IMG/VR virus record: IMGVR_UViG_3300029305_003110
Location: 1-64,000 of that record
DNA: 64,000 bases
DNA from: a virus
Taxonomy: Duplodnaviria; Caudoviricetes
Direction: 5' to 3' (one strand)
Positions 1 through 64,000 of the stretch are shown here, piece after piece (the first letter of the stretch is position 1; each line of letters opens with the position of its first letter). The notes beneath the pieces are model-generated. The model ran no database searches. It had not been told where the DNA came from and worked only from the letters and a program-made list of their open reading frames with translations. A program made the translations under genes and the position numbers.

Positions 1-10
1 AGTTTATTAT

Positions 11-463
11 TTGAGAGATATAACTAATAAAAATAAATTGCGTTATGATAAATATTCTGTATTTAAAAATATAGATAATACTAGGAAATTTTATAGTATT
101 CCTACGAGTATAGACTTAATGACTTCTGATAAGATAAATATAAATTTAGCAGAAGGTGTATATGATATATTAGGAGTATATTATCATGTAAAGAATAAGA
201 ATGAAAAAAATAACATATATGCAGCAGTTTCTGGTTCAGCATATGCTGCAGTTATAAAATATTTTATTCAATTAGGATTATTTGGAGATAACATCACTAT
301 TAATATATATTCCGATAAAGATAAAGAGCCGTGGTTTTATAAAAAAATAAAATCTGAATTAGGATTATGGTTTAAAGATATCCGGTTATTCTATAATGAA
401 TATGAAAAAGATTTTGGTGTTCCAAAAGACAGGATATCTATAATACAAAAAAAGATAAGATAA
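11..463 (+). CDS. C-terminal part of a DNA primase-like TOPRIM protein, probably truncated at the window edge
   Basis: INLAEGVYDIL resembles the TOPRIM EGxxD motif; later YSDKD acidic motif; the frame probably starts upstream of the window. Confidence 0.55.
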   Translation: MRDITNKNKLRYDKYSVFKNIDNTRKFYSIPTSIDLMTSDKININLAEGVYDILGVYYHVKNKNEKNNIYAAVSGSAYAAVIKYFIQLGLFGDNITINIYSDKDKEPWFYKKIKSELGLWFKDIRLFYNEYEKDFGVPKDRISIIQKKIR

Positions 464-481
464 TATTCTTATCTTTTTTTT
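450..481 (+). terminator. Rho-independent terminator
   Basis: AAAAGATAAGA/TCTTATCTTTT inverted repeat followed by a T-run, at the stop of 11..463. Confidence 0.65.
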
Positions 482-502
482 CGTATTAGTTTTATCATTA
501 AA

Positions 503-512
503 TATATATTAT
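503..512 (+). promoter_or_regulatory. Putative early phage promoter motif TATATATTAT
   Basis: One of ~14 intergenic copies, each oriented toward the downstream gene; upstream of the RBS of 547..723. Confidence 0.55.
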
Positions 513-546
513 AATAATATAATAAAATATGTAAGGAGGATTTAAA

Positions 547-723
547 ATGAGTAAGTATGAGGTTTTATATTCGTATAGCGGATACGAGGTCGGAAAAGAC
601 GATAGCAATAACATATTTATATCAAAAGATTTTTCGGATGATTCATATTCCACTATAGAAGTTGCATCATTTCAGGAAGCGCATGAATATATAGATACAA
701 TCACCGTTAATTCGGACGATTGA
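547..723 (+). CDS. Small hypothetical protein (58 aa), not in the ORF track
   Basis: AGGAGG RBS, ATG at 547, open to TGA at 721-723 (MSKYEVLYSYSGYEVGK...). Confidence 0.65.
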   Translation: MSKYEVLYSYSGYEVGKDDSNNIFISKDFSDDSYSTIEVASFQEAHEYIDTITVNSDD

Positions 724-798
724 CATATATATTATTAACCTGTAAGAGAACAAATTCTAATTAAGCAACTAAGAATTACGAAAAGGAGGGAAATTGTT

Positions 799-945
799 GT
801 GTATGGATTTAACATACATTCCTCTTACTTATTATTCATCCATATGCAACGCAATATTATGGATGAAGAAAACATTTTCGAAGGCGATTCTCTTGTATTG
901 GACGGCGAAACAATGGGAATCGAAAGTAATGAATACGTAATGTAA
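799..945 (+). CDS. Small hypothetical protein (48 aa)
   Basis: AGGAGG RBS, GTG start, TATATATTAT motif at 726-735. Confidence 0.4.
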   Translation: MYGFNIHSSYLLFIHMQRNIMDEENIFEGDSLVLDGETMGIESNEYVM

Positions 946-961
946 TCATTGCAAGAAAATT

Positions 962-1003
962 AAATTGAGATATATGATTTTTTATCATATATCTCAATTT
1001 TTT
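962..1003. terminator. Bidirectional terminator hairpin
   Basis: AAATTGAGATATATGAT/ATCATATATCTCAATTT between convergent genes. Confidence 0.7.
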
Positions 1004-1528
1004 TTATCTTTTATTATATTTATTGTGTTTATTGTTTTTATAGTAATTATTTTTTTCTGATTTATCTTCTGTAGCAAGTTCAGCCGTTTCTTCAGTTACA
1101 GTTTCTTCTACAGCAGGAGCTTCTTCTTTTACTTCTTCTACAGTAGGTTCAACAACAGGTTCAACTTCTTCTGTAGTAAGTTCAGCAGTTTCTTCAGTTA
1201 CAGTTTCTTCTACAGCAGGAGCTTCTTCTTTTACTTCTTCTACAGTAGGTTCAACAACAGGTTCGGATGGTTTGTTATCTTCTGCCTGATGACTACGTCT
1301 GCTTGTTGTTTTCTTTTCATCTTTAACGACATTATCAGCATTGAAGTTCATCATATCAAGTTTAACTTCAGTTCCATCATCAAGAACCTCAACAACTTCT
1401 ACTCCCGTTGATAACATTTTAAATATTGTATCAAGGTCTTCATTATACGGTGTTAATACAGGTCCATAAATGAAACCTTTTACAGTAATAATACCTTTAG
1501 TTAAAATCTTTATTCTTTTTTTGTTCAT
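1004..1528 (-). CDS. Hypothetical protein with an acidic E/V/T/P-rich repeat
   Basis: 174-aa ORF with RBS; 34-aa duplicated segment. Confidence 0.75.
   Translation of the reverse strand: MNKKRIKILTKGIITVKGFIYGPVLTPYNEDLDTIFKMLSTGVEVVEVLDDGTEVKLDMMNFNADNVVKDEKKTTSRRSHQAEDNKPSEPVVEPTVEEVKEEAPAVEETVTEETAELTTEEVEPVVEPTVEEVKEEAPAVEETVTEETAELATEDKSEKNNYYKNNKHNKYNKR
1067..1264. repeat. Two near-identical copies of a 102-bp in-frame tandem repeat
   Basis: EPVVEPTVEEVKEEAPAVEETVTEETAEL occurs twice; DNA nearly identical. Confidence 0.85.
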
Positions 1529-1570
1529 TGGTTTAAACGACCTCCAATCATTTTTTAATTTTTAAATAAA

Positions 1571-1840
1571 TTAACAGATTGATTCCGGTATAACTGATTC
1601 TGTAATTTTTTCAATATCAGAATCTGTTACTTCATCATCTTCAAATGATGTGTCAGGAATCTTATCAACCAATTTTTCGATTTCAGGATCATCTTCTGCA
1701 CCCATTACCAATGCATCAGGATCATTAAGCATGGTATCTTTGATATCTTCATCATCCTCACTCATCTGTTGCATAGCAGACTCTAATGAAGATGAATAAA
1801 ATAAATCATCAGCCATTTGTTTTTTAAGATTTTCTAACAT
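1571..1840 (-). CDS. Acidic hypothetical protein
   Basis: 89-aa ORF, AGGAGG RBS, AACA-N6-TA motif at 1869-1880. Confidence 0.75.
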   Translation of the reverse strand: MLENLKKQMADDLFYSSSLESAMQQMSEDDEDIKDTMLNDPDALVMGAEDDPEIEKLVDKIPDTSFEDDEVTDSDIEKITESVIPESIC

Positions 1841-1890
1841 AGAAGTGTCCTCCTTTTTTATTAATTATTAAGTTAATGTTTTCACATTTA

Positions 1891-3078
1891 TTAATTTATC
1901 ATGAATCTATCGAAATAAAAACGTAATATATATAATATTACTGGTATCAATATAAAATCTTCAAATGTATAATTCATTCTATAAGACATTATATCATTAA
2001 TTTTTATATTATATATAGACTCATAACTATCATTGAAATAATTCACAAGCATAGATTCTATAATTCCTGCATCTTCATTTCGTACATTGTGTTTTATTTT
2101 GTCTATAAGTTCATCATTTATGTATGTTCCTAGACCAGTATCTATAAACATTATAGACAAAACATTATCCATATTATATGCTTTGAATACTGAATCATCG
2201 TATGATATTGAATTTTTATTTATTCGAATATGTTTAAGTGCATCAATATCTCTACGTTCTACTATAGAATAGAAGCATATATCATATTCGGGTATAAATC
2301 TTATATTCCAATCTTCATTACTTAACATAAGAGTTCTATATTGTTCTTTTTCATTAAATAAGCTATTTGTACTTATAAAATTTGTTAGGTATTTATCATA
2401 AATAATATAATTACCATCGCCGAATATAAAACTATTAAATTTATTACTATAAAATAATGTATTATATTTTTCAACTAATTGTCTATATGCTTCATTCATT
2501 TTAACTAATAAAGCGTGTTCTTCTTCTTTTATAAGACACTTATCATCTGTTCCAATATTTTTAAATACACAATTATATTTTTCTAAAATTTGTTCTTGCA
2601 CCAATTCATATGTATCTTCGGAATCAGTTCTAAGATAAAAATTAATTTTATAATAATTATTACTCTTAATAGTATCATAATCTATAGCCGTTATCATAAA
2701 AATATAACTTCTATCTAAATACGATATTCTGAATAAATCATTCGGTAGAGGTTTTATTGTGTTTGGTAAAATTATCCCTTCACCCTCATAACTACCATTA
2801 AGACCTTCCTCCTCATCATTTAAATCTATTTTTATATTATCTATACCATAAATTGGAAAATCTTTTATTTGTTGATATCGTATAGGAGAATCTTTACCCA
2901 AAATCTTTTCAATATTTTGAAATCCCAAATCAGCAATGCTATTTGCATTATTAATATGATAGTATGTTACGAATGTTGGTGTTTTATCGGTAAAAATTGT
3001 ATATTGCGATTCTAATCTTTTTTCAAATTTAAAAATATTATCATTTATGAATTGCTTATCATCTATTAAATATCCCAT
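1891..3078 (-). CDS. Hypothetical protein, possibly virion structural
   Basis: 395-aa ORF preceded by AACA-N6-TA (3101-3112); function inferred from promoter class only. Confidence 0.6.
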   Translation of the reverse strand: MGYLIDDKQFINDNIFKFEKRLESQYTIFTDKTPTFVTYYHINNANSIADLGFQNIEKILGKDSPIRYQQIKDFPIYGIDNIKIDLNDEEEGLNGSYEGEGIILPNTIKPLPNDLFRISYLDRSYIFMITAIDYDTIKSNNYYKINFYLRTDSEDTYELVQEQILEKYNCVFKNIGTDDKCLIKEEEHALLVKMNEAYRQLVEKYNTLFYSNKFNSFIFGDGNYIIYDKYLTNFISTNSLFNEKEQYRTLMLSNEDWNIRFIPEYDICFYSIVERRDIDALKHIRINKNSISYDDSVFKAYNMDNVLSIMFIDTGLGTYINDELIDKIKHNVRNEDAGIIESMLVNYFNDSYESIYNIKINDIMSYRMNYTFEDFILIPVILYILRFYFDRFMIN

Positions 3079-3220
3079 ATCTAAACCACCGCCTTTCCTT
3101 TAGATAAATGTTTTTTAAGAATATGGCAAAAAAATAAACATTATAGTAAAAATCCTTTAAAAAATTTGGTTGTTTGTCTTTTGTGTAAACCTCCTCTCAT
3201 TTTTTCAACGGATAACTTTG

Positions 3221-3262
3221 TAATATCCAGTATGAGAATTTCTACTCATACTGGATATTACT
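3221..3262 (-). terminator. Terminator hairpin
   Basis: TAATATCCAGTATGAG/CTCATACTGGATATTA inverted repeat after 3278..3694. Confidence 0.6.
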
Positions 3263-3277
3263 TTCTTTTTTACTTAA

Positions 3278-3694
3278 TTAAATTATCCGATTAATTTTAA
3301 ACATCGTCTCTACATGAATGTGTATTTTTTCATAAATATCATCAAATACATTTTCATGTTGTATGAACCCATTTTTAAATTTGTCATCGATTAGTGCTTT
3401 AACCGCATCGAATGTATCTTCAAAAAACTCTTCGAAAGTCTTATCGGGAATATTTGCTTTAGTTATAGCATCATCATATGGAAGGAATGCATTTGAAATT
3501 ATTTCATTTATTCTTGTTCTGAATACATCCATAAACATATCAGCATCGCCATGAGATATTATAGTCATAATAGTTCCATGTTCAAAGCCCTTAGCCTGAT
3601 GAATCATATCATGATGATACTTTTCATAATACTTGACAACATCCATTGCAGACAATATATCATTATCGAATACAAATTTTTCATTTTTAATCAT
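3278..3694 (-). CDS. Hypothetical protein
   Basis: 138-aa ORF with AGGAG RBS. Confidence 0.7.
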   Translation of the reverse strand: MIKNEKFVFDNDILSAMDVVKYYEKYHHDMIHQAKGFEHGTIMTIISHGDADMFMDVFRTRINEIISNAFLPYDDAITKANIPDKTFEEFFEDTFDAVKALIDDKFKNGFIQHENVFDDIYEKIHIHVETMFKINRII

Positions 3695-3729
3695 TTTTTT
3701 TATTCTCCTATGTTTTTAAAATATTTTAA

Positions 3730-4023
3730 TTAGAATAAAAGAATATATCCATTATCAACTGAACCCGAGCTACCACGTTGGATAATTCCAAATAATTCTA
3801 ATTTATTTATAGATTTATCTACTTCTTTTTTTGACATTTCTAAATCGAATGCTATATTCTTTTTACTTACATCTTTATAAGTCATCGAATCGAGATGTGT
3901 CAATAAATGCATACATACACGCAAATCATTCTTTTTCAATTCACTACATTTTACAACTTTTTCTATAAAATTTTCTCTGTTAACACTTATAGTTGTTTTA
4001 TATTGAAATGTGTTTTTAGCCAT
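3730..4023 (-). CDS. Winged helix-turn-helix DNA-binding protein
   Basis: VSKKNIAFDLEMSKKEVDKSINKLELFGIIQR is a typical wHTH pattern. Confidence 0.65.
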   Translation of the reverse strand: MAKNTFQYKTTISVNRENFIEKVVKCSELKKNDLRVCMHLLTHLDSMTYKDVSKKNIAFDLEMSKKEVDKSINKLELFGIIQRGSSGSVDNGYILLF

Positions 4024-4026
4024 AAA

Positions 4027-4230
4027 TTACTCCCCTTTACAATTTTCAATGTTTGTTGTATCTGCTACGACCACTTTACTTGTGGCAGGCATCTTTATGA
4101 ACTTAGGTCTGCCTATCTTAGAAAGCGGATCTAAAGCAACGCTAATAGAAAAGCCGATTGACCATATAAGACCTATCGTTGCGAAGTAAGTTATAGCATT
4201 ACTTGTTATGAACTTTAATATACTTAACAT
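4027..4230 (-). CDS. Small membrane protein
   Basis: N-terminal hydrophobic segment; AGGAGG RBS. Confidence 0.6.
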   Translation of the reverse strand: MLSILKFITSNAITYFATIGLIWSIGFSISVALDPLSKIGRPKFIKMPATSKVVVADTTNIENCKGE

Positions 4231-4248
4231 AGTATAGTCCCCTCCTTT

Positions 4249-5685
4249 TTATAATTGAATTGATAATATTTTTGCACATTTTTTCTTAAATAGTGGTAAT
4301 CTCTTCTTATACATAGAGTATACTTTATCAAAACCAGTATCAACGAACTCTACATAAAATGTGTTATCGTGGTCAGAGTATTCTCGTAATCGACCCGATA
4401 CTTGGTCTGCTTGAACGACAGATGAATAACTTTCTGCCATTATTACTGTACGTAGACCAGGAATATCAACACCCGTACCTGCTGATTTTGGGGTTGTGCT
4501 TATTATATCAGATCCTAAAGCTTTTTGTTTATCTGCTGGAGATAATTTAGAATGATATGTTGATACTGATAGTTCCGGAAATCTATCATTTAAATAATCG
4601 CGTATAGCTTCTGTGCTATCTATTTTGGATGACAATATCATTATCTTTCCTTCTTTATCTTTAAAATATGATATTGTATAGTCTAATGCGTCATAAAATT
4701 CTTTACACTCCATCTGATATTCTGAATATCGTATTTTATTAAACCCATGATATGTGTTCATATATGCTCGTTTATCCAAACTAGGTCTGCTGTTATATAA
4801 TACTGCAAGGTATAATATGTGTCGTCGTTTTTCTTTTTGAGCTTCTTGTCCATACCTTATAACATTTCTAAAGCATATATTAAATAATTTATCTTCTTTA
4901 TAATCGCTTCTTTTAAAAGTAGCAGTAAGATAAATAGTTTTTTTAACATTTGTATTTAAATCAATCTTTATAATATTTTCAAAATTCAAATGAGCTTCAT
5001 CAAATATCTTAACTCCTATTTTTAAGTGCATAAATAATCTGTGAATACTTTCCCATCCATATGTTTTTGCATATGAACGAATAGTGTCATGATTAATTAA
5101 ATATACTTTGTATTTAAGATTATTGGAATCCATTAATTTATTAATAATTTTCGAACCGCTGATATCACAGATATATTTGTCATCTAAATCGGTCATATTT
5201 ATAAATGATTTATACCATTGCTGTTTAATTCTATCCATATGTGTTATAACTATGGTCTTCATTCCTAAAAATGTCAATGCTGCTGTCGACACATATGTTT
5301 TACCTTCTCCTGTTGGTAAATTTAAAAGCACCTGTGCATATTTTTTACTGTATGCGAAATCATTTTCACCAATTAAAAATGAAATTGATTTTTTTTGTAT
5401 ATCATCTCGTGGCATTGTGCGTAATTTTATAGATACCCTATCATAATCATCAGGAACATAGATAACTTCGGAGACACTATTCAATAGTTTCTCAATAAAA
5501 TTAATATCAACCCCTCTAGGTATCAGAAGAGTTTTTGTATCTTCATAATACATAAATCCCTTAGACTCGTATCTGAAATATGAGGGATTCCATAAAGATA
5601 AATATTTTTCTAGTTGTTCACAGTCGCCCAAGGTATAATCATGTATAACTATGGACGTATGTTTTACTTCAATTCTATATGACAT
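4249..5685 (-). CDS. Superfamily 2 DEAH helicase (UvsW-like)
   Basis: Walker A LPTGEGKT, DEAH, TAT motif III, GTGVDIP motif V, QVSGRLRE motif VI. Confidence 0.88.
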   Translation of the reverse strand: MSYRIEVKHTSIVIHDYTLGDCEQLEKYLSLWNPSYFRYESKGFMYYEDTKTLLIPRGVDINFIEKLLNSVSEVIYVPDDYDRVSIKLRTMPRDDIQKKSISFLIGENDFAYSKKYAQVLLNLPTGEGKTYVSTAALTFLGMKTIVITHMDRIKQQWYKSFINMTDLDDKYICDISGSKIINKLMDSNNLKYKVYLINHDTIRSYAKTYGWESIHRLFMHLKIGVKIFDEAHLNFENIIKIDLNTNVKKTIYLTATFKRSDYKEDKLFNICFRNVIRYGQEAQKEKRRHILYLAVLYNSRPSLDKRAYMNTYHGFNKIRYSEYQMECKEFYDALDYTISYFKDKEGKIMILSSKIDSTEAIRDYLNDRFPELSVSTYHSKLSPADKQKALGSDIISTTPKSAGTGVDIPGLRTVIMAESYSSVVQADQVSGRLREYSDHDNTFYVEFVDTGFDKVYSMYKKRLPLFKKKCAKILSIQL

Positions 5686-5746
5686 TATTTCCCTCCATAA
5701 TCAATTGAGTGTATCTTCAAATGAAGATACACTCTTGTTTTTATCA

Positions 5747-7747
5747 TTATGGTCTTTCTTTGAAGAATGGATCTATAAAAGATTTTCCCTTCTTCTTAAA
5801 TGTTAATGGATTTAATAACTGTCGACCTAAATACTGGAATGATAAACCTATCAAAACTGATGGATGTTTTTCCAATGCTGCTGATACTGTTAAGATTTGT
5901 GTATCTTCCCTAGCACCATATTGTCTAAAATCGGGTCGTTCTAAAATATCTTCAATAGAACGAACTAATGGATTTATCATAACTTCACCATGAACCGACA
6001 TTACATTGATTTTTGATTCTATTAACAAATCGAGCATCTTTTGAGCCATATCGTCAACTGTCTCAATACCCATTTCTCTACGATGTTCTTTAGTATCCAA
6101 TAATCCCATAATGCTGTATAATGGTCTTGTTAATTCGTTATTTTCAATCTCCATAAGAAATAGACGTATATCATCAGGTATATCCATAAGATTTATTTCA
6201 TATACTTTTTTGTTTTTCTTATTTATACCCATTGCAGAAATTAATTCTGGTGATAAATACATATCTTTTCTATCCTTTTCAAATATTTCAATATAATCGC
6301 CAGTCTTATTATTCTTTATATGGAATATGGTTACAAATTCATTAATTTCCCCTTCATTTAATTCGCTTATTGTTACAATATTATCGGCTATGATAACTAA
6401 TGAATAATCCGATAAGTTATCATTATCAACATTCAGCATTATTTCATTAGCAGATAATGTAAAGAAATCGTTAAATTCTTTAGGAAATTCCATTTTTTCT
6501 GATGCTGTTGTTAACAGATGTTTTGATGATAGCACTGCCTGTGATACAGGGTTAGTTATGATTGCACCAGCAAATGCACCTATGCCAACATCATTTTTAT
6601 TTGTATGGAATAATACATCACCATAACATCCACGACATATCCCATGTTTTGATGCACATGTTATTGGGGATTTTATTAATATCTTCTTCCCAATTAAATC
6701 TGTTTCATTTCCTGTCAGAATCTTGTATGTGTGTTGACCAGGAGTTCTATAATAACGACCTATTAAACGTTCCAAATGAGTTTTGGTTTTAATTTCTATT
6801 GTTATAGGATGTACCGAATTACAGATTTTGTCATCCTTACGTAAATTTATATTGGACACTAACAGCATGTTCTTTCTTGCAAAATGACCCGATTTTCCCA
6901 TGACCGACTTGTTCATAATAAGAGCCTTCCTGCCACCTATTGAGTCAATAAAATAGTTACTAACATTTCCAAGACCGCCGACAACAAGATTTGAGTTTAT
7001 TGGCTGTGGTATAGTATTTCCTGCAAGGTCTGGTTTGAGTCCACCACTAATACTAAATTCACTAAGCTGTTTAGATTTTATTCCAGTACCAGAACGTAGT
7101 ATTGGTCTAAGAACATTTTCTTCACTCATCAATATTTCAATTTCTTCATTCATCAAATCATTAAGATGACTTTCTATTTTACTCGGTTGCCATGCGGGAT
7201 CCAATTTCGTATGAATAATTTCATCGAAGCGTTCATTTTTATTTGCTACATCAATGAACGCTTCGATATTCATAGTTAATCCTAATAAAATATTAAAGTC
7301 TGTCGAAATTCTTGATAAATTGAATATAAGATCGTGTAATATTTTATTCAATCTTTTATTTGATATCTTTGAGCGGTATGGGACAACTATCATCTTATCA
7401 ATATATTTCTTTATATATCCTGATGATAGTTTTGTTGCATCTACAATGTATGCTTCGTTTATTAAATCCTGGGAGTCCAATTCTATCAATGGTTCCCAAA
7501 AGAATAAGTTTGTTAAGAAATGTCGTAATTGCAGAACCTGAATATCGCTATCATTGTGGAATTTAAAGTATACCGGACATTCACGCAATTTTTTATGTTC
7601 AAATCCGGCTTTGATACAATCATAAATTTCGTCAATAAATGCTCTGTACCCTTTTTTAGTACTCATTTTTTCTTCAATAATAAATACCGTACTTTCAAAA
7701 TACTTAATAATATCTTCGATATTTTCAAAATTATTTTGTTTTGTCAT
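5747..7747 (-). CDS. Phage multisubunit RNA polymerase beta-prime subunit, C-terminal half
   Basis: Bridge-helix-like GKSGHFARK; SPITCASKHGICRGCYG zinc site; GIGAFAGAIITNPVSQAVLSSKH matches the RpoC trigger-loop region (GxxAAQSIGEPGTQLTMRTFH). Confidence 0.88.
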   Translation of the reverse strand: MTKQNNFENIEDIIKYFESTVFIIEEKMSTKKGYRAFIDEIYDCIKAGFEHKKLRECPVYFKFHNDSDIQVLQLRHFLTNLFFWEPLIELDSQDLINEAYIVDATKLSSGYIKKYIDKMIVVPYRSKISNKRLNKILHDLIFNLSRISTDFNILLGLTMNIEAFIDVANKNERFDEIIHTKLDPAWQPSKIESHLNDLMNEEIEILMSEENVLRPILRSGTGIKSKQLSEFSISGGLKPDLAGNTIPQPINSNLVVGGLGNVSNYFIDSIGGRKALIMNKSVMGKSGHFARKNMLLVSNINLRKDDKICNSVHPITIEIKTKTHLERLIGRYYRTPGQHTYKILTGNETDLIGKKILIKSPITCASKHGICRGCYGDVLFHTNKNDVGIGAFAGAIITNPVSQAVLSSKHLLTTASEKMEFPKEFNDFFTLSANEIMLNVDNDNLSDYSLVIIADNIVTISELNEGEINEFVTIFHIKNNKTGDYIEIFEKDRKDMYLSPELISAMGINKKNKKVYEINLMDIPDDIRLFLMEIENNELTRPLYSIMGLLDTKEHRREMGIETVDDMAQKMLDLLIESKINVMSVHGEVMINPLVRSIEDILERPDFRQYGAREDTQILTVSAALEKHPSVLIGLSFQYLGRQLLNPLTFKKKGKSFIDPFFKERP

Positions 7748-7889
7748 TTTCTTATTCTCCTTTACTTAAAAATACCGCTTTATTTTTTGTTTAAGCTAAA
7801 ATAATAATATATAAATGAAAAGATGTTGTCTGGTTATAAAAGTTAACGACAGAAACACCTATTTAAAAAATAGATTGGGAGGTGCTTAT

Positions 7890-9044
7890 ATGAATAATGA
7901 AGCAAATAATTACTATATAATTGATATTAACATGGGGGATGAGCCACAATTGACATCGATGATTGACCAAATTGAATCATTACAGATTAAACCATCGAAG
8001 CCTAAATACTATGATGATGATGATAGTTTAACTGATGATTCTATCATATTCTCTAAGCCAAAAAAAGAAAAAAATAAGAAGAAAAAAGATAAGAAAAAAG
8101 GAAAGCGTTCTATTCTTGAAGAAGCATCTGAGTTTGATATTGTTGACCAGGACGATGATGGTGATGAAGAAAATGATGATGATGCATTACTCGATATCGA
8201 AGATATCATACGAGAACGTGAAGATACCGAAATCGATGATGATATTATCAATGAGCAGAAAAACGGTTATAGTAAGTTAAAAAAACAAGATAACGTATAT
8301 AAAAAAGAATTTGCTGAAGAATTAACGTTACTTTATAACCTTCTTGATGAAACTGGAAAATTCGGAAAAGATTTGGAAAAAGAATTAAAATCTTTAAAGA
8401 GCTCAAGGTCGAGGGGTGTTAGTAAATATACTAATGATTTGGCGGAATTGGTATTGAGCTCAAAACAGAATAAGCTCAATATATTAAAAGAAATAACTTC
8501 TGTTAAAAAGACTATTGCTGACCTTAAGATTAAAGCTGAAGGAAAAGAAAAAAATAAAGATGGAGATAATAGCCCAGAAAGACTTGCATCTGCATACTTT
8601 AAAAATATATTGTCGAGCGGACGTTCTAATTTTATTAATAACTATACAAATGGTGATGATGAAAATGAGTATGATGATATGATTGATAGGATTGAAAAGA
8701 TGAAAGATACTGGATCATACATAGATGATGGAGATAATACTGATATGTATGATAAACGTTTAGAAGAACGTTTAGCTGAAGGAAATCCTTTTAGAAGTGA
8801 AGCCGGGACAAAATATATAGAATATGAAAATTCCGGTGTTAAAGTAAATATCAAGAAATGTATAGATACAGGTGAATGGGAATTTGTTGCAATAGATAAA
8901 CACAACCAACAAATTAATGATTATCCGTTACCATCTAAACGTTCTGCTGGACGTATGCGTTTTAGTGAAGATGGTTCTTATGCGACTGATGAAAAAGGTA
9001 TTATGTATAGTGTTATTGAATATTATTTGCCGGATGAAGAATAA
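7890..9044 (+). CDS. Acidic/basic low-complexity coiled-coil hypothetical protein (start revised from 7815)
   Basis: GGAGGTG RBS before ATG 7890; AACA-N6-TA at 7854-7865. Confidence 0.7.
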   Translation: MNNEANNYYIIDINMGDEPQLTSMIDQIESLQIKPSKPKYYDDDDSLTDDSIIFSKPKKEKNKKKKDKKKGKRSILEEASEFDIVDQDDDGDEENDDDALLDIEDIIREREDTEIDDDIINEQKNGYSKLKKQDNVYKKEFAEELTLLYNLLDETGKFGKDLEKELKSLKSSRSRGVSKYTNDLAELVLSSKQNKLNILKEITSVKKTIADLKIKAEGKEKNKDGDNSPERLASAYFKNILSSGRSNFINNYTNGDDENEYDDMIDRIEKMKDTGSYIDDGDNTDMYDKRLEERLAEGNPFRSEAGTKYIEYENSGVKVNIKKCIDTGEWEFVAIDKHNQQINDYPLPSKRSAGRMRFSEDGSYATDEKGIMYSVIEYYLPDEE

Positions 9045-9048
9045 GAAA

Positions 9049-9091
9049 AAAATAAGAAGTACGTGATTTTATTTCACGTACTTCTTATTTT
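9049..9091. terminator. Bidirectional terminator bounding the 36-nt array
   Basis: 18-bp perfect stem AAAATAAGAAGTACGTGA/TCACGTACTTCTTATTTT with T-runs on both strands. Confidence 0.8.
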
Positions 9092-9105
9092 CATTCCCCC
9101 TTTAA

Positions 9106-10397
9106 GATACTATAAATTCACATGATTCATTAAATGATTGTGATACTGTTGATCGAATTGATTCATTTACGTTCTGTGATACTATATTTGTGTGTGATTC
9201 ATTATCTGTTATCTGATTCTATTTTCATCATTGATTCGTTTATCTTCTCAGATACGATTGTATAGAATGACTCATTATACTCCTGGGATACTATTGCGGT
9301 TCGTGATTCATTTTTTTATCTTAGATACTATTGACGACCTCGACTCATTTTTTGTCTATGATGCTATTTTCATCACTGATTCGTTTAGAATTAATGATAC
9401 TATATTTTGGAGTGACTCATTAAGTAAAGGTGTTACTATTGCCATCCATGATTCGTTTTGAAGTATTGATACTATAGTTCCCTATGACTCATTTGGCTCT
9501 TTTGTTACTAAATATAAGAATGAATCGTTATTTCAATCCTGGTACAGTTATCTTTTATGACTCATTCTTTGTGTATGGTACTATTGATATAATTGATTCA
9601 TTGTTATATGATGATACTATTACCCTTAATGATTCATTTATCTACTAAGATACTATTACACATCTTGACTCATAAACTATCATTCGATACTATTTACATT
9701 ATTGATTCGTTCACGCATAATGTTACTATCTCAATAATTGACTCATTAATAAATTTTGATACTATTTTCAAAGATGATTCATTTCGTTTTTATGATGATG
9801 TAACGAATATTGATTTGTTTTTAAACTATAGTACTAATGGTGTATATCGAATCATTTTGGTCTTTTGATACTAAATCTATGAATGATTCGTTATTTCACT
9901 CTTGGTACAGTTATTTTTTATGACTCATTAAAAATGCTTGATACTAGTTTCGTTCATGATTCATTTTCTGTATTTGAAACATTTTTCTATTTTGACTCAT
10001 TATGAAAAAATGATACTATTTTTTTTTCTTGATTCGTTAATTTTTTTAGATACATGTTTTAAGAGGTGACTCATTGTATTCTTGTGATACCATCGCAGCT
10101 ATCTGATTCATTACTCATTATAGGTACTATAATTATGTGTGATTCATTTTATTTTCACGATACTATCATTTCGTATGATTCGTTTTTAAACAATAATACT
10201 TTATATACATATGACTCATTCAATCTTAGTGATACATTAACTTTGTAAGATTCATTCACCATCCCTGATACCATGTTCAATGTAGATTCATTAGCTCATT
10301 CTGATACAATTATTCAAATGGATTCATTAAATATTTTTGATACATTTTTTATGTCGGATTCATTTTATGTTTACAGATACTATATATTCTATTGATT
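9106..10397 (-). ncRNA. Dual-repeat interspaced array of ~36 x 36-nt units; putative TIGR-type guide-RNA array
   Basis: Plus strand alternates (T)GATACTAT and (T)GAYTCRTT every 18 nt with variable spacers (minus strand: AATGAATCA-N9-ATAGTATCA-N9); occasional +1 nt spacers and stop codons exclude one ORF. The repeat structure is directly visible; strand and TIGR identity are inferred. Confidence 0.75.
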
Positions 10398-10401
10398 TTA
10401 A

Positions 10402-10437
10402 AATTATCGGTATGATTCATGAATCATACCGATAATT
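10402..10437. repeat. Perfect 36-bp palindrome (terminator or processing hairpin) at the array boundary
   Basis: AATTATCGGTATGATTCATGAATCATACCGATAATT equals its own reverse complement. Confidence 0.85.
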
Positions 10438-10459
10438 CATTTAAGGAATATAGATAAAG

Positions 10460-10924
10460 TTATTTAACTTTATCTTTTATTTCTTTATTAAAGAATTCCT
10501 GAAGACTATCATAGTCTGAATTATTATATCCCTCATATAATTTATCATAATCTAAATTATATTTCAAAGCCATAGCTTCTATTGATTTAGGAGTTTCAAA
10601 ATACACATCTTTTTCAATGTATTTATTGAATACTTCTATTGCTTCAGGGTCTCCTTCTTCAACATCTCTTGTTAACTTATATCTATCGGGCATCGATAAT
10701 CTTTCAATGTTCAATATTACAGTGGTACATATAGTAAACATTACAATTATTGTCAGAATGACTGCTATTGTACCCTTTATTGATTTTGATTTCTGATCTT
10801 TCATTTCTAATCTCCTTTTGAGAACTCTATTCTCCTGTTTTAAACTTACATTTTCTGCTCTTAGATTATTCATCATTTCCTCATATGAATCATAATCTTT
10901 CGTTGATGTTAAATTATAGTCCAT
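10460..10924 (-). CDS. Coiled-coil plus single transmembrane hypothetical protein
   Basis: AGGAGG RBS; TATATATTAT motif at 10969-10978; hydrophobic segment IAVILTIIVMFTICTTVIL. Confidence 0.75.
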   Translation of the reverse strand: MDYNLTSTKDYDSYEEMMNNLRAENVSLKQENRVLKRRLEMKDQKSKSIKGTIAVILTIIVMFTICTTVILNIERLSMPDRYKLTRDVEEGDPEAIEVFNKYIEKDVYFETPKSIEAMALKYNLDYDKLYEGYNNSDYDSLQEFFNKEIKDKVK

Positions 10925-11001
10925 TTTAAATGGTCCTCCTTGATAAATATTTTTTATTTTATATGATAATAATATATATTTATATAGCGTATAAATACGG
11001 T

Positions 11002-13644
11002 TTATACGCTATATATTATATTTGAATTTTTATAATTGTCAAGGCTAATATCAGATGTCAGTATTATATCAACAGGATAATTATCGAACATGTTGTTGTG
11101 TGTGATTAAGAAAATTTGCTCAGAATCTATAACTTCCATCTGTTTTTCGAGGATATTTAAAAACATAGAACGGTTATGAGTATCCAGTGTACTATCTATT
11201 TCATCTAATAATAACACATTATAATCTTTTATTGATTGAGTTATTAGAGCAAATGATAATGCTAATGATAAAAAACTTCTTTCTCCTTGCGATGCATATA
11301 CGACATCATTTATACGGATACCATTTTTTATATATGGGATATTAAACTCTGTTGCATTTATTTCAAAATCATCAATTTCAAAATTATCACCATACACCAT
11401 TTCTAATAATTGATTTACGTACATTTTACTATTTTTCAAATATAACTGAATAAATAATAGAGGTATTCCCTTATTAGATGATAAGGCTTCACGTATAAGC
11501 AGTATTTCATCAAACTTATCAGTTAATATATTTCGTTCTTTCGATAAATTATCAAATTCTTTTAATGCAAACCTTTTATTAAATATATCTTTTTCTAAAT
11601 TATCAATATTCCAATCGATATTTTTTATAGTATTTTCTATACTGCCCTTTTCGCTCAATAGATTAGATAAACTGGCTAATGTCTTATGTCTATAATCTAT
11701 TTCTTTTTCATTATTAGAAATATTAATCTTATAATCACATACCTGAACTTCAATATTTGCATATAGTTCCGCATTGTCTTTAAGTTGTTCAAAATCTTCA
11801 ATCCTATCTGTAATATTGATGATAGTTTTAGATATTGTCGCGTCTAAAAGTTCTATTTCAGAAATTTTATTATCAATAGAATTGAGTTCAGAATTTAATT
11901 TATCTATATTAGATTTATTGACATTCATAGACCTCATTTCATAATCAAGTTCTTTGATTTTAACTTCAAGCTTTTTATAATCTTCATATTCCTCTATGTC
12001 TGAGATATATTCAGTTAAAATATTCTCGTTATATACATCAGAACGACTATCTATAGAATTAATTATATTTTCTAATGAAAAATATGTTATATTAGTTTTG
12101 TCTATGAGTTCTTTATTAGATTTTAATAATATAAGGATATACTCAAAATTCCTATTTATATTAGATAACATTTCTAATATATCTTTCTCATTTTGTAATG
12201 AAGATAATGACTCTTTATTTTCATTTGAGTCATTGCCAAATATAACATCATATAATTCTAAATATGGACATTTCTTATTTGGACAATCTTCGGGTCTGAA
12301 TAAAATAGCCACATTATTATTTAAGAAGGATGTATTTACATCTTTATTAAATTTAGATATCTTTTTATCTATTATAGATAGATTTTCTTTAATATAACTA
12401 TCTATATTAATACCGTCTCTAAATAATTTAACAAATGTATTTATAGCAATATTATCAAATTCGTATATTGTATATACAATTTTATTTATTTCTATGAGAA
12501 TATTTAATAGCACCATCATATTATCTTTACTATCATTAGGAACTCCTTTAGAAAATTTTTCTTTATATTTTTCACACTTTTTAATTAAATCTAATTGAAG
12601 ATTGGATATTTGAGCATATTCCAAATCCGAAGTCAATTTTTTTAATTCAAGATATATGTCTTCACGTTTATTATATAAATCATTCAATTGGTCTTTATAA
12701 AATGATGACATGCTCTTATTATATTCAATTTTAGAATTTAATTCATTGAGTTGAGAATTTATATCAGATAGATATGATTCTATTGTATCGGTTATAACAA
12801 CAAAGCAATTATTTTGTTTATCAATTAACCGAGATAATTCTTTTTCATAATCCTTGGTTTCATTTGTTAACTCATTTAAGTTACTCTTAAATGTATCTAT
12901 TCCTTCAGGGATTATAACCGATATTTTTCCATTAATTGTGCCGTACTCATGTTGTAATTTTTCTTTTTCTTTTTTATACTCAAGTAAACGATTTTCTATA
13001 TCGCTTATGTCTTTTTGTAATAATTCAGCATCGATTATATTGAGCTTATCTATTTTATCAGTAACAGTTTTTAATAAATTCTTAAGGAGCTTTGTATCTT
13101 CATTTACCTTCTTATATAATTCATTATAAATATTTATATCTGATAATAAATCTGATGTAAAATTCTTTCTTTCTGCAGATTTCATTTCTATAAGATTAGT
13201 TACATTAGAACCTAATCTTAATAATTTTAAATAATCAGATTCTATAGATAATTCATTTTTTATAACTTCATGGAAGGAACGTACATTTCCATTTGGGTTT
13301 AATTCATTTCCATTTTTCTGTATAAAGCTTTTAACAGATACTTGATTTTTTGATGATTTATAAAAATGCTGTATTTTATATTCATCGTCTCCAAATTCTA
13401 TCCAAATCTCTTTATATCCATCTTCCCCTTCCAATATTAAATTTGTATTATTTCTAACATCCATATTTCCTGGATATGCAAATGGATGCAATGCACTTAA
13501 TATAGAAGTTTTTCCGCTACCATTTTTACCAACCAGAAGGGTGATATTGTGTTTTGACTTAGAAAAATCTATTTCTATTTTCTTCTTATGCATAGATACA
13601 TATATTGATGCATAATTCTTTAATTGTAAATAAGTTATTTTCAT
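11002..13644 (-). CDS. sbcC: SbcC/Rad50-like SMC-family ATPase
   Basis: Walker A GKNGSGKT, long coiled coils with central CPNKKCPY, signature ASQGE, Walker B LLLDE, ITH switch. Confidence 0.88.
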   Translation of the reverse strand: MKITYLQLKNYASIYVSMHKKKIEIDFSKSKHNITLLVGKNGSGKTSILSALHPFAYPGNMDVRNNTNLILEGEDGYKEIWIEFGDDEYKIQHFYKSSKNQVSVKSFIQKNGNELNPNGNVRSFHEVIKNELSIESDYLKLLRLGSNVTNLIEMKSAERKNFTSDLLSDINIYNELYKKVNEDTKLLKNLLKTVTDKIDKLNIIDAELLQKDISDIENRLLEYKKEKEKLQHEYGTINGKISVIIPEGIDTFKSNLNELTNETKDYEKELSRLIDKQNNCFVVITDTIESYLSDINSQLNELNSKIEYNKSMSSFYKDQLNDLYNKREDIYLELKKLTSDLEYAQISNLQLDLIKKCEKYKEKFSKGVPNDSKDNMMVLLNILIEINKIVYTIYEFDNIAINTFVKLFRDGINIDSYIKENLSIIDKKISKFNKDVNTSFLNNNVAILFRPEDCPNKKCPYLELYDVIFGNDSNENKESLSSLQNEKDILEMLSNINRNFEYILILLKSNKELIDKTNITYFSLENIINSIDSRSDVYNENILTEYISDIEEYEDYKKLEVKIKELDYEMRSMNVNKSNIDKLNSELNSIDNKISEIELLDATISKTIINITDRIEDFEQLKDNAELYANIEVQVCDYKINISNNEKEIDYRHKTLASLSNLLSEKGSIENTIKNIDWNIDNLEKDIFNKRFALKEFDNLSKERNILTDKFDEILLIREALSSNKGIPLLFIQLYLKNSKMYVNQLLEMVYGDNFEIDDFEINATEFNIPYIKNGIRINDVVYASQGERSFLSLALSFALITQSIKDYNVLLLDEIDSTLDTHNRSMFLNILEKQMEVIDSEQIFLITHNNMFDNYPVDIILTSDISLDNYKNSNIIYSV

Positions 13645-13740
13645 ATGAAATCCCTCCTTTAAAACAAAAAAGAAAAATACATAGAATTAAAAACTATGTA
13701 TTTTTCATTATAATTAAGTTTAGTAATAATTTATATGTTA

Positions 13741-14388
13741 TCAAAAATCTTCACTACTAATCCTAATATCATTTGGGAGCGGATTTAATTGGTCTTCGCC
13801 CGAATTTGTAATCATCATATCCCATTTAACACCAAGTATTTCACACCATGTCTTAAAATTGGTTACAGTCATCTTGGTATCTCTATTCAGTCCACTTTTC
13901 ATATTATTCAAAGAATATTCTGTGGCGAATTTGTTTTTATAATTCCTTAAATTTATTTTCTTGTCAATTATGATTTTCTTAACAAGGTATTTTAAGAAGT
14001 CATCGTCCTCTTTAATCGTTGGTGTATACAGTTCCGTGTTGTTATTGATTATTTCGATGTCTTCTGGTTGAACAAATAATTCTTTAGATTTTTCTATATT
14101 TTCAAAAATACTATCAGGATTTAGTTCTGATACATGATGAATATTGAATAATTCTTTCTCTTTCTCATCTGGTGAAATAAATACATATTTTCCATCATCA
14201 TTATAAATTCCAAAATGCTTTGGATTTTTTTCTTTTAATTTTCCACGATATATATAAACCGTATCGCCTATTATATATCCAACATCTTTTTTGAGTTTTT
14301 CGCCTTCAATAAATACATCAACCTCATAGTATTCGTCGTCAACTATTAATATCGGTCTAGTACCTATAAATACTTTTATTTCACACAT
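13741..14388 (-). CDS. Hypothetical protein
   Basis: 215-aa ORF in the minus-strand operon. Confidence 0.7.
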   Translation of the reverse strand: MCEIKVFIGTRPILIVDDEYYEVDVFIEGEKLKKDVGYIIGDTVYIYRGKLKEKNPKHFGIYNDDGKYVFISPDEKEKELFNIHHVSELNPDSIFENIEKSKELFVQPEDIEIINNNTELYTPTIKEDDDFLKYLVKKIIIDKKINLRNYKNKFATEYSLNNMKSGLNRDTKMTVTNFKTWCEILGVKWDMMITNSGEDQLNPLPNDIRISSEDF

Positions 14389-14743
14389 AACTGATATTCA
14401 CCTCAATTTTTGGTTTAGAATTCAATGTTGATATAAATGACATCTTTTTACATTCAGTACAATAATACCATGCCAATTTAGTATTTGGGTCGCTATAATC
14501 TGACGCTCTATATGCCAAATGTCCACAATCGCACAACAATGAATTGTTTGCAGGACTGTCGATATTGGATATAAGGAACCCTTCTTCTCTTAATGGTATA
14601 AGAAATCCACCTTCATTATAATAATATAGCTGATAGCATTCTGGGCATATTAATAATTTCCCAAGAAGAATATCTTTATAATGTTTAAGCTCAATAGAAC
14701 GTCCATTATGTTTATAATTTTCACAATAACTAATATAATACAT
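14381..14743 (-). CDS. Cys-rich zinc-ribbon hypothetical protein
   Basis: CPEC, CDCG and CTEC motifs; GAGGTG RBS. Confidence 0.65.
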   Translation of the reverse strand: MYYISYCENYKHNGRSIELKHYKDILLGKLLICPECYQLYYYNEGGFLIPLREEGFLISNIDSPANNSLLCDCGHLAYRASDYSDPNTKLAWYYCTECKKMSFISTLNSKPKIEVNISYV

Positions 14744-14769
14744 ATAAACCCACCTCTCTATTAAATTTA

Positions 14770-15504
14770 TTATTCATTTTCTTTAATTCCGGAAAATAAT
14801 TTTTCTTTATCATTATTTGGTCGATATGTTGACTCGACCTCTTCTTTTACATCGCTAAAGTTTACTTTAGGCTTTGGTGTGAAGGTCTTTTTATTATCAG
14901 CAAATAAATTCTCGTCTGATTTCTTATAATATGATATATAGTAATTTAATAATAATTGTGAATATGTGAATAAATCTATGTTTGATAATGTATAATATAG
15001 CGCTTCCAACATTTCGATTGGTAATTCGGCTTTATTTTCGAATTTATTAATATATAATATTGCCCCTTCATAGGATACCTCATTATCATCATATATAACC
15101 CCTGGACGGATTAATATTTGTTGATTAGTGCCATATAAAGATATTTTCCGTGTAAATTTATCCACCATATCCTTATATGCTATAATTTCTCCATCAGCTT
15201 TATTTGCAAAGATATTTTCATTATAAATATCTTTTATAACCTTCTTAATCATCGATACAATACTTTGTATATTATTTTGACTTATTAGTAATGTCTTATC
15301 TTTGGACCATTCATCACTGACTATCTCTAAAGTCAAATATACATTGGTGTCTAATTTCAAATATAAGTTATTCATATACTCATATTCATTATGACAATTT
15401 CCTTGTTCATTAAAAACTCTAACATGAATTTTCAATACTAAATTTTTAAAATTCAATATAGTTCTCGTTATTTTTTCTGGTTTCTTGCTTATGATAATCA
15501 CCAC
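14770..15504 (-). CDS. Hypothetical protein
   Basis: 244-aa ORF. Confidence 0.7.
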   Translation of the reverse strand: MVIIISKKPEKITRTILNFKNLVLKIHVRVFNEQGNCHNEYEYMNNLYLKLDTNVYLTLEIVSDEWSKDKTLLISQNNIQSIVSMIKKVIKDIYNENIFANKADGEIIAYKDMVDKFTRKISLYGTNQQILIRPGVIYDDNEVSYEGAILYINKFENKAELPIEMLEALYYTLSNIDLFTYSQLLLNYYISYYKKSDENLFADNKKTFTPKPKVNFSDVKEEVESTYRPNNDKEKLFSGIKENE

Positions 15505-15586
15505 ACTTCTTAATGTAAAATATTCATATACATACAGATGATATATATTTCAAATCATCTGTATGTATATTCTAATTTTAAATTTA

Positions 15587-18239
15587 TTAATCTGGTATAT
15601 TAACATCGATAACCATATAGTTATCTAAATTCTCGATAGTACTAATATTGAATGTTTTATCAACATCATTAGTTCTTAAATGATAATCGAAATATTCTTC
15701 CACACTATTGAACGATGGTGTTACTTTTATAGGTAAATCGCCATTATCAGATATTGTTTCCATAATATCTTTATCAAAATTATATTTGAATGACTCCGGA
15801 TCATTTTCTCCATTAAAGTATAACCCGTCAGTTTTACAGAATGGTGTAAGAACTGCTGATGTACCAGGCATGGCGTCTTCACATAGAGTCGTTAATTCTA
15901 TGCAGTTCTCCTATGAACTTCTATATATTTCTATATAGCATGAGACTATATCTTCAACTCTCAGGATGAGAGTTGCTCTCCATTTCCACTCACTTGAGTG
16001 TACTCTACTCGATTAACCAAGATTAATATCTATATAATAATATTTATCTTCGTCTCTTTCGATAGTCGTTGAACTTTTTGATATATATTGTTTGTATATG
16101 TCGTAGTATAGTACTTTTCGTTTTATTGCAGATATTCGTTTAACGAATCTATTAAATCTTTCTGGATCATTCCTCTTAGAACCTATATTAAATTTTTGTA
16201 ATATTTCATGTGTAGTCTTTCCTTCTGCTATCATTTTACACAGCATATGAATATCCTCATCATTTAATTTATCAATAGTTCCATGAGTTTTTCTATGCCA
16301 ATACTGATTAGTTGAATAGTCTCCCCATCGAATATTGTCTTTGAAATTGTTTAGCGTATCATTGTCGATATGCTCAGCAATACTATTTTTGCATTTTGGT
16401 TCTCCATGAAATGCTCTTGCTACCAATCGACTTACTCTAAAGTTACGTTTACCAGAATACGTTTCTAATCTTATAGAAAAATATCCATCATCACCAAGAG
16501 ATGCTTTTCTGGATTTATTTCTTGTATGATTATACACGTTACCGTATTCATCAATTTCGTATATTGGTTTTATATTCCAAAAATCTATTTTAACCCGCAT
16601 ATTACATACCTCCCTTCATAATTATTTTTATCTATAAGTATTTAATATACAATATATATCAACTTAGCTGCGGATTGACCATATATCTATTAACCTTTTT
16701 ACTATACCTTATATGATTAGTATAAGCCCTTATCTATATTACTATGATAAGTTAGTAGTTAAAGCTTTAGGCATCCGATATAATTATATCAGATAGTCAT
16801 CACTCATGACTCGTCCCCGCAATTAAAAGAGTTAAGTGACCATTTTATTAATCACTTGTGCCGCAAACATTAATATCTATTTTCCCAATATAAGATGGGT
16901 CAATACCTCTATATTTTGCAGCAATATTATTATCATTAGTACCACCTAAACTATTTGGACCCTTAAAAGTTATTCTAAGCTTTGCAAAGAAATCCATATC
17001 GTTTACTTTGTCGTCAAAGCGCAATAATCCGCTTTTATGCAACTGCTGGATCAATAAGTCGCCGGGAAATTTAAATATTTCCTTAATATTTTTTAGAGTT
17101 GCTTTACTTCCTAATGCGATTATTCTATTGACTCTCTCGGAAAACGCCTTAGTGAGCAATGATGCAATGTATTCATTACATCTTAATCGCTTATTATTTA
17201 AATCAAGATTATCTTTCTTTCTTAAACTATTAAAGTTCATAATCATCCATCTCAGTATCGAATACGTATCTGTTTTATTGATTGGATGAACTTTTAATAT
17301 TCGTTTAGTTGTATCATCAATCATTCTGTCGAAGAATGTTAATGTATTTAACCCTTTTTCATACTGGCTAGTTTTTGTTGTCGTTCCCAAACTGCCGATA
17401 CTCTCTATCCAGTAATATTCATTATATAGTATATCAAATGTCAATCTATTTGTTACTATATTCAATAACATGAATGCTATAGTTCTAGTATACACATATT
17501 TGTCAAAAAAGTATTTATTTACTTCCAAGAACATTTTAGAGCTTATTGGGAAATACACATTATTATCTTTATCATCGATAGTATTAGTAAATCTAATTAT
17601 CTTATCGACAGAGAAGTATTTTAATGTTTCATCGATTCCCATTTTTGCTAAATAGAATAATAAGATATCTGCATCTTTCTTAAATATGTTAATTGTGTAT
17701 GTTGGTGCAGAATATTCTTCATCATCAATAGTCTTATACGTTGCCATTTTTAATTTCATAATTACCGGCATCATAGATTTAAGTGTTAGTGTTGACTTTG
17801 TTGTATATGTGCTAGAATCTACAATCTGATACATTAAGAAATACTGTGTTCCTTTGATAGTATAATATCCTCTTTCATCTGGAACAGGAATTAATAATTT
17901 CTTAACTATAATATCTTCTTCATCTCCACATTCGAGATGAAACTTTAACTGCAACTCAGCGTACCTACTATCCTTAAGATACATATATCGTGTTGCATCT
18001 TTTTTCTTAGTTTTACCTCTGCTTCTTGCATCAATATAATCACTTGTATTTATTTCTGCCTCATTCGTTATATATTCATAACCGAGAAACTTAACGAATT
18101 TGAGGACTTCGAGCGACTTACAACAATCGACAATATACTCAACTAACTCATAGTCATTTTGTCTATTGATTAGTCCATAATTCATTCGTTCTTCATTTTT
18201 ATTTTTATATTCTTTTATGAATTTTTTCAAAACTATCAC
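15587..18239 (-). CDS. Phage RNA polymerase beta subunit, N-terminal half; spliced from exons 18239-16851 and 15868-15587 (~556 aa)
   Basis: GPNSLGG...YRGIDPSYIGKIDINVCGTSD|PGTSAVL matches RpoB GPGG...RDVHxSHYGRxCPIETPEGxNIG; splicing restores the frame. Confidence 0.85.
15869..16850 (-). mobile_element. Group I intron in the RNAP beta-N gene, carrying an HNH endonuclease
   Basis: P1: exon AAGUGAU pairs with GUCACUU with a U-G at the splice site; core motifs AAUUGCGGGGA, AAUCCGCAGC, GUUCAACGACUA, AAGAUAUAGUC; terminal G at 15869. Confidence 0.88.
16013..16600 (-). CDS. Intron-encoded HNH homing endonuclease
   Basis: YEIDEYGNV...VSRLVARAF...EHIDNDTLNNFKDNIRW; its 3-prime end runs into the intron core. 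Confidence 0.85.
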   Translation of the reverse strand: MRVKIDFWNIKPIYEIDEYGNVYNHTRNKSRKASLGDDGYFSIRLETYSGKRNFRVSRLVARAFHGEPKCKNSIAEHIDNDTLNNFKDNIRWGDYSTNQYWHRKTHGTIDKLNDEDIHMLCKMIAEGKTTHEILQKFNIGSKRNDPERFNRFVKRISAIKRKVLYYDIYKQYISKSSTTIERDEDKYYYIDINLG

Positions 18240-18241
18240 CC

Positions 18242-18745
18242 CTAATCATTTTTTGTATTAGTTGTTATAAATATAACTTCGACATTAAATGTCTTGAGAT
18301 TCAATGCAGTGATAGAATCTGTTGGCATTTTAACAAATATACTTTCTATAGGATTAATCCTTAAATAATATGATGAGTTAAATCTAAATACACTGCCTAT
18401 TTTTATATCCTTTAACATATTATCTTCATCTTTAGGTATATATCTGATTGATGATGGTGGTACAATTATATCTCCATCACAGTCTAAATTGCCATATTGG
18501 GTACAATTTTCGCACTTATTGTATTCACATTTTTTACATTTTTCTCTATCAGTAGTATCGCATTCCTTTGTTATAAATTTGCGCCTACAGGTTATGCATA
18601 CCCTATCACAATAAATACAATCAATATCCTGTATACTTTGTTCAGATAGTTTATCGACGGAAATTATTTGATCACCCATACATTTACTACATGTGACACG
18701 TAATCCCTTTTCATCATATCCTTGTATGATAAATGGCATGTTCAC
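18242..18745 (-). CDS. Cys-rich hypothetical protein
   Basis: Multiple CxxC motifs. Confidence 0.65.
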   Translation of the reverse strand: MNMPFIIQGYDEKGLRVTCSKCMGDQIISVDKLSEQSIQDIDCIYCDRVCITCRRKFITKECDTTDREKCKKCEYNKCENCTQYGNLDCDGDIIVPPSSIRYIPKDEDNMLKDIKIGSVFRFNSSYYLRINPIESIFVKMPTDSITALNLKTFNVEVIFITTNTKND

Positions 18746-19272
18746 CCCTCCATATCGAGAATGTGTTTTATTGCTTCCTCCAAATAGCTATAATCTAAAC
18801 CATATATGATCGCTTCATCACTATCTCCGGTTTTATCTTCATTAGGAATTTCTATTCCTTTATTATATAGAAAGTTTTCAAATACGTCAATAATAGACAC
18901 CGCTAATTCTCTATTTTTTTCTAACCCATTATAGGTGTCCTCGATGGCGACGTCAAATAATATATCTAAGCACGGATCAGCTAATTCTTTATCGTTCATT
19001 ACAGATAAGTCATCATATCTTTTTTCAATAACCATAACATTATTCAGATAAGTTCTTATGGCAAAGTCTACTAAATCGACATCTACACTAATTGTATTGA
19101 AAACTCCTTTTGGCATTTCATGTTCAGTAGTGCCGATGTTAATATGATGCATATTAGAAAAATCTGGTAAATGGTCATATTCTCTTTCAAAAAATTCTTC
19201 AATTAATTGTAGTGATCTCTCCCTTTCTATGCATGTTTTACTAGCTTTGTGTTTACCTATTTTTTCATTCAT
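18742..19272 (-). CDS. Hypothetical protein
   Basis: 176-aa ORF, GAGGTG RBS, TATATATTAT motif at 19292-19301. Confidence 0.7.
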   Translation of the reverse strand: MNEKIGKHKASKTCIERERSLQLIEEFFEREYDHLPDFSNMHHINIGTTEHEMPKGVFNTISVDVDLVDFAIRTYLNNVMVIEKRYDDLSVMNDKELADPCLDILFDVAIEDTYNGLEKNRELAVSIIDVFENFLYNKGIEIPNEDKTGDSDEAIIYGLDYSYLEEAIKHILDMEG

Positions 19273-19324
19273 ATTTAATCACCTCAATTACATAATATAT
19301 ATTTTATATTTTTATCAATCTAAT

Positions 19325-19380
19325 AAAAAAAATATACCCGATGAATTTATAATTGATTCATCGGGTATATATTTATTTTT
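19325..19380 (-). terminator. Terminator hairpin
   Basis: ATATACCCGATGAAT/ATTCATCGGGTATAT with an A-run on the plus strand (U-tail on minus). Confidence 0.7.
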
Positions 19381-19381
19381 C

Positions 19382-19741
19382 TTATTCGTCGTCTTCTGTC
19401 AATTCATCAGACTTAATTGTTGTCTTGAGAACCTGTCCTGCCTGTAAGTATGGTGTGAAATTACCATCCTTTTCACCATCATCGGATTCACGATATGTTA
19501 CACCCATATCGAAAATATCGAAAATGTTAATCTGAATATTTTTATCTTTTGATTTTACTTTCTCAAGATATCTTGCTGCTGAATTTAAGAATTCATATAC
19601 GATTGTCGGGATTGCTCTTGCATCCGAAATAAGAATATTGCGTTCTGATTTAAGAACTTCCTGTGCGATTGTTGAAATCTTTTCAAGCTCTTTAACGTCC
19701 TGATTGATTTCGATTAATTTTGCTACTTCTGATTTGCTCAT
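19382..19741 (-). CDS. Possible HU/IHF-like DNA-binding protein
   Basis: Helical N-terminus, then IQINIFDIFDM and TPYLQAGQVLKTTIK resembling the HU C-terminal PxFxAGKxLKxxV pattern. Confidence 0.4.
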   Translation of the reverse strand: MSKSEVAKLIEINQDVKELEKISTIAQEVLKSERNILISDARAIPTIVYEFLNSAARYLEKVKSKDKNIQINIFDIFDMGVTYRESDDGEKDGNFTPYLQAGQVLKTTIKSDELTEDDE

Positions 19742-19808
19742 TTTTAAATCCTCCTAAAATATAAGTTTAAATTTATGTTAATGACTATATAAAAATCTAT
19801 ATAATCAT

Positions 19809-21896
19809 TTAACTACGATGAAACCCAAAAGCTTTATAAGCTTCTTCGAGTGTCATTATTTCTTTACCATCTTTTCTTGCTTTTTCTAGTTTTGATGATG
19901 CAGAATCTTTATTATCAGTTATAACTAAATCGACACTTTTATTATATCCTGATAATATTTCTATCTCTTTATCATCTAAGAATTTTTCAAATTCTTCATC
20001 GGGTCTTACTTTAGTAAATAAGACTTTCATTGAATATCTTTTTGTATCACGCGTCACCTTCAATTCTTTTCTTAAGAACTCTATCAATTTCAGATTTGAT
20101 ATAATTCCTACTATTATTTTATTGGCTGTTTTTTCTTTAATCCCATATATGCTTGTAAGTTTTTTAACATCATTATTTACACATATATCTATCAGCTCAT
20201 CAATATAATATATATTCAAAATCTTCTTAAACATTTTTCTTCCAACATCAGGAATTCCTAATGATCCCAACAGTATATAATCAAATACTTTATTTCTTGA
20301 ACTAATACCGTTGACTATATTATCAATAGATTTCTTTCCAAATCCATCAATTAATACTAATTTGGATTTCTTATTTTTAAGACTATATAAATCTTCTATC
20401 GATGATAGATATCCTTCTGTAAATAAAGTGGTGACTATTCCAACAGAAATATTCGGTATATTCATTTTATCGATATAATTTACAATCTTACCCATTATAC
20501 GAGATGGGCAATCATTATTTGTACATCTCAATATTGGGTCTTTTAAAAGTTTTTCTCCGCAATACTCACAATATGTCGGAGGTTTAATTAAAGAATTTTT
20601 ACTACTTTCACAAGTATGGTCTACATCCAAATATGGAATTATGTCATATTTTATTATAACTTCATCACCTTTTCTAAGATGTAACGATTCAAATCTATCC
20701 ATAGATCCTAATGAAATACTTTTTATAGTATTACCATTCATGACAACAGGTTCGACTTTTGCAACAGGTGAAACCGAACCCAATATTCCCATACAAAACT
20801 TCACATCAAGCAATGTTGTTTTGACACTTTCTGGTTTAAACTTATATGCTACTTCGAATAGGTTTATTGCATCTTCTCGACCAACTGCATTCTGAATATT
20901 TTTATCAATCAATTGAATAACCACACCATCTATTGGTATCTCCATAAAATTTTTGACATATTCTTTTATACTCGTCATCATTGGGAGCATCTTTGTGTAA
21001 TCGGATAACGTAAATTTGTACAACGGATATATAAATGCATCCGGATGAACTATAACCTCTTTGGTTTTAAAATTCTGCATTCGTAATGGAATGATTGTTA
21101 AATATTTTAAATATTTTGGATCAGGATCCTTATTAATTATTGATGATGCTGCCGATCGCTGATTGTTATATCTAGTGAACTTCTCTTGTAATAATTTGAA
21201 ATTTGATTGTGTTATTATTACTTCAGTTTTCACTGCAAATTCACAGTCCCATTCCTCGTACGGTTTGAACTTGACGTAAGAAAACAATGGAGTTATGTCA
21301 ACAGCTTCATTGGCAGTTGTATCTCCTCGAGTTAATGCTCTCTGAATAGTACCATCTGGATTGCATTCGAACACAACAGACACACCATCGAACTTCGGAA
21401 ATATAAAGATTAAATTCTCTTCACCACGCAATTCTCTGCCAAGTCTATTATTTACTTTATTTATCCAATCTTCAATACTTTTTCTTTTATCTTTACCTTT
21501 TTCTTCATTTGTTAAAAAATGCGCTTTAAGTAACGTACCTCGTAAATCCGGATAACGGTGGTTTACAATTGTTTTATTTTTGACATTTTTTGCACCAACA
21601 ATATTCTTATTAGCACCACTAATAAGAATTTCATTTAAAATATCAAAATTCTCATCAGATATCGGAGAGTCGCAATCTGACGCATTGTTATAGATATTCT
21701 GTAGTATCTTAACAATGAACTCAATTATTATCAAATCCTCTTTGTCATAATCGTCTTGGTAGTTAATATAATAATTAACTAAATTATTTATTTTTATTGC
21801 TTCTAATGCCGTTACAAGTTCTTTATATTCATCAACCTCGTAACTCTCTTCATATATCGTTTTAAGCATATGAATTATCTTACTCTTGTCTATCAT
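19809..21896 (-). CDS. ligA: NAD-dependent DNA ligase
   Basis: KFDG adenylation motif, RALTRGD, IDGVV, AYKF, OB fold, C4 zinc finger (CEYC...CTNNDC), HhH repeats, BRCT-like C-terminus. Confidence 0.93.
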   Translation of the reverse strand: MIDKSKIIHMLKTIYEESYEVDEYKELVTALEAIKINNLVNYYINYQDDYDKEDLIIIEFIVKILQNIYNNASDCDSPISDENFDILNEILISGANKNIVGAKNVKNKTIVNHRYPDLRGTLLKAHFLTNEEKGKDKRKSIEDWINKVNNRLGRELRGEENLIFIFPKFDGVSVVFECNPDGTIQRALTRGDTTANEAVDITPLFSYVKFKPYEEWDCEFAVKTEVIITQSNFKLLQEKFTRYNNQRSAASSIINKDPDPKYLKYLTIIPLRMQNFKTKEVIVHPDAFIYPLYKFTLSDYTKMLPMMTSIKEYVKNFMEIPIDGVVIQLIDKNIQNAVGREDAINLFEVAYKFKPESVKTTLLDVKFCMGILGSVSPVAKVEPVVMNGNTIKSISLGSMDRFESLHLRKGDEVIIKYDIIPYLDVDHTCESSKNSLIKPPTYCEYCGEKLLKDPILRCTNNDCPSRIMGKIVNYIDKMNIPNISVGIVTTLFTEGYLSSIEDLYSLKNKKSKLVLIDGFGKKSIDNIVNGISSRNKVFDYILLGSLGIPDVGRKMFKKILNIYYIDELIDICVNNDVKKLTSIYGIKEKTANKIIVGIISNLKLIEFLRKELKVTRDTKRYSMKVLFTKVRPDEEFEKFLDDKEIEILSGYNKSVDLVITDNKDSASSKLEKARKDGKEIMTLEEAYKAFGFHRS

Positions 21897-21960
21897 ATGA
21901 TTACCTCCTTTGATGTATTAATAATATATATTCATTATTTTGTTTCTGATAAAATTAATA

Positions 21961-21998
21961 AAAAAATAACAGGCAGGGATAAACCTGTTATTTTTTTT
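21961..21998 (-). terminator. Terminator hairpin
   Basis: AAAAAATAACAGG/CCTGTTATTTTTT. Confidence 0.7.
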
Positions 21999-22019
21999 AG
22001 GAGCATATATGAGAATAGA

Positions 22020-22625
22020 TTATACTGCTTTCTTTTCTGTAGCAGTTTCTGCTTCAGCGAATGCATTGTCAAACTTATCATTCATTATTCTAATAATACT
22101 AGCAAATATTGTAGATGGTGTTGGTTTAGATACAATGGGCGTTCCTGTTACTGGATGATACTCAACTTTATCATCTTTGTCATTACTCACGACTTTTCCT
22201 GTGCTATTCACATACATAGCCGGTTCATTTTCATCGACCGAATTTGTTGATTTTTTATTATCGTCAGTCACCGCTGTAACAATAATGGGACCATCAACAA
22301 CCTGTCCAGTGCTATTAACAAACATTGCTTCTGTTTCAGCTTCAATTTCTTCAGATTCTTTCTCTGCTTTTGTAACAACTTCTTCTTTTGTTTCTGATAC
22401 TTCTCCGAGAACAAGTTGTATTTCATCATTTGTTTTTCCATCGTAAATCATGTTTATGATAGAATCTGCTATACCACGTTCATATGCATTCATATAACCT
22501 TTCTGCATATTGATAAATGACTTATGTTTCTTGAGCTGTTTCTTTGTTAACTTCTCTGTACCGCCTTCTTCCTCGATGATGTGTCTGATTTTCTCCAATG
22601 TTCCTTCTTTTAATTTCTTTGCCAT
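22020..22625 (-). CDS. Hypothetical protein
   Basis: 201-aa ORF, GGAGG RBS; internal repeat AM(F/Y)VNSTGxVV. Confidence 0.7.
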   Translation of the reverse strand: MAKKLKEGTLEKIRHIIEEEGGTEKLTKKQLKKHKSFINMQKGYMNAYERGIADSIINMIYDGKTNDEIQLVLGEVSETKEEVVTKAEKESEEIEAETEAMFVNSTGQVVDGPIIVTAVTDDNKKSTNSVDENEPAMYVNSTGKVVSNDKDDKVEYHPVTGTPIVSKPTPSTIFASIIRIMNDKFDNAFAEAETATEKKAV

Positions 22626-22664
22626 AATTTTTTCTCCTCCAGAAAATTTATTTTTTATATATAA

Positions 22665-23021
22665 CTAAACTGCCATATGGAATATAGCTTTATGAATCTG
22701 TGGGTTTTCATCTAGAAAATCGCTAGTATCTTCATATTCGCTCAATTCCATAAGTAATCTAACCAATTCATCTCGACATCCCTCCATTCGTATTTTTGAT
22801 AATAATATTATTCGACCTTTTAAATCCGGTATGTGCGAATGTCTATTGACGACTATATGTTTTCTATGTTCCTTATTGACTATTTCAATATTAGTATAAT
22901 ACGCGTTATTATTTTCATCTAAAATATTGATAGTTTTATCAATATTATACCCTCTCATAGTGCCAACAATGACACGTAAAGAACTCATTACTGCAACAAT
23001 TAATAATATAACATTTAACAT
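22665..23021 (-). CDS. Hypothetical membrane-anchored protein
   Basis: N-terminal hydrophobic segment; TATATATTAT motif at 23078-23087. Confidence 0.6.
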   Translation of the reverse strand: MLNVILLIVAVMSSLRVIVGTMRGYNIDKTINILDENNNAYYTNIEIVNKEHRKHIVVNRHSHIPDLKGRIILLSKIRMEGCRDELVRLLMELSEYEDTSDFLDENPQIHKAIFHMAV

Positions 23022-23102
23022 AGTTATCGCCCCTTCACAATTGTTTATACTTGCACAATTTATTTATATATACACTAATAATATATACTCAAAAGCCAGT
23101 AT

Positions 23103-23138
23103 AATACGGTAAATGGCAATATTGCCATTTACCGTATT
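23103..23138. terminator. Perfect 36-bp palindrome, probable terminator
   Basis: AATACGGTAAATGGCAATATTGCCATTTACCGTATT directly after the stop of 23144..23986. Confidence 0.7.
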
Positions 23139-23143
23139 TTATA

Positions 23144-23986
23144 TTATTTACTATTACAAATATCTACAATCGATTGAACGTTCTTTTTCTGTATATCTTT
23201 ATATTTTACAAATGCGTCGGCATCATTATACATTTCATCGTTAAAATACTTCATAAGGTATGCTGCGTATTCCTGTGAAGTTGAACGTATAACATTCAAT
23301 TTAGACATCTTACGAGATATAACATCCGACATAGTTTTCATAAGCTGGGAACAATCGTAATCCGAAATTGCTTCATCCCCAAATCTGTTCAAATATTCAT
23401 TAATAATTTCTCCAAGGCTTGTTGATCTAGATGAGTTTAATATATTGATAAGCCTATCCTTGTCAGTTTCTATCACATTGCTTCTTCTATCGTGTTCAAT
23501 AATAGGTTGTGCATTTTCAATATCAAATGGAATAACACTCTCATCTTTAGGTTTTTCAAACGATAATGTGGATAAGCAATACGGGCACCCTTTCCAATCT
23601 CGCACAATTCTACTGTCAAATTGCCCACCACATACTGAGCAATGTGTTATGTGTGTAAACATATCATGATATGCTTTTCTTTCTTCTTCTGTTGCGTTTG
23701 TTGGTAGCCCTTCTGCGTGGGCATAATCACGTGGAATTAACCCAGTCCAGTACCCTTGTTTTACATTATTGGAATTTTTATTTCCATATATTAAATTATC
23801 AATAGCTATTTGTAATGCGTCTACATATTTTTTATTTCCAACATGCCCATTGGATAGTCCTTTTTCATACTGCTCTTTTAATAATTCAAGCAAATTTATT
23901 GCTATACCTATTTTTACATTTACTTCACTCATATTGAACACTCCTTTACCATTGTACATATTTATCATATCTTCCATCAACTTCAA
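23144..23986 (-). CDS. Hypothetical protein with a central zinc ribbon (true start may be internal)
   Basis: CSVCG...CPYC motif. Confidence 0.65.
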   Translation of the reverse strand: MKLMEDMINMYNGKGVFNMSEVNVKIGIAINLLELLKEQYEKGLSNGHVGNKKYVDALQIAIDNLIYGNKNSNNVKQGYWTGLIPRDYAHAEGLPTNATEEERKAYHDMFTHITHCSVCGGQFDSRIVRDWKGCPYCLSTLSFEKPKDESVIPFDIENAQPIIEHDRRSNVIETDKDRLINILNSSRSTSLGEIINEYLNRFGDEAISDYDCSQLMKTMSDVISRKMSKLNVIRSTSQEYAAYLMKYFNDEMYNDADAFVKYKDIQKKNVQSIVDICNSK

Positions 23987-24147
23987 TTTCTTTTCTGCAT
24001 TTTACACATCTATATATTCTTATAGAATATCTTAAAGTACATGGTGTACATTCATCATATTTTTCATACCATGAAATTTTTTCATATTGATGCTTACAAA
24101 ATAATCTTTTTAAAAAATTTTTCATACTATCTGCCTCCTAAAATATA

Positions 24148-24654
24148 TTATTTTGTAAGATAATTTTTTAATAAAAACATGAATGTGTAAAGTTCATAAT
24201 TATTATTTAAGCAAAGACTAAAATTCTTCTTATTCGTTTCAGAATAATACCCATATACCCTGTCTTCTGGAAATCCTTCAAAATAACCTTTTGTGTCTGT
24301 TAATAGTCCCATAAAATCACAATCTATATCACTTTCAGATTCGATACTTATGCACCAATCATAAAAATTATTTCTTAATACGATTTTAACTCCAATTCTT
24401 GATAAATCTAGTTCCATAACCGGCAATACTACACTTTTTGATCTATGATAGCTTATAACATAAGGTTCAAAACTTTCCATAATTTTCAGTCGCTTATCAA
24501 ATTCCATATCAATATTATATTCGGTTGCTGACTCTAAAAATATTTGTCTCATAAAGTTGCTAACAAAATTAGTTTGATCATATAATCCATTTTTATAAAT
24601 TAAATTATCGTCCGGAATGTTATTCTTTAACCAGTTTGTAAGTTTTTCTTTCAT
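24148..24654 (-). CDS. Hypothetical protein
   Basis: 168-aa ORF with GGAGG RBS. Confidence 0.7.
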   Translation of the reverse strand: MKEKLTNWLKNNIPDDNLIYKNGLYDQTNFVSNFMRQIFLESATEYNIDMEFDKRLKIMESFEPYVISYHRSKSVVLPVMELDLSRIGVKIVLRNNFYDWCISIESESDIDCDFMGLLTDTKGYFEGFPEDRVYGYYSETNKKNFSLCLNNNYELYTFMFLLKNYLTK

Positions 24655-24681
24655 ATAATTCCCTCCTATATGATATGTATT

Positions 24682-24975
24682 TTATTTACTGCTATTCTTC
24701 TTCAGCAAATTGCTCATGAAGTTATTGAATTTGTCGATTGACCACATATATGCAACTATTGCGAGTGCTACCATCCCAAGAATAAGCATTACTGCCAATT
24801 CACCTTTAGCAGGCGAATCAAACTCACTTCTGTTTGTAAGTTTAGCGTCCCAAATAAAAGCATAAAACCCACAGGCTATCCATAATAATATTGATCCAAT
24901 GATTATTAATATAGTCACAATCATCACCAACTTTCGCCATAAAATAAATGTCTTATCAATCATATATTTACCCAT
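24682..24975 (-). CDS. Small membrane protein
   Basis: Two hydrophobic segments. Confidence 0.6.
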   Translation of the reverse strand: MGKYMIDKTFILWRKLVMIVTILIIIGSILLWIACGFYAFIWDAKLTNRSEFDSPAKGELAVMLILGMVALAIVAYMWSIDKFNNFMSNLLKKNSSK

Positions 24976-25000
24976 CTTGTCAATAAAATGTGTATTTTAT

Positions 25001-25216
25001 TTAGTCCCATATTTTTCTTAAAATATATTGTATAAAAATAGGAAGATGATATTCACGAGAGCTATTTCTAAAATGGATATGATAATTGGTATGACAACAG
25101 TTCTTGCAGCTTTCATGTCTACAATTTCCATATCCACATATATTATGAAATAGGAATACTCCACATCGTCTAACTGTTATATGAGGACTCTTTAAAAGTT
25201 TCTTTATATCTATCAC
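25001..25216 (-). CDS. Small Cys/His-rich hypothetical protein
   Basis: GAGGAG RBS; flanked by 18-bp palindromes. Confidence 0.55.
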   Translation of the reverse strand: MIDIKKLLKSPHITVRRCGVFLFHNICGYGNCRHESCKNCCHTNYHIHFRNSSREYHLPIFIQYILRKIWD

Positions 25217-25286
25217 GATATCACTCCTCGATTTCTCAATAAAATAAATGTTTTATCTCTCTAATTTATAATTGTCTCTGGTCAAT

Positions 25287-25712
25287 TTAATATTCCCATT
25301 CTGTACAATTGATACCATTATTAGTTAACCATTTGGCGACCAAATGTCTATGGCAAAATTCTGATGGTTTTTCATAACATATCAAAGCAACAGAATATGG
25401 ATATCCTTCTTTTTGATGTATTTTTCTCAAATCATCATCAGGTAAATTATTTACAAATTCTTCTGCAATGTTATATAAATCATCATAAACACGACTAGGA
25501 TCGAGAGTTGATAAAACTTGCTCATTAAAGCATTTTATGTAGTAATCATTGTCATGATTTTTCTTCCATTCCATAAAAAATGCATATTTCGGTGCTAATT
25601 TTTTATATTGTGCACCATTATACCACTCTGGAGCTTTACCACAAATCGAAATAGGTATAACTCCTGGAGGTAGCGATTTTAATTTGCCGAAATAACTTGT
25701 ATGTAACAACAT
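25287..25712 (-). CDS. DUF488-like protein
   Basis: TSYF...YKKLAP...LICYEKPSEFCHRHLVA motif. Confidence 0.75.
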   Translation of the reverse strand: MLLHTSYFGKLKSLPPGVIPISICGKAPEWYNGAQYKKLAPKYAFFMEWKKNHDNDYYIKCFNEQVLSTLDPSRVYDDLYNIAEEFVNNLPDDDLRKIHQKEGYPYSVALICYEKPSEFCHRHLVAKWLTNNGINCTEWEY

Positions 25713-25731
25713 ATATAACTCCCCTTACATT

Positions 25732-25920
25732 TTATCTAGGTTCTTCTTCTAAAAAATCTGGAATAACCACATTGATTTGAATATGTTTGTCATGAACAGT
25801 TATGTCTGGGTATTCCATTGCTCGTTGTATATCTCGTTTTTCAAAATGCGATACATGTGGAATTTTATGTTTTTCTAAAACGTCCAATAATTCTTTCCAA
25901 ATTTCTTTTGTTATATCCAT
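25732..25920 (-). CDS. Small hypothetical protein (start revised to MDITKE)
   Basis: GGAGAGG RBS before the internal ATG of the 25732..26028 ORF. Confidence 0.55.
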   Translation of the reverse strand: MDITKEIWKELLDVLEKHKIPHVSHFEKRDIQRAMEYPDITVHDKHIQINVVIPDFLEEEPR

Positions 25921-25948
25921 AAAAATACCTCTCCTATAGCATTTAGTA

Positions 25949-26254
25949 TTATACGTTAATAAAAAGTTTGCCTTCGTAGTATTCCTCGCGAAATTTTTCA
26001 GGAGAACATGTATAACAATCACCATCACTATCTTTTATAACGAAAAAGTTGTCTGGTACATAAATTGGCAGTTCTTTGATCGGTGATTTTATAAATAATA
26101 CACCGATCTCATCATCCTCAGTTTTGTTAGGAAAATCCACATTATCTATTCCTATAAAAGCACACATATCATCAATATTATCACCAGTCCATTGTAGTGC
26201 TTCGACTTCAACGGGCATCTTTACATATTTTTTAATCATAAGCTCCCCCTCCAT
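25949..26254 (-). CDS. Conserved phage protein (KYVKxPVEVEAxQW family)
   Basis: KKYVKMPVEVEALQWTG...GDCYTCSPEKFREEY pattern is common in phage accessory genes. Confidence 0.65.
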   Translation of the reverse strand: MEGELMIKKYVKMPVEVEALQWTGDNIDDMCAFIGIDNVDFPNKTEDDEIGVLFIKSPIKELPIYVPDNFFVIKDSDGDCYTCSPEKFREEYYEGKLFINV

Positions 26255-26261
26255 AATAATA

Positions 26262-26462
26262 TCATACTACATCGCCTATATTATTTAATTTTTCCGTTAT
26301 TTCTTTACAACTGTTAACCTGTGGGTTTAAATAACCCTTCTTTTTACATTCATCTATCGCTTTTATTTCAGCTTTGCGTAACGTGTTTGCACTGACAATA
26401 ACGTTTACTTCGCATGATGCATCCATATTAACTTTACATTTAACCATCCATCTTTTAATCAT
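26262..26462 (-). CDS. Small hypothetical protein
   Basis: 66-aa ORF with RBS. Confidence 0.55.
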   Translation of the reverse strand: MIKRWMVKCKVNMDASCEVNVIVSANTLRKAEIKAIDECKKKGYLNPQVNSCKEITEKLNNIGDVV

Positions 26463-26505
26463 ATAAATCTAATCTCCTCTTTTTTATCAAAAAATATATC
26501 GTGTA

Positions 26506-26919
26506 TTATTTGCTACGGGTCATTATCCACTTTACTTTACTTACTAATCCTTCCCATTCTTTAGTATTATCATTGTTAGCCGTTGCCTTTATTATAGTTT
26601 TATAAAGATGGTCTGAAACAGGATCCGTAATTTCGACACCATTGGATAATAAAAAATCAGCAATTTTTTCCAAATTAACAGGCTCAAATTTCATTTTAAC
26701 AGTATTTAGGTTTGATGCTGGGACTCCTGACTGCTGAAGCAAAGTTACTAATAATGCTTTCTTCGTTTTTCTATTAGTAACAAGATTATCTCTTTCTTTA
26801 CCTTCTTCATAAACCTTTTTAAGAATTTCTTCAATTTTTTCTGTAGCACGACCATCAGCTTTCGATATATTTGTGCATATATCGAAAATTACGTGAGATA
26901 ATTCTTTAAAATCAATCAT
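26506..26919 (-). CDS. Hypothetical protein, paralogous to 31178..31537
   Basis: Shared KKxxLxxLLxxxGV...LExxxxxLLSxGV pattern. Confidence 0.65.
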   Translation of the reverse strand: MIDFKELSHVIFDICTNISKADGRATEKIEEILKKVYEEGKERDNLVTNRKTKKALLVTLLQQSGVPASNLNTVKMKFEPVNLEKIADFLLSNGVEITDPVSDHLYKTIIKATANNDNTKEWEGLVSKVKWIMTRSK

Positions 26920-27128
26920 TTCATATTTCCTCCCATTATGTGTTCTCCACTATAAACGCCAAACCACCGAGTTTTACCATCGGTGGTTGTTTCTTTATGA
27001 TAAACTTCTTCATATTCATAATTGGATGTATTGGAAACTAGTGTCTTTGACTTTGCACAACCAGTGCAAATTCCATCGCAATATTCCCAAGAAGACCCAC
27101 AAGGTCTTATCGTTGGTTCGCTATCCAT
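26916..27128 (-). CDS. Small Cys-rich hypothetical protein
   Basis: CGSSWEYCDGICTGC motif. Confidence 0.55.
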   Translation of the reverse strand: MDSEPTIRPCGSSWEYCDGICTGCAKSKTLVSNTSNYEYEEVYHKETTTDGKTRWFGVYSGEHIMGGNMK

Positions 27129-27134
27129 AAAATA

Positions 27135-27521
27135 TCACCACCATAAAATAAATATTAACCAAGTAATAAAAATTTGTATCATATGAATCGATTGGTCTAT
27201 TACAAGATTAATTTTAAATTTATTCGCTTTTAAATCATCAACAAATGCATGAATAATTATATTAATAACATAAGCATATACCCATACTCCAATATCAAAA
27301 CGTAACACGATTGCTATCGGAAGCATTATCATAAATGTCCAACTAAATGCATGGTTGAGTAAAGCGGGAATATAATCATATTTATACATCCATTTATATT
27401 CTTTTTGTTCTTTCCACCATTTTTTCTGTTTTAGATTTGCAAGAACTCCCTGTTGTAATTTATAATCGTCAATAATATGTAGAAAAATCATTGATAATAG
27501 AATAAAAATTTTATTGCTCAT
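27135..27521 (-). CDS. DUF3307-like membrane protein
   Basis: HIIDDY...LANLKQK...H...HAFVDDLK...DQSIH pattern with hydrophobic helices. Confidence 0.7.
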   Translation of the reverse strand: MSNKIFILLSMIFLHIIDDYKLQQGVLANLKQKKWWKEQKEYKWMYKYDYIPALLNHAFSWTFMIMLPIAIVLRFDIGVWVYAYVINIIIHAFVDDLKANKFKINLVIDQSIHMIQIFITWLIFILWW

Positions 27522-27689
27522 ATATTCACCTCATTTCGTTAATACCATGCGTATTTTTATTACAACGATTGCGTTGTAAATTGTACTTCCAATTAGTGTA
27601 AATAAATATAGCGATAACAGGTAACAACAAACAAGCCTTTATTATATCTTCCATATAATTCACCTCATCTTACCAATAAAATGTGTATT

Positions 27690-27932
27690 TTATTTAGTGT
27701 TATCATATCTCCATTTTTTATAATTTTCATCTATTTCTTTGCATCTCAAGTCTCTATATTCGTCTTTTAAACAAGAACAGACAAACATGAGAATGAATAC
27801 GATGATTCCAGAGTACCTAAAATCAAATTGTGTAGAAATAAATGCTAAAATTACAGCAAGCATTCCGCACAATATAGCTATAGTTCCAACTAAGTTTGCT
27901 TTTGTCTTTAAATTCATTGCCGGCACCTCCAT
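27690..27932 (-). CDS. Small two-TM membrane protein
   Basis: Two hydrophobic segments; bounded by 18-bp palindromes. Confidence 0.6.
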   Translation of the reverse strand: MEVPAMNLKTKANLVGTIAILCGMLAVILAFISTQFDFRYSGIIVFILMFVCSCLKDEYRDLRCKEIDENYKKWRYDNTK

Positions 27933-27944
27933 AAAATAAATGTT

Positions 27945-28149
27945 TTATTTTCTACTTTCAACTATGTTATTCCAATAATCAATTGCATCTTGTTTAGTAT
28001 CGCTCCAATGTCGGTGCTTCCAAGCATACCCACAAGCGCATTTTATTACATAGCCAAATGCGGGATAATCAGAATAGTAATTGTATTCACCACTATGTAC
28101 CCAAGTATTTTTGCAATAAGGGCATGGTAATATTTTTTTTCTCTTCCAT
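27945..28149 (-). pseudogene. Lar-like zinc-ribbon gene frameshifted in an A8 tract
   Basis: ATG GAA GAG then A8; removing one A gives MEEKKILPCPYCK...IKCACG...DAIDYWN. Confidence 0.55.
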
Positions 28150-28174
28150 TATGAACACCAACTTTCGGCATAAA

Positions 28175-28546
28175 CTACATCGTCTTGTTATACATATTAA
28201 TCATTTGATTTAGGACTGAATCATATCCCCATTGTGCTTCGGTTCTTGGAAATAATACTTCTGTAAATTTATGACCAAGATGATTTACAGTTATCAAAAT
28301 CTTCTGATTATTCATATCCTCGTTATTAAGAGTCACCCAGAATTCAGGAGGACATTTATCAATAGTCCAATGTTCTCTAGTTAAACTTTGTACTTTTTCT
28401 TCTAAAATTGTTATAATATCATCATTAAATAAGCCTTGACTATATTTTTTATGATTCTGGATATCATCTTTTGGTGTTTGTTCTCTTCTAATATCTCTAC
28501 AATAAGATTCTCTTTCTGGGTCTGTATAGTTGCCAATTCCTCCCAT
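28175..28546 (-). CDS. Hypothetical protein
   Basis: 123-aa ORF with AGGTGG RBS. Confidence 0.65.
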   Translation of the reverse strand: MGGIGNYTDPERESYCRDIRREQTPKDDIQNHKKYSQGLFNDDIITILEEKVQSLTREHWTIDKCPPEFWVTLNNEDMNNQKILITVNHLGHKFTEVLFPRTEAQWGYDSVLNQMINMYNKTM

Positions 28547-28587
28547 TATTCATACCACCTTTCACTATAAAATAAATGTTTTATTTA

Positions 28588-28899
28588 CTACTTATCAATC
28601 ACAAAACCATCTCCATGAGCTATTTCTATTCTTTTAATTTTTAGATTACTCACGAAGTCTTCATTACTTTTACATAAAATATCCTTAACGATACCAGGAA
28701 CGCAATCGGCATTGTGTGAAAAAACTATACCTGTTTTATCTCGTATAACTGCACCATTATCTAATTCAGCTTCCCATTTATATATACTTATATCCGAAAT
28801 GCTTTCTGCTTTCGGCAGTTGATCTATATCCGTTACATGAAGATGAGCTACGCCATTTTCAAATAAATCATATACATCTTTACTATTTAAATATGACAT
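28588..28899 (-). CDS. Hypothetical protein
   Basis: 103-aa ORF. Confidence 0.6.
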   Translation of the reverse strand: MSYLNSKDVYDLFENGVAHLHVTDIDQLPKAESISDISIYKWEAELDNGAVIRDKTGIVFSHNADCVPGIVKDILCKSNEDFVSNLKIKRIEIAHGDGFVIDK

Positions 28900-29138
28900 T
28901 TAAATTCACCACCCATTATAATAAATTTTCCGTCTACAGTTTGAACTAGTTCATCACCATTAAAATTATAACATATACCAGTTTCTAAATTTACAGCACC
29001 TATTTCATTTGTATAACTACATCTCATCCATATGCTAATATTTTCCAGTTCAGCTTTAGATATAAAATAGAATATTTCTCCGTCCTGTAAATCTTTAATA
29101 GTTTTAAATTTTATATTTATTTTTCCGTCTACTTTCAT
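28887..29138 (-). CDS. Hypothetical protein
   Basis: 83-aa ORF with AGGAGG RBS; resembles the C-terminus of 18242..18745. Confidence 0.6.
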   Translation of the reverse strand: MKVDGKINIKFKTIKDLQDGEIFYFISKAELENISIWMRCSYTNEIGAVNLETGICYNFNGDELVQTVDGKFIIMGGEFKCHI

Positions 29139-29166
29139 ATATATCTCCTCCTTAATAATACAATAT

Positions 29167-29607
29167 TTATTTTGTTAAATTAGCTCGTTCACAACCCTCG
29201 CAACTTGAACGAATGCAATCGCCACAATATAATCCATTAGGATTATGTCCTGTGCTCGAATCGTGAAATCCTCCAACGTTATCAAAATAGACTTCGGGAG
29301 TGCTATAGAAATAAATATACTTTCCTTTAGATTTTGCATACTCGATTTCTTTCTTAGTAGATTCGCCAATATAGCCATTGACATCTATTACAAAAATTGA
29401 GTCAGCCATATCTATTTTTCGTTTATGCATATCGTCAAGCATTTCTTTCGTACCCTCTGCCCATGCTTCATCATCACCAGAATGACCAAATAATCCAACA
29501 CTAATTACTATGTGTTTAGAAAGTGTTAAACGTTTTTGTACTTCTAAAAATTCGTCTTTAAATTTAGTACTACCACACAATGTTACAACTTCATATTCTC
29601 CAACCAT
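29167..29607 (-). CDS. Nucleoside 2-deoxyribosyltransferase-like (DUF4406-like) protein with a Cys-rich tail
   Basis: VTLCGSTKF...HKRKIDMADSIFVIDVNGYIGESTKKEIEYA. Confidence 0.65.
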   Translation of the reverse strand: MVGEYEVVTLCGSTKFKDEFLEVQKRLTLSKHIVISVGLFGHSGDDEAWAEGTKEMLDDMHKRKIDMADSIFVIDVNGYIGESTKKEIEYAKSKGKYIYFYSTPEVYFDNVGGFHDSSTGHNPNGLYCGDCIRSSCEGCERANLTK

Positions 29608-29820
29608 CTTATTTCACCCCATTTATATTTTTTATCTAGTTAGTTGGTGATGGAATATCTTGGAATTTCTTCGTCAATTCAGAAATTCGTTCTTGCTCCG
29701 CCAACTGATATTCCAAATTTTTAATTTTATTTTGCAAGCACTCTATCTGTGAATAGCAATCAGATAGTTCTTTTTCAATATCGGAACGATTATCGATAAA
29801 CGCCATTATATTTCACCCCA

Positions 29821-30033
29821 TCATCTTGGTACTATTGTAATCCCGTGACCCAAAGCCAGAGTATTATCTGGCACGGTCTTTTCATGTAAACTACTATGAA
29901 ATGGGTCAACTTTCTTAAAGATTTCTGCAGTTCGAACACAGTTATGACAAATTTCAGTATTCTCATCAATTTTCATAGCGGGATCGCCTTCAAATAATTC
30001 CAAACAACCATCACATTTAAATGCCTTCGACAT
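29821..30033 (-). CDS. Small zinc-finger protein
   Basis: CDGC...CHNC; paralog of 30829..31155; TATATATTAT motif at 30057-30066. Confidence 0.6.
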   Translation of the reverse strand: MSKAFKCDGCLELFEGDPAMKIDENTEICHNCVRTAEIFKKVDPFHSSLHEKTVPDNTLALGHGITIVPR

Positions 30034-30069
30034 TAATTATTTCCTCCTTTATAAAAATAATATATATTT

Positions 30070-30354
30070 CTATTCCCAGTAAATGGTATATCCTGTCAAC
30101 GAACCGAAACAGTTTCTCATTTCATTAACACAAAATCCCATATTTTCTAATGTTTTCGCATATAAAGGTAGACACGTATCTATAAAAAGAGAACAGCTAT
30201 GCTCACCGTTCAATTCACAATCTACAATATATTTAAAAACTTCAGATAACTCACAAGTTGATTTAGTAAAATCTTCTATAAGTAGCTTTTCTCTTTCTCG
30301 CAATCCATTAATTTCTGAAATTACTTCTCTAAACTGTTCCATTGTTCTGCTCAT
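30070..30354 (-). CDS. Hypothetical protein
   Basis: 94-aa ORF with RBS. Confidence 0.6.
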   Translation of the reverse strand: MSRTMEQFREVISEINGLREREKLLIEDFTKSTCELSEVFKYIVDCELNGEHSCSLFIDTCLPLYAKTLENMGFCVNEMRNCFGSLTGYTIYWE

Positions 30355-30377
30355 ATGTATTCCCCCTTATAAAATAA

Positions 30378-30812
30378 CTATTTATCTATTTTTTCTTTTA
30401 CACATAATGGTTTACATTTACACGTTAGCATACTAGCGATCATCATTCCTTGAATAATTGCATTTTTGTATTGCTGACTATCGCTAAAAGTTGAAAATAT
30501 GGTATTTTGAAACATATTTTCGAATTCATTAGTGCCTATATAATTCAAAATATTCGTTTGAAATTCTGATGAATCAATAAGTACTTTATAATCGTATTTA
30601 ACCTCATCAGATTTCTCATTAGTTATTTCGCCCAACGCATCGCCACATTTAGGACAGAATTTGATGGAATATGCGCCAACATATTCATGCCCATTCCATA
30701 ATTGCATAACGTCTCCTGCTATCGTAAGATAATGAGGATTGAATTGTATTCGGTTAAAGTTATCGTATATTTTATATTCATCTAATTCCTTTTTACAAAA
30801 TTCACAAGCCAT
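30378..30812 (-). CDS. Zinc-ribbon hypothetical protein
   Basis: MACEFC...IKFCPKCG. Confidence 0.65.
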   Translation of the reverse strand: MACEFCKKELDEYKIYDNFNRIQFNPHYLTIAGDVMQLWNGHEYVGAYSIKFCPKCGDALGEITNEKSDEVKYDYKVLIDSSEFQTNILNYIGTNEFENMFQNTIFSTFSDSQQYKNAIIQGMMIASMLTCKCKPLCVKEKIDK

Positions 30813-30828
30813 ACATTTCCCCCTCCAT

Positions 30829-31155
30829 TTATTTAAATTTTATTAAGTCTTCATCAATACTCCTACCGTGAGCTAATTCATACAATTGCCAATCAAAATC
30901 CAAACCGTATACAGGACCGTTTTCATCACATAGTCCGGAATTATAGCTGTATTTTGGGTATGGATTAATATCTGGAGATTTCTTCTTACTTATTTTCACA
31001 TTCACGGTCTTCGAAGTACTTTTATATGGTTTTATATTTCTACTATGCTTTACAAGTAACATGCAATTCGGGCATAGGTCTATATTATCTCCATTAAATG
31101 CAGGTTTCCCTCTATAAAATTTTAAACAATTGTTACATATATATGCTTTCGACAT
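30829..31155 (-). CDS. Small zinc-finger protein
   Basis: CNNC...CPNC. Confidence 0.6.
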   Translation of the reverse strand: MSKAYICNNCLKFYRGKPAFNGDNIDLCPNCMLLVKHSRNIKPYKSTSKTVNVKISKKKSPDINPYPKYSYNSGLCDENGPVYGLDFDWQLYELAHGRSIDEDLIKFK

Positions 31156-31177
31156 TTGAATATCCTCCTAATACATA

Positions 31178-31537
31178 TCACTCCGTTATTTGTTTTATTC
31201 TTCTCATAATATAATGTGCATAGACATTATCTAGATCACATCGAATTATCTTATCTAAATTTTCATTCACATCAACATCTACACCGCGCGATAATAAATA
31301 TTCCACAGTAGTTTCTAATGACTTTACAGATAAATCATTCTTATGCACTCCACAATCTCGAAGCAAAGAGATTAATGCAAATTTCTTTAATAAAGATTCA
31401 TCGTCTGTTAAATTTTTATTTTGTATAACTTCTCCATATTTCTTTAATATGGAAACTATACTTTCTGTGGCTTCATTTTTATCTTTTGTAGTTGCTATAT
31501 CGATTATTTTTCTTGCAATAATATTTACATCTGTCAT
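31178..31537 (-). CDS. Hypothetical protein, paralogous to 26506..26919
   Basis: Shared motif; GGAGG RBS. Confidence 0.65.
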   Translation of the reverse strand: MTDVNIIARKIIDIATTKDKNEATESIVSILKKYGEVIQNKNLTDDESLLKKFALISLLRDCGVHKNDLSVKSLETTVEYLLSRGVDVDVNENLDKIIRCDLDNVYAHYIMRRIKQITE

Positions 31538-31552
31538 AATTTTATATGCCTC

Positions 31553-31759
31553 CTATTTATTTTCCAAAACTGCTAATGGACAATCAGTACCCAATCTCAT
31601 TGAGGATGCTACTGTAATAGGTATACGTAGTTTAGTTAAAATACACTGATTTGTCTTAACTATCCCACTATCTTTGAGAATGTGTATTTTCTGGTTTTCT
31701 TCATTATAAAATAAACATGCACTGCATGTTTCAGGTAATTCATCAACATAAACTTTCAT
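31553..31759 (-). CDS. Small Cys-rich phage protein
   Basis: LPETCSACLF...DCPL. Confidence 0.6.
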   Translation of the reverse strand: MKVYVDELPETCSACLFYNEENQKIHILKDSGIVKTNQCILTKLRIPITVASSMRLGTDCPLAVLENK

Positions 31760-31781
31760 ATTTTATTCTCCTATCTCAATT

Positions 31782-32009
31782 TTATGCCTGCGTGTTGCTC
31801 CGTTCTGCTCTCTTAGAATTATATTCAACACCCATATGCGTTATTTTATTATCTTTAATTTCATACCGAAGAGTAAACTCTCCGCCACATTTATCACATA
31901 AATAAGCACCGCAGTGTGATTCGTGACTAGGTCCTCCAGCGTGGCTTCCTCCATCATAAGTTACAAACTCATCAGTATTACACACTGGGCAAATCTTTTT
32001 TACTATCAT
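31782..32009 (-). CDS. Small zinc-ribbon protein
   Basis: CPVC...CDKC. Confidence 0.55.
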   Translation of the reverse strand: MIVKKICPVCNTDEFVTYDGGSHAGGPSHESHCGAYLCDKCGGEFTLRYEIKDNKITHMGVEYNSKRAERSNTQA

Positions 32010-32340
32010 CAGTACAATCTCCTTTTTTTATTAAATTATATTCATTAAGTATAGATATCCAATCGATAGAAAAATCTTTAATAGTACTACATTCTGCTGG
32101 TTCTTTTTGGAGTTTACAGCCGAAATATCCTCCACCAAGAACTATTATATTAGCACAATGCATACAACAATCATTAACTTTTAAAATATACTTTAATGTC
32201 AATACCGATATATAATATTCACATTTTTGACAATATTCATCTTCATGCGAAAATTTATGTCCACGAATATAACAATTAGTACATGGCGAAGTTACCTTCG
32301 CCAATTCTTCTAAAGTGTATAACATAAACATCCCCCTCAA
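31978..32340 (-). CDS. Cys-rich hypothetical protein
   Basis: Several CxxC motifs. Confidence 0.55.
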   Translation of the reverse strand: MRGMFMLYTLEELAKVTSPCTNCYIRGHKFSHEDEYCQKCEYYISVLTLKYILKVNDCCMHCANIIVLGGGYFGCKLQKEPAECSTIKDFSIDWISILNEYNLIKKGDCTDDSKKDLPSV

Positions 32341-32560
32341 TAAATTTTATATAATATTATTAGTTATATTTTTATCTACCCACATCATAAATAACTCGAT
32401 GCCGATATTTATAGTGCGAAATAATAATTGTAATATGCTTAAAACAGCATATACTGATACTGCTATAAGCATAAACGGTGTTAATATAATTCCTAATATG
32501 ACGCATAAAACTCGTTTCATAAAATAACCTCCAAAAAATTATAAATATACATATATTCAT

Positions 32561-32598
32561 TAGAGTCACTATATCAATGAAGATATAGTGACTCTAAT
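32561..32598 (-). terminator. Terminator hairpin
   Basis: TAGAGTCACTATATC/GATATAGTGACTCTA. Confidence 0.6.
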
Positions 32599-32615
32599 AT
32601 GTTATAATTTAAATG

Positions 32616-32942
32616 TTATTCTTTTTGTGGTTCGTCACATATCTGTGTATTTGTATTAATTGGTATATTTGATAAAAACTTTTTAAATTCTTCCATGTCT
32701 TCTTTAGCGATATATAGTGAAAAATAACCATATTCTTCGTTTCTAAGTATTTTTAATATTCGTTTCCATTTTCCTTTAAAGTTTTCTAACCCAGTATATG
32801 ATGACATGTTAAAAGTGTCACTGACTAATGACAGTTCATAACCGACCATATCATCATATTCTCCTTTAAATATAACGCCATCGCTACAACCGCATTTGCA
32901 ATATACGGCACAGCTTTTATTATCATTACTTTTCATAAACAT
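32616..32942 (-). CDS. Hypothetical protein
   Basis: 108-aa ORF, AGGAGG RBS. Confidence 0.65.
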   Translation of the reverse strand: MFMKSNDNKSCAVYCKCGCSDGVIFKGEYDDMVGYELSLVSDTFNMSSYTGLENFKGKWKRILKILRNEEYGYFSLYIAKEDMEEFKKFLSNIPINTNTQICDEPQKE

Positions 32943-32953
32943 AATATCTCCTC

Positions 32954-33157
32954 CTATTTTAATCGTATAACGGTTCCTTCAAAAGCACTAACTTCTTCAA
33001 TATGTACATTATTGATATCTTTATTTTCATCTATATTATATTCTTTTTTAAGAATATTAAAACAGTTGATGATGTTATCTGCAAATATTATACATTCTTT
33101 GTCTTTAGCAACAATATCATCATCTATAACAACTCCACATTTAAAAATTTTAAACAT
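32954..33157 (-). CDS. Small hypothetical protein
   Basis: 67-aa ORF with GGGGAG RBS. Confidence 0.55.
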   Translation of the reverse strand: MFKIFKCGVVIDDDIVAKDKECIIFADNIINCFNILKKEYNIDENKDINNVHIEEVSAFEGTVIRLK

Positions 33158-33187
33158 AATTTATTTCTCCCCATATTTATTGTATAA

Positions 33188-33583
33188 TCATTCAGATCTA
33201 GGACCGAACTTCCTCTCAATATCCTGTTTAGTTTTAGAACGATATTCATCGACAAGAGTTTCTGAAATAGGCATCTTTTTATTACAAAGACCGCCGAAGA
33301 AACAATAATTGTTAGTTTTACAGAACACACATCGGTTTATAGGATTCCCTAGTAATTGACCGAGTTTATCTTTTTGTACACATTCTCTAAGTTCCTCAGA
33401 CACAGGATTTTCGCAAATTCCTGTAGGTATTGGAAAATCCCAAACAGTTAATGCCTCGCATCTGTTTCCAACTGCCATAGGTTCGTCATCGGCGTTTAGT
33501 CTGGACGATATATATTCATTCTTTATTTTAGCTAGTTTACCCTTCTGTCTTGATGATTTAAAAAACTTTATCATTATTCTCAA
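33188..33583 (-). CDS. Cys-containing hypothetical protein
   Basis: 131-aa ORF overlapping the upstream stop. Confidence 0.55.
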   Translation of the reverse strand: MRIMIKFFKSSRQKGKLAKIKNEYISSRLNADDEPMAVGNRCEALTVWDFPIPTGICENPVSEELRECVQKDKLGQLLGNPINRCVFCKTNNYCFFGGLCNKKMPISETLVDEYRSKTKQDIERKFGPRSE

Positions 33584-34121
33584 TACCTTTCTTTATATCT
33601 GCACACAGTTTTGATGTAAGATAATCAGACCTTAATATTTCATAATATTTTATGTCGTATAACTCATTATCTACTAATTTGACATCGTCTTTAAATACTC
33701 CGACAACACGTCCGCCATATTTTTCAACGAGTCTATCATAGTGTTTTATTGCAGGATTTTTTGTCACTGCACTAAATACTATTTTATTAAATTTAAAAAA
33801 TTCAAAGATATCTTTAATGGCTTTACAAATATCTTTACCAAATATAAATTTTCCTGATTTATTATCTTCATCACAGAAACTTATAATTGCTAAACTTGAG
33901 CAATAGTTTGCTGTCCTATGTATATTATACATTATTACTCCAAGAACGTTATTATCTGCATCAACAGATGCAAACTGATGTGAGTCCCAACTGTTATCCT
34001 GTATCATAAAATTAGAATCATATGATACACTTGTTATAAAATATTTATATTTGTCAACAAACCATGCATGTAACCACAAATTTTCTATATCAGCTTTATA
34101 TAATATAGCCGGTTTAAGCAT
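33558..34121 (-). CDS. GNAT (RimJ/RimL-like) acetyltransferase-fold protein
   Basis: FKFNKIVFSAVTKNPAIKHYDRL...GGRVVG...YDIKYYEIL resembles the RimL-type C-terminal pattern. Confidence 0.6.
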   Translation of the reverse strand: MLKPAILYKADIENLWLHAWFVDKYKYFITSVSYDSNFMIQDNSWDSHQFASVDADNNVLGVIMYNIHRTANYCSSLAIISFCDEDNKSGKFIFGKDICKAIKDIFEFFKFNKIVFSAVTKNPAIKHYDRLVEKYGGRVVGVFKDDVKLVDNELYDIKYYEILRSDYLTSKLCADIKKGIENNDKVF

Positions 34122-34136
34122 ATTGATTCTCCTTAT

Positions 34137-34937
34137 TTATTTTTTAAAATGTCTTTTTATTAATTTTATAATATATAAATATTCTTTAGCATATTTATTA
34201 TGCCCATGAGTTTTCCTTACCTGCTTTTTGAAATCGGCAATTGAACCGTGAAAACAACCACAGCAAACATTTATATCTCCATCCTCGCATTTAAAGAATG
34301 TGGTCGAACGGAAACCAGAACCAAATCCTGTAATTACTGCATAATCTCCAGTATTATTTATAAGGGCATTTGAATCAATACGAGCATCTCCATAAATATT
34401 AGCATTGCACACTTTAGCCCACCCATATATTTGCGAACACCCATATATGCATGAATGACCATATATCTTAGCACCATCAGTAATACATGAAATACCACGC
34501 ACTTCTGCTTCGTCACAAATCTGCGCATTTCCGCAAATAGTTGCACCCCCATGCACTCTAGCTTTATCAAAAATTAACGCATTATTGTATACCTTAGCAT
34601 GCTCATATGCCCAAGCACATCCGTACACTCTAGCTTCTCCAAATATTTTAGCTGAGTTTGCTACTCTGGCATTGTCACCAACAAATGCATCATCACACAC
34701 ACAAGCATCATTATATATCCAGCAGGTCCCATCATGGCTGAGATTTTTTTCAGATTCAATCCATCCGCCCAATTCTCCTTTTTTAACATCTCCAAAATCT
34801 TTAAGAGCTTTTATTCTATGGAGTATTACTCCACGAAAGCTTCTAATTTCATCTGTTAATTCGTATTTTTTACCAGAACCGATTGTGCCTTTCCAATCAT
34901 AAGGTTTATCTTTTAATTTAACGGCATCATCTAACAT
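34137..34937 (-). CDS. Hexapeptide-repeat left-handed beta-helix protein (paralog 1)
   Basis: KYELTDE...RIKALKDFGDVKKGELGGWIESEKNL, then AxVxxx hexapeptides and a TTFF...CGCFHG C-terminal domain. Confidence 0.8.
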   Translation of the reverse strand: MLDDAVKLKDKPYDWKGTIGSGKKYELTDEIRSFRGVILHRIKALKDFGDVKKGELGGWIESEKNLSHDGTCWIYNDACVCDDAFVGDNARVANSAKIFGEARVYGCAWAYEHAKVYNNALIFDKARVHGGATICGNAQICDEAEVRGISCITDGAKIYGHSCIYGCSQIYGWAKVCNANIYGDARIDSNALINNTGDYAVITGFGSGFRSTTFFKCEDGDINVCCGCFHGSIADFKKQVRKTHGHNKYAKEYLYIIKLIKRHFKK

Positions 34938-34970
34938 AACTATCTCATCCTCTCCATTTAAAAATAAAAT

Positions 34971-35003
34971 ATTTCCCTGAATAATATAACTATTCAGGGA
35001 AAT
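34971..35003 (-). terminator. Terminator hairpin
   Basis: ATTTCCCTGAATA/TATTCAGGGAAAT. Confidence 0.6.
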
Positions 35004-35011
35004 TAATTTGT

Positions 35012-35491
35012 TTATTTATTTGTTTTTTCAGCAATAGAATCGAATATCATATGTTGTGCATACTTGCCAATAGGATTTCCTGTATACAAAAATGGAATTT
35101 TTGTCTCGTATATATTCAGAATATTGATATCAACAAATCCCATTTTCTCATAAAATGGTCTAATTGATTCTACGATTTCACACATACGGTCATCGCTAGG
35201 CTCTTCAGGGTATTCAATCTTCAATGCTGCCGCACTAGCGAGTATTATGGCATCTTTATTCATATTTATAATTTCTTCAACTAATTTTCTACCAATACCT
35301 TTACCTCTGTTTTCAGGATTGACATATACTGAATTTATCTCAACCTGTGGTGCGTAAGGAAATATTGATGACATATCACATGCTAAAAAGGAATTACCTT
35401 CTCCACTATTAGGACAATTTTTTCTGCTAGCATTAATGAAACTTCCATCACCATCATCAATCTTTATAATAATATTAAATTTATCCATCAT
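35012..35491 (-). CDS. GNAT acetyltransferase
   Basis: VYVNPENRGKGIGRKLV acetyl-CoA-binding motif and FYEKMGF. Confidence 0.8.
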   Translation of the reverse strand: MMDKFNIIIKIDDGDGSFINASRKNCPNSGEGNSFLACDMSSIFPYAPQVEINSVYVNPENRGKGIGRKLVEEIINMNKDAIILASAAALKIEYPEEPSDDRMCEIVESIRPFYEKMGFVDINILNIYETKIPFLYTGNPIGKYAQHMIFDSIAEKTNK

Positions 35492-35907
35492 AACTCCTCC
35501 TCACAATATTTCATTTCACCTTTTACTAATTCAATTATTTCATCAACATCCACAAGAGAATTTGGATTGTTTAACCATACCTGTATAATTTCATCATAAA
35601 CATGAACACCTAATTCTTTATCACAGCGAAATTTATCTTTACCATTTATAGTTATTATTGATAAATCGGTTTCCGTTTCATTTAATTCCTGTGTAAATTT
35701 ATCACTATTATTTTCTAATCTATCTTCAATCATATGTTGATTTATATGTGGTATTGGACTATATACTGTTGATGAAATTATTTTTGCTCGACGATTATAT
35801 TTTTTATTAATTTTGTCATATAGTTCATTAGAATGTCCGAATTCTAAAGAAATATTATTCAGAGTTGTACATATCTGTTTTTCTTTCATTATATATTGTA
35901 TTAACAT
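35488..35907 (-). CDS. Hypothetical protein
   Basis: 139-aa ORF with GAGGAG RBS. Confidence 0.6.
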   Translation of the reverse strand: MLIQYIMKEKQICTTLNNISLEFGHSNELYDKINKKYNRRAKIISSTVYSPIPHINQHMIEDRLENNSDKFTQELNETETDLSIITINGKDKFRCDKELGVHVYDEIIQVWLNNPNSLVDVDEIIELVKGEMKYCEEEL

Positions 35908-36100
35908 TTTATATTCTCCTCTTTAATATTTTTTTTCAAATCCGATAGGAAATAATCCGTTTATACACTTATCACCTTTCGAATCTCTTCTAGTACAGAA
36001 TATTACATTGAAATATTTACAGTTTTTACATCGTTTGTTAAATATAAATTCAAGTAATATTTGTATACGATATTTTATTTTATCCATATATTTACTCCAA

Positions 36101-36754
36101 TCATTTATTATATTTCCATATAGGGTGATCTGAATTTTTGCATACATCTGTTAATTTTCTAATAAAGTTAGCAGGAGTTATTCTTACATTATTTTTAGCA
36201 TAAAATTCGCCATCAAATATAATATCTAATACTTCGGTAGGCGCATATGTTGCTGCTTCATCCGCTGCATACGTTATACATCTATATACGTTTTTACCAC
36301 TAGTATTATTAGCTTTTCCGATATCATCATATACTGACATGAAATGTATATTTTTCTGCGGGAACGTACTAAATGCATATAATAAAATAACATCAACCAA
36401 ATATCTGTAACCTAAAATATTAGATCGTATTGATAATAGTGATAGAAGTTTCTTGATTCTGATTTCGATTATATTATTAATTTTATCAATATCTTGTAAC
36501 CCTATGATCAAATTAAGATTATAATTCAATTTAGTTATTTGATGTAGTAATTCTGTTTCAAAATATGACATTTCAATTTCATTTAATTTGTAAATTATAC
36601 CCTTAATCGAATTAATAATATTTTGATCTTTTTGATTAGTTATCAATTCCGGCATAATACGTTCTAAATGCGTTACACAATCATCAAGTTTTTTAAAATT
36701 TTCATCAAGCATCATATTATTTTTCATCTCTTTTCTCATATAATGTATCAGCAC
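36101..36754 (-). CDS. Protein with a Spo0A C-terminal DNA-binding domain and no receiver domain
   Basis: LLSLLSIRSNILGYRYLVDVI...VYDDIGKANNTSGKNVYRCITYA...TPANFI parallels Spo0A GVPAHIKGYxYLREAI...LYPxIAKKxxTTxSRVERAIRHA...PTNSEFI. Confidence 0.7.
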   Translation of the reverse strand: MLIHYMRKEMKNNMMLDENFKKLDDCVTHLERIMPELITNQKDQNIINSIKGIIYKLNEIEMSYFETELLHQITKLNYNLNLIIGLQDIDKINNIIEIRIKKLLSLLSIRSNILGYRYLVDVILLYAFSTFPQKNIHFMSVYDDIGKANNTSGKNVYRCITYAADEAATYAPTEVLDIIFDGEFYAKNNVRITPANFIRKLTDVCKNSDHPIWKYNK

Positions 36755-36965
36755 TTGTATTATATGTACTAGTTACTTTAGATATTTTTCCATTGATAAA
36801 GTTCGTAGATATCAAAATATGTCCTTTGCACATAGCACATTCACAATATTTTATTATAATATCTTCACCATATTTATTTAATGGTGTTACTTCATCCATA
36901 ACAATATGTTTTGATGTGCCGCATACAGGACATACTGGTATTGATTTTAAATATTCATTATTCAT
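36717..36965 (-). CDS. Small zinc-ribbon protein
   Basis: CPVC...CAMC. Confidence 0.55.
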   Translation of the reverse strand: MNNEYLKSIPVCPVCGTSKHIVMDEVTPLNKYGEDIIIKYCECAMCKGHILISTNFINGKISKVTSTYNTSADTLYEKRDEK

Positions 36966-37503
36966 TTTTTAATACCTCATTACGTTTATCATTAAATTCA
37001 TGAAATTCATTTTTAAAGTCATCTAACCATGAGATAAAACTATATAGGCATGAGTCACAAAAACCTAATTCTTTACCCTGACCGCAAGTGCTCAATACTT
37101 TAACGCCTGATATATATGGTGTCGATTCGTATCCAACAAAAGCGCCAGGCTCATCACATTCTTGATGTAGCTTATACTTGACTAAGCTGAACTGATCATT
37201 TTCTTTATATTTCATCCCACATCTGTGGCATGTTTTAAGTTTTGCTGCCTCTTCCGCGTTATATTTTCTAACAAATTTTGTAATATCATCTAATGAATAG
37301 TCAACGCCATCGATAATAATACCTGTACGTAATTGGTTTTGATCTTTTATAGTATCAGACGTTAAATTTGCTGTTATATATGGTGATATATTTTCACCAC
37401 ACAATCCTTTAGTATCAACATGAGAGTTCTTTGAACCATAACATTTGTTTCGCGAATTATTAAAGGTATGAGTATTAATATTTTTATTTCTTTTATTTTT
37501 CAT
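36958..37503 (-). CDS. Zinc-finger hypothetical protein
   Basis: CHRC...CDSC. Confidence 0.6.
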   Translation of the reverse strand: MKNKRNKNINTHTFNNSRNKCYGSKNSHVDTKGLCGENISPYITANLTSDTIKDQNQLRTGIIIDGVDYSLDDITKFVRKYNAEEAAKLKTCHRCGMKYKENDQFSLVKYKLHQECDEPGAFVGYESTPYISGVKVLSTCGQGKELGFCDSCLYSFISWLDDFKNEFHEFNDKRNEVLKNE

Positions 37504-37756
37504 TTATATCAGTCTCCTTATTATATTCTGGTGGTATAATGGCAAAATATATAAAATCGTCTGCACTTATATCATTATTATTTATGAGATATTGTAGTTC
37601 GCGTTTAGTAGAATCTTTTGCGAGACCTATAATATCAACATGTTTTTCATCATAACCATCCGCATCAAATTCAAATTCCCATATAGCTCTTACTGTTATA
37701 ACCTTCTTCATAATACCACCCCTATTTTTTACGATTTTTAAAATATCTTTTTGCAA
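37493..37756 (-). CDS. Small hypothetical protein (true start probably the internal MKKVITV)
   Basis: GGGGTGG RBS before the internal ATG. Confidence 0.55.
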   Translation of the reverse strand: MQKDILKIVKNRGGIMKKVITVRAIWEFEFDADGYDEKHVDIIGLAKDSTKRELQYLINNNDISADDFIYFAIIPPEYNKETDINEK

Positions 37757-38465
37757 GTTTTATCATCTGCAAATATTCTTTTCCATGAACATTGCGTTCA
37801 TATTTCTTTATATATCTCGCAACATCATCAATTGTACCTAGCATATTTTCGCCGATACTCATGTCTATTGAGTCTGTCGACTTGAAAAATGTTACAGTAA
37901 TACCTTCGCAGCCTGGACCAGTAATGACTATGTAATCGTGACTGTCGCCAATTCTTGCATCACCAAAAATGTATGCACCGTTTTTAATTATAGCATCACC
38001 ATATATTACACTATTGCCTGATACGGTGACTTTGTTATATAAAGATACATTATCCCGGATATAAGCGTCATCGTGAATATCACAATTATCAATAACACCA
38101 TTAGTTGATATCATAGCATACCCACCTATACGACAATTGTGAATTTTCGCCCCATCCATTATTATAGCATCATATCCAATATAACTATTTCCGTGTACAG
38201 AACATTCATTCATAATTTCCGCACGTGATGATATGCATGAATCATTATATATCACTGCATTATCCGAAACATTAGCATCATCGAATACTACTGCGTCGTC
38301 AAACACCCAACAATTTCCATGAATGCTAAGGTTCTTTTCAGATTCAATCCATCCGCCCAAATCTCCTTTTTTAACCTTTCCGAAATCTTTAAGAGCCCTT
38401 ATTCTATGGAGTGTTGCCCCATGAAACTCTCTAGTTTCATCTGTCAATTCGTATTTAGTATTCAT
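37722..38465 (-). CDS. Hexapeptide-repeat beta-helix protein (paralog 2)
   Basis: Same N-terminal domain as 34137..34937; TATATATTAT motif at 38491-38500. Confidence 0.8.
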   Translation of the reverse strand: MNTKYELTDETREFHGATLHRIRALKDFGKVKKGDLGGWIESEKNLSIHGNCWVFDDAVVFDDANVSDNAVIYNDSCISSRAEIMNECSVHGNSYIGYDAIIMDGAKIHNCRIGGYAMISTNGVIDNCDIHDDAYIRDNVSLYNKVTVSGNSVIYGDAIIKNGAYIFGDARIGDSHDYIVITGPGCEGITVTFFKSTDSIDMSIGENMLGTIDDVARYIKKYERNVHGKEYLQMIKLAKRYFKNRKK

Positions 38466-38512
38466 TTGACATCTCTCCCTTCTTAAATAAATAATATATA
38501 ATTAAAAACATA

Positions 38513-38548
38513 AAAAAATAACAGATAAATTAGTATCTGTTATTTTTT
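38513..38548 (-). terminator. Terminator hairpin
   Basis: AAAAAATAACAGATA/TATCTGTTATTTTTT; a similar hairpin lies at 39603-39638. Confidence 0.65.
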
Positions 38549-38555
38549 ATAATAA

Positions 38556-39575
38556 TCATTCATTGCATATTTGCAAATCATCATGCAATTCTGTGGTTCC
38601 GTCCACCTTAGCATCTCCGCACACCATAACATTATCATACAATTTCGCACATCCACACACATGACCATTATCGTGTATTCGAACATTACCATACAGTTCC
38701 GCATTATCATACACGCGAGCATTATCATAAACATGAACAGCATTATGTAGTTTTACATAATTACTCACTATGGTATCCCCATATACATGCACATCATCGC
38801 ACAGTTTTGCATAATCACACACATGAGCGTAACCATACACTCTAACTCTATCCCGCAGTTCCGCATCATCATATACACGAGAATCACCATATACTTGTAC
38901 AGCACCATACAGTTCCGCATAATCACACACATGAGCGTTACCATATACTTGTACATCATCATACAGTTCCGCATCATCATATACACGAGCATCACCATAT
39001 ACTTGCACAGAATCATACAGTTGCGCATCATCACATACACGAGCGTTACCATATACTTGTACATCATCATACAGTTCCACATCATCACATACACGAGCGT
39101 TATCATATACCCGAACATCATCACATAGTTCTACATCATCACATACCTGAGCGGCACCATACACTTTAACCCTATCTTCCAATTTAACACGACCATATAT
39201 ACGGGCATCGTCATATACTTGTGTCGCATCAAACAGGTGAACATTATCATATATACGAGCGTTACCATATACTTGTACATCGTCATATAACATTACATTA
39301 TTATAGACTCTGGCATTTTCAAATAATTTGACATTATCTCTAGCTTGTGCCTGGTTCAATATTTTTGCATTATTAGATACACTTGCCGACTCGAACACTA
39401 TTGCATCATCATATATCCAGCAGACCCCATTAATATCAAGGTTTTTCTCAGATTCTATCCAACCGCCCAAATCTCCTTTTTTAACATCTCCAAAATCTTT
39501 GAGGGCTCTTATTCTATAAAGAGTTCTCCCACAATGTAATATAGTTTCATTTGTCAATTCATATTTAGTATTCAT
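38556..39575 (-). CDS. Hexapeptide-repeat beta-helix protein (paralog 3; expanded repeats, no C-terminal domain)
   Basis: Same N-terminus; long run of 18-bp repeats (VELYDD/VQVYGN/ARVYDD). Confidence 0.8.
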   Translation of the reverse strand: MNTKYELTNETILHCGRTLYRIRALKDFGDVKKGDLGGWIESEKNLDINGVCWIYDDAIVFESASVSNNAKILNQAQARDNVKLFENARVYNNVMLYDDVQVYGNARIYDNVHLFDATQVYDDARIYGRVKLEDRVKVYGAAQVCDDVELCDDVRVYDNARVCDDVELYDDVQVYGNARVCDDAQLYDSVQVYGDARVYDDAELYDDVQVYGNAHVCDYAELYGAVQVYGDSRVYDDAELRDRVRVYGYAHVCDYAKLCDDVHVYGDTIVSNYVKLHNAVHVYDNARVYDNAELYGNVRIHDNGHVCGCAKLYDNVMVCGDAKVDGTTELHDDLQICNE

Positions 39576-39649
39576 ATCATTCGCTTCCTTTCTTAAATAA
39601 TATAAAACTAACAGATAAATGAATATCTGTTAGTTTTTAATTGATAAGT

Positions 39650-40309
39650 TTATACGTATTTGGATTTCGTATTTTTAAAACTAAAAGTGAGAACCAAATG
39701 CCCAATACATGTCATAACAATAGTATCTACTTTTAAGAAATGTAATAGTCGTTCATTATACTTTCTTTTATTGAGTTCCTCTTTAATTTTTAAAAGAGCG
39801 CAACGTATTAACTTATCTTTATTATTGACTACATCGACTTTAAGTCTTTCTAGCATATTTCTTCTATCATCATCTGTCATATCTATATCGTTTACTGTTG
39901 GGAAATCAACTTCAATAAAATCAAAAACTCCGGTTTTTGTATTACCATTTTCCTTATATAGTCTCACGCTAGGCTCTCGCACAATACTATTGAGCTCGTT
40001 GTCATATATAAATGCAACCACTTCTTTTGGAAATGTGCCGTATACAGCGTTCTGTACAGTTGATAAACAACCACCATCTACTATATTGCGACGTATAATA
40101 TTTTTCATTGTTTCGATTCTGCAAACAGGATATGGATATATGTAATTGATAATAAAATCGTTAAACGATTTACGCCTATCCATTACACATTTATGGTCAC
40201 CAAACTCAGATATGTCGCATTCGCAAACATTAAATACGGATGTGTCATCGTCGAATAACACCAAATGCGGTCTGTTGTCAATAAATTTTCCAAACAATTT
40301 GATCTTCAT
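39650..40309 (-). CDS. Hypothetical protein
   Basis: 219-aa ORF; TATATATTAT motif at 40386-40395. Confidence 0.65.
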   Translation of the reverse strand: MKIKLFGKFIDNRPHLVLFDDDTSVFNVCECDISEFGDHKCVMDRRKSFNDFIINYIYPYPVCRIETMKNIIRRNIVDGGCLSTVQNAVYGTFPKEVVAFIYDNELNSIVREPSVRLYKENGNTKTGVFDFIEVDFPTVNDIDMTDDDRRNMLERLKVDVVNNKDKLIRCALLKIKEELNKRKYNERLLHFLKVDTIVMTCIGHLVLTFSFKNTKSKYV

Positions 40310-40433
40310 AATAAATCATTCTCCCTATAAATAAAATATATTATTTAGAAGATAACGATATATCGCTATCTCTTTATTTAAATAAATAATATATAAATAT
40401 TTAATATAAAAAAACGATTATTTATATAAATGA

Positions 40434-40469
40434 TATAGAGATATGTCCGTAATGGACATATCTCTATAT
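40434..40469 (-). terminator. Terminator after the RNAP beta-C gene
   Basis: ATATAGAGATATGTCC/GGACATATCTCTATAT. Confidence 0.7.
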
Positions 40470-40478
40470 TCTTTTTAA

Positions 40479-43479
<3,001 letters not shown>

Positions 43480-43501
43480 GTGTTATCATCCTTCCAATTA
43501 T

Positions 43502-43747
43502 TTAATTATTAATATATGTGTATATTGATTTGGGAATAATCACTATTACACCATTATGCAATAATGCGTAAGGATTATTGTTCACATACAATATGGTTTT
43601 ATTTTCATTTAAACAAATATCTACATTTGTTGTAGACTGTTTAATGCTTTCGGATAATAATTCTAATTTATTTTTCGTTTCTAGCATCGTTTTCATTCTC
43701 CACTTCAGTCGCACAAATATCTTTCGCCGATTTTGACTTTGGTACAT
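43502..43747 (-). CDS. Small hypothetical protein (true start probably the internal MLETKN)
   Basis: Fills the gap between 43668..44564 and the RNAP gene. Confidence 0.5.
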   Translation of the reverse strand: MYQSQNRRKIFVRLKWRMKTMLETKNKLELLSESIKQSTTNVDICLNENKTILYVNNNPYALLHNGVIVIIPKSIYTYINN

Positions 43748-44564
43748 TTATTTTATAATTCGTTTTAGGAATAACGTATCCAGTATCTTGTTCTAAATCA
43801 GCCTCAATATTCTTTTTTTGAATAATTTCATTAGCTTTAATTATGGCTTCAGCCATCATCATCTGATGTTCTGCTTTACGTCTTTCTTTTCTTCTCTTTT
43901 CTCTTCTCTTCTTGCTTTCGCGTTGTAAATACTTTCTCTTTTCTTCTGCTTCAGCGTCAGCTTCTGCTTTACGATTCTTTTTCATAGTTCTAATAATTGA
44001 TGTTATATATTTATTATATGCTTTTGTGCTCCCGAGAATTTTCTTCATTATACATACATTTATACCCGCTTCTAAGCTAAATGTATCTTCTTCATCACAC
44101 ACAGATTTCTCAAAACTTCCATCTGCAAAAAATACTTTAATTACTTTATTTGGTACTATTATTTTAACATCAGCAATTATAGGAAGTTCGGAATAATTAA
44201 TAATATCACCATCGGATATATTTGATAATGTTAACCCATAACTATTTTCTATATGTGAATGTGGACTTATTAAAACATATTGATTTGGTATAATAGGATA
44301 TGTATACCCGTTTGCATGTATTACATCCATATTATCAGTTTGAGCAATATATCCATTACCTATCTGAACCACTTTATCCGCAACACAATCGTTTCCAACA
44401 TGAGATGAATGCCCCGTTCCTATTGTAGTATTGCCTTGCACATAGTCTTTATTGGCATCGAGATGTGTCCCAATTGCTGTTGTGGAATTATTTTTCTTAT
44501 ACAAGTCTTTAGCTTCATGATAAGCTTCCATTGATCCTTCATTGAGCATTCCTTTATAACCCAT
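43668..44564 (-). CDS. Hypothetical phage protein
   Basis: 298 aa; VFFADG...CDEEDTFSLEAG domain and a basic coiled-coil tail. Confidence 0.7.
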   Translation of the reverse strand: MGYKGMLNEGSMEAYHEAKDLYKKNNSTTAIGTHLDANKDYVQGNTTIGTGHSSHVGNDCVADKVVQIGNGYIAQTDNMDVIHANGYTYPIIPNQYVLISPHSHIENSYGLTLSNISDGDIINYSELPIIADVKIIVPNKVIKVFFADGSFEKSVCDEEDTFSLEAGINVCIMKKILGSTKAYNKYITSIIRTMKKNRKAEADAEAEEKRKYLQRESKKRREKRRKERRKAEHQMMMAEAIIKANEIIQKKNIEADLEQDTGYVIPKTNYKINVPKSKSAKDICATEVENENDARNEK

Positions 44565-44585
44565 ATCTAATCTCTCCTTCTATAT

Positions 44586-44798
44586 TTATTTATTGTCATC
44601 ATCGTCGTCGATAATTGCTTCATCAAGAATATCAAGTAATTTTTCCAAACAATTTTCAATCGAAGATAATCTTGCTTCGGTTTCACTTACTCCCGCATGA
44701 GGTGATGTCTGAGGATTATAGAAGTTTCTGCGTAAATCCTGTTTCAATTGTTGAAACTTTGTTGTGGATATCATTAATTTATCTTTGTTAATTTTCAT
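44586..44798 (-). CDS. Small hypothetical protein
   Basis: AGGAG RBS. Confidence 0.6.
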   Translation of the reverse strand: MKINKDKLMISTTKFQQLKQDLRRNFYNPQTSPHAGVSETEARLSSIENCLEKLLDILDEAIIDDDDDNK

Positions 44799-44799
44799 T

Positions 44800-45129
44800 T
44801 TAATCTCTCCTTCTATATTTATTTAAAAGTTTTAATATAACATCATAAGATGTTATGTTTTCTAATCTAATTGTAAAATACGATGTCCAATTATTTGGTA
44901 CTGGAACATTATTGAACGTTAGCCCATCTATATGGATATTTTTTAATGTTCTTACTACAGTTCCGTCCGCTCCAATAATACAAAATGAGTATGTGTGAGG
45001 GTATTTTCCTTTTCGCACATCATGAATTGGACACGTCATGCAAATCCCGCTATCAACATAGCCTATATAAAAATCAATACCATTAGCATCCAATTCTGTC
45101 AATACTTCATATAATGACTCTACAATCAT
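44800..45129 (-). CDS. Hypothetical protein
   Basis: GGGGAG RBS; TATATATTAT motif at 45212-45221. Confidence 0.6.
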   Translation of the reverse strand: MIVESLYEVLTELDANGIDFYIGYVDSGICMTCPIHDVRKGKYPHTYSFCIIGADGTVVRTLKNIHIDGLTFNNVPVPNNWTSYFTIRLENITSYDVILKLLNKYRRRD

Positions 45130-45239
45130 AATAATCGCAATCTCCCCAGGTTAGTTAGTATTTAAGACATTATAGTCTTAGCAAAGATAATATTTAAACT
45201 CTGCTAAGACTATAATATATACTTATTTATATATGATTA

Positions 45240-46487
45240 TTAATTCTCATTGTCGAACTCATTATTCTGAGAGGTAAAGAATGCTTTCATAGTTTCCATA
45301 TACTGCTCTTTATCGTCTTTTTCTTCCTGATTAACGTACGATAACATTTCATCCAAATAAGGTTCGACAGATTTTAATAATGCTTCACGAACGGGCTCTT
45401 TATCATTAAAATCTTTTCTAAATTTTCTAAAGTCAAATTTAGCATCTTCGAATCCTTTGAAATATCTGTATGGATTTCTTCCTTCAATCAATCCTAAATC
45501 ATCCGCATATTGAGCAAGAGTCAATATCGGATCAAATCCAGTTGCCTGATTATAAATCATATGACATGATTGTCCAGCTTTATTTGTTCTTGATTTTAAG
45601 AATTCGGCTCTTATTAAGAAACCATCAAATCCATTGTCTTCTGTATTGAATTTTCCTGCAGATACAAACTTAACCAGAGTATTTGCATAATACATAGGAG
45701 AAGTTCCGCCGGGAACTGCTTCATTCATTTTCAAATACATTACTTGAGGCTGAGTCTTTACAAATGCATTCATTTCAACTTTTTCATTGATATGATTTAT
45801 TGCAAATACTGTTATGTTATATGTCTTAATAATTGGCATAAGCTTCTTATAGAACTGCTTAACCTTCTGCGCCATACGCATCGCATCTGTCTGACCTTTC
45901 ATTTCTTCTTCATCCATGTCTTTAGACGCCAATGTCGGTAATGAGTCTATAATGACTACAGTGGGAACAAATGCTATTATCGGATTATTGAATTCATCAA
46001 CTAATCCAGTATCATATTGAAATTCTTTTTTATCTGCTTCTTTTTCATTTGCAATCGCAACTATAGAATCAAATATATCTTCGAGATAGTTCTTCTCTTG
46101 TCTCAGGATATATTTGTTTGATAATTCTAATTGGCTTGCGCCTGTTATATTTTTAATACGTGTATAGTTTAATGCTTGCTCCAGGTCATAATGCATTATA
46201 AATGCATTATCACCAAAATCTTTAACTATATTAAATGCTGCTTGTACAGTCCATGTTGTCTTTGCAACACCAGTTTTACCAATAATGGTAACAAATGTTC
46301 CACCCATAAGACCTACAGATGGATACGTCTTAATAACTTCTTCGTTCATTCCAACAACTTGTACCTTATAACCATTTCTATAGTCAAATGGTAAAAATCC
46401 TGTACTATAAGATACTGATGTCTGTGCTGGGAGAAATAATCCTTTTTTATCTTTTTTTCGTAATCTGTCAATTAAGCGTTCTGCCAT
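45240..46487 (-). CDS. recA: RecA/UvsX-like recombinase
   Basis: STG...GTFVTIIGKTGVAKTT (Walker A), DLEQAL, VIIDSL (Walker B), INHI...PGG. Confidence 0.85.
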   Translation of the reverse strand: MAERLIDRLRKKDKKGLFLPAQTSVSYSTGFLPFDYRNGYKVQVVGMNEEVIKTYPSVGLMGGTFVTIIGKTGVAKTTWTVQAAFNIVKDFGDNAFIMHYDLEQALNYTRIKNITGASQLELSNKYILRQEKNYLEDIFDSIVAIANEKEADKKEFQYDTGLVDEFNNPIIAFVPTVVIIDSLPTLASKDMDEEEMKGQTDAMRMAQKVKQFYKKLMPIIKTYNITVFAINHINEKVEMNAFVKTQPQVMYLKMNEAVPGGTSPMYYANTLVKFVSAGKFNTEDNGFDGFLIRAEFLKSRTNKAGQSCHMIYNQATGFDPILTLAQYADDLGLIEGRNPYRYFKGFEDAKFDFRKFRKDFNDKEPVREALLKSVEPYLDEMLSYVNQEEKDDKEQYMETMKAFFTSQNNEFDNEN

Positions 46488-46552
46488 AATAAATTACCCT
46501 CCTTAAAAATATTTAATATATTGTGTATTGAAAAGTAAAAAGGTAAAAAACG

Positions 46553-46590
46553 ATAATGAGCAATAGGAAATAAATCCTATTGCTCATTAT
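46553..46590 (-). terminator. Terminator hairpin
   Basis: ATAATGAGCAATAGGA/TCCTATTGCTCATTAT. Confidence 0.65.
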
Positions 46591-46620
46591 CTATCTTGTA
46601 ACAGAGGAGAATAAAAATGA

Positions 46621-47475
46621 TTACCTTTTAATGACTTTTCCGGTATTCAATAATATGTTCAAAATTTGGAATTCTTTTTTAATTAATCCATAATGTCTTC
46701 CGATGGCAGATTGAATAATATCAACATTGTGGAATAATGTCACTGCACGGAATCCTTCAGATTTTGCTTCTGCAATAACTTCAGCAATATTATCTTGTGT
46801 AAATTCTTTAATTGTGAATTTTTCAGGATTCTCAAGAATAGTAGATGTTAATGTATTAACATCTTCTTTATTTACAAAAATTAAATTTGTTGGTCTAGCT
46901 GGACGGAACTTATGAATTTTAAATGTAGGAGCTTCAATAATTTCTGTAGCTTCCTTAGTTTCTAATTTAACTTCATATCCATCAGTCGTTTTAATCAATT
47001 TGTAAATTGTATCTGTTCCTTCTTTCGGATTATGTAATTCTAAATCGAATACAATATCATTTGTATCAGAGATAGAAATAACTGAACTAAATTCACTTTT
47101 AGCAACCATATATGTTAAGATGAAAACATTAGTAGTATTAATATTTTTAATAAAACTGCCTTTAAGATTAATATTGAATAACATAATATCTTTTCCGTAT
47201 TTTGTTGATGTAGTAATCATAGGAGCACAGTCTTTCTTCTGGAAAAGAATTCCTGTCATTCCGTCATAAATTTTCATCGGTTTATTCAATGCTATAACGG
47301 TTTCCCCACTATTAGTCACAACGTCATTAGTTGTAACAATTTCAATTCTTTTTGTTCTTTCTTCATCAATTTTTTTCTTTACAATAAACTTGTTGAGATT
47401 GTCATTTATTTTTTCACATCTCCACGGAGTTTTTGTTTCGTTATAAATATACAGCATAATTTGTAATCCTCCCAA
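46621..47475 (-). CDS. Hypothetical protein
   Basis: 284-aa ORF (probable start MLYIYN after GGAGG). Confidence 0.7.
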   Translation of the reverse strand: MGGLQIMLYIYNETKTPWRCEKINDNLNKFIVKKKIDEERTKRIEIVTTNDVVTNSGETVIALNKPMKIYDGMTGILFQKKDCAPMITTSTKYGKDIMLFNINLKGSFIKNINTTNVFILTYMVAKSEFSSVISISDTNDIVFDLELHNPKEGTDTIYKLIKTTDGYEVKLETKEATEIIEAPTFKIHKFRPARPTNLIFVNKEDVNTLTSTILENPEKFTIKEFTQDNIAEVIAEAKSEGFRAVTLFHNVDIIQSAIGRHYGLIKKEFQILNILLNTGKVIKR

Positions 47476-47556
47476 TTTAAAGAAATTTTATATATTTATT
47501 ATAAAAAAAATATTGGGAAAACATTAAGTTTTCCCAATACTATTTTTAAAATCGTA

Positions 47557-48438
47557 TTAGAGATATTTTTCAATATCGGATTTTGATTTAGCAAATTTAG
47601 AAACAACTTTTGCTAATTTAGGATATTGTTCAGCATCTACAGATGTTAAACTGATTCTTCTTGCACCATCTCTATTATTGCGAGCATCTTTCATACGTCT
47701 GCTAGCAAAATATTCAATAAGTTCAGCAATATGCTTCTTATCCTGATCTTCAATGGTTTCTAATGCAAATTTTGTCATCAAATTCCAAATACTCTGTTGT
47801 CTTTCATTAAAGTTCTTAAGAAACTCTTTCTTTTCAAGTAAGATGTTGATTGCGATTAAATCAAGCATTTTCTTACCGAGAAGTTTCTTAAATATTTTTC
47901 CGATTATTTCGGTATCGTTAATTCCGATATCCTTATCTTGTGAAAGAATATACATTTTTCTTAACATCTTTTGTGAATAGATTCCGACAACCTTTTCATT
48001 AGGAAGATAACTTTTCTCAGGAACGATAATTAATAAATCGCCAATTAAATCTTCATCAAGATCGAGTTTCTTATTAACTTCTTTAATTCTTGATTTGAGG
48101 AGCTTATTAATTAATTCCTTGTATGAATCAATAAGTCCTTCCGGAAGGTCTTGGTCCTTATGTCTTCTTTCAATGAAGCCCGCAATAATCACAACCATAC
48201 CGATGTTGAGTTGTACTTCTTCGTCTTTTGATTTTCTGATTTTGTTCAATGCTTTTACGAAATTCTCGCAAGTCATCTTATCGAACAATTCGTTTACCGT
48301 ATCAGATGCATTTTTTAAATGTGATTTTCTTGTATAAAAATCTATAATAGCATCCTGATGCTCATAGATTAACTCTGCCAAATCACTTGCACGCATCTTC
48401 TTTGGTTTCTTACATTCTCTTAAAAAATCCTTAATCAT
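47557..48438 (-). CDS. Helical hypothetical protein downstream of the tubulin gene
   Basis: 293-aa ORF, GGAGG RBS; both promoter motif types upstream. Confidence 0.7.
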   Translation of the reverse strand: MIKDFLRECKKPKKMRASDLAELIYEHQDAIIDFYTRKSHLKNASDTVNELFDKMTCENFVKALNKIRKSKDEEVQLNIGMVVIIAGFIERRHKDQDLPEGLIDSYKELINKLLKSRIKEVNKKLDLDEDLIGDLLIIVPEKSYLPNEKVVGIYSQKMLRKMYILSQDKDIGINDTEIIGKIFKKLLGKKMLDLIAINILLEKKEFLKNFNERQQSIWNLMTKFALETIEDQDKKHIAELIEYFASRRMKDARNNRDGARRISLTSVDAEQYPKLAKVVSKFAKSKSDIEKYL

Positions 48439-48496
48439 TTTTGGTTACCTCCATTTAAAAATAATATTAATTTGTTGTTATTGATATAATATATAT

Positions 48497-49618
48497 TTAT
48501 TTATACTTATTAAATATATCGTCAAGATCTAATTCTGCAGAACCTTGAGATGTTGTATCCCTCAGCTCTTTGATTGTATCTGTTTCAGCATCATCGAGCA
48601 CAGAGCTATCTTTCATTCTAGACAATTCTTCTAATCCTTCTTCTATTCTTTGCATAATCTTTTCAAGTCTGTCATCAGGAACTGATAAACCGCTCAAGAT
48701 TAAGAATACACAATTAGGATCAGACTTCTGCCCAATAGAAACATGCTCAAACCCTTCTACCGGTTCGCCTACCAATGCTTTAATTCCGGTTAAATTTGTA
48801 TTAAATAATTTATTTAATGTATCATTTAATACTGTAATAACACCCATACGTTTAACGATCTTGTCTCTATCTAATTCAACATTAGATGAGATATTTTTAA
48901 TAACATTCACAAGCTTATCCTCAAGAGTTTCTGTATCCAGATCCTTTTCCTTTATATCGTGCAAATCGTATATCGCAAGTCTTCCAGGTGTTTCAAGAAT
49001 CTTCAGCATATCTTTCTCGTCGATGCTATTAAATGGTGTAGGATATAGATAATCGCCTCGAATTACTGCCATATGCTCAACAATCTCTCTATTAACACTA
49101 ACCATCATTTCTGATGTCGGAAGATCTGCTCTTTTATTATTATCATAACACATGTATGATATATTAGGTAAGAACTGTTTAACCTCTTTAAGATAATCTA
49201 TACTGTTCTGTTGTGCCGCAATCGATTCTCTGAGCGGCGGGTATACTTCGATTAACACAAAACGTTTTGTTGGGAACTTTCTTGTTAATATATCTGTCAT
49301 TATTGGTGCCATTCCTGAACCTGTTCCTCCACCGATAGACGATACTATAAAGATAACATCATATGCAGAAACATATTCCACGAATTTTTCTTGTCCCAAT
49401 AAGTTAGCGATTTGTTCACGTATAAAACGTTTTGCTTCATCTCTGTTCTTGCCGGCTCCTTTTTGGTCACCAACAATAAGTTTAGGAATAGATTTCACAT
49501 TTGTTAAATCTTTTTCTGAACTATTTAAAGCTAAGCCTGGTATATCTTTTTCTATTTTGGCAAGTTCAGCAATCTGATTTCCAGCGTTGCCTATTCCAAT
49601 TGTACATACTTTTAGCAT
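48497..49618 (-). CDS. Tubulin/FtsZ-family GTPase (PhuZ/TubZ-like)
   Basis: IGIGNAGNQI, GAGKNR, signature GGGTGSG, T7-like loop NSIDEKD. Confidence 0.88.
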   Translation of the reverse strand: MLKVCTIGIGNAGNQIAELAKIEKDIPGLALNSSEKDLTNVKSIPKLIVGDQKGAGKNRDEAKRFIREQIANLLGQEKFVEYVSAYDVIFIVSSIGGGTGSGMAPIMTDILTRKFPTKRFVLIEVYPPLRESIAAQQNSIDYLKEVKQFLPNISYMCYDNNKRADLPTSEMMVSVNREIVEHMAVIRGDYLYPTPFNSIDEKDMLKILETPGRLAIYDLHDIKEKDLDTETLEDKLVNVIKNISSNVELDRDKIVKRMGVITVLNDTLNKLFNTNLTGIKALVGEPVEGFEHVSIGQKSDPNCVFLILSGLSVPDDRLEKIMQRIEEGLEELSRMKDSSVLDDAETDTIKELRDTTSQGSAELDLDDIFNKYK

Positions 49619-49755
49619 AGTTAAAACTCCTTTTCAATAAAATTTATATTATTATCACTAACACGAGAATAATATATATTTATTTTATGCGATAAATAAT
49701 ATATATGGGAGAAACTATATTGTGAAATTCTCCCATATATATTCTCTTTTAAAGA

Positions 49756-49935
49756 TTAAATGTTTTCAAGATTTTTAGAATTTTCCCCGATAGCACTTTC
49801 AATAAGCGCATCGATATCGTCCATTTCATCTTTTTTATTTTTTACTTTTTTAGCAGTAGGATTGTCAATGTCTAAATCTCCAAAGACTCCAACTTCTGTA
49901 AGAATGTGGAGACCTTCATCCTTTTCATTAAACAT
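49756..49935 (-). CDS. Small hypothetical protein (59 aa), not in the ORF track
   Basis: ATG 49935 to TAA 49756; AACA-N6-TA at 49963-49974. Confidence 0.5.
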   Translation of the reverse strand: MFNEKDEGLHILTEVGVFGDLDIDNPTAKKVKNKKDEMDDIDALIESAIGENSKNLENI

Positions 49936-49999
49936 AATATATTCACATCCTTTCTTTATTATTACATATTTGTTATCGTTTATATTACTTTATAAACAG

Positions 50000-50719
50000 T
50001 TAATCTAATGTCTTCTTTAGTACTAATCCATCAGTCACTAAATCAGTTTTTACTCCCATACCAATAAAATAAGTATCTACAGTATTTAATGTGGTCTTAT
50101 TTTCAACTTTACTGGTTAGATCATCTAATGATACATATCCTTTTTTAGCAATCTCATTATACATTTGATTTTTCATAAACATATCGTCTGCTCTAGGACC
50201 TAACAACTCACGAAGAGTATCATTTGAATCTAATGTTACTAATGCAAAGTTTTCTTGGTCAGAATCTCTTGCATTCTTATCTTTTCCTGTAACCTGACCG
50301 GTTAAAACTGAACGTGTTGATATATCTGTTGATGTAGTATTTTTCTTACTTAAAATCTGCTGCATTCGTTTGATGTTTAAATATCCAACAGGACATTCGA
50401 ATTTAGTAACGATAGGAGTGTCTTTATCTTTATTAATATATGGCATCGCGACTTTCTCAAATAATGGAATGCCTAATATTTTAGCAGCTTTTTCAATATA
50501 TTCTAATTTTACAGAGTTCTCATAATCGACAGTATCTAATATCAAATACTGGTCTTCATTCTTAAAAAACTTTTTAAAGAATGTATCGAATTGTGCGTCT
50601 GTCATTTTTGAAAACATCTTTTTGTATTTATCTGTATTTATTCCTGATGGATCTAATGCATTAAATACATCGTATATAGTATTTTCCATCTGTTTTCGTT
50701 TACTTGCTGTTAAAGCCAT
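50000..50719 (-). CDS. Second RNA polymerase beta C-terminal fragment (probably the virion RNAP)
   Basis: PVGYLNIKRMQQ...RSVLTGQVTG...DQENFALV...TLRELLGPRADD parallels RpoB VGxxYxxKL...YSLVTQQP...GEMExWAL...TLQExLTxKSDD. Confidence 0.75.
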   Translation of the reverse strand: MALTASKRKQMENTIYDVFNALDPSGINTDKYKKMFSKMTDAQFDTFFKKFFKNEDQYLILDTVDYENSVKLEYIEKAAKILGIPLFEKVAMPYINKDKDTPIVTKFECPVGYLNIKRMQQILSKKNTTSTDISTRSVLTGQVTGKDKNARDSDQENFALVTLDSNDTLRELLGPRADDMFMKNQMYNEIAKKGYVSLDDLTSKVENKTTLNTVDTYFIGMGVKTDLVTDGLVLKKTLD

Positions 50720-50743
50720 TTTTAATCACCTCATCTATAACAA

Positions 50744-51901
50744 TTAGTGCATATTAGCATACTGAATACTCATTACAAAAAACGTATAAATCGCTCTTCT
50801 AAAATTATTGATAGTCGCCAATCTCTGAGTCTTTTTGTATGTTCCTAGCTCATCTAACCACGAATCCAATATCTTTTTTATTTTTATAATATTCTCATCT
50901 GTTGTATTAGATCTTTTATATATATCTAAGCAATGTAATAGAAATTTATCGCTATTTATATCTTCAAGCTTATTTTTATTATCAAACATATACAAGAATA
51001 AAATAGACTCAATTATTAATTTAATATCATTAATATTTTCATTTGATACCATTTTAGTAATATAATTGCGTAATTCATTTACGCTAACTTGATTAGTTTT
51101 TGCTGCAATATTTATAATCGTTATTGGTACTCCGTCTACTATTAATTTTAATGCAACCTTATCAACCATACGAGATATTGCATGAGTCGATGAGTCGGCT
51201 TCATGATACGTTTCCTCATCATTACTTTCAAATTCAACATTAAGATATTGACCTTTTTTATGTGCATCGTAATATGCATTAGAAATCTTTTTCATAAAGC
51301 TATTTACACGAGTTTTTAATGCTAATATAAACTGCACAGCGTCAGAATCATCACCCTTTATTAATCCTTCTTTATGTAAGTCATATGCTCCATAGTATGT
51401 TTCATCTAATGCTTTATATAAATTTCCGGTTTGTTTAATTTTATATTTATTTGATAAATTATTAATTGTGTGATTCATTGTATTCTCATTAACACCGTAT
51501 TTAAAATATTTATGATATACAGATGGATACAATGCAATTCCTAAATAGAATATACAATTTCGTGTCATATGTTCATTCTTTTTAATAGTAAAAAAACGTA
51601 TAATCATAGTCATTAAGAAATAAAATGGATTTGCGGTAACCTGACCTGTTGCTTTAATATCTTTCGATTTATTTTTTATTGTTCTGGCTATTTGCGGTGT
51701 AACACCAACTAAATCATATACAATATCCATTTCTCTATCAGTAAATAAAATCATATGTGTAGGTCCAATAGCGGAAAGATATTCGCTATTTTTATCTATA
51801 AATCTACCTATAGTTGATTCTAATTTTTTAACATTCATTGTGTTAGAAAAACATTTTTCAACATATGGGTAGAGTTCATTAACTAAAATTTTCTCTGCCA
51901 T
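50744..51901 (-). CDS. Hypothetical protein co-transcribed with the putative virion RNAP subunit
   Basis: 385-aa ORF; AACA-N6-TA at 51929-51940. Confidence 0.65.
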   Translation of the reverse strand: MAEKILVNELYPYVEKCFSNTMNVKKLESTIGRFIDKNSEYLSAIGPTHMILFTDREMDIVYDLVGVTPQIARTIKNKSKDIKATGQVTANPFYFLMTMIIRFFTIKKNEHMTRNCIFYLGIALYPSVYHKYFKYGVNENTMNHTINNLSNKYKIKQTGNLYKALDETYYGAYDLHKEGLIKGDDSDAVQFILALKTRVNSFMKKISNAYYDAHKKGQYLNVEFESNDEETYHEADSSTHAISRMVDKVALKLIVDGVPITIINIAAKTNQVSVNELRNYITKMVSNENINDIKLIIESILFLYMFDNKNKLEDINSDKFLLHCLDIYKRSNTTDENIIKIKKILDSWLDELGTYKKTQRLATINNFRRAIYTFFVMSIQYANMH

Positions 51902-52019
51902 ATAATCACCGACCTATTTTCAAATTATTATTAAAATGTTTACACGATTAAAAATGGTCAAAATATATAATCAATATTTTTTTTGAACGATATATTAATG
52001 AATTATATTAATAAAAGGA

Positions 52020-53300
52020 GTGATATTTATGCCTATATTGGTAGATAATTATACAATAAGACATATTGTACAAGAGGCATACTATGGAAAATCAAAAGAA
52101 CTTATTTTGATTGAAAAAGAATTGGATAAGGTCATAAAAGCTATTAAACGTGAAACTAATGCATCCGCATTAAATAAATCTAAAGACACCAATACAATAA
52201 ATAACTCAGATTCTGTAAAAATGGTAAATATGTTATTTAAAAAAGCATTTGGAGTAAAAGATTTCATATTAACATTTTATACCGGCTCGCAGTTTATACC
52301 AAACAACATGAGTATGAATGCATATACACTCCCTCAAACATTAACAGTATTTCACCATGATTGGAAGAAAGGTGGAATGAGGGCAAACGCCGATAATTTA
52401 ATTGTAAATGTCCATGTAGATAAATTGCTTATTGTTAATTGTGATTTTACTGCAGAAGAATTGATGGGTATTATATTGCATGAAATTGGTCATAATTTCG
52501 ATGCATCCATATTTAAATTAATAGCACATAATCTACCTCCAATAGGTGTGATGTTGGATAAAGAAATTAAAGTTAATTACCCGCAGTTATTGTTACAAAA
52601 TATAGTTAGTGGTATTTATAAAGAACTTGGAATAGGTAAATTATATTCAGCAATCCAAGGATTTATTGAGAATTTGCTCGAAAAAGCTCCGGGGTTACAA
52701 AAATTTATAGACTTCGTATCAAATACAACAGCGTCACTTTCTTATATTTATGGTACGATTTTATTTCCTGTCAATGTAATAACTAATGCGGGAGTTTTAT
52801 TTAAAAATAGACTATTAAGATTTGATTTATTCGGTTATGCCGGAGAAAAGTATTCGGATAGTTTTGCTACAGCATATGGCTATGGCAATGGATTATCCAC
52901 AGCTATGACTAAAATGGAAAAACGCACATTTATTAAAGGAGTAGATGAAATTCGTAAAATTCCTGTAGCAAATGTAGTATTTGATTTAGCAGAAACAACT
53001 GCTCGTATTGTGACATTTGGTGTAGATTGTCATCCTGATGAAGCTATACGCATATTATCTCAATTGAAAAAAATGAAAAGAGATATTAAAGATCCATCAA
53101 TCCCATCATCTGTACGAAAGCAATTAGAATCAGATATTGTTGAACAAGAAAAGATTTTAAAAAAATTTACAAGTAAAGAATATTATGTAAAAGAAGGCAG
53201 AATATTCAGTATGATGTGGAACAAAATGCTTATTGAAGTATTTGATGGTAAACTCGACCCAAGAGAACTTGTTGAATTGGTCGCAAGACATGAGGAATAA
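52020..53300 (+). CDS. Zincin-like metallopeptidase domain protein, possibly virion-associated
   Basis: EELMGIILHEIGH (HExxH), downstream EKYSDSFA and HP motifs. Confidence 0.7.
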   Translation: MIFMPILVDNYTIRHIVQEAYYGKSKELILIEKELDKVIKAIKRETNASALNKSKDTNTINNSDSVKMVNMLFKKAFGVKDFILTFYTGSQFIPNNMSMNAYTLPQTLTVFHHDWKKGGMRANADNLIVNVHVDKLLIVNCDFTAEELMGIILHEIGHNFDASIFKLIAHNLPPIGVMLDKEIKVNYPQLLLQNIVSGIYKELGIGKLYSAIQGFIENLLEKAPGLQKFIDFVSNTTASLSYIYGTILFPVNVITNAGVLFKNRLLRFDLFGYAGEKYSDSFATAYGYGNGLSTAMTKMEKRTFIKGVDEIRKIPVANVVFDLAETTARIVTFGVDCHPDEAIRILSQLKKMKRDIKDPSIPSSVRKQLESDIVEQEKILKKFTSKEYYVKEGRIFSMMWNKMLIEVFDGKLDPRELVELVARHEE

Positions 53301-53312
53301 ATAAAAAAAATA

Positions 53313-53344
53313 ATGGAATACACGAAATTAATCGTGTATTCCAT
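53313..53344. terminator. Bidirectional terminator
   Basis: ATGGAATACACGA/TCGTGTATTCCAT between convergent genes. Confidence 0.7.
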
Positions 53345-53527
53345 ATTTCTTATTTATTTATCTTCGGATGAAGAATTGGATCGATAATAGATTTGATGAT
53401 GGTTTTTAACGAACTATCATTAGTTTTCTTTTCGCCAGTAAGAATAGGAAATTGGTTACCAACATCACCATCATCGAAAAACTTAGGATCTAGATCTGAT
53501 TTAAGTCTTTTTTTCATAATTCTAACC

Positions 53528-56500
53528 TCAATTCTCTTTTATATCTATAATAACTTCACCTTTTCTAACAGGTAATAATTTCTTACCTTTAGATAATCTT
53601 GGTAGTTCTGGAACTTCTTCCATTTTAATTTCCTCAATACTTGATGTTAAATATGCTTTAAAGATTTCATTACCTTTTACAGTTTTTATTAACTGCACAC
53701 CATCATCCGATTCTACTGAAATAATCTTTAATGGTTTAGCATTTCGTTCCATTGTATTGAAATTATTTAATGTGCATAATTTGCCAAAACCTTTTTTAGA
53801 CAATGCGAATAAATATTGGTCTTTATCACCAATAACATCCATCCCTAATACACTTTCTCCTTCACCAAGAGGAAGTGCTCGAATTCCAACAGTCATACGA
53901 CTCGTCTCTTTAATTTCAGATGAATTAAATCGTACGCCATAACCCGTATTAGTATATATAACGATATCTTTATCACCAGCTATTAATTTAACAGATACAA
54001 GTTTATCATCATCCTTGACTATCAATCCGAGTAGTTCGTTTTTGATATTGGTGTATGCACTTGCTAAAGTTTTCTTAATAATACCATTAGAGGTTATCAT
54101 CAAATAATATACTGGAACTTTTACTTTATCAAGCTCTTCAATAGTCGGTTTAGATTTTATGGTTGTAATCTTACCATTTATTGTGCAATAATCTGATAAT
54201 TTATTGCCCTCGCTATTTAACACACAACCGTGTATCGAATGTACCGGTAGTTTAGAAATCTTTCCGCTCTCATCAAATATTAATAAATCGGATGTATTCT
54301 TACATTCGATGATTTCTCTCGGATAATCACCTTTATTAATAAACCCAACATTTTTAATATTATCTGGTAACTTCTTAACAAAACCATTCGATGTGAATAC
54401 CATGACATGATCGGTATCACGAACCTTAACTTCATTATCAACATTTATGATTTGACTTCTGCGTTCTTCACCAAATAATTCAATTCCTTCTTTTAACTCA
54501 TCTTTAATAATTTTATCAATTTTCTTTGCTGAGCGGACTATTTTGTCAATTTTTATAACTTCAGCATCAATCTCTTCTTTTTCTTTAACATATCGTCTAT
54601 ATGCTTCTTTTGAGAACGCTGTTAATGTCATATTGGCAATTGTGGTCGCTTGTAATGAAGATATACCGTACATCTTCATTAACCCTTCAATAATTTCTTT
54701 CTTAGATTCAGACTTCTTAATTAAACCTATAGTCTTCTCAGCATTATCTTTATTGAGGATAAATAACATAATTTCCAATATATGCTGACGTTCTCTAGCT
54801 TTTGTCAATTTATGGTTATATAAACGACGTTTTGTTTCCCTACGAAAATCAATCCAAGTTAATAATATACTTTTTATAGTATAATCGTTGTCTTCATAGT
54901 CTTCTATCAATTTAAATACTACAGGGAATGTCTTCTCCATCTGAGTCTTTGAATAAATCATATGCATTATTGAATATGGATCCACTTCTTTTTTAAGAAT
55001 AATTTCATAATGCATAAATCCAATATCAGAATGGTCGATAAAGTCTTTCATCATATTATTTTTTCCATCATTTAATAATGAAAATACTTGCGCCTTTATC
55101 TTATTCCAAAATGCCTGTAATGGTGTAGATTTAATGTGAAGAGAATTTCTATCTTCATCAATCTCAATAACACCCCTCATCTTAAAACGACCTGTGCCAA
55201 CTTTTGATATTTCCGGAAATTGACCTTGGTCGACTATATAAGCACCGGTCGGTGAGTCCGGGAATAATACAATATCATCAATGTTTGGATTGTCTATTAA
55301 TTCTATTGTCGTTTCCAAAACTTCTTTTAAGTTATACGTACAAATCGATGTTGAGATACCATCATTTATCTTCCATATGAGTCGTTAATTCATATACGTT
55401 CTCTTATGAACTGCTATATATTTCTATATAGATGAGACTATATCTTCATCTTATAAATAAGATGCCCTCCATTTCCACTCACTTGAGTGTACGTCTTTCG
55501 ACTAGTCGTTGAACCTTTTTATATATTTATTTATAATGTCTTTATGTCTATCTTGTTTTCTTATATGTGATAATAATGAATTTAATTTAATAATGTTATA
55601 ATCCGCATATTGATATTTGGATATAATATAATCCCGTATTTCAACATTTGTTAATTTTTCAATATACATCTTTTCACATATTTCATGTATTAATTCGGAC
55701 CGATATACGCAGTTTGGGTGTTCGTCGCCCTTGCGTGGATTTAAAAAACCACCATCCCGAGCTTCTATTTGATTATATTGATTATCACACCACTCTAAAT
55801 TCTCATAATAATTATTCAAAGAATCATTATCGAGGTGATGAACAAAATCAAATTTTTCAGGATTTGTATTTGGTACAAATTCCCACGCCACTAATCGATG
55901 AATACTAACATCGACATATTGTCTCTGTTTATCAATCACACTATCTTTTGCTAATACAACTTGAAGGTATGCCCGTTCGCGCATAGTATTAAACGAAATT
56001 CGCGATTTGCTTGCCGGTGATAATAATTTATTAGTAATTAAACTATATACACGCCCATGGTTGCTAATCATATAACTATTCTTTTTAACCGATGGGTAAG
56101 TTATAGTTTTCCATATTTCAGGTTTTTTAATAAAAATATACATCATCGTCAACACCTCCTCTTAAAATATTATAGACTTTAATAAATATATAAACTTGGC
56201 TGCTGATTGTCTTCAACTTTACTTGTTAAGAGTTTCCAGCAATTAAAAGGGTTTGCTACATATATCACTATATGCAGGGACTTATATTTCAAATCCAATT
56301 CCAAAAGTATTATTTATTAATACATTTGGATATCGTGAAGGTAAGAATTCTGGTTCTTTTTTATTACCAAGATAATTCAATTTCATATCAACGATATCTT
56401 CACTAAATTCTTCAAAGAAACATTTATAAGCATAATATGATAATCTTGCCTCAATATAACGACCGCTCGCTGCAGGATCTCCAGATGGGCTACCAAAGTT

Positions 56501-56842
56501 ACCCTGACCCTCAACCAGACATTGTATGTTATTCCAAGGCTGTGCTAATTTTACCAATGTTTCTGAAACTGGAATTTCGCCATGTGGATGAAAATCTAAT
56601 GTGTTTCCGACAATAGATGCTACCTTTAAAAATGAGCCTTTATAACTAAGCCCTAATGAATACATTGTATAAAGTATTCGTCTTTCTCCTATCTTTAATC
56701 CATCAAACACACCCGGCAAATGTCTCATAAGATTATTATTTGCAGCAAATATTTTCATATAATCCATACATGCTGAACTCATATTAACGTTGTCTATTCC
56801 CGAGTTGTAATTTGCATCTTTTTTATTTTTCTTTTTTGCCAT
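53528..56842 (-). CDS. gyrA: Type IIA topoisomerase subunit A (GyrA/ParC-like); spliced from exons 56842-56293 and 55362-53528 (~794 aa)
   Basis: DGLK...RRILY, HPHG, GQGNFGS, catalytic RY in ASGRYIEARL; the splice gives FGIGYGISTSICTYNL (cf. GIAVGMATNIPPHNL); beta-pinwheel CTD. Confidence 0.9.
55363..56292 (-). mobile_element. Group I intron in gyrA carrying an HNH endonuclease
   Basis: P1 GGAU/GUCC with U-G; AAUUGCUGGAA, AAUCAGCAGC, GUUCAACGACUA, AAGAUAUAGUC core; terminal G at 55363; exon sum 2385 nt is in frame. Confidence 0.88.
55502..56155 (-). CDS. Intron-encoded NUMOD4/HNH homing endonuclease
   Basis: EIWK...YMISNHGRVYS...IHRLVAWEF...VHHLDNDSLNNYYENLEW. Confidence 0.88.
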   Translation of the reverse strand: MLTMMYIFIKKPEIWKTITYPSVKKNSYMISNHGRVYSLITNKLLSPASKSRISFNTMRERAYLQVVLAKDSVIDKQRQYVDVSIHRLVAWEFVPNTNPEKFDFVHHLDNDSLNNYYENLEWCDNQYNQIEARDGGFLNPRKGDEHPNCVYRSELIHEICEKMYIEKLTNVEIRDYIISKYQYADYNIIKLNSLLSHIRKQDRHKDIINKYIKRFND

Positions 56843-56952
56843 AATAATCGTTTCTCCTTTTACAGTTTATAACTAATTTTCTTATAAGATAGTTCGATGA
56901 TATATTACTATCTATACTGGTATAATATATCATCGAACTACAGTTTGTTTAA

Positions 56953-57918
56953 TTATTTTGTAAAAAGACAATTTAATATGTGATTATTAAATTTACCTTT
57001 CATCGGATAACCAGCAGCGTGTTTATGACCACCACCACCAAATTTCCTAGCGATTTCAGACACATCAACGTCGTCTTTAGTTGAACGGAGGCTCACCTGT
57101 TCCTCATCAACTAATATAAGTGCAGCAAAATCGATATTATCATTTGTCTCACATATATGATTACCTAATTCAGATACATACTCTTCCGCATATAAAACAG
57201 CCACAGTATAATCCTCATATTTAACTAGTTGAATACGTTTCATTTTGTTTTTAAAGTACTTATCCTTTTTCATATGAACACATTTAATTATACCTCTATC
57301 TTCTTGAGATAGTATAGATGTTTGTATCGGGTCTAATATAGTGGATACCATTTTATTTATAAACTCATCCCTGTCATATACTTTAAATAAATAATTCAAA
57401 TCGAGTGCATCACTCCCCAATACAGAATCATTTTTCCATTCAAATGTATCATATAAGCGAACCAGTTCTACAAATCTATGACATTTTTGCATAACTAAAT
57501 CGTCATGTTCAATTATCCCATCTATTTTATTATTCCAAATCATATCCCAGAAAATACGAGTACCGCATGTTGGTCTAATTCCATCAATTGTCACATTCAC
57601 ATTTGCCCATGAATAGTCATTCAGCCATTCTGCGGTTTTATGATGATCGTATAATTTAGTTTTCTCACGTTCAGAATTTATGTTATGCATATCTAAACAT
57701 TTAGCATTAATTTCACTGACCGATAAATCGGTTATAAATACATTTTCATACTTATGTATGTCTTGATTTTGGAATATTTTAATAATAAATTCATCAATAT
57801 TTGTCGGATTACAAAACTGAATATATTTACTCTTAAAGAATATTTCCATCAAAACAGCACATCCAATTCCATCTAAATCGGAATCCGTTATTAATAAATT
57901 TTTAGCATAAGTAGTCAT
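56953..57918 (-). CDS. DHH/DHHA1 family phosphoesterase
   Basis: DSDLDG, ITDLS, DHH, SLRS, GGGGHKHAAG. Confidence 0.88.
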   Translation of the reverse strand: MTTYAKNLLITDSDLDGIGCAVLMEIFFKSKYIQFCNPTNIDEFIIKIFQNQDIHKYENVFITDLSVSEINAKCLDMHNINSEREKTKLYDHHKTAEWLNDYSWANVNVTIDGIRPTCGTRIFWDMIWNNKIDGIIEHDDLVMQKCHRFVELVRLYDTFEWKNDSVLGSDALDLNYLFKVYDRDEFINKMVSTILDPIQTSILSQEDRGIIKCVHMKKDKYFKNKMKRIQLVKYEDYTVAVLYAEEYVSELGNHICETNDNIDFAALILVDEEQVSLRSTKDDVDVSEIARKFGGGGHKHAAGYPMKGKFNNHILNCLFTK

Positions 57919-57943
57919 TGTTTCTCCTCCTCAATTTAAAAAA

Positions 57944-58258
57944 TTAAATCATCTCTGTTAAATATTTTTCTAAAAATTCATTTTTATCTATATCTCTATT
58001 ATTTTCTTTAGAAACATATGCCCATGCAAATGTCAGCATTGCAACAAAATTGTTTCCTGTATCAGCAATATGATCAAGCTGTTCATCTGTAAAATCATTT
58101 TTAGATTTTAATATGTTATAGAAATCTGCATAGTCTTGTTTACTATATGATGTGGATAAATTAGTATTATCCACATCATATGAATCTGCAATTTTATTAA
58201 ATAAATCATAATCGTCGTCAAGAACTGCCATTGCTTTAGAATGTTTTATTTCATTCAT
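57944..58258 (-). CDS. Hypothetical protein
   Basis: 104-aa ORF coupled to the gyrB stop. Confidence 0.6.
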   Translation of the reverse strand: MNEIKHSKAMAVLDDDYDLFNKIADSYDVDNTNLSTSYSKQDYADFYNILKSKNDFTDEQLDHIADTGNNFVAMLTFAWAYVSKENNRDIDKNEFLEKYLTEMI

Positions 58259-60651
58259 TAGTTATCGAGATCCTCTCTATTTATTCTAAAATGTTCCATC
58301 ATTAGCTTTCTTTCGTCAGATTCATCACCATGAAGAATGTTAAATGTTGATAAATCCTTCTCAATATCATCAACTGTTAAACGAATAAGAATTCTGTTAT
58401 CTGGATCAAGAGTAGTATCTCTTAATTCTGCCGGTTTTAATTCACCAAGTCCTTTATAACGAGCTTGTATTAATGGCTGGAATTTATTACTTAACCCTAA
58501 GAATTCGCCGAGAGTCATGACTCCTCTGTCTATCAAATCATCACCGTTCTTTTCTTTTACGACGAAATACATATGGTCTTTATTGATATCATGAATATAT
58601 CTATCGAGTTCCTTTGTTCTCTTATCAAATAACTTATCCATTATCAGTATTTGATATTTTCCTTCATATATACCACTCATAACATTGTCTTCATCGATAA
58701 CCAATTCTGGATATTTCTTTTTAAATTTCTTATAGAAATCCTTATCATGTCTATGAATTGATATATATTCCAATACGAATGGATTAATTGCCAAATGATT
58801 CGATGTTCTCTGAAGTTCTTCAAAATAATTTCTATTAACCATCAATAGATCCTGCAACTCTAAGTTTGTGTACGGGGTCTTAGAGTCAATATCATACAGT
58901 AGAATATTGTCACGAATTTGTTTTTCAAATATCTGTACGTATTCTTGCTTATTTAATATAAATTCTTTATACTTACTCTTAATTCTATATAGAGGAGCTA
59001 CTGCTTTATAAATATATCCTCTCTTAACCAATTCAGGCAAGTGTGTTATAAAGAATGCACACAATAGAGATGTAATATTAAATCCATCAGAATCTGAGTC
59101 TGATAATATAATGATTTTATTATATTTTAATTTGTTAATGTCAAAACGTTCCCCTATATTACAACCTAAAATCTTAACCAAAGTTCTGAATTCATCATTC
59201 AGCAATACTTTATCAAGCTTAGCACCAAAAGCATTCAACGGAACACCACGAAGAGCAAATATGGCTTGAGTATCTCTATCAAAACGTCCTTCAGAAGAAG
59301 AACCTTTTGCGGATTTTCCCTCAATCAAGAATAGTTCACGATAATCATTTTTACCTTTATTATTTGCTGGGTTAAAGTTTTCCATTAAAAACTCTTCATA
59401 GTTATTTGCTTCACCACGAATAACAGAATTTCTCAATTTAGTAGATTCTACTCTGGCTTTTGCATTTAATTTAATTCTATCCGAAATCTTTTTAAGTTCT
59501 TTAGGATTCTCTTTAAAATATTCAAATAATGCAGCATATGTTAATTCGCGAATAGGTTTAAATAAGAATGAATTTCCAACTTTTTCTTTTGTCTGACCAG
59601 TGAACTGTGGTTGAAATGTCGTATTTAAATATACTGTCATAACTAACCCTTGGGTTATATCTGAAGGTATAATGTCATACTTTTTACTATCCCTTTCGCT
59701 CAAAGCATCCCTTGTCATTTTTCCTAAATACTGAACGAGTCCTTGACGAACACCATCAACATGAATACCACCATCAATAGTATTTACAAAGTTACAGAAT
59801 GAATCTGTTGTAAATTCTACACTATTGGCATCATATGTAAATGCGACTTCTATACCCAAGAATCTTTCATATTTTTCACCATGGAAAGTTTCTGTCATTT
59901 TTGTTGTTTTAATAAAGTGTATTGGTGATACTAAAGGTTTATTACACATCTTCTTTATATAGTCATATAACCCGTCTTTATTAGAATATTTCTTAGTGAC
60001 TAAAGACTCTTTTCCTTTTTTCTTAATACTTAAATTAATCTTTATATCTGATGGTACTAAATAAATTATTTTATCCAACCAAGTGATTAAATCATCAGCA
60101 ATGATATCACAATCATCGCCCATGAAAAATTTACTCGGCTGCATAACAAATGTTGTACCATGCTTATCTTCATTTTTAATTTTTGTAGTAACAACTCCAT
60201 CCTTTGTTTTACCACGACAAAATTCAACTTTAGATTTTTCTCCATATCTATGAACTATAATTTCAAATTTTTCTGATAAGGAATTGGCAGCAGTTATGCC
60301 GACACCATTTTCCCCGGCACTAGAACTTGAGGATAGTCTATCAAATTTAGAACCAGATTGTAATTTTGTAGATACAACTATCATGCTTTCCGGTGCAATT
60401 CCACGACCATTATCGGATACAGTGATCGTATTTTCAGCTTCATCTAAAAATATATCAATAGTATCGCCTGGTGAATTTTTATTTATACACTCATCAATAC
60501 CATTATTTATCAACTCTTTTGCGAGATGTAATGAGCCTGCTGACCCAAGATATGAGATATACATATTTGGCTTCGTTTGGATTTTCTCTATATCATCCTC
60601 TTTATGCTCAATAACATCATCAATAAATCTTTTGGTTGACATATTTATCAC
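58258..60651 (-). CDS. gyrB: Type IIA topoisomerase subunit B (GyrB/ParE-like)
   Basis: ELINNGIDE, DNGRGI, GENGVG (GHKL ATPase); EGKSA, LRG, DSDSDG (TOPRIM); RYKGLGE. Confidence 0.92.
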   Translation of the reverse strand: MINMSTKRFIDDVIEHKEDDIEKIQTKPNMYISYLGSAGSLHLAKELINNGIDECINKNSPGDTIDIFLDEAENTITVSDNGRGIAPESMIVVSTKLQSGSKFDRLSSSSSAGENGVGITAANSLSEKFEIIVHRYGEKSKVEFCRGKTKDGVVTTKIKNEDKHGTTFVMQPSKFFMGDDCDIIADDLITWLDKIIYLVPSDIKINLSIKKKGKESLVTKKYSNKDGLYDYIKKMCNKPLVSPIHFIKTTKMTETFHGEKYERFLGIEVAFTYDANSVEFTTDSFCNFVNTIDGGIHVDGVRQGLVQYLGKMTRDALSERDSKKYDIIPSDITQGLVMTVYLNTTFQPQFTGQTKEKVGNSFLFKPIRELTYAALFEYFKENPKELKKISDRIKLNAKARVESTKLRNSVIRGEANNYEEFLMENFNPANNKGKNDYRELFLIEGKSAKGSSSEGRFDRDTQAIFALRGVPLNAFGAKLDKVLLNDEFRTLVKILGCNIGERFDINKLKYNKIIILSDSDSDGFNITSLLCAFFITHLPELVKRGYIYKAVAPLYRIKSKYKEFILNKQEYVQIFEKQIRDNILLYDIDSKTPYTNLELQDLLMVNRNYFEELQRTSNHLAINPFVLEYISIHRHDKDFYKKFKKKYPELVIDEDNVMSGIYEGKYQILIMDKLFDKRTKELDRYIHDINKDHMYFVVKEKNGDDLIDRGVMTLGEFLGLSNKFQPLIQARYKGLGELKPAELRDTTLDPDNRILIRLTVDDIEKDLSTFNILHGDESDERKLMMEHFRINREDLDN

Positions 60652-60902
60652 TCCTCAACATCATAAACTTCAATAGTTGTAACAGGAAAAACATCGAAAT
60701 TATTATCCTCTCCAAATGCTTCAATAACTTCTTTTTGTTTTTCTTCGGTTAAATCCTGAATATATATTTCTATTATTTTTGGATCGTTCATATTAATTCC
60801 CCTTTCTATTTAATTCATATAAATGTTTTATCCATAATATACTTTCACATCCCACTATATACAGGGTTTTATTTATGGAACATATAAAATTTTGACAAAA
60901 AA

Positions 60903-60935
60903 ATATACGATGGAATATTAAATCCCATCGTATAT
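60903..60935 (-). terminator. Terminator hairpin
   Basis: AATATACGATGG/CCATCGTATATT. Confidence 0.6.
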
Positions 60936-60967
60936 TGTATGATTACATGTGCACATGCAACCATGTT

Positions 60968-61456
60968 TTAGAATCTACTGCCTTTTTTCTTTCCGCCGCT
61001 TAAACTAATAGCGCTACCAATACCATAAGCACCGAAATCGTCATCGTGTTTCTTCTTGTTGTTCTTCTTATTCTTACCAAATGCGTTAATTGTTCTCTTA
61101 TAGAGTTCAACGATTTCGAAAGAGTTGTAATCGAAATCACCAAGAGTTACGATAACTGAACGTTCTTTTTCCGGATCATCGGAGAATGCTTTAATCTGGT
61201 TTACTGCGTTATGCATAACCATCTGTGCATGTTCAAGCTCTTCAAACGGAATTGTTTTGAAATCGAATTTTGTTCCGCATTTCTTGCATTTTGCTAAAGT
61301 ACTGTTATTAATAAAGTCAACCTTTATTTTACCATTACTGTTAGAATGTGAGCACGGAATTTTAACTTTTCTCAACTTCTTTTCAATTTTCTTCTGTTCT
61401 TCCTGCAAATCCCTCATTGACTGAAATTCGCTTGTTTTCTTGTCTTTCTTTGACAT
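60968..61456 (-). CDS. Basic hypothetical protein with a Cys/His cluster
   Basis: CSH...CKKC; GGAGG RBS; TATATATTAT motif at 61526-61535. Confidence 0.7.
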   Translation of the reverse strand: MSKKDKKTSEFQSMRDLQEEQKKIEKKLRKVKIPCSHSNSNGKIKVDFINNSTLAKCKKCGTKFDFKTIPFEELEHAQMVMHNAVNQIKAFSDDPEKERSVIVTLGDFDYNSFEIVELYKRTINAFGKNKKNNKKKHDDDFGAYGIGSAISLSGGKKKGSRF

Positions 61457-61554
61457 AGATTTAAACCTCCTATAAAAAATTAATTATAATCAACAAAATG
61501 ATTTTACTCATTTGTTGCTAGGTGAATAATATATAATTTAAATATTCTTTAATA

Positions 61555-61836
61555 TTATCCTCTGATACTTATTCTATCATACATGTTTATATCCGTAATA
61601 GACTTATCTGCAACCATTATGCATTGAACCGTCTCTATTGGTTTAATTACATGGTATGGTTTTACACGAGAATCAAATGATACTGTTTGAAGACATTCAA
61701 TATCTTCAATATACATCGTAGCTAATGAGAATTCCCCTTTACCAAAAGTTATTCCGGCAGAGTTATCGAATCCAATGCCGATGATGTTCTCCTCACCATA
61801 ATACTCTACTATCTTTTTAAATAATGCTCCATCCAT
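61555..61836 (-). CDS. Hypothetical protein
   Basis: 93-aa ORF, AGGAG RBS. Confidence 0.65.
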   Translation of the reverse strand: MDGALFKKIVEYYGEENIIGIGFDNSAGITFGKGEFSLATMYIEDIECLQTVSFDSRVKPYHVIKPIETVQCIMVADKSITDINMYDRISIRG

Positions 61837-61857
61837 AATATTATCTCCTTTCTATAC

Positions 61858-62052
61858 TTATTTTTTTCGTTTTCTTTTTCCTTTACCATGATTTAAATTA
61901 TATTTTCGTTTTATATATTTTATCTTATCTGGTAAAGTCATAGAATTACAAAATTCTTTTTCTGCAATTATAGGGGCTAAAAATTTACTGTTAACATCAG
62001 TACCCCTGTCATTCATAATGTCTAACATCTTGTCAGATACTCTAACACTCAT
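61858..62052 (-). CDS. Small basic hypothetical protein
   Basis: GGGGTG RBS; AACA-N6-TA at 62070-62081. Confidence 0.6.
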   Translation of the reverse strand: MSVRVSDKMLDIMNDRGTDVNSKFLAPIIAEKEFCNSMTLPDKIKYIKRKYNLNHGKGKRKRKK

Positions 62053-62079
62053 ATTATCACCCCTAGAATTATTATAATG

Positions 62080-63258
62080 TTATAATGCTAATATTAAGCC
62101 ATTAGATGCTCTTGTTATTGCAGTATATAGCCATTTTCGATAAAAATCTCTATCACCCATAACTTCATCGTATATAAATACATTTTCATATTCGGAACCT
62201 TGAGAAAGGTGAGTTGTTATAGCATACGCATATTCAAATTGGTCATAATAACTTCGACCTTTTTTCTTTTGATTAAATGGGGCTGTTAAATATTCGAAAT
62301 CTATTTCGATATTTTCAAACATTTTATTCTTTAAAAACTCTGGTCTGAAATCTATCTTTATAGAACGTCCATTAAATGATTCCATGTTAACATCCTCAAT
62401 ATATCCTACCATACCATTAATTAGAAATATATTCTCCATTAATCTTCTATTCCAATTATTTCTCCTACATATAACTTTATCACCAATTATCGGATATTGT
62501 TTATTGATTTTTAATATATCTTCACGTATTCTCCTATTTAATTCATCACGAGTTCTATTTCTACCACATATAACAATATCTGAATTTGTTAGCATATTAT
62601 CTGTTATCATATCCTTTTTTATAACGTATGAATTACCATACTTTCCTATTTTAATATAATCACCATGCATTGCTTTCATTGCTAAATGAATTATAGGACT
62701 ATCTAATGCTTGCCTCATTGGTTCAGTCAATTCGACATCTGGATGATTTAGAAAATAGGAATTTCCAAATATAGGTGGTAACTGATTATTATCCCCTAAT
62801 ACGATTACTGGTATATCAAAACTCAATATATCTTTAGCAATATTTTCAGGAACCATAGCACCTTCATCAACAACTATAAGTTTTATATTACTAGGCAGAT
62901 AATCTTTTTTAATAAATTCAAGTTTATCAACTACTCTATTATTTTCTAAAACAACATTACCCAATTCATCAACCATAGGAACTTTTCTTAATTCATATAT
63001 TGAACTATGAATTGTCTGTGCAAAATTCCCCTTCATAGCAAGTGCCAATGTCGCTTTCCCAACATATGCCATAAATAAAACATCATCATGGTCTAAACCC
63101 AACTCATCTATAAGTGTATAAACTATAGTTGTCTTTCCTGTTCCTGCAGCTCCTGATATTTCAAATACTTGCTTATCTTGGGTTTTCCACCATTTAATAG
63201 TCTTCTCTTTTGCAAGTTTTTGTTGTTCAGTTAATTCGAATTTTACTATGTTAATCAC
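62080..63258 (-). CDS. Superfamily 1B helicase (Dda/RecD-like)
   Basis: GAAGTGKTT, VVDEG, GDNNQLPPI, RQ, YAITTHLSQGSEY, YTAITRA. Confidence 0.9.
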   Translation of the reverse strand: MINIVKFELTEQQKLAKEKTIKWWKTQDKQVFEISGAAGTGKTTIVYTLIDELGLDHDDVLFMAYVGKATLALAMKGNFAQTIHSSIYELRKVPMVDELGNVVLENNRVVDKLEFIKKDYLPSNIKLIVVDEGAMVPENIAKDILSFDIPVIVLGDNNQLPPIFGNSYFLNHPDVELTEPMRQALDSPIIHLAMKAMHGDYIKIGKYGNSYVIKKDMITDNMLTNSDIVICGRNRTRDELNRRIREDILKINKQYPIIGDKVICRRNNWNRRLMENIFLINGMVGYIEDVNMESFNGRSIKIDFRPEFLKNKMFENIEIDFEYLTAPFNQKKKGRSYYDQFEYAYAITTHLSQGSEYENVFIYDEVMGDRDFYRKWLYTAITRASNGLILAL

Positions 63259-63294
63259 CCTCTTTCATGTGACATAATACAAGTTTATCGTATT

Positions 63295-63318
63295 TATTTC
63301 TTTGTTAACAATTAAATA
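63295..63318. promoter_or_regulatory. Back-to-back putative late promoters (AACA-N6-TA on each strand)
   Basis: TATTTCTTTGTT|AACAATTAAATA between divergent genes. Confidence 0.5.
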
Positions 63319-63368
63319 ATAATATAATTTATAATATATTGGTTAATTAATATATCAGGAGTGATGAT

Positions 63369-63725
63369 ATGAATATAGAAAATGTTACGGAATTAAAATT
63401 AGACCAAAATGAAAATTGTTTTACAACTGTACGTCAGCATTATAATGATACATATTATGGAATACGTGTTCCAAAAATAATGCCAATGTTATTGCCTACA
63501 GCAAATAAAGTGTTTAATAAGAATATTATAATAAATGACTCTGCATGCAAACCCCAAATTAGCAATTCTATACGAACCCAACAACATATAACAATACGCC
63601 GTTCTGCAAATTGTAGTTTAGCACATAAAGCAGATAAATATGGATATGTGTCTGAAAATACCCCAGTAACATGTACATGTTTAAATGGTAATATTAAAAA
63701 TCTCGTATTAACAGATTGCTTCTGA
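63369..63725 (+). CDS. Hypothetical protein, possibly structural
   Basis: 118-aa ORF, AGGAG RBS. Confidence 0.65.
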   Translation: MNIENVTELKLDQNENCFTTVRQHYNDTYYGIRVPKIMPMLLPTANKVFNKNIIINDSACKPQISNSIRTQQHITIRRSANCSLAHKADKYGYVSENTPVTCTCLNGNIKNLVLTDCF

Positions 63726-63755
63726 TTATAATAAAGAATGAGGTGAACTTAATAA

Positions 63756-64000
63756 ATGGCAGCTAAATTAAATTCAGTAAATACACTGTCAGAATTTGCA
63801 TCATATGCTAATAAATTAGATTTATCCCACGAGAAGATGCATTTACAATCAAAATTAAATTTTAATGATTACAATATTATACTAAATAGCACATCTTTAC
63901 CAAATAAATATTGGGATTATATATTAGATACAACGTATAAAACTACATTATCCGATGTCGATCTTATACATTATCGATATCAACCAAAATTATATTGTTT
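63756..64000 (+). CDS. N-terminal part of a possible baseplate-wedge-like protein, truncated by the window end
   Basis: GAGGTG RBS; open frame MAAKLNSVNTL...YRYQPKLYC; the function is a weak guess. Confidence 0.45.
   Translation, partial: MAAKLNSVNTLSEFASYANKLDLSHEKMHLQSKLNFNDYNIILNSTSLPNKYWDYILDTTYKTTLSDVDLIHYRYQPKLYC

Follow-up and report, generated by a model that had tools for sequence, protein, structure and literature searches.

A run of short, evenly spaced repeats between two genes of a large phage raises the question of whether it is the remnant of a gene, a set of DNA sites or the guide array of an RNA-guided system, and, in the last case, which protein it serves. The locus lies in a window of 64,000 nucleotides, the whole stretch of DNA that was analysed, which belongs to the 209,768-bp (~210 kb) genome of a large gut phage of animal-faeces metagenomes, rated 85% complete. 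The first-pass annotation had recorded about 36 alternating units at positions 9106-10397 and had likened them to the arrays of the TIGR-Tas systems, which were first described in 2025 (PMC12045711). A box-by-box walk placed 72 full boxes between window positions 9105 and 10401, and the dual-repeat array as a whole, comprising 36 units, was found to span 9092..10401 on the minus strand, with repeats that match those located near the tas genes of four related phages.

On the plus strand the boxes are of two types, TGATACTAT and TGAYTCRTT, each of 9 nt and in strict alternation. The box-to-box spacings (n=71) were 18 nt in 61 cases, 19 nt in 10 and 17 nt in none, which bears out the earlier remark that a minority of spacers carry one extra base; across the 36 units the spacers themselves were 9 nt (n=62) or 10 nt (n=10) in length. 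Read on the minus strand, each unit consists of an edge repeat (AAUGAAUCA), spacer A, a loop repeat (AUAGUAUCA) and spacer B, in that order, and two variants of the edge repeat within the array, AAUGAGUCA and AACGAAUCA, alternate at regular intervals in its middle part. The two repeats have A1, G4, A6, U7, C8 and A9 in common, with G4 and C8 conserved at 96% and U7 at 88% in both repeat types. Both types terminate in UCA in the minus-strand reading, as had been noticed from the outset, with G and C as the invariant-type positions. Set against the reference UG-N4-CCA layout, only 3 nt stand between the G and the C, UCA takes the place of CCA as box C, AG replaces UG in the loop repeat, and two extra conserved bases are present 5' of the G. 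In units 1-5, box C is weaker (UCC/UCU) and the loop repeats are variant.

Across the 209,768-bp genome, the plus strand carries 184 copies of the degenerate core motif GA[TC][AT]C[ATG][AT]T, with 49 of these copies in the 1.5-kb bin starting at 9001, and no other 1.5-kb bin reached 6 copies. A lenient chain search of the 209,768-bp genome found no second array. Regions with an 18/36-nt period elsewhere in the genome (at 34.2, 38.5, 89-91.7 and 179 kb) were considered as further arrays and rejected, all of them lying inside ORFs and consisting of unrelated repeats. Tandem Repeats Finder did not report the array because its spacers differ, and Rfam searches (E<=1) returned no family for it, the sub-threshold chance matches being confined to the flanking hairpins. 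No ORF spans the array, its longest stop-free frame covering 91 of 445 codons; with differing spacers and no continuous frame, it is neither a gene nor a simple tandem repeat, as had been held. Short contigs from four public DNA runs agreed with the array at every base and without gaps wherever they overlapped it (e.g. 9130-9843), and the 10-nt spacers are therefore not an artefact of a single assembly, bearing in mind that these runs may include the source sample and that their exact matches are not independent support. Over the parts of the array that they cover, these contigs showed no spacer differences between strains. No RNA run containing this stretch was found.

According to the published grammar of TIGR arrays (PMC12045711), a 5'-truncated edge repeat stands at the start of an array and a 3'-truncated edge repeat at its end, followed by a terminator; by a further published rule, the edge repeat is recognised by inner bases that are able to pair. 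The present array conforms to this grammar, beginning with ...AAAUCA at 10393-10401 and finishing with AAUG... at 9092-9095, after which the terminator follows. Its first edge repeat, UUAAAAUCA (10393..10401, minus), is 5'-truncated and keeps only the AAUCA/box-C half, whilst its last, AAUGAAAAU (9087..9095, minus), is 3'-truncated, keeps the AAUG/box-D half and enters the terminator stem. Amongst the 14 arrays of five genomes, namely this phage and its four relatives, the first box was reduced to ...AATCA at a fixed offset in nine and shifted by one base in 2 more, and AATG lay one spacer past the last ATAG-type (loop) box in seven. This array-end pattern, taken with the published rules, indicates that AAUGAAUCA is the edge repeat and AUAGUAUCA the loop repeat. 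The earlier description of an array of ~35 split guides was right as to its nature, though the number of complete guides is 36.

In the relatives these repeats sit on the tas strand, which corresponds to the minus strand here, and it is on this strand that the array runs into a strong terminator; the array is therefore read from the minus strand, as the first-pass annotation had proposed. Hairpins had also been noticed at both ends, and both were located. The rho-independent terminator (9048..9092, minus) has a 19-pair stem (9092->9048) followed by a T-run, and lies just past the stop codon of a 409-aa gene (7815..9044, plus) that is convergent with the array; in the region 8700-11100, 4 terminator-like sites were found against 0.3 expected from shuffles. 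At the other end, between a 154-aa gene and the array, a perfect 17+17-nt palindrome was read from the sequence at 10403..10436. Its centre consists of the edge-repeat sequence and its complement, with TTTT next on the minus strand. The terminator scan omits this palindrome (too few T), which likely has a role as a leaky terminator or as a processing hairpin.

The 154-aa gene (10460..10924, minus), whose product has a coiled coil and one membrane helix, immediately precedes the array on its strand, and transcription of this gene probably reads through into the array. Sigma-70-like promoter matches near the array were at chance level, with 23 found and 22.2 expected. Searches of the neighbouring genes with Pfam and PHROGs revealed no Cas families, nor could either flanking gene be assigned to an informative family. 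The 409-aa gene (phrog_27823, function unknown), which serves here as a synteny marker, was considered as a Tas candidate; it had no Pfam family and no meaningful PDB sequence match, and was dropped once TasA had been found. No relatives of this gene were found in the phage and viral collections.

A Nop-domain Tas partner had been anticipated for the array, with a related but undescribed RNA-guided system as the fallback if the genome encoded none. The Pfam Nop family (PF01798) gave no match in the whole genome at E<=10, a blank that is a false negative for Tas. The gene was reached by way of the array, whose signature (an A box, a B box and a second A box, separated by gaps) was scanned in public viral contigs and the neighbouring genes taken. 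The exact A-B-A signature was present at 17 loci on 8 other large viral contigs, two of which had a gene right beside the array, and comparison of the array-adjacent protein of these relatives with the PDB retrieved 9mty_A (E 3.8e-12) and TasH chains (3.6e-7). The 209,768-bp genome of the present phage encodes one tas homologue, an intact 294-aa ORF at genome positions 121,150-122,034 (plus), with its own ribosome-binding site and terminator. By sequence, this protein matched TasR 9MTY (9mty_A; E 3.7e-22), the TasR-tigRNA-DNA structure (TasR RNP) of the TIGR paper (PMC12045711), and TasH (2.4e-11), in the Nop part only. When a structural model built from 27 homologues (pLDDT 87.7, pTM 0.85) was compared with the PDB using Foldseek, the best ten matches were all TasH or TasR (E ~1e-7), followed by IS110-family recombinases. 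A nuclease domain is missing from the 294-aa protein, which is therefore a TasA, and with a Tas present the fallback is unneeded. The TasA-clade family comprised 922 proteins at E<=1e-5, many of them on 160-260-kb phage contigs, and these homologues were named only as 'hypothetical' or 'transposase-like'.

The C-terminal processing dyad of SpTasH, Y289/H296, is reported to be conserved in dual-repeat systems (PMC13421893). The equivalent of H296, H274, was invariant in 27/27 homologues, and the equivalent of Y289 was Phe267 in this phage (Phe in 18/27 and Tyr in 9/27 homologues), a correspondence drawn from a weak HMMER alignment, in which a relative was matched to TasH, and from the residue numbers given in PMC13421893. 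Because the catalytic Tyr of SpTasH aligns to Phe267, though the His is kept, TasA may not process its guides autonomously.

The array is separated from tasA by 110,749 nt (110.7 kb) and no array adjoins tasA, so that adjacency of the array to tas, a criterion for TIGR-Tas loci, is absent from this phage; adjacency led to the discovery of the family and is nothing that the mechanism requires. Four related genomes, all rated at least 90% complete, were compared. Each of the four carries one tas gene and, 57-786 nt from it, an array of the same two repeats, which is located downstream on the tas strand in three of the four; on the tas strand of the relatives these repeats read ATAGTATCA and AATGAATCA. 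Further remote arrays (at least 8 boxes) were present in each of the four relatives, numbering 1-4 per genome and situated 6-151 kb from tas. Another four records bore arrays without tas, and these were fragments of 9-62% completeness.

A single pair of repeat consensuses sufficed to find and score the arrays in all five genomes, and mean box identity in the present array was 7.89 of 9, inside the range of the relatives (7.70-8.71). The spacers had been expected to turn over between related phages, and none of the 72 was common to any of the four relatives. Protein identity among these phages was 44-52% for TasA and 30-65% for flanking proteins. Constant repeats, set against unshared spacers and proteins that are 30-65% identical, indicate that the repeats are under selection whilst the spacers are free to differ, and by the same measure the array is not unusually decayed.

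The gene upstream of tasA is conserved beside tas in two of the relatives, G001 and G003, and an array follows tas in both; in the present phage, a terminator and then an unrelated gene are found 3' of tasA in place of the array. At the site of the 409-aa gene, G003 encodes a homologue (63% identity) in the same arrangement, with a clean 6-unit array downstream that starts 13 nt past the stop of a same-strand upstream 130-aa ORF, and G001 has two ordinary unrelated ORFs. Because of this synteny with G001 and G003, the simplest history would be one in which the tas-proximal array has been lost from the present phage, the array at the 409-aa gene having as many as 36 units here against 6 in G003.

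Nearly all spacers had been said to differ. Most are indeed unique, and in an all-against-all comparison similar spacers were not over-represented as a whole (34 pairs had at least 7 matches, versus 28.5 in shuffles), but units 14-15 (9848..9929, minus) and units 24-25 (9485..9566, minus) are diverged copies. Both copies carry the rare loop variant ACUGUACCA, and their four consecutive spacers are identical at 7-8 of 9-10 positions. The two pairs arose when a block of precisely two complete units was duplicated, after which the copies diverged by point changes. Together with the alternating edge-repeat variants, this is a slight hint that unit duplication and mutation contribute to array growth. 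The origin of the spacers and their natural targets are stated to be open for TIGR systems in the available text of PMC12045711 and of a preprint (10.64898/2026.09.09.750476).

Competing phages or host DNA had been suggested as possible targets of the paired spacers. Composite targets were sought with spacer A on one strand and spacer B on the other, in both registers and allowing a gap of 0-4 nt from one half to the other. The guides of all five phages (36, 32, 35, 74 and 31 units) were searched against all five phage genomes with the arrays masked. This returned 1 exact and 34 one-mismatch composite targets, compared with 0-1 and 29-43 in four mispaired controls; no paired-spacer targets above the mispaired controls were thus obtained in this phage and its four relatives. 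The sole exact match was of a guide from G002 at ~19.36 kb of the present genome, with a 1-nt gap, and the controls yielded likewise. These five phages do not detectably target themselves or each other. In the 596 billion bases of the large public collections, chance alone would produce any given 18-mer many times over, a point also made in the available text of the preprint (10.64898/2026.09.09.750476).

We conclude that the minus strand of window 9092-10401 is very probably a dual-repeat TIGR array that provides guides for the phage TasA in trans, with putative processing and repression. The locus is a dual-repeat TIGR-TasA system rather than a new kind of system, its testable defining features having been found with the exceptions of adjacency and of the precise arrangement of the boxes. 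The 36-nt tigRNAs, which are cut within edge repeats, are bound by Tas dimers, and the two spacers are used on opposite DNA strands (PMC12045711); the TIGR papers further describe a requirement for both repeats to present the same motif to the symmetric dimer, and repression of transcription by TasA and dead TasR is reported in the preprint (10.64898/2026.09.09.750476). Conservation of G4 and C8 in both repeats fits the box C/D G-C pair and the display of the same motif to a symmetric dimer.

For transcription, processing, action in trans over 111 kb and repression, we infer the following course. On the minus strand, transcripts of the 154-aa gene would probably continue past the palindrome at 10403-10436 into the array and end at the 9092->9048 hairpin. 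Dimers of TasA (294 aa, Nop domain only) would bind the precursor in trans, from a gene 111 kb off, and cuts in the middle of the edge repeats would release 36 guides of 36-37 nt. Each guide is predicted to read 5'-AAUCA / spacer A / AUAGUAUCA / spacer B / AAUG-3', with 37 nt where a 10-base spacer is included. The 36 guides would direct nuclease-free DNA binding, and the expected outcome would be binding or transcriptional blocking, not cutting, because TasA has no nuclease. Counting against this reading, the hairpin palindrome stands between the upstream gene and the array, and the array is far from tas (110,749 nt), while the papers describe adjacency.

For the clade as a whole, we regard as about evenly balanced the proposal that TasA acts in trans with arrays scattered up to ~150 kb from tas, and that in the present phage, as the extreme case, the tas-proximal array has been lost and the remote array supplies all guides. 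In this proposal each array would be downstream of a different gene, and the arrays may hence be expressed in a stage-specific manner during infection.

The foremost alternative is that the locus is a true TIGR array by descent that is now unused, unlinked from tasA, promoterless and drifting. Such a relic would be in keeping with the 110.7 kb between array and tas when all four relatives retain a tas-adjacent array, with the absence here of the tas-proximal array that G001 and G003 carry beside the same conserved upstream gene, and with a promoter scan that was blank save for chance-level sigma-70-like matches; the degenerate box C of units 1-5 and the ten 10-nt spacers could likewise be read as drift. 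Neutral decay, however, should erode the boxes like the spacers and give deletions, whereas the spacings are 18 or 19 nt and never 17, and the repeats are as well conserved as in the tas-adjacent arrays of the relatives, with G4 and C8 at 96%. The truncated ends and the terminator are intact, as is tasA, and since the contig yielded no other array, TasA would be left without guides if this one were not used. Remote arrays are, moreover, the rule in this clade. We consider a relic improbable.

It is more doubtful still that the boxes act as DNA and not as RNA, in the manner of iterons, a centromere or nucleoid-organising repeats. Short conserved boxes at regular spacing, intergenic and in several places per genome in the relatives, are what such sites would look like, and TIGR-TasA loci are sometimes linked to ParB-like genes (PMC12045711). 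An array of DNA sites would nevertheless lack a rationale for the strand-specific grammar, the truncated ends, the one-strand terminator and the fixed orientation downstream of tas; the arrays are tied to tas in 5/5 genomes that are at least 85% complete, and a spacing of 18 nt is not helical-phase.

A decayed or frameshifted coding repeat, with alternating six-residue units D-T-I-x-x-x and D-S-F-x-x-x on the plus strand, was plausible at first because the phage has other repeat proteins of 18-nt (six-codon) period, encoded by intact six-residue-repeat genes at 34137-34937, 37722-38465 and 38556-39575. Once the extra bases are removed, this plus-strand frame has 7 stops in 426 codons, and the stops arising in spacers only number 3 against 8.5 expected (P ~0.02, for one plus-strand frame of six and uncorrected), but this depletion does not hold up once all six frames are allowed for, and the same P was obtained in a frame of the minus strand. 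The coding paralogs carry unrelated repeat sequences, none of the 14 arrays in the five genomes forms a single ORF, spacers there range from 8 to 12 nt, and no intact long ORF of the repeat was seen at the corresponding site of the four relatives, where G003 has its 6-unit array and G001 its two unrelated ORFs. With ten +1 shifts and 7 stops breaking the frame 17 times, the longest open stretch at 91 of 445 codons, no ORF arrays in five genomes, and the co-orientation with tas, the truncated-repeat ends and the terminators left unexplained, a coding origin is the least credible of these alternatives and was rejected.

Arrays are described as adjacent to tas in the available text of both PMC12045711 and the preprint (10.64898/2026.09.09.750476). 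The survey in the preprint took in no more than 10 kb on each side of tas and recorded 6,685 arrays against 20,096 loci, about two thirds of the loci having no detected array, and these 'arrayless' loci are left there as an open question. Among the available papers, none was found to combine TIGR terms with 'jumbo phage', and the words 'orphan' and 'jumbo' are absent from the available text of PMC12045711 and the preprint, supplementary tables apart, where TasA may be catalogued. The present locus is a natural example of a 36-guide array unlinked from its effector gene in a nearly complete phage genome, and the four complete relatives, which show the linked state together with further remote arrays, provide a comparative set for array gain, loss and duplication. 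If TasA does act in trans on the array, many of the tas loci published as 'arrayless' may merely have their arrays far away, the surveys extending at most 10 kb from tas, and an unlinked array is a testable explanation for such genes; units 14-15 and 24-25 would then point to duplication and point mutation as a route of guide gain that needs no adaptation machinery. A TasA variant with UCA boxes, altered box spacing and mixed 9- and 10-nt spacers may be of interest to engineers of DNA binders. Two features may surprise specialists, namely that a 36-guide array is unlinked from its effector and that remote arrays are usual throughout a clade.

A CRISPR array has one repeat of ~25-36 nt, spacers of similar size and associated cas genes. 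The present array resembles orphan or remote CRISPR arrays in that its guides are unlinked from the effector gene and presumably served in trans, and in that the relatives have several arrays per genome. It differs from CRISPR in having two different repeats of 9 nt and spacers of 9-10 nt, with no Cas families nearby, in agreement with the earlier judgement that its elements are too short for CRISPR; its split spacers read both DNA strands, and it has no Cas1/Cas2 and no known adaptation machinery. The IS110 family, represented by IS621 (8WT6/8WT9), has the RNA-binding fold in common with TasA (Foldseek E 2e-3 to 1.6e-2), and a weak match to Pfam Transposase_20 was obtained with the Tas proteins of the relatives; guides are dual-segment in both systems. 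Unlike the IS110 family, TasA lacks a DEDD/RuvC domain, the guides are many and short rather than a single bridge RNA, and the locus has no transposon ends. With TaTasR (9MTY) and SpTasH (9W03/9W04/21KL), TasA shares a Nop and coiled-coil core that matches by sequence and fold; it differs from them in having neither RuvC nor HNH, in an identity of 19-24% over the structural alignment and in having Phe at the position aligned to Y289.

The closest known system is dual-repeat TIGR-TasA, a type recognised by two distinct repeats of 8-12 nt in alternation, with the FpTIGR locus as a named example (Faure et al., Science 2025, PMC12045711). The present array departs from it in lying 110.7 kb from tasA, in mixing 9- and 10-nt spacers within one array and in comprising 36 units, compared with most often 5 to 15 in the available text of that paper; it likewise departs from the reference UG-N4-CCA layout assumed by TIGRFinder in its UCA box C, its G-N3-C spacing and a loop repeat with AG and not UG. 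The two systems nonetheless have the same organisation, in which two alternating 9-nt repeats and ~9-nt spacers form a 36-nt unit, truncated edge repeats mark both ends of the array and are followed by a terminator, and a solo Nop-domain Tas protein is encoded in a phage genome.

Two split multisubunit RNA-polymerase-like genes are encoded on the minus strand of the window, one at positions 5747-7747, which matched the 'RNA polymerase beta subunit' family phrog_3015 at E 2e-63, and another at positions 16848-18239, which we take to be RNA-polymerase-like from sequence appearance alone. Together with an SbcC-like ATPase (window 11002-13644) and a gene presumed, by eye, to be NAD-ligase-like (window 19809-21896), these genes identify the studied phage as jumbo-type, equipped with a transcription apparatus of its own. 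Possession of such an apparatus is relevant to the identity of the polymerase that would read the array. A perfect 34-nt palindrome (window 10403-10436) lies immediately upstream of the array, and its core comprises an edge-repeat sequence and its reverse complement; it may have originated from array units, or may alternatively act as a processing or attenuation signal.

The genome maximum of 18/36-nt periodicity was found at three paralogous genes encoding long, beta-helix-like six-residue repeats (window 34137-34937, 37722-38465 and 38556-39575, all on the minus strand), each of which shares a conserved N-terminal region. A similar gene is present at positions 56179-56787 of G003, a related phage genome that harbours tas and arrays of the same repeats. 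A further periodicity signal at 89.5-91.3 kb of the genome, outside the window, was rejected as an array, its source being a large plus-strand ORF of more than 870 codons (genome 89048-91669) that probably encodes a tail-fibre-like structural protein.

Arrays may themselves resemble genes. Part of the tas-adjacent array of G003 (positions 1973-2336 of locus L015) is open on both strands, for 103 and 116 codons, with frames reading D-T-I/D-S-L and N-E-S/I-V-S. These open frames are probably due to chance in a stop-poor stretch, and exemplify how TIGR arrays could be mis-called as genes.

The longest array observed, of approximately 67 boxes over 1.6 kb, was also in G003 (positions 85420-87000; loci L013 and L029), 122 kb from tas and flanked by a 160-aa ORF on one side and a DNA polymerase gene on the other. 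The same array is present on G004, an 86-kb fragment, since the box layouts of loci L005 and L013 are identical.

When parsed guide units were compared, the arrays of G001, a second related genome with tas, and G006 were found to have one near-identical unit in common (17/19 spacer positions), although G001 and G006 are distantly related phages: compared with the RNA polymerase subunit of the studied phage, that of one shows approximately 30% identity and that of the other 66%. One unit was likewise common to the G001 and G003 arrays, at 15/18 spacer positions. Given approximately 1000 comparisons, the sharing in both pairs is far above chance, which suggests either a common target or an exchange of array units.
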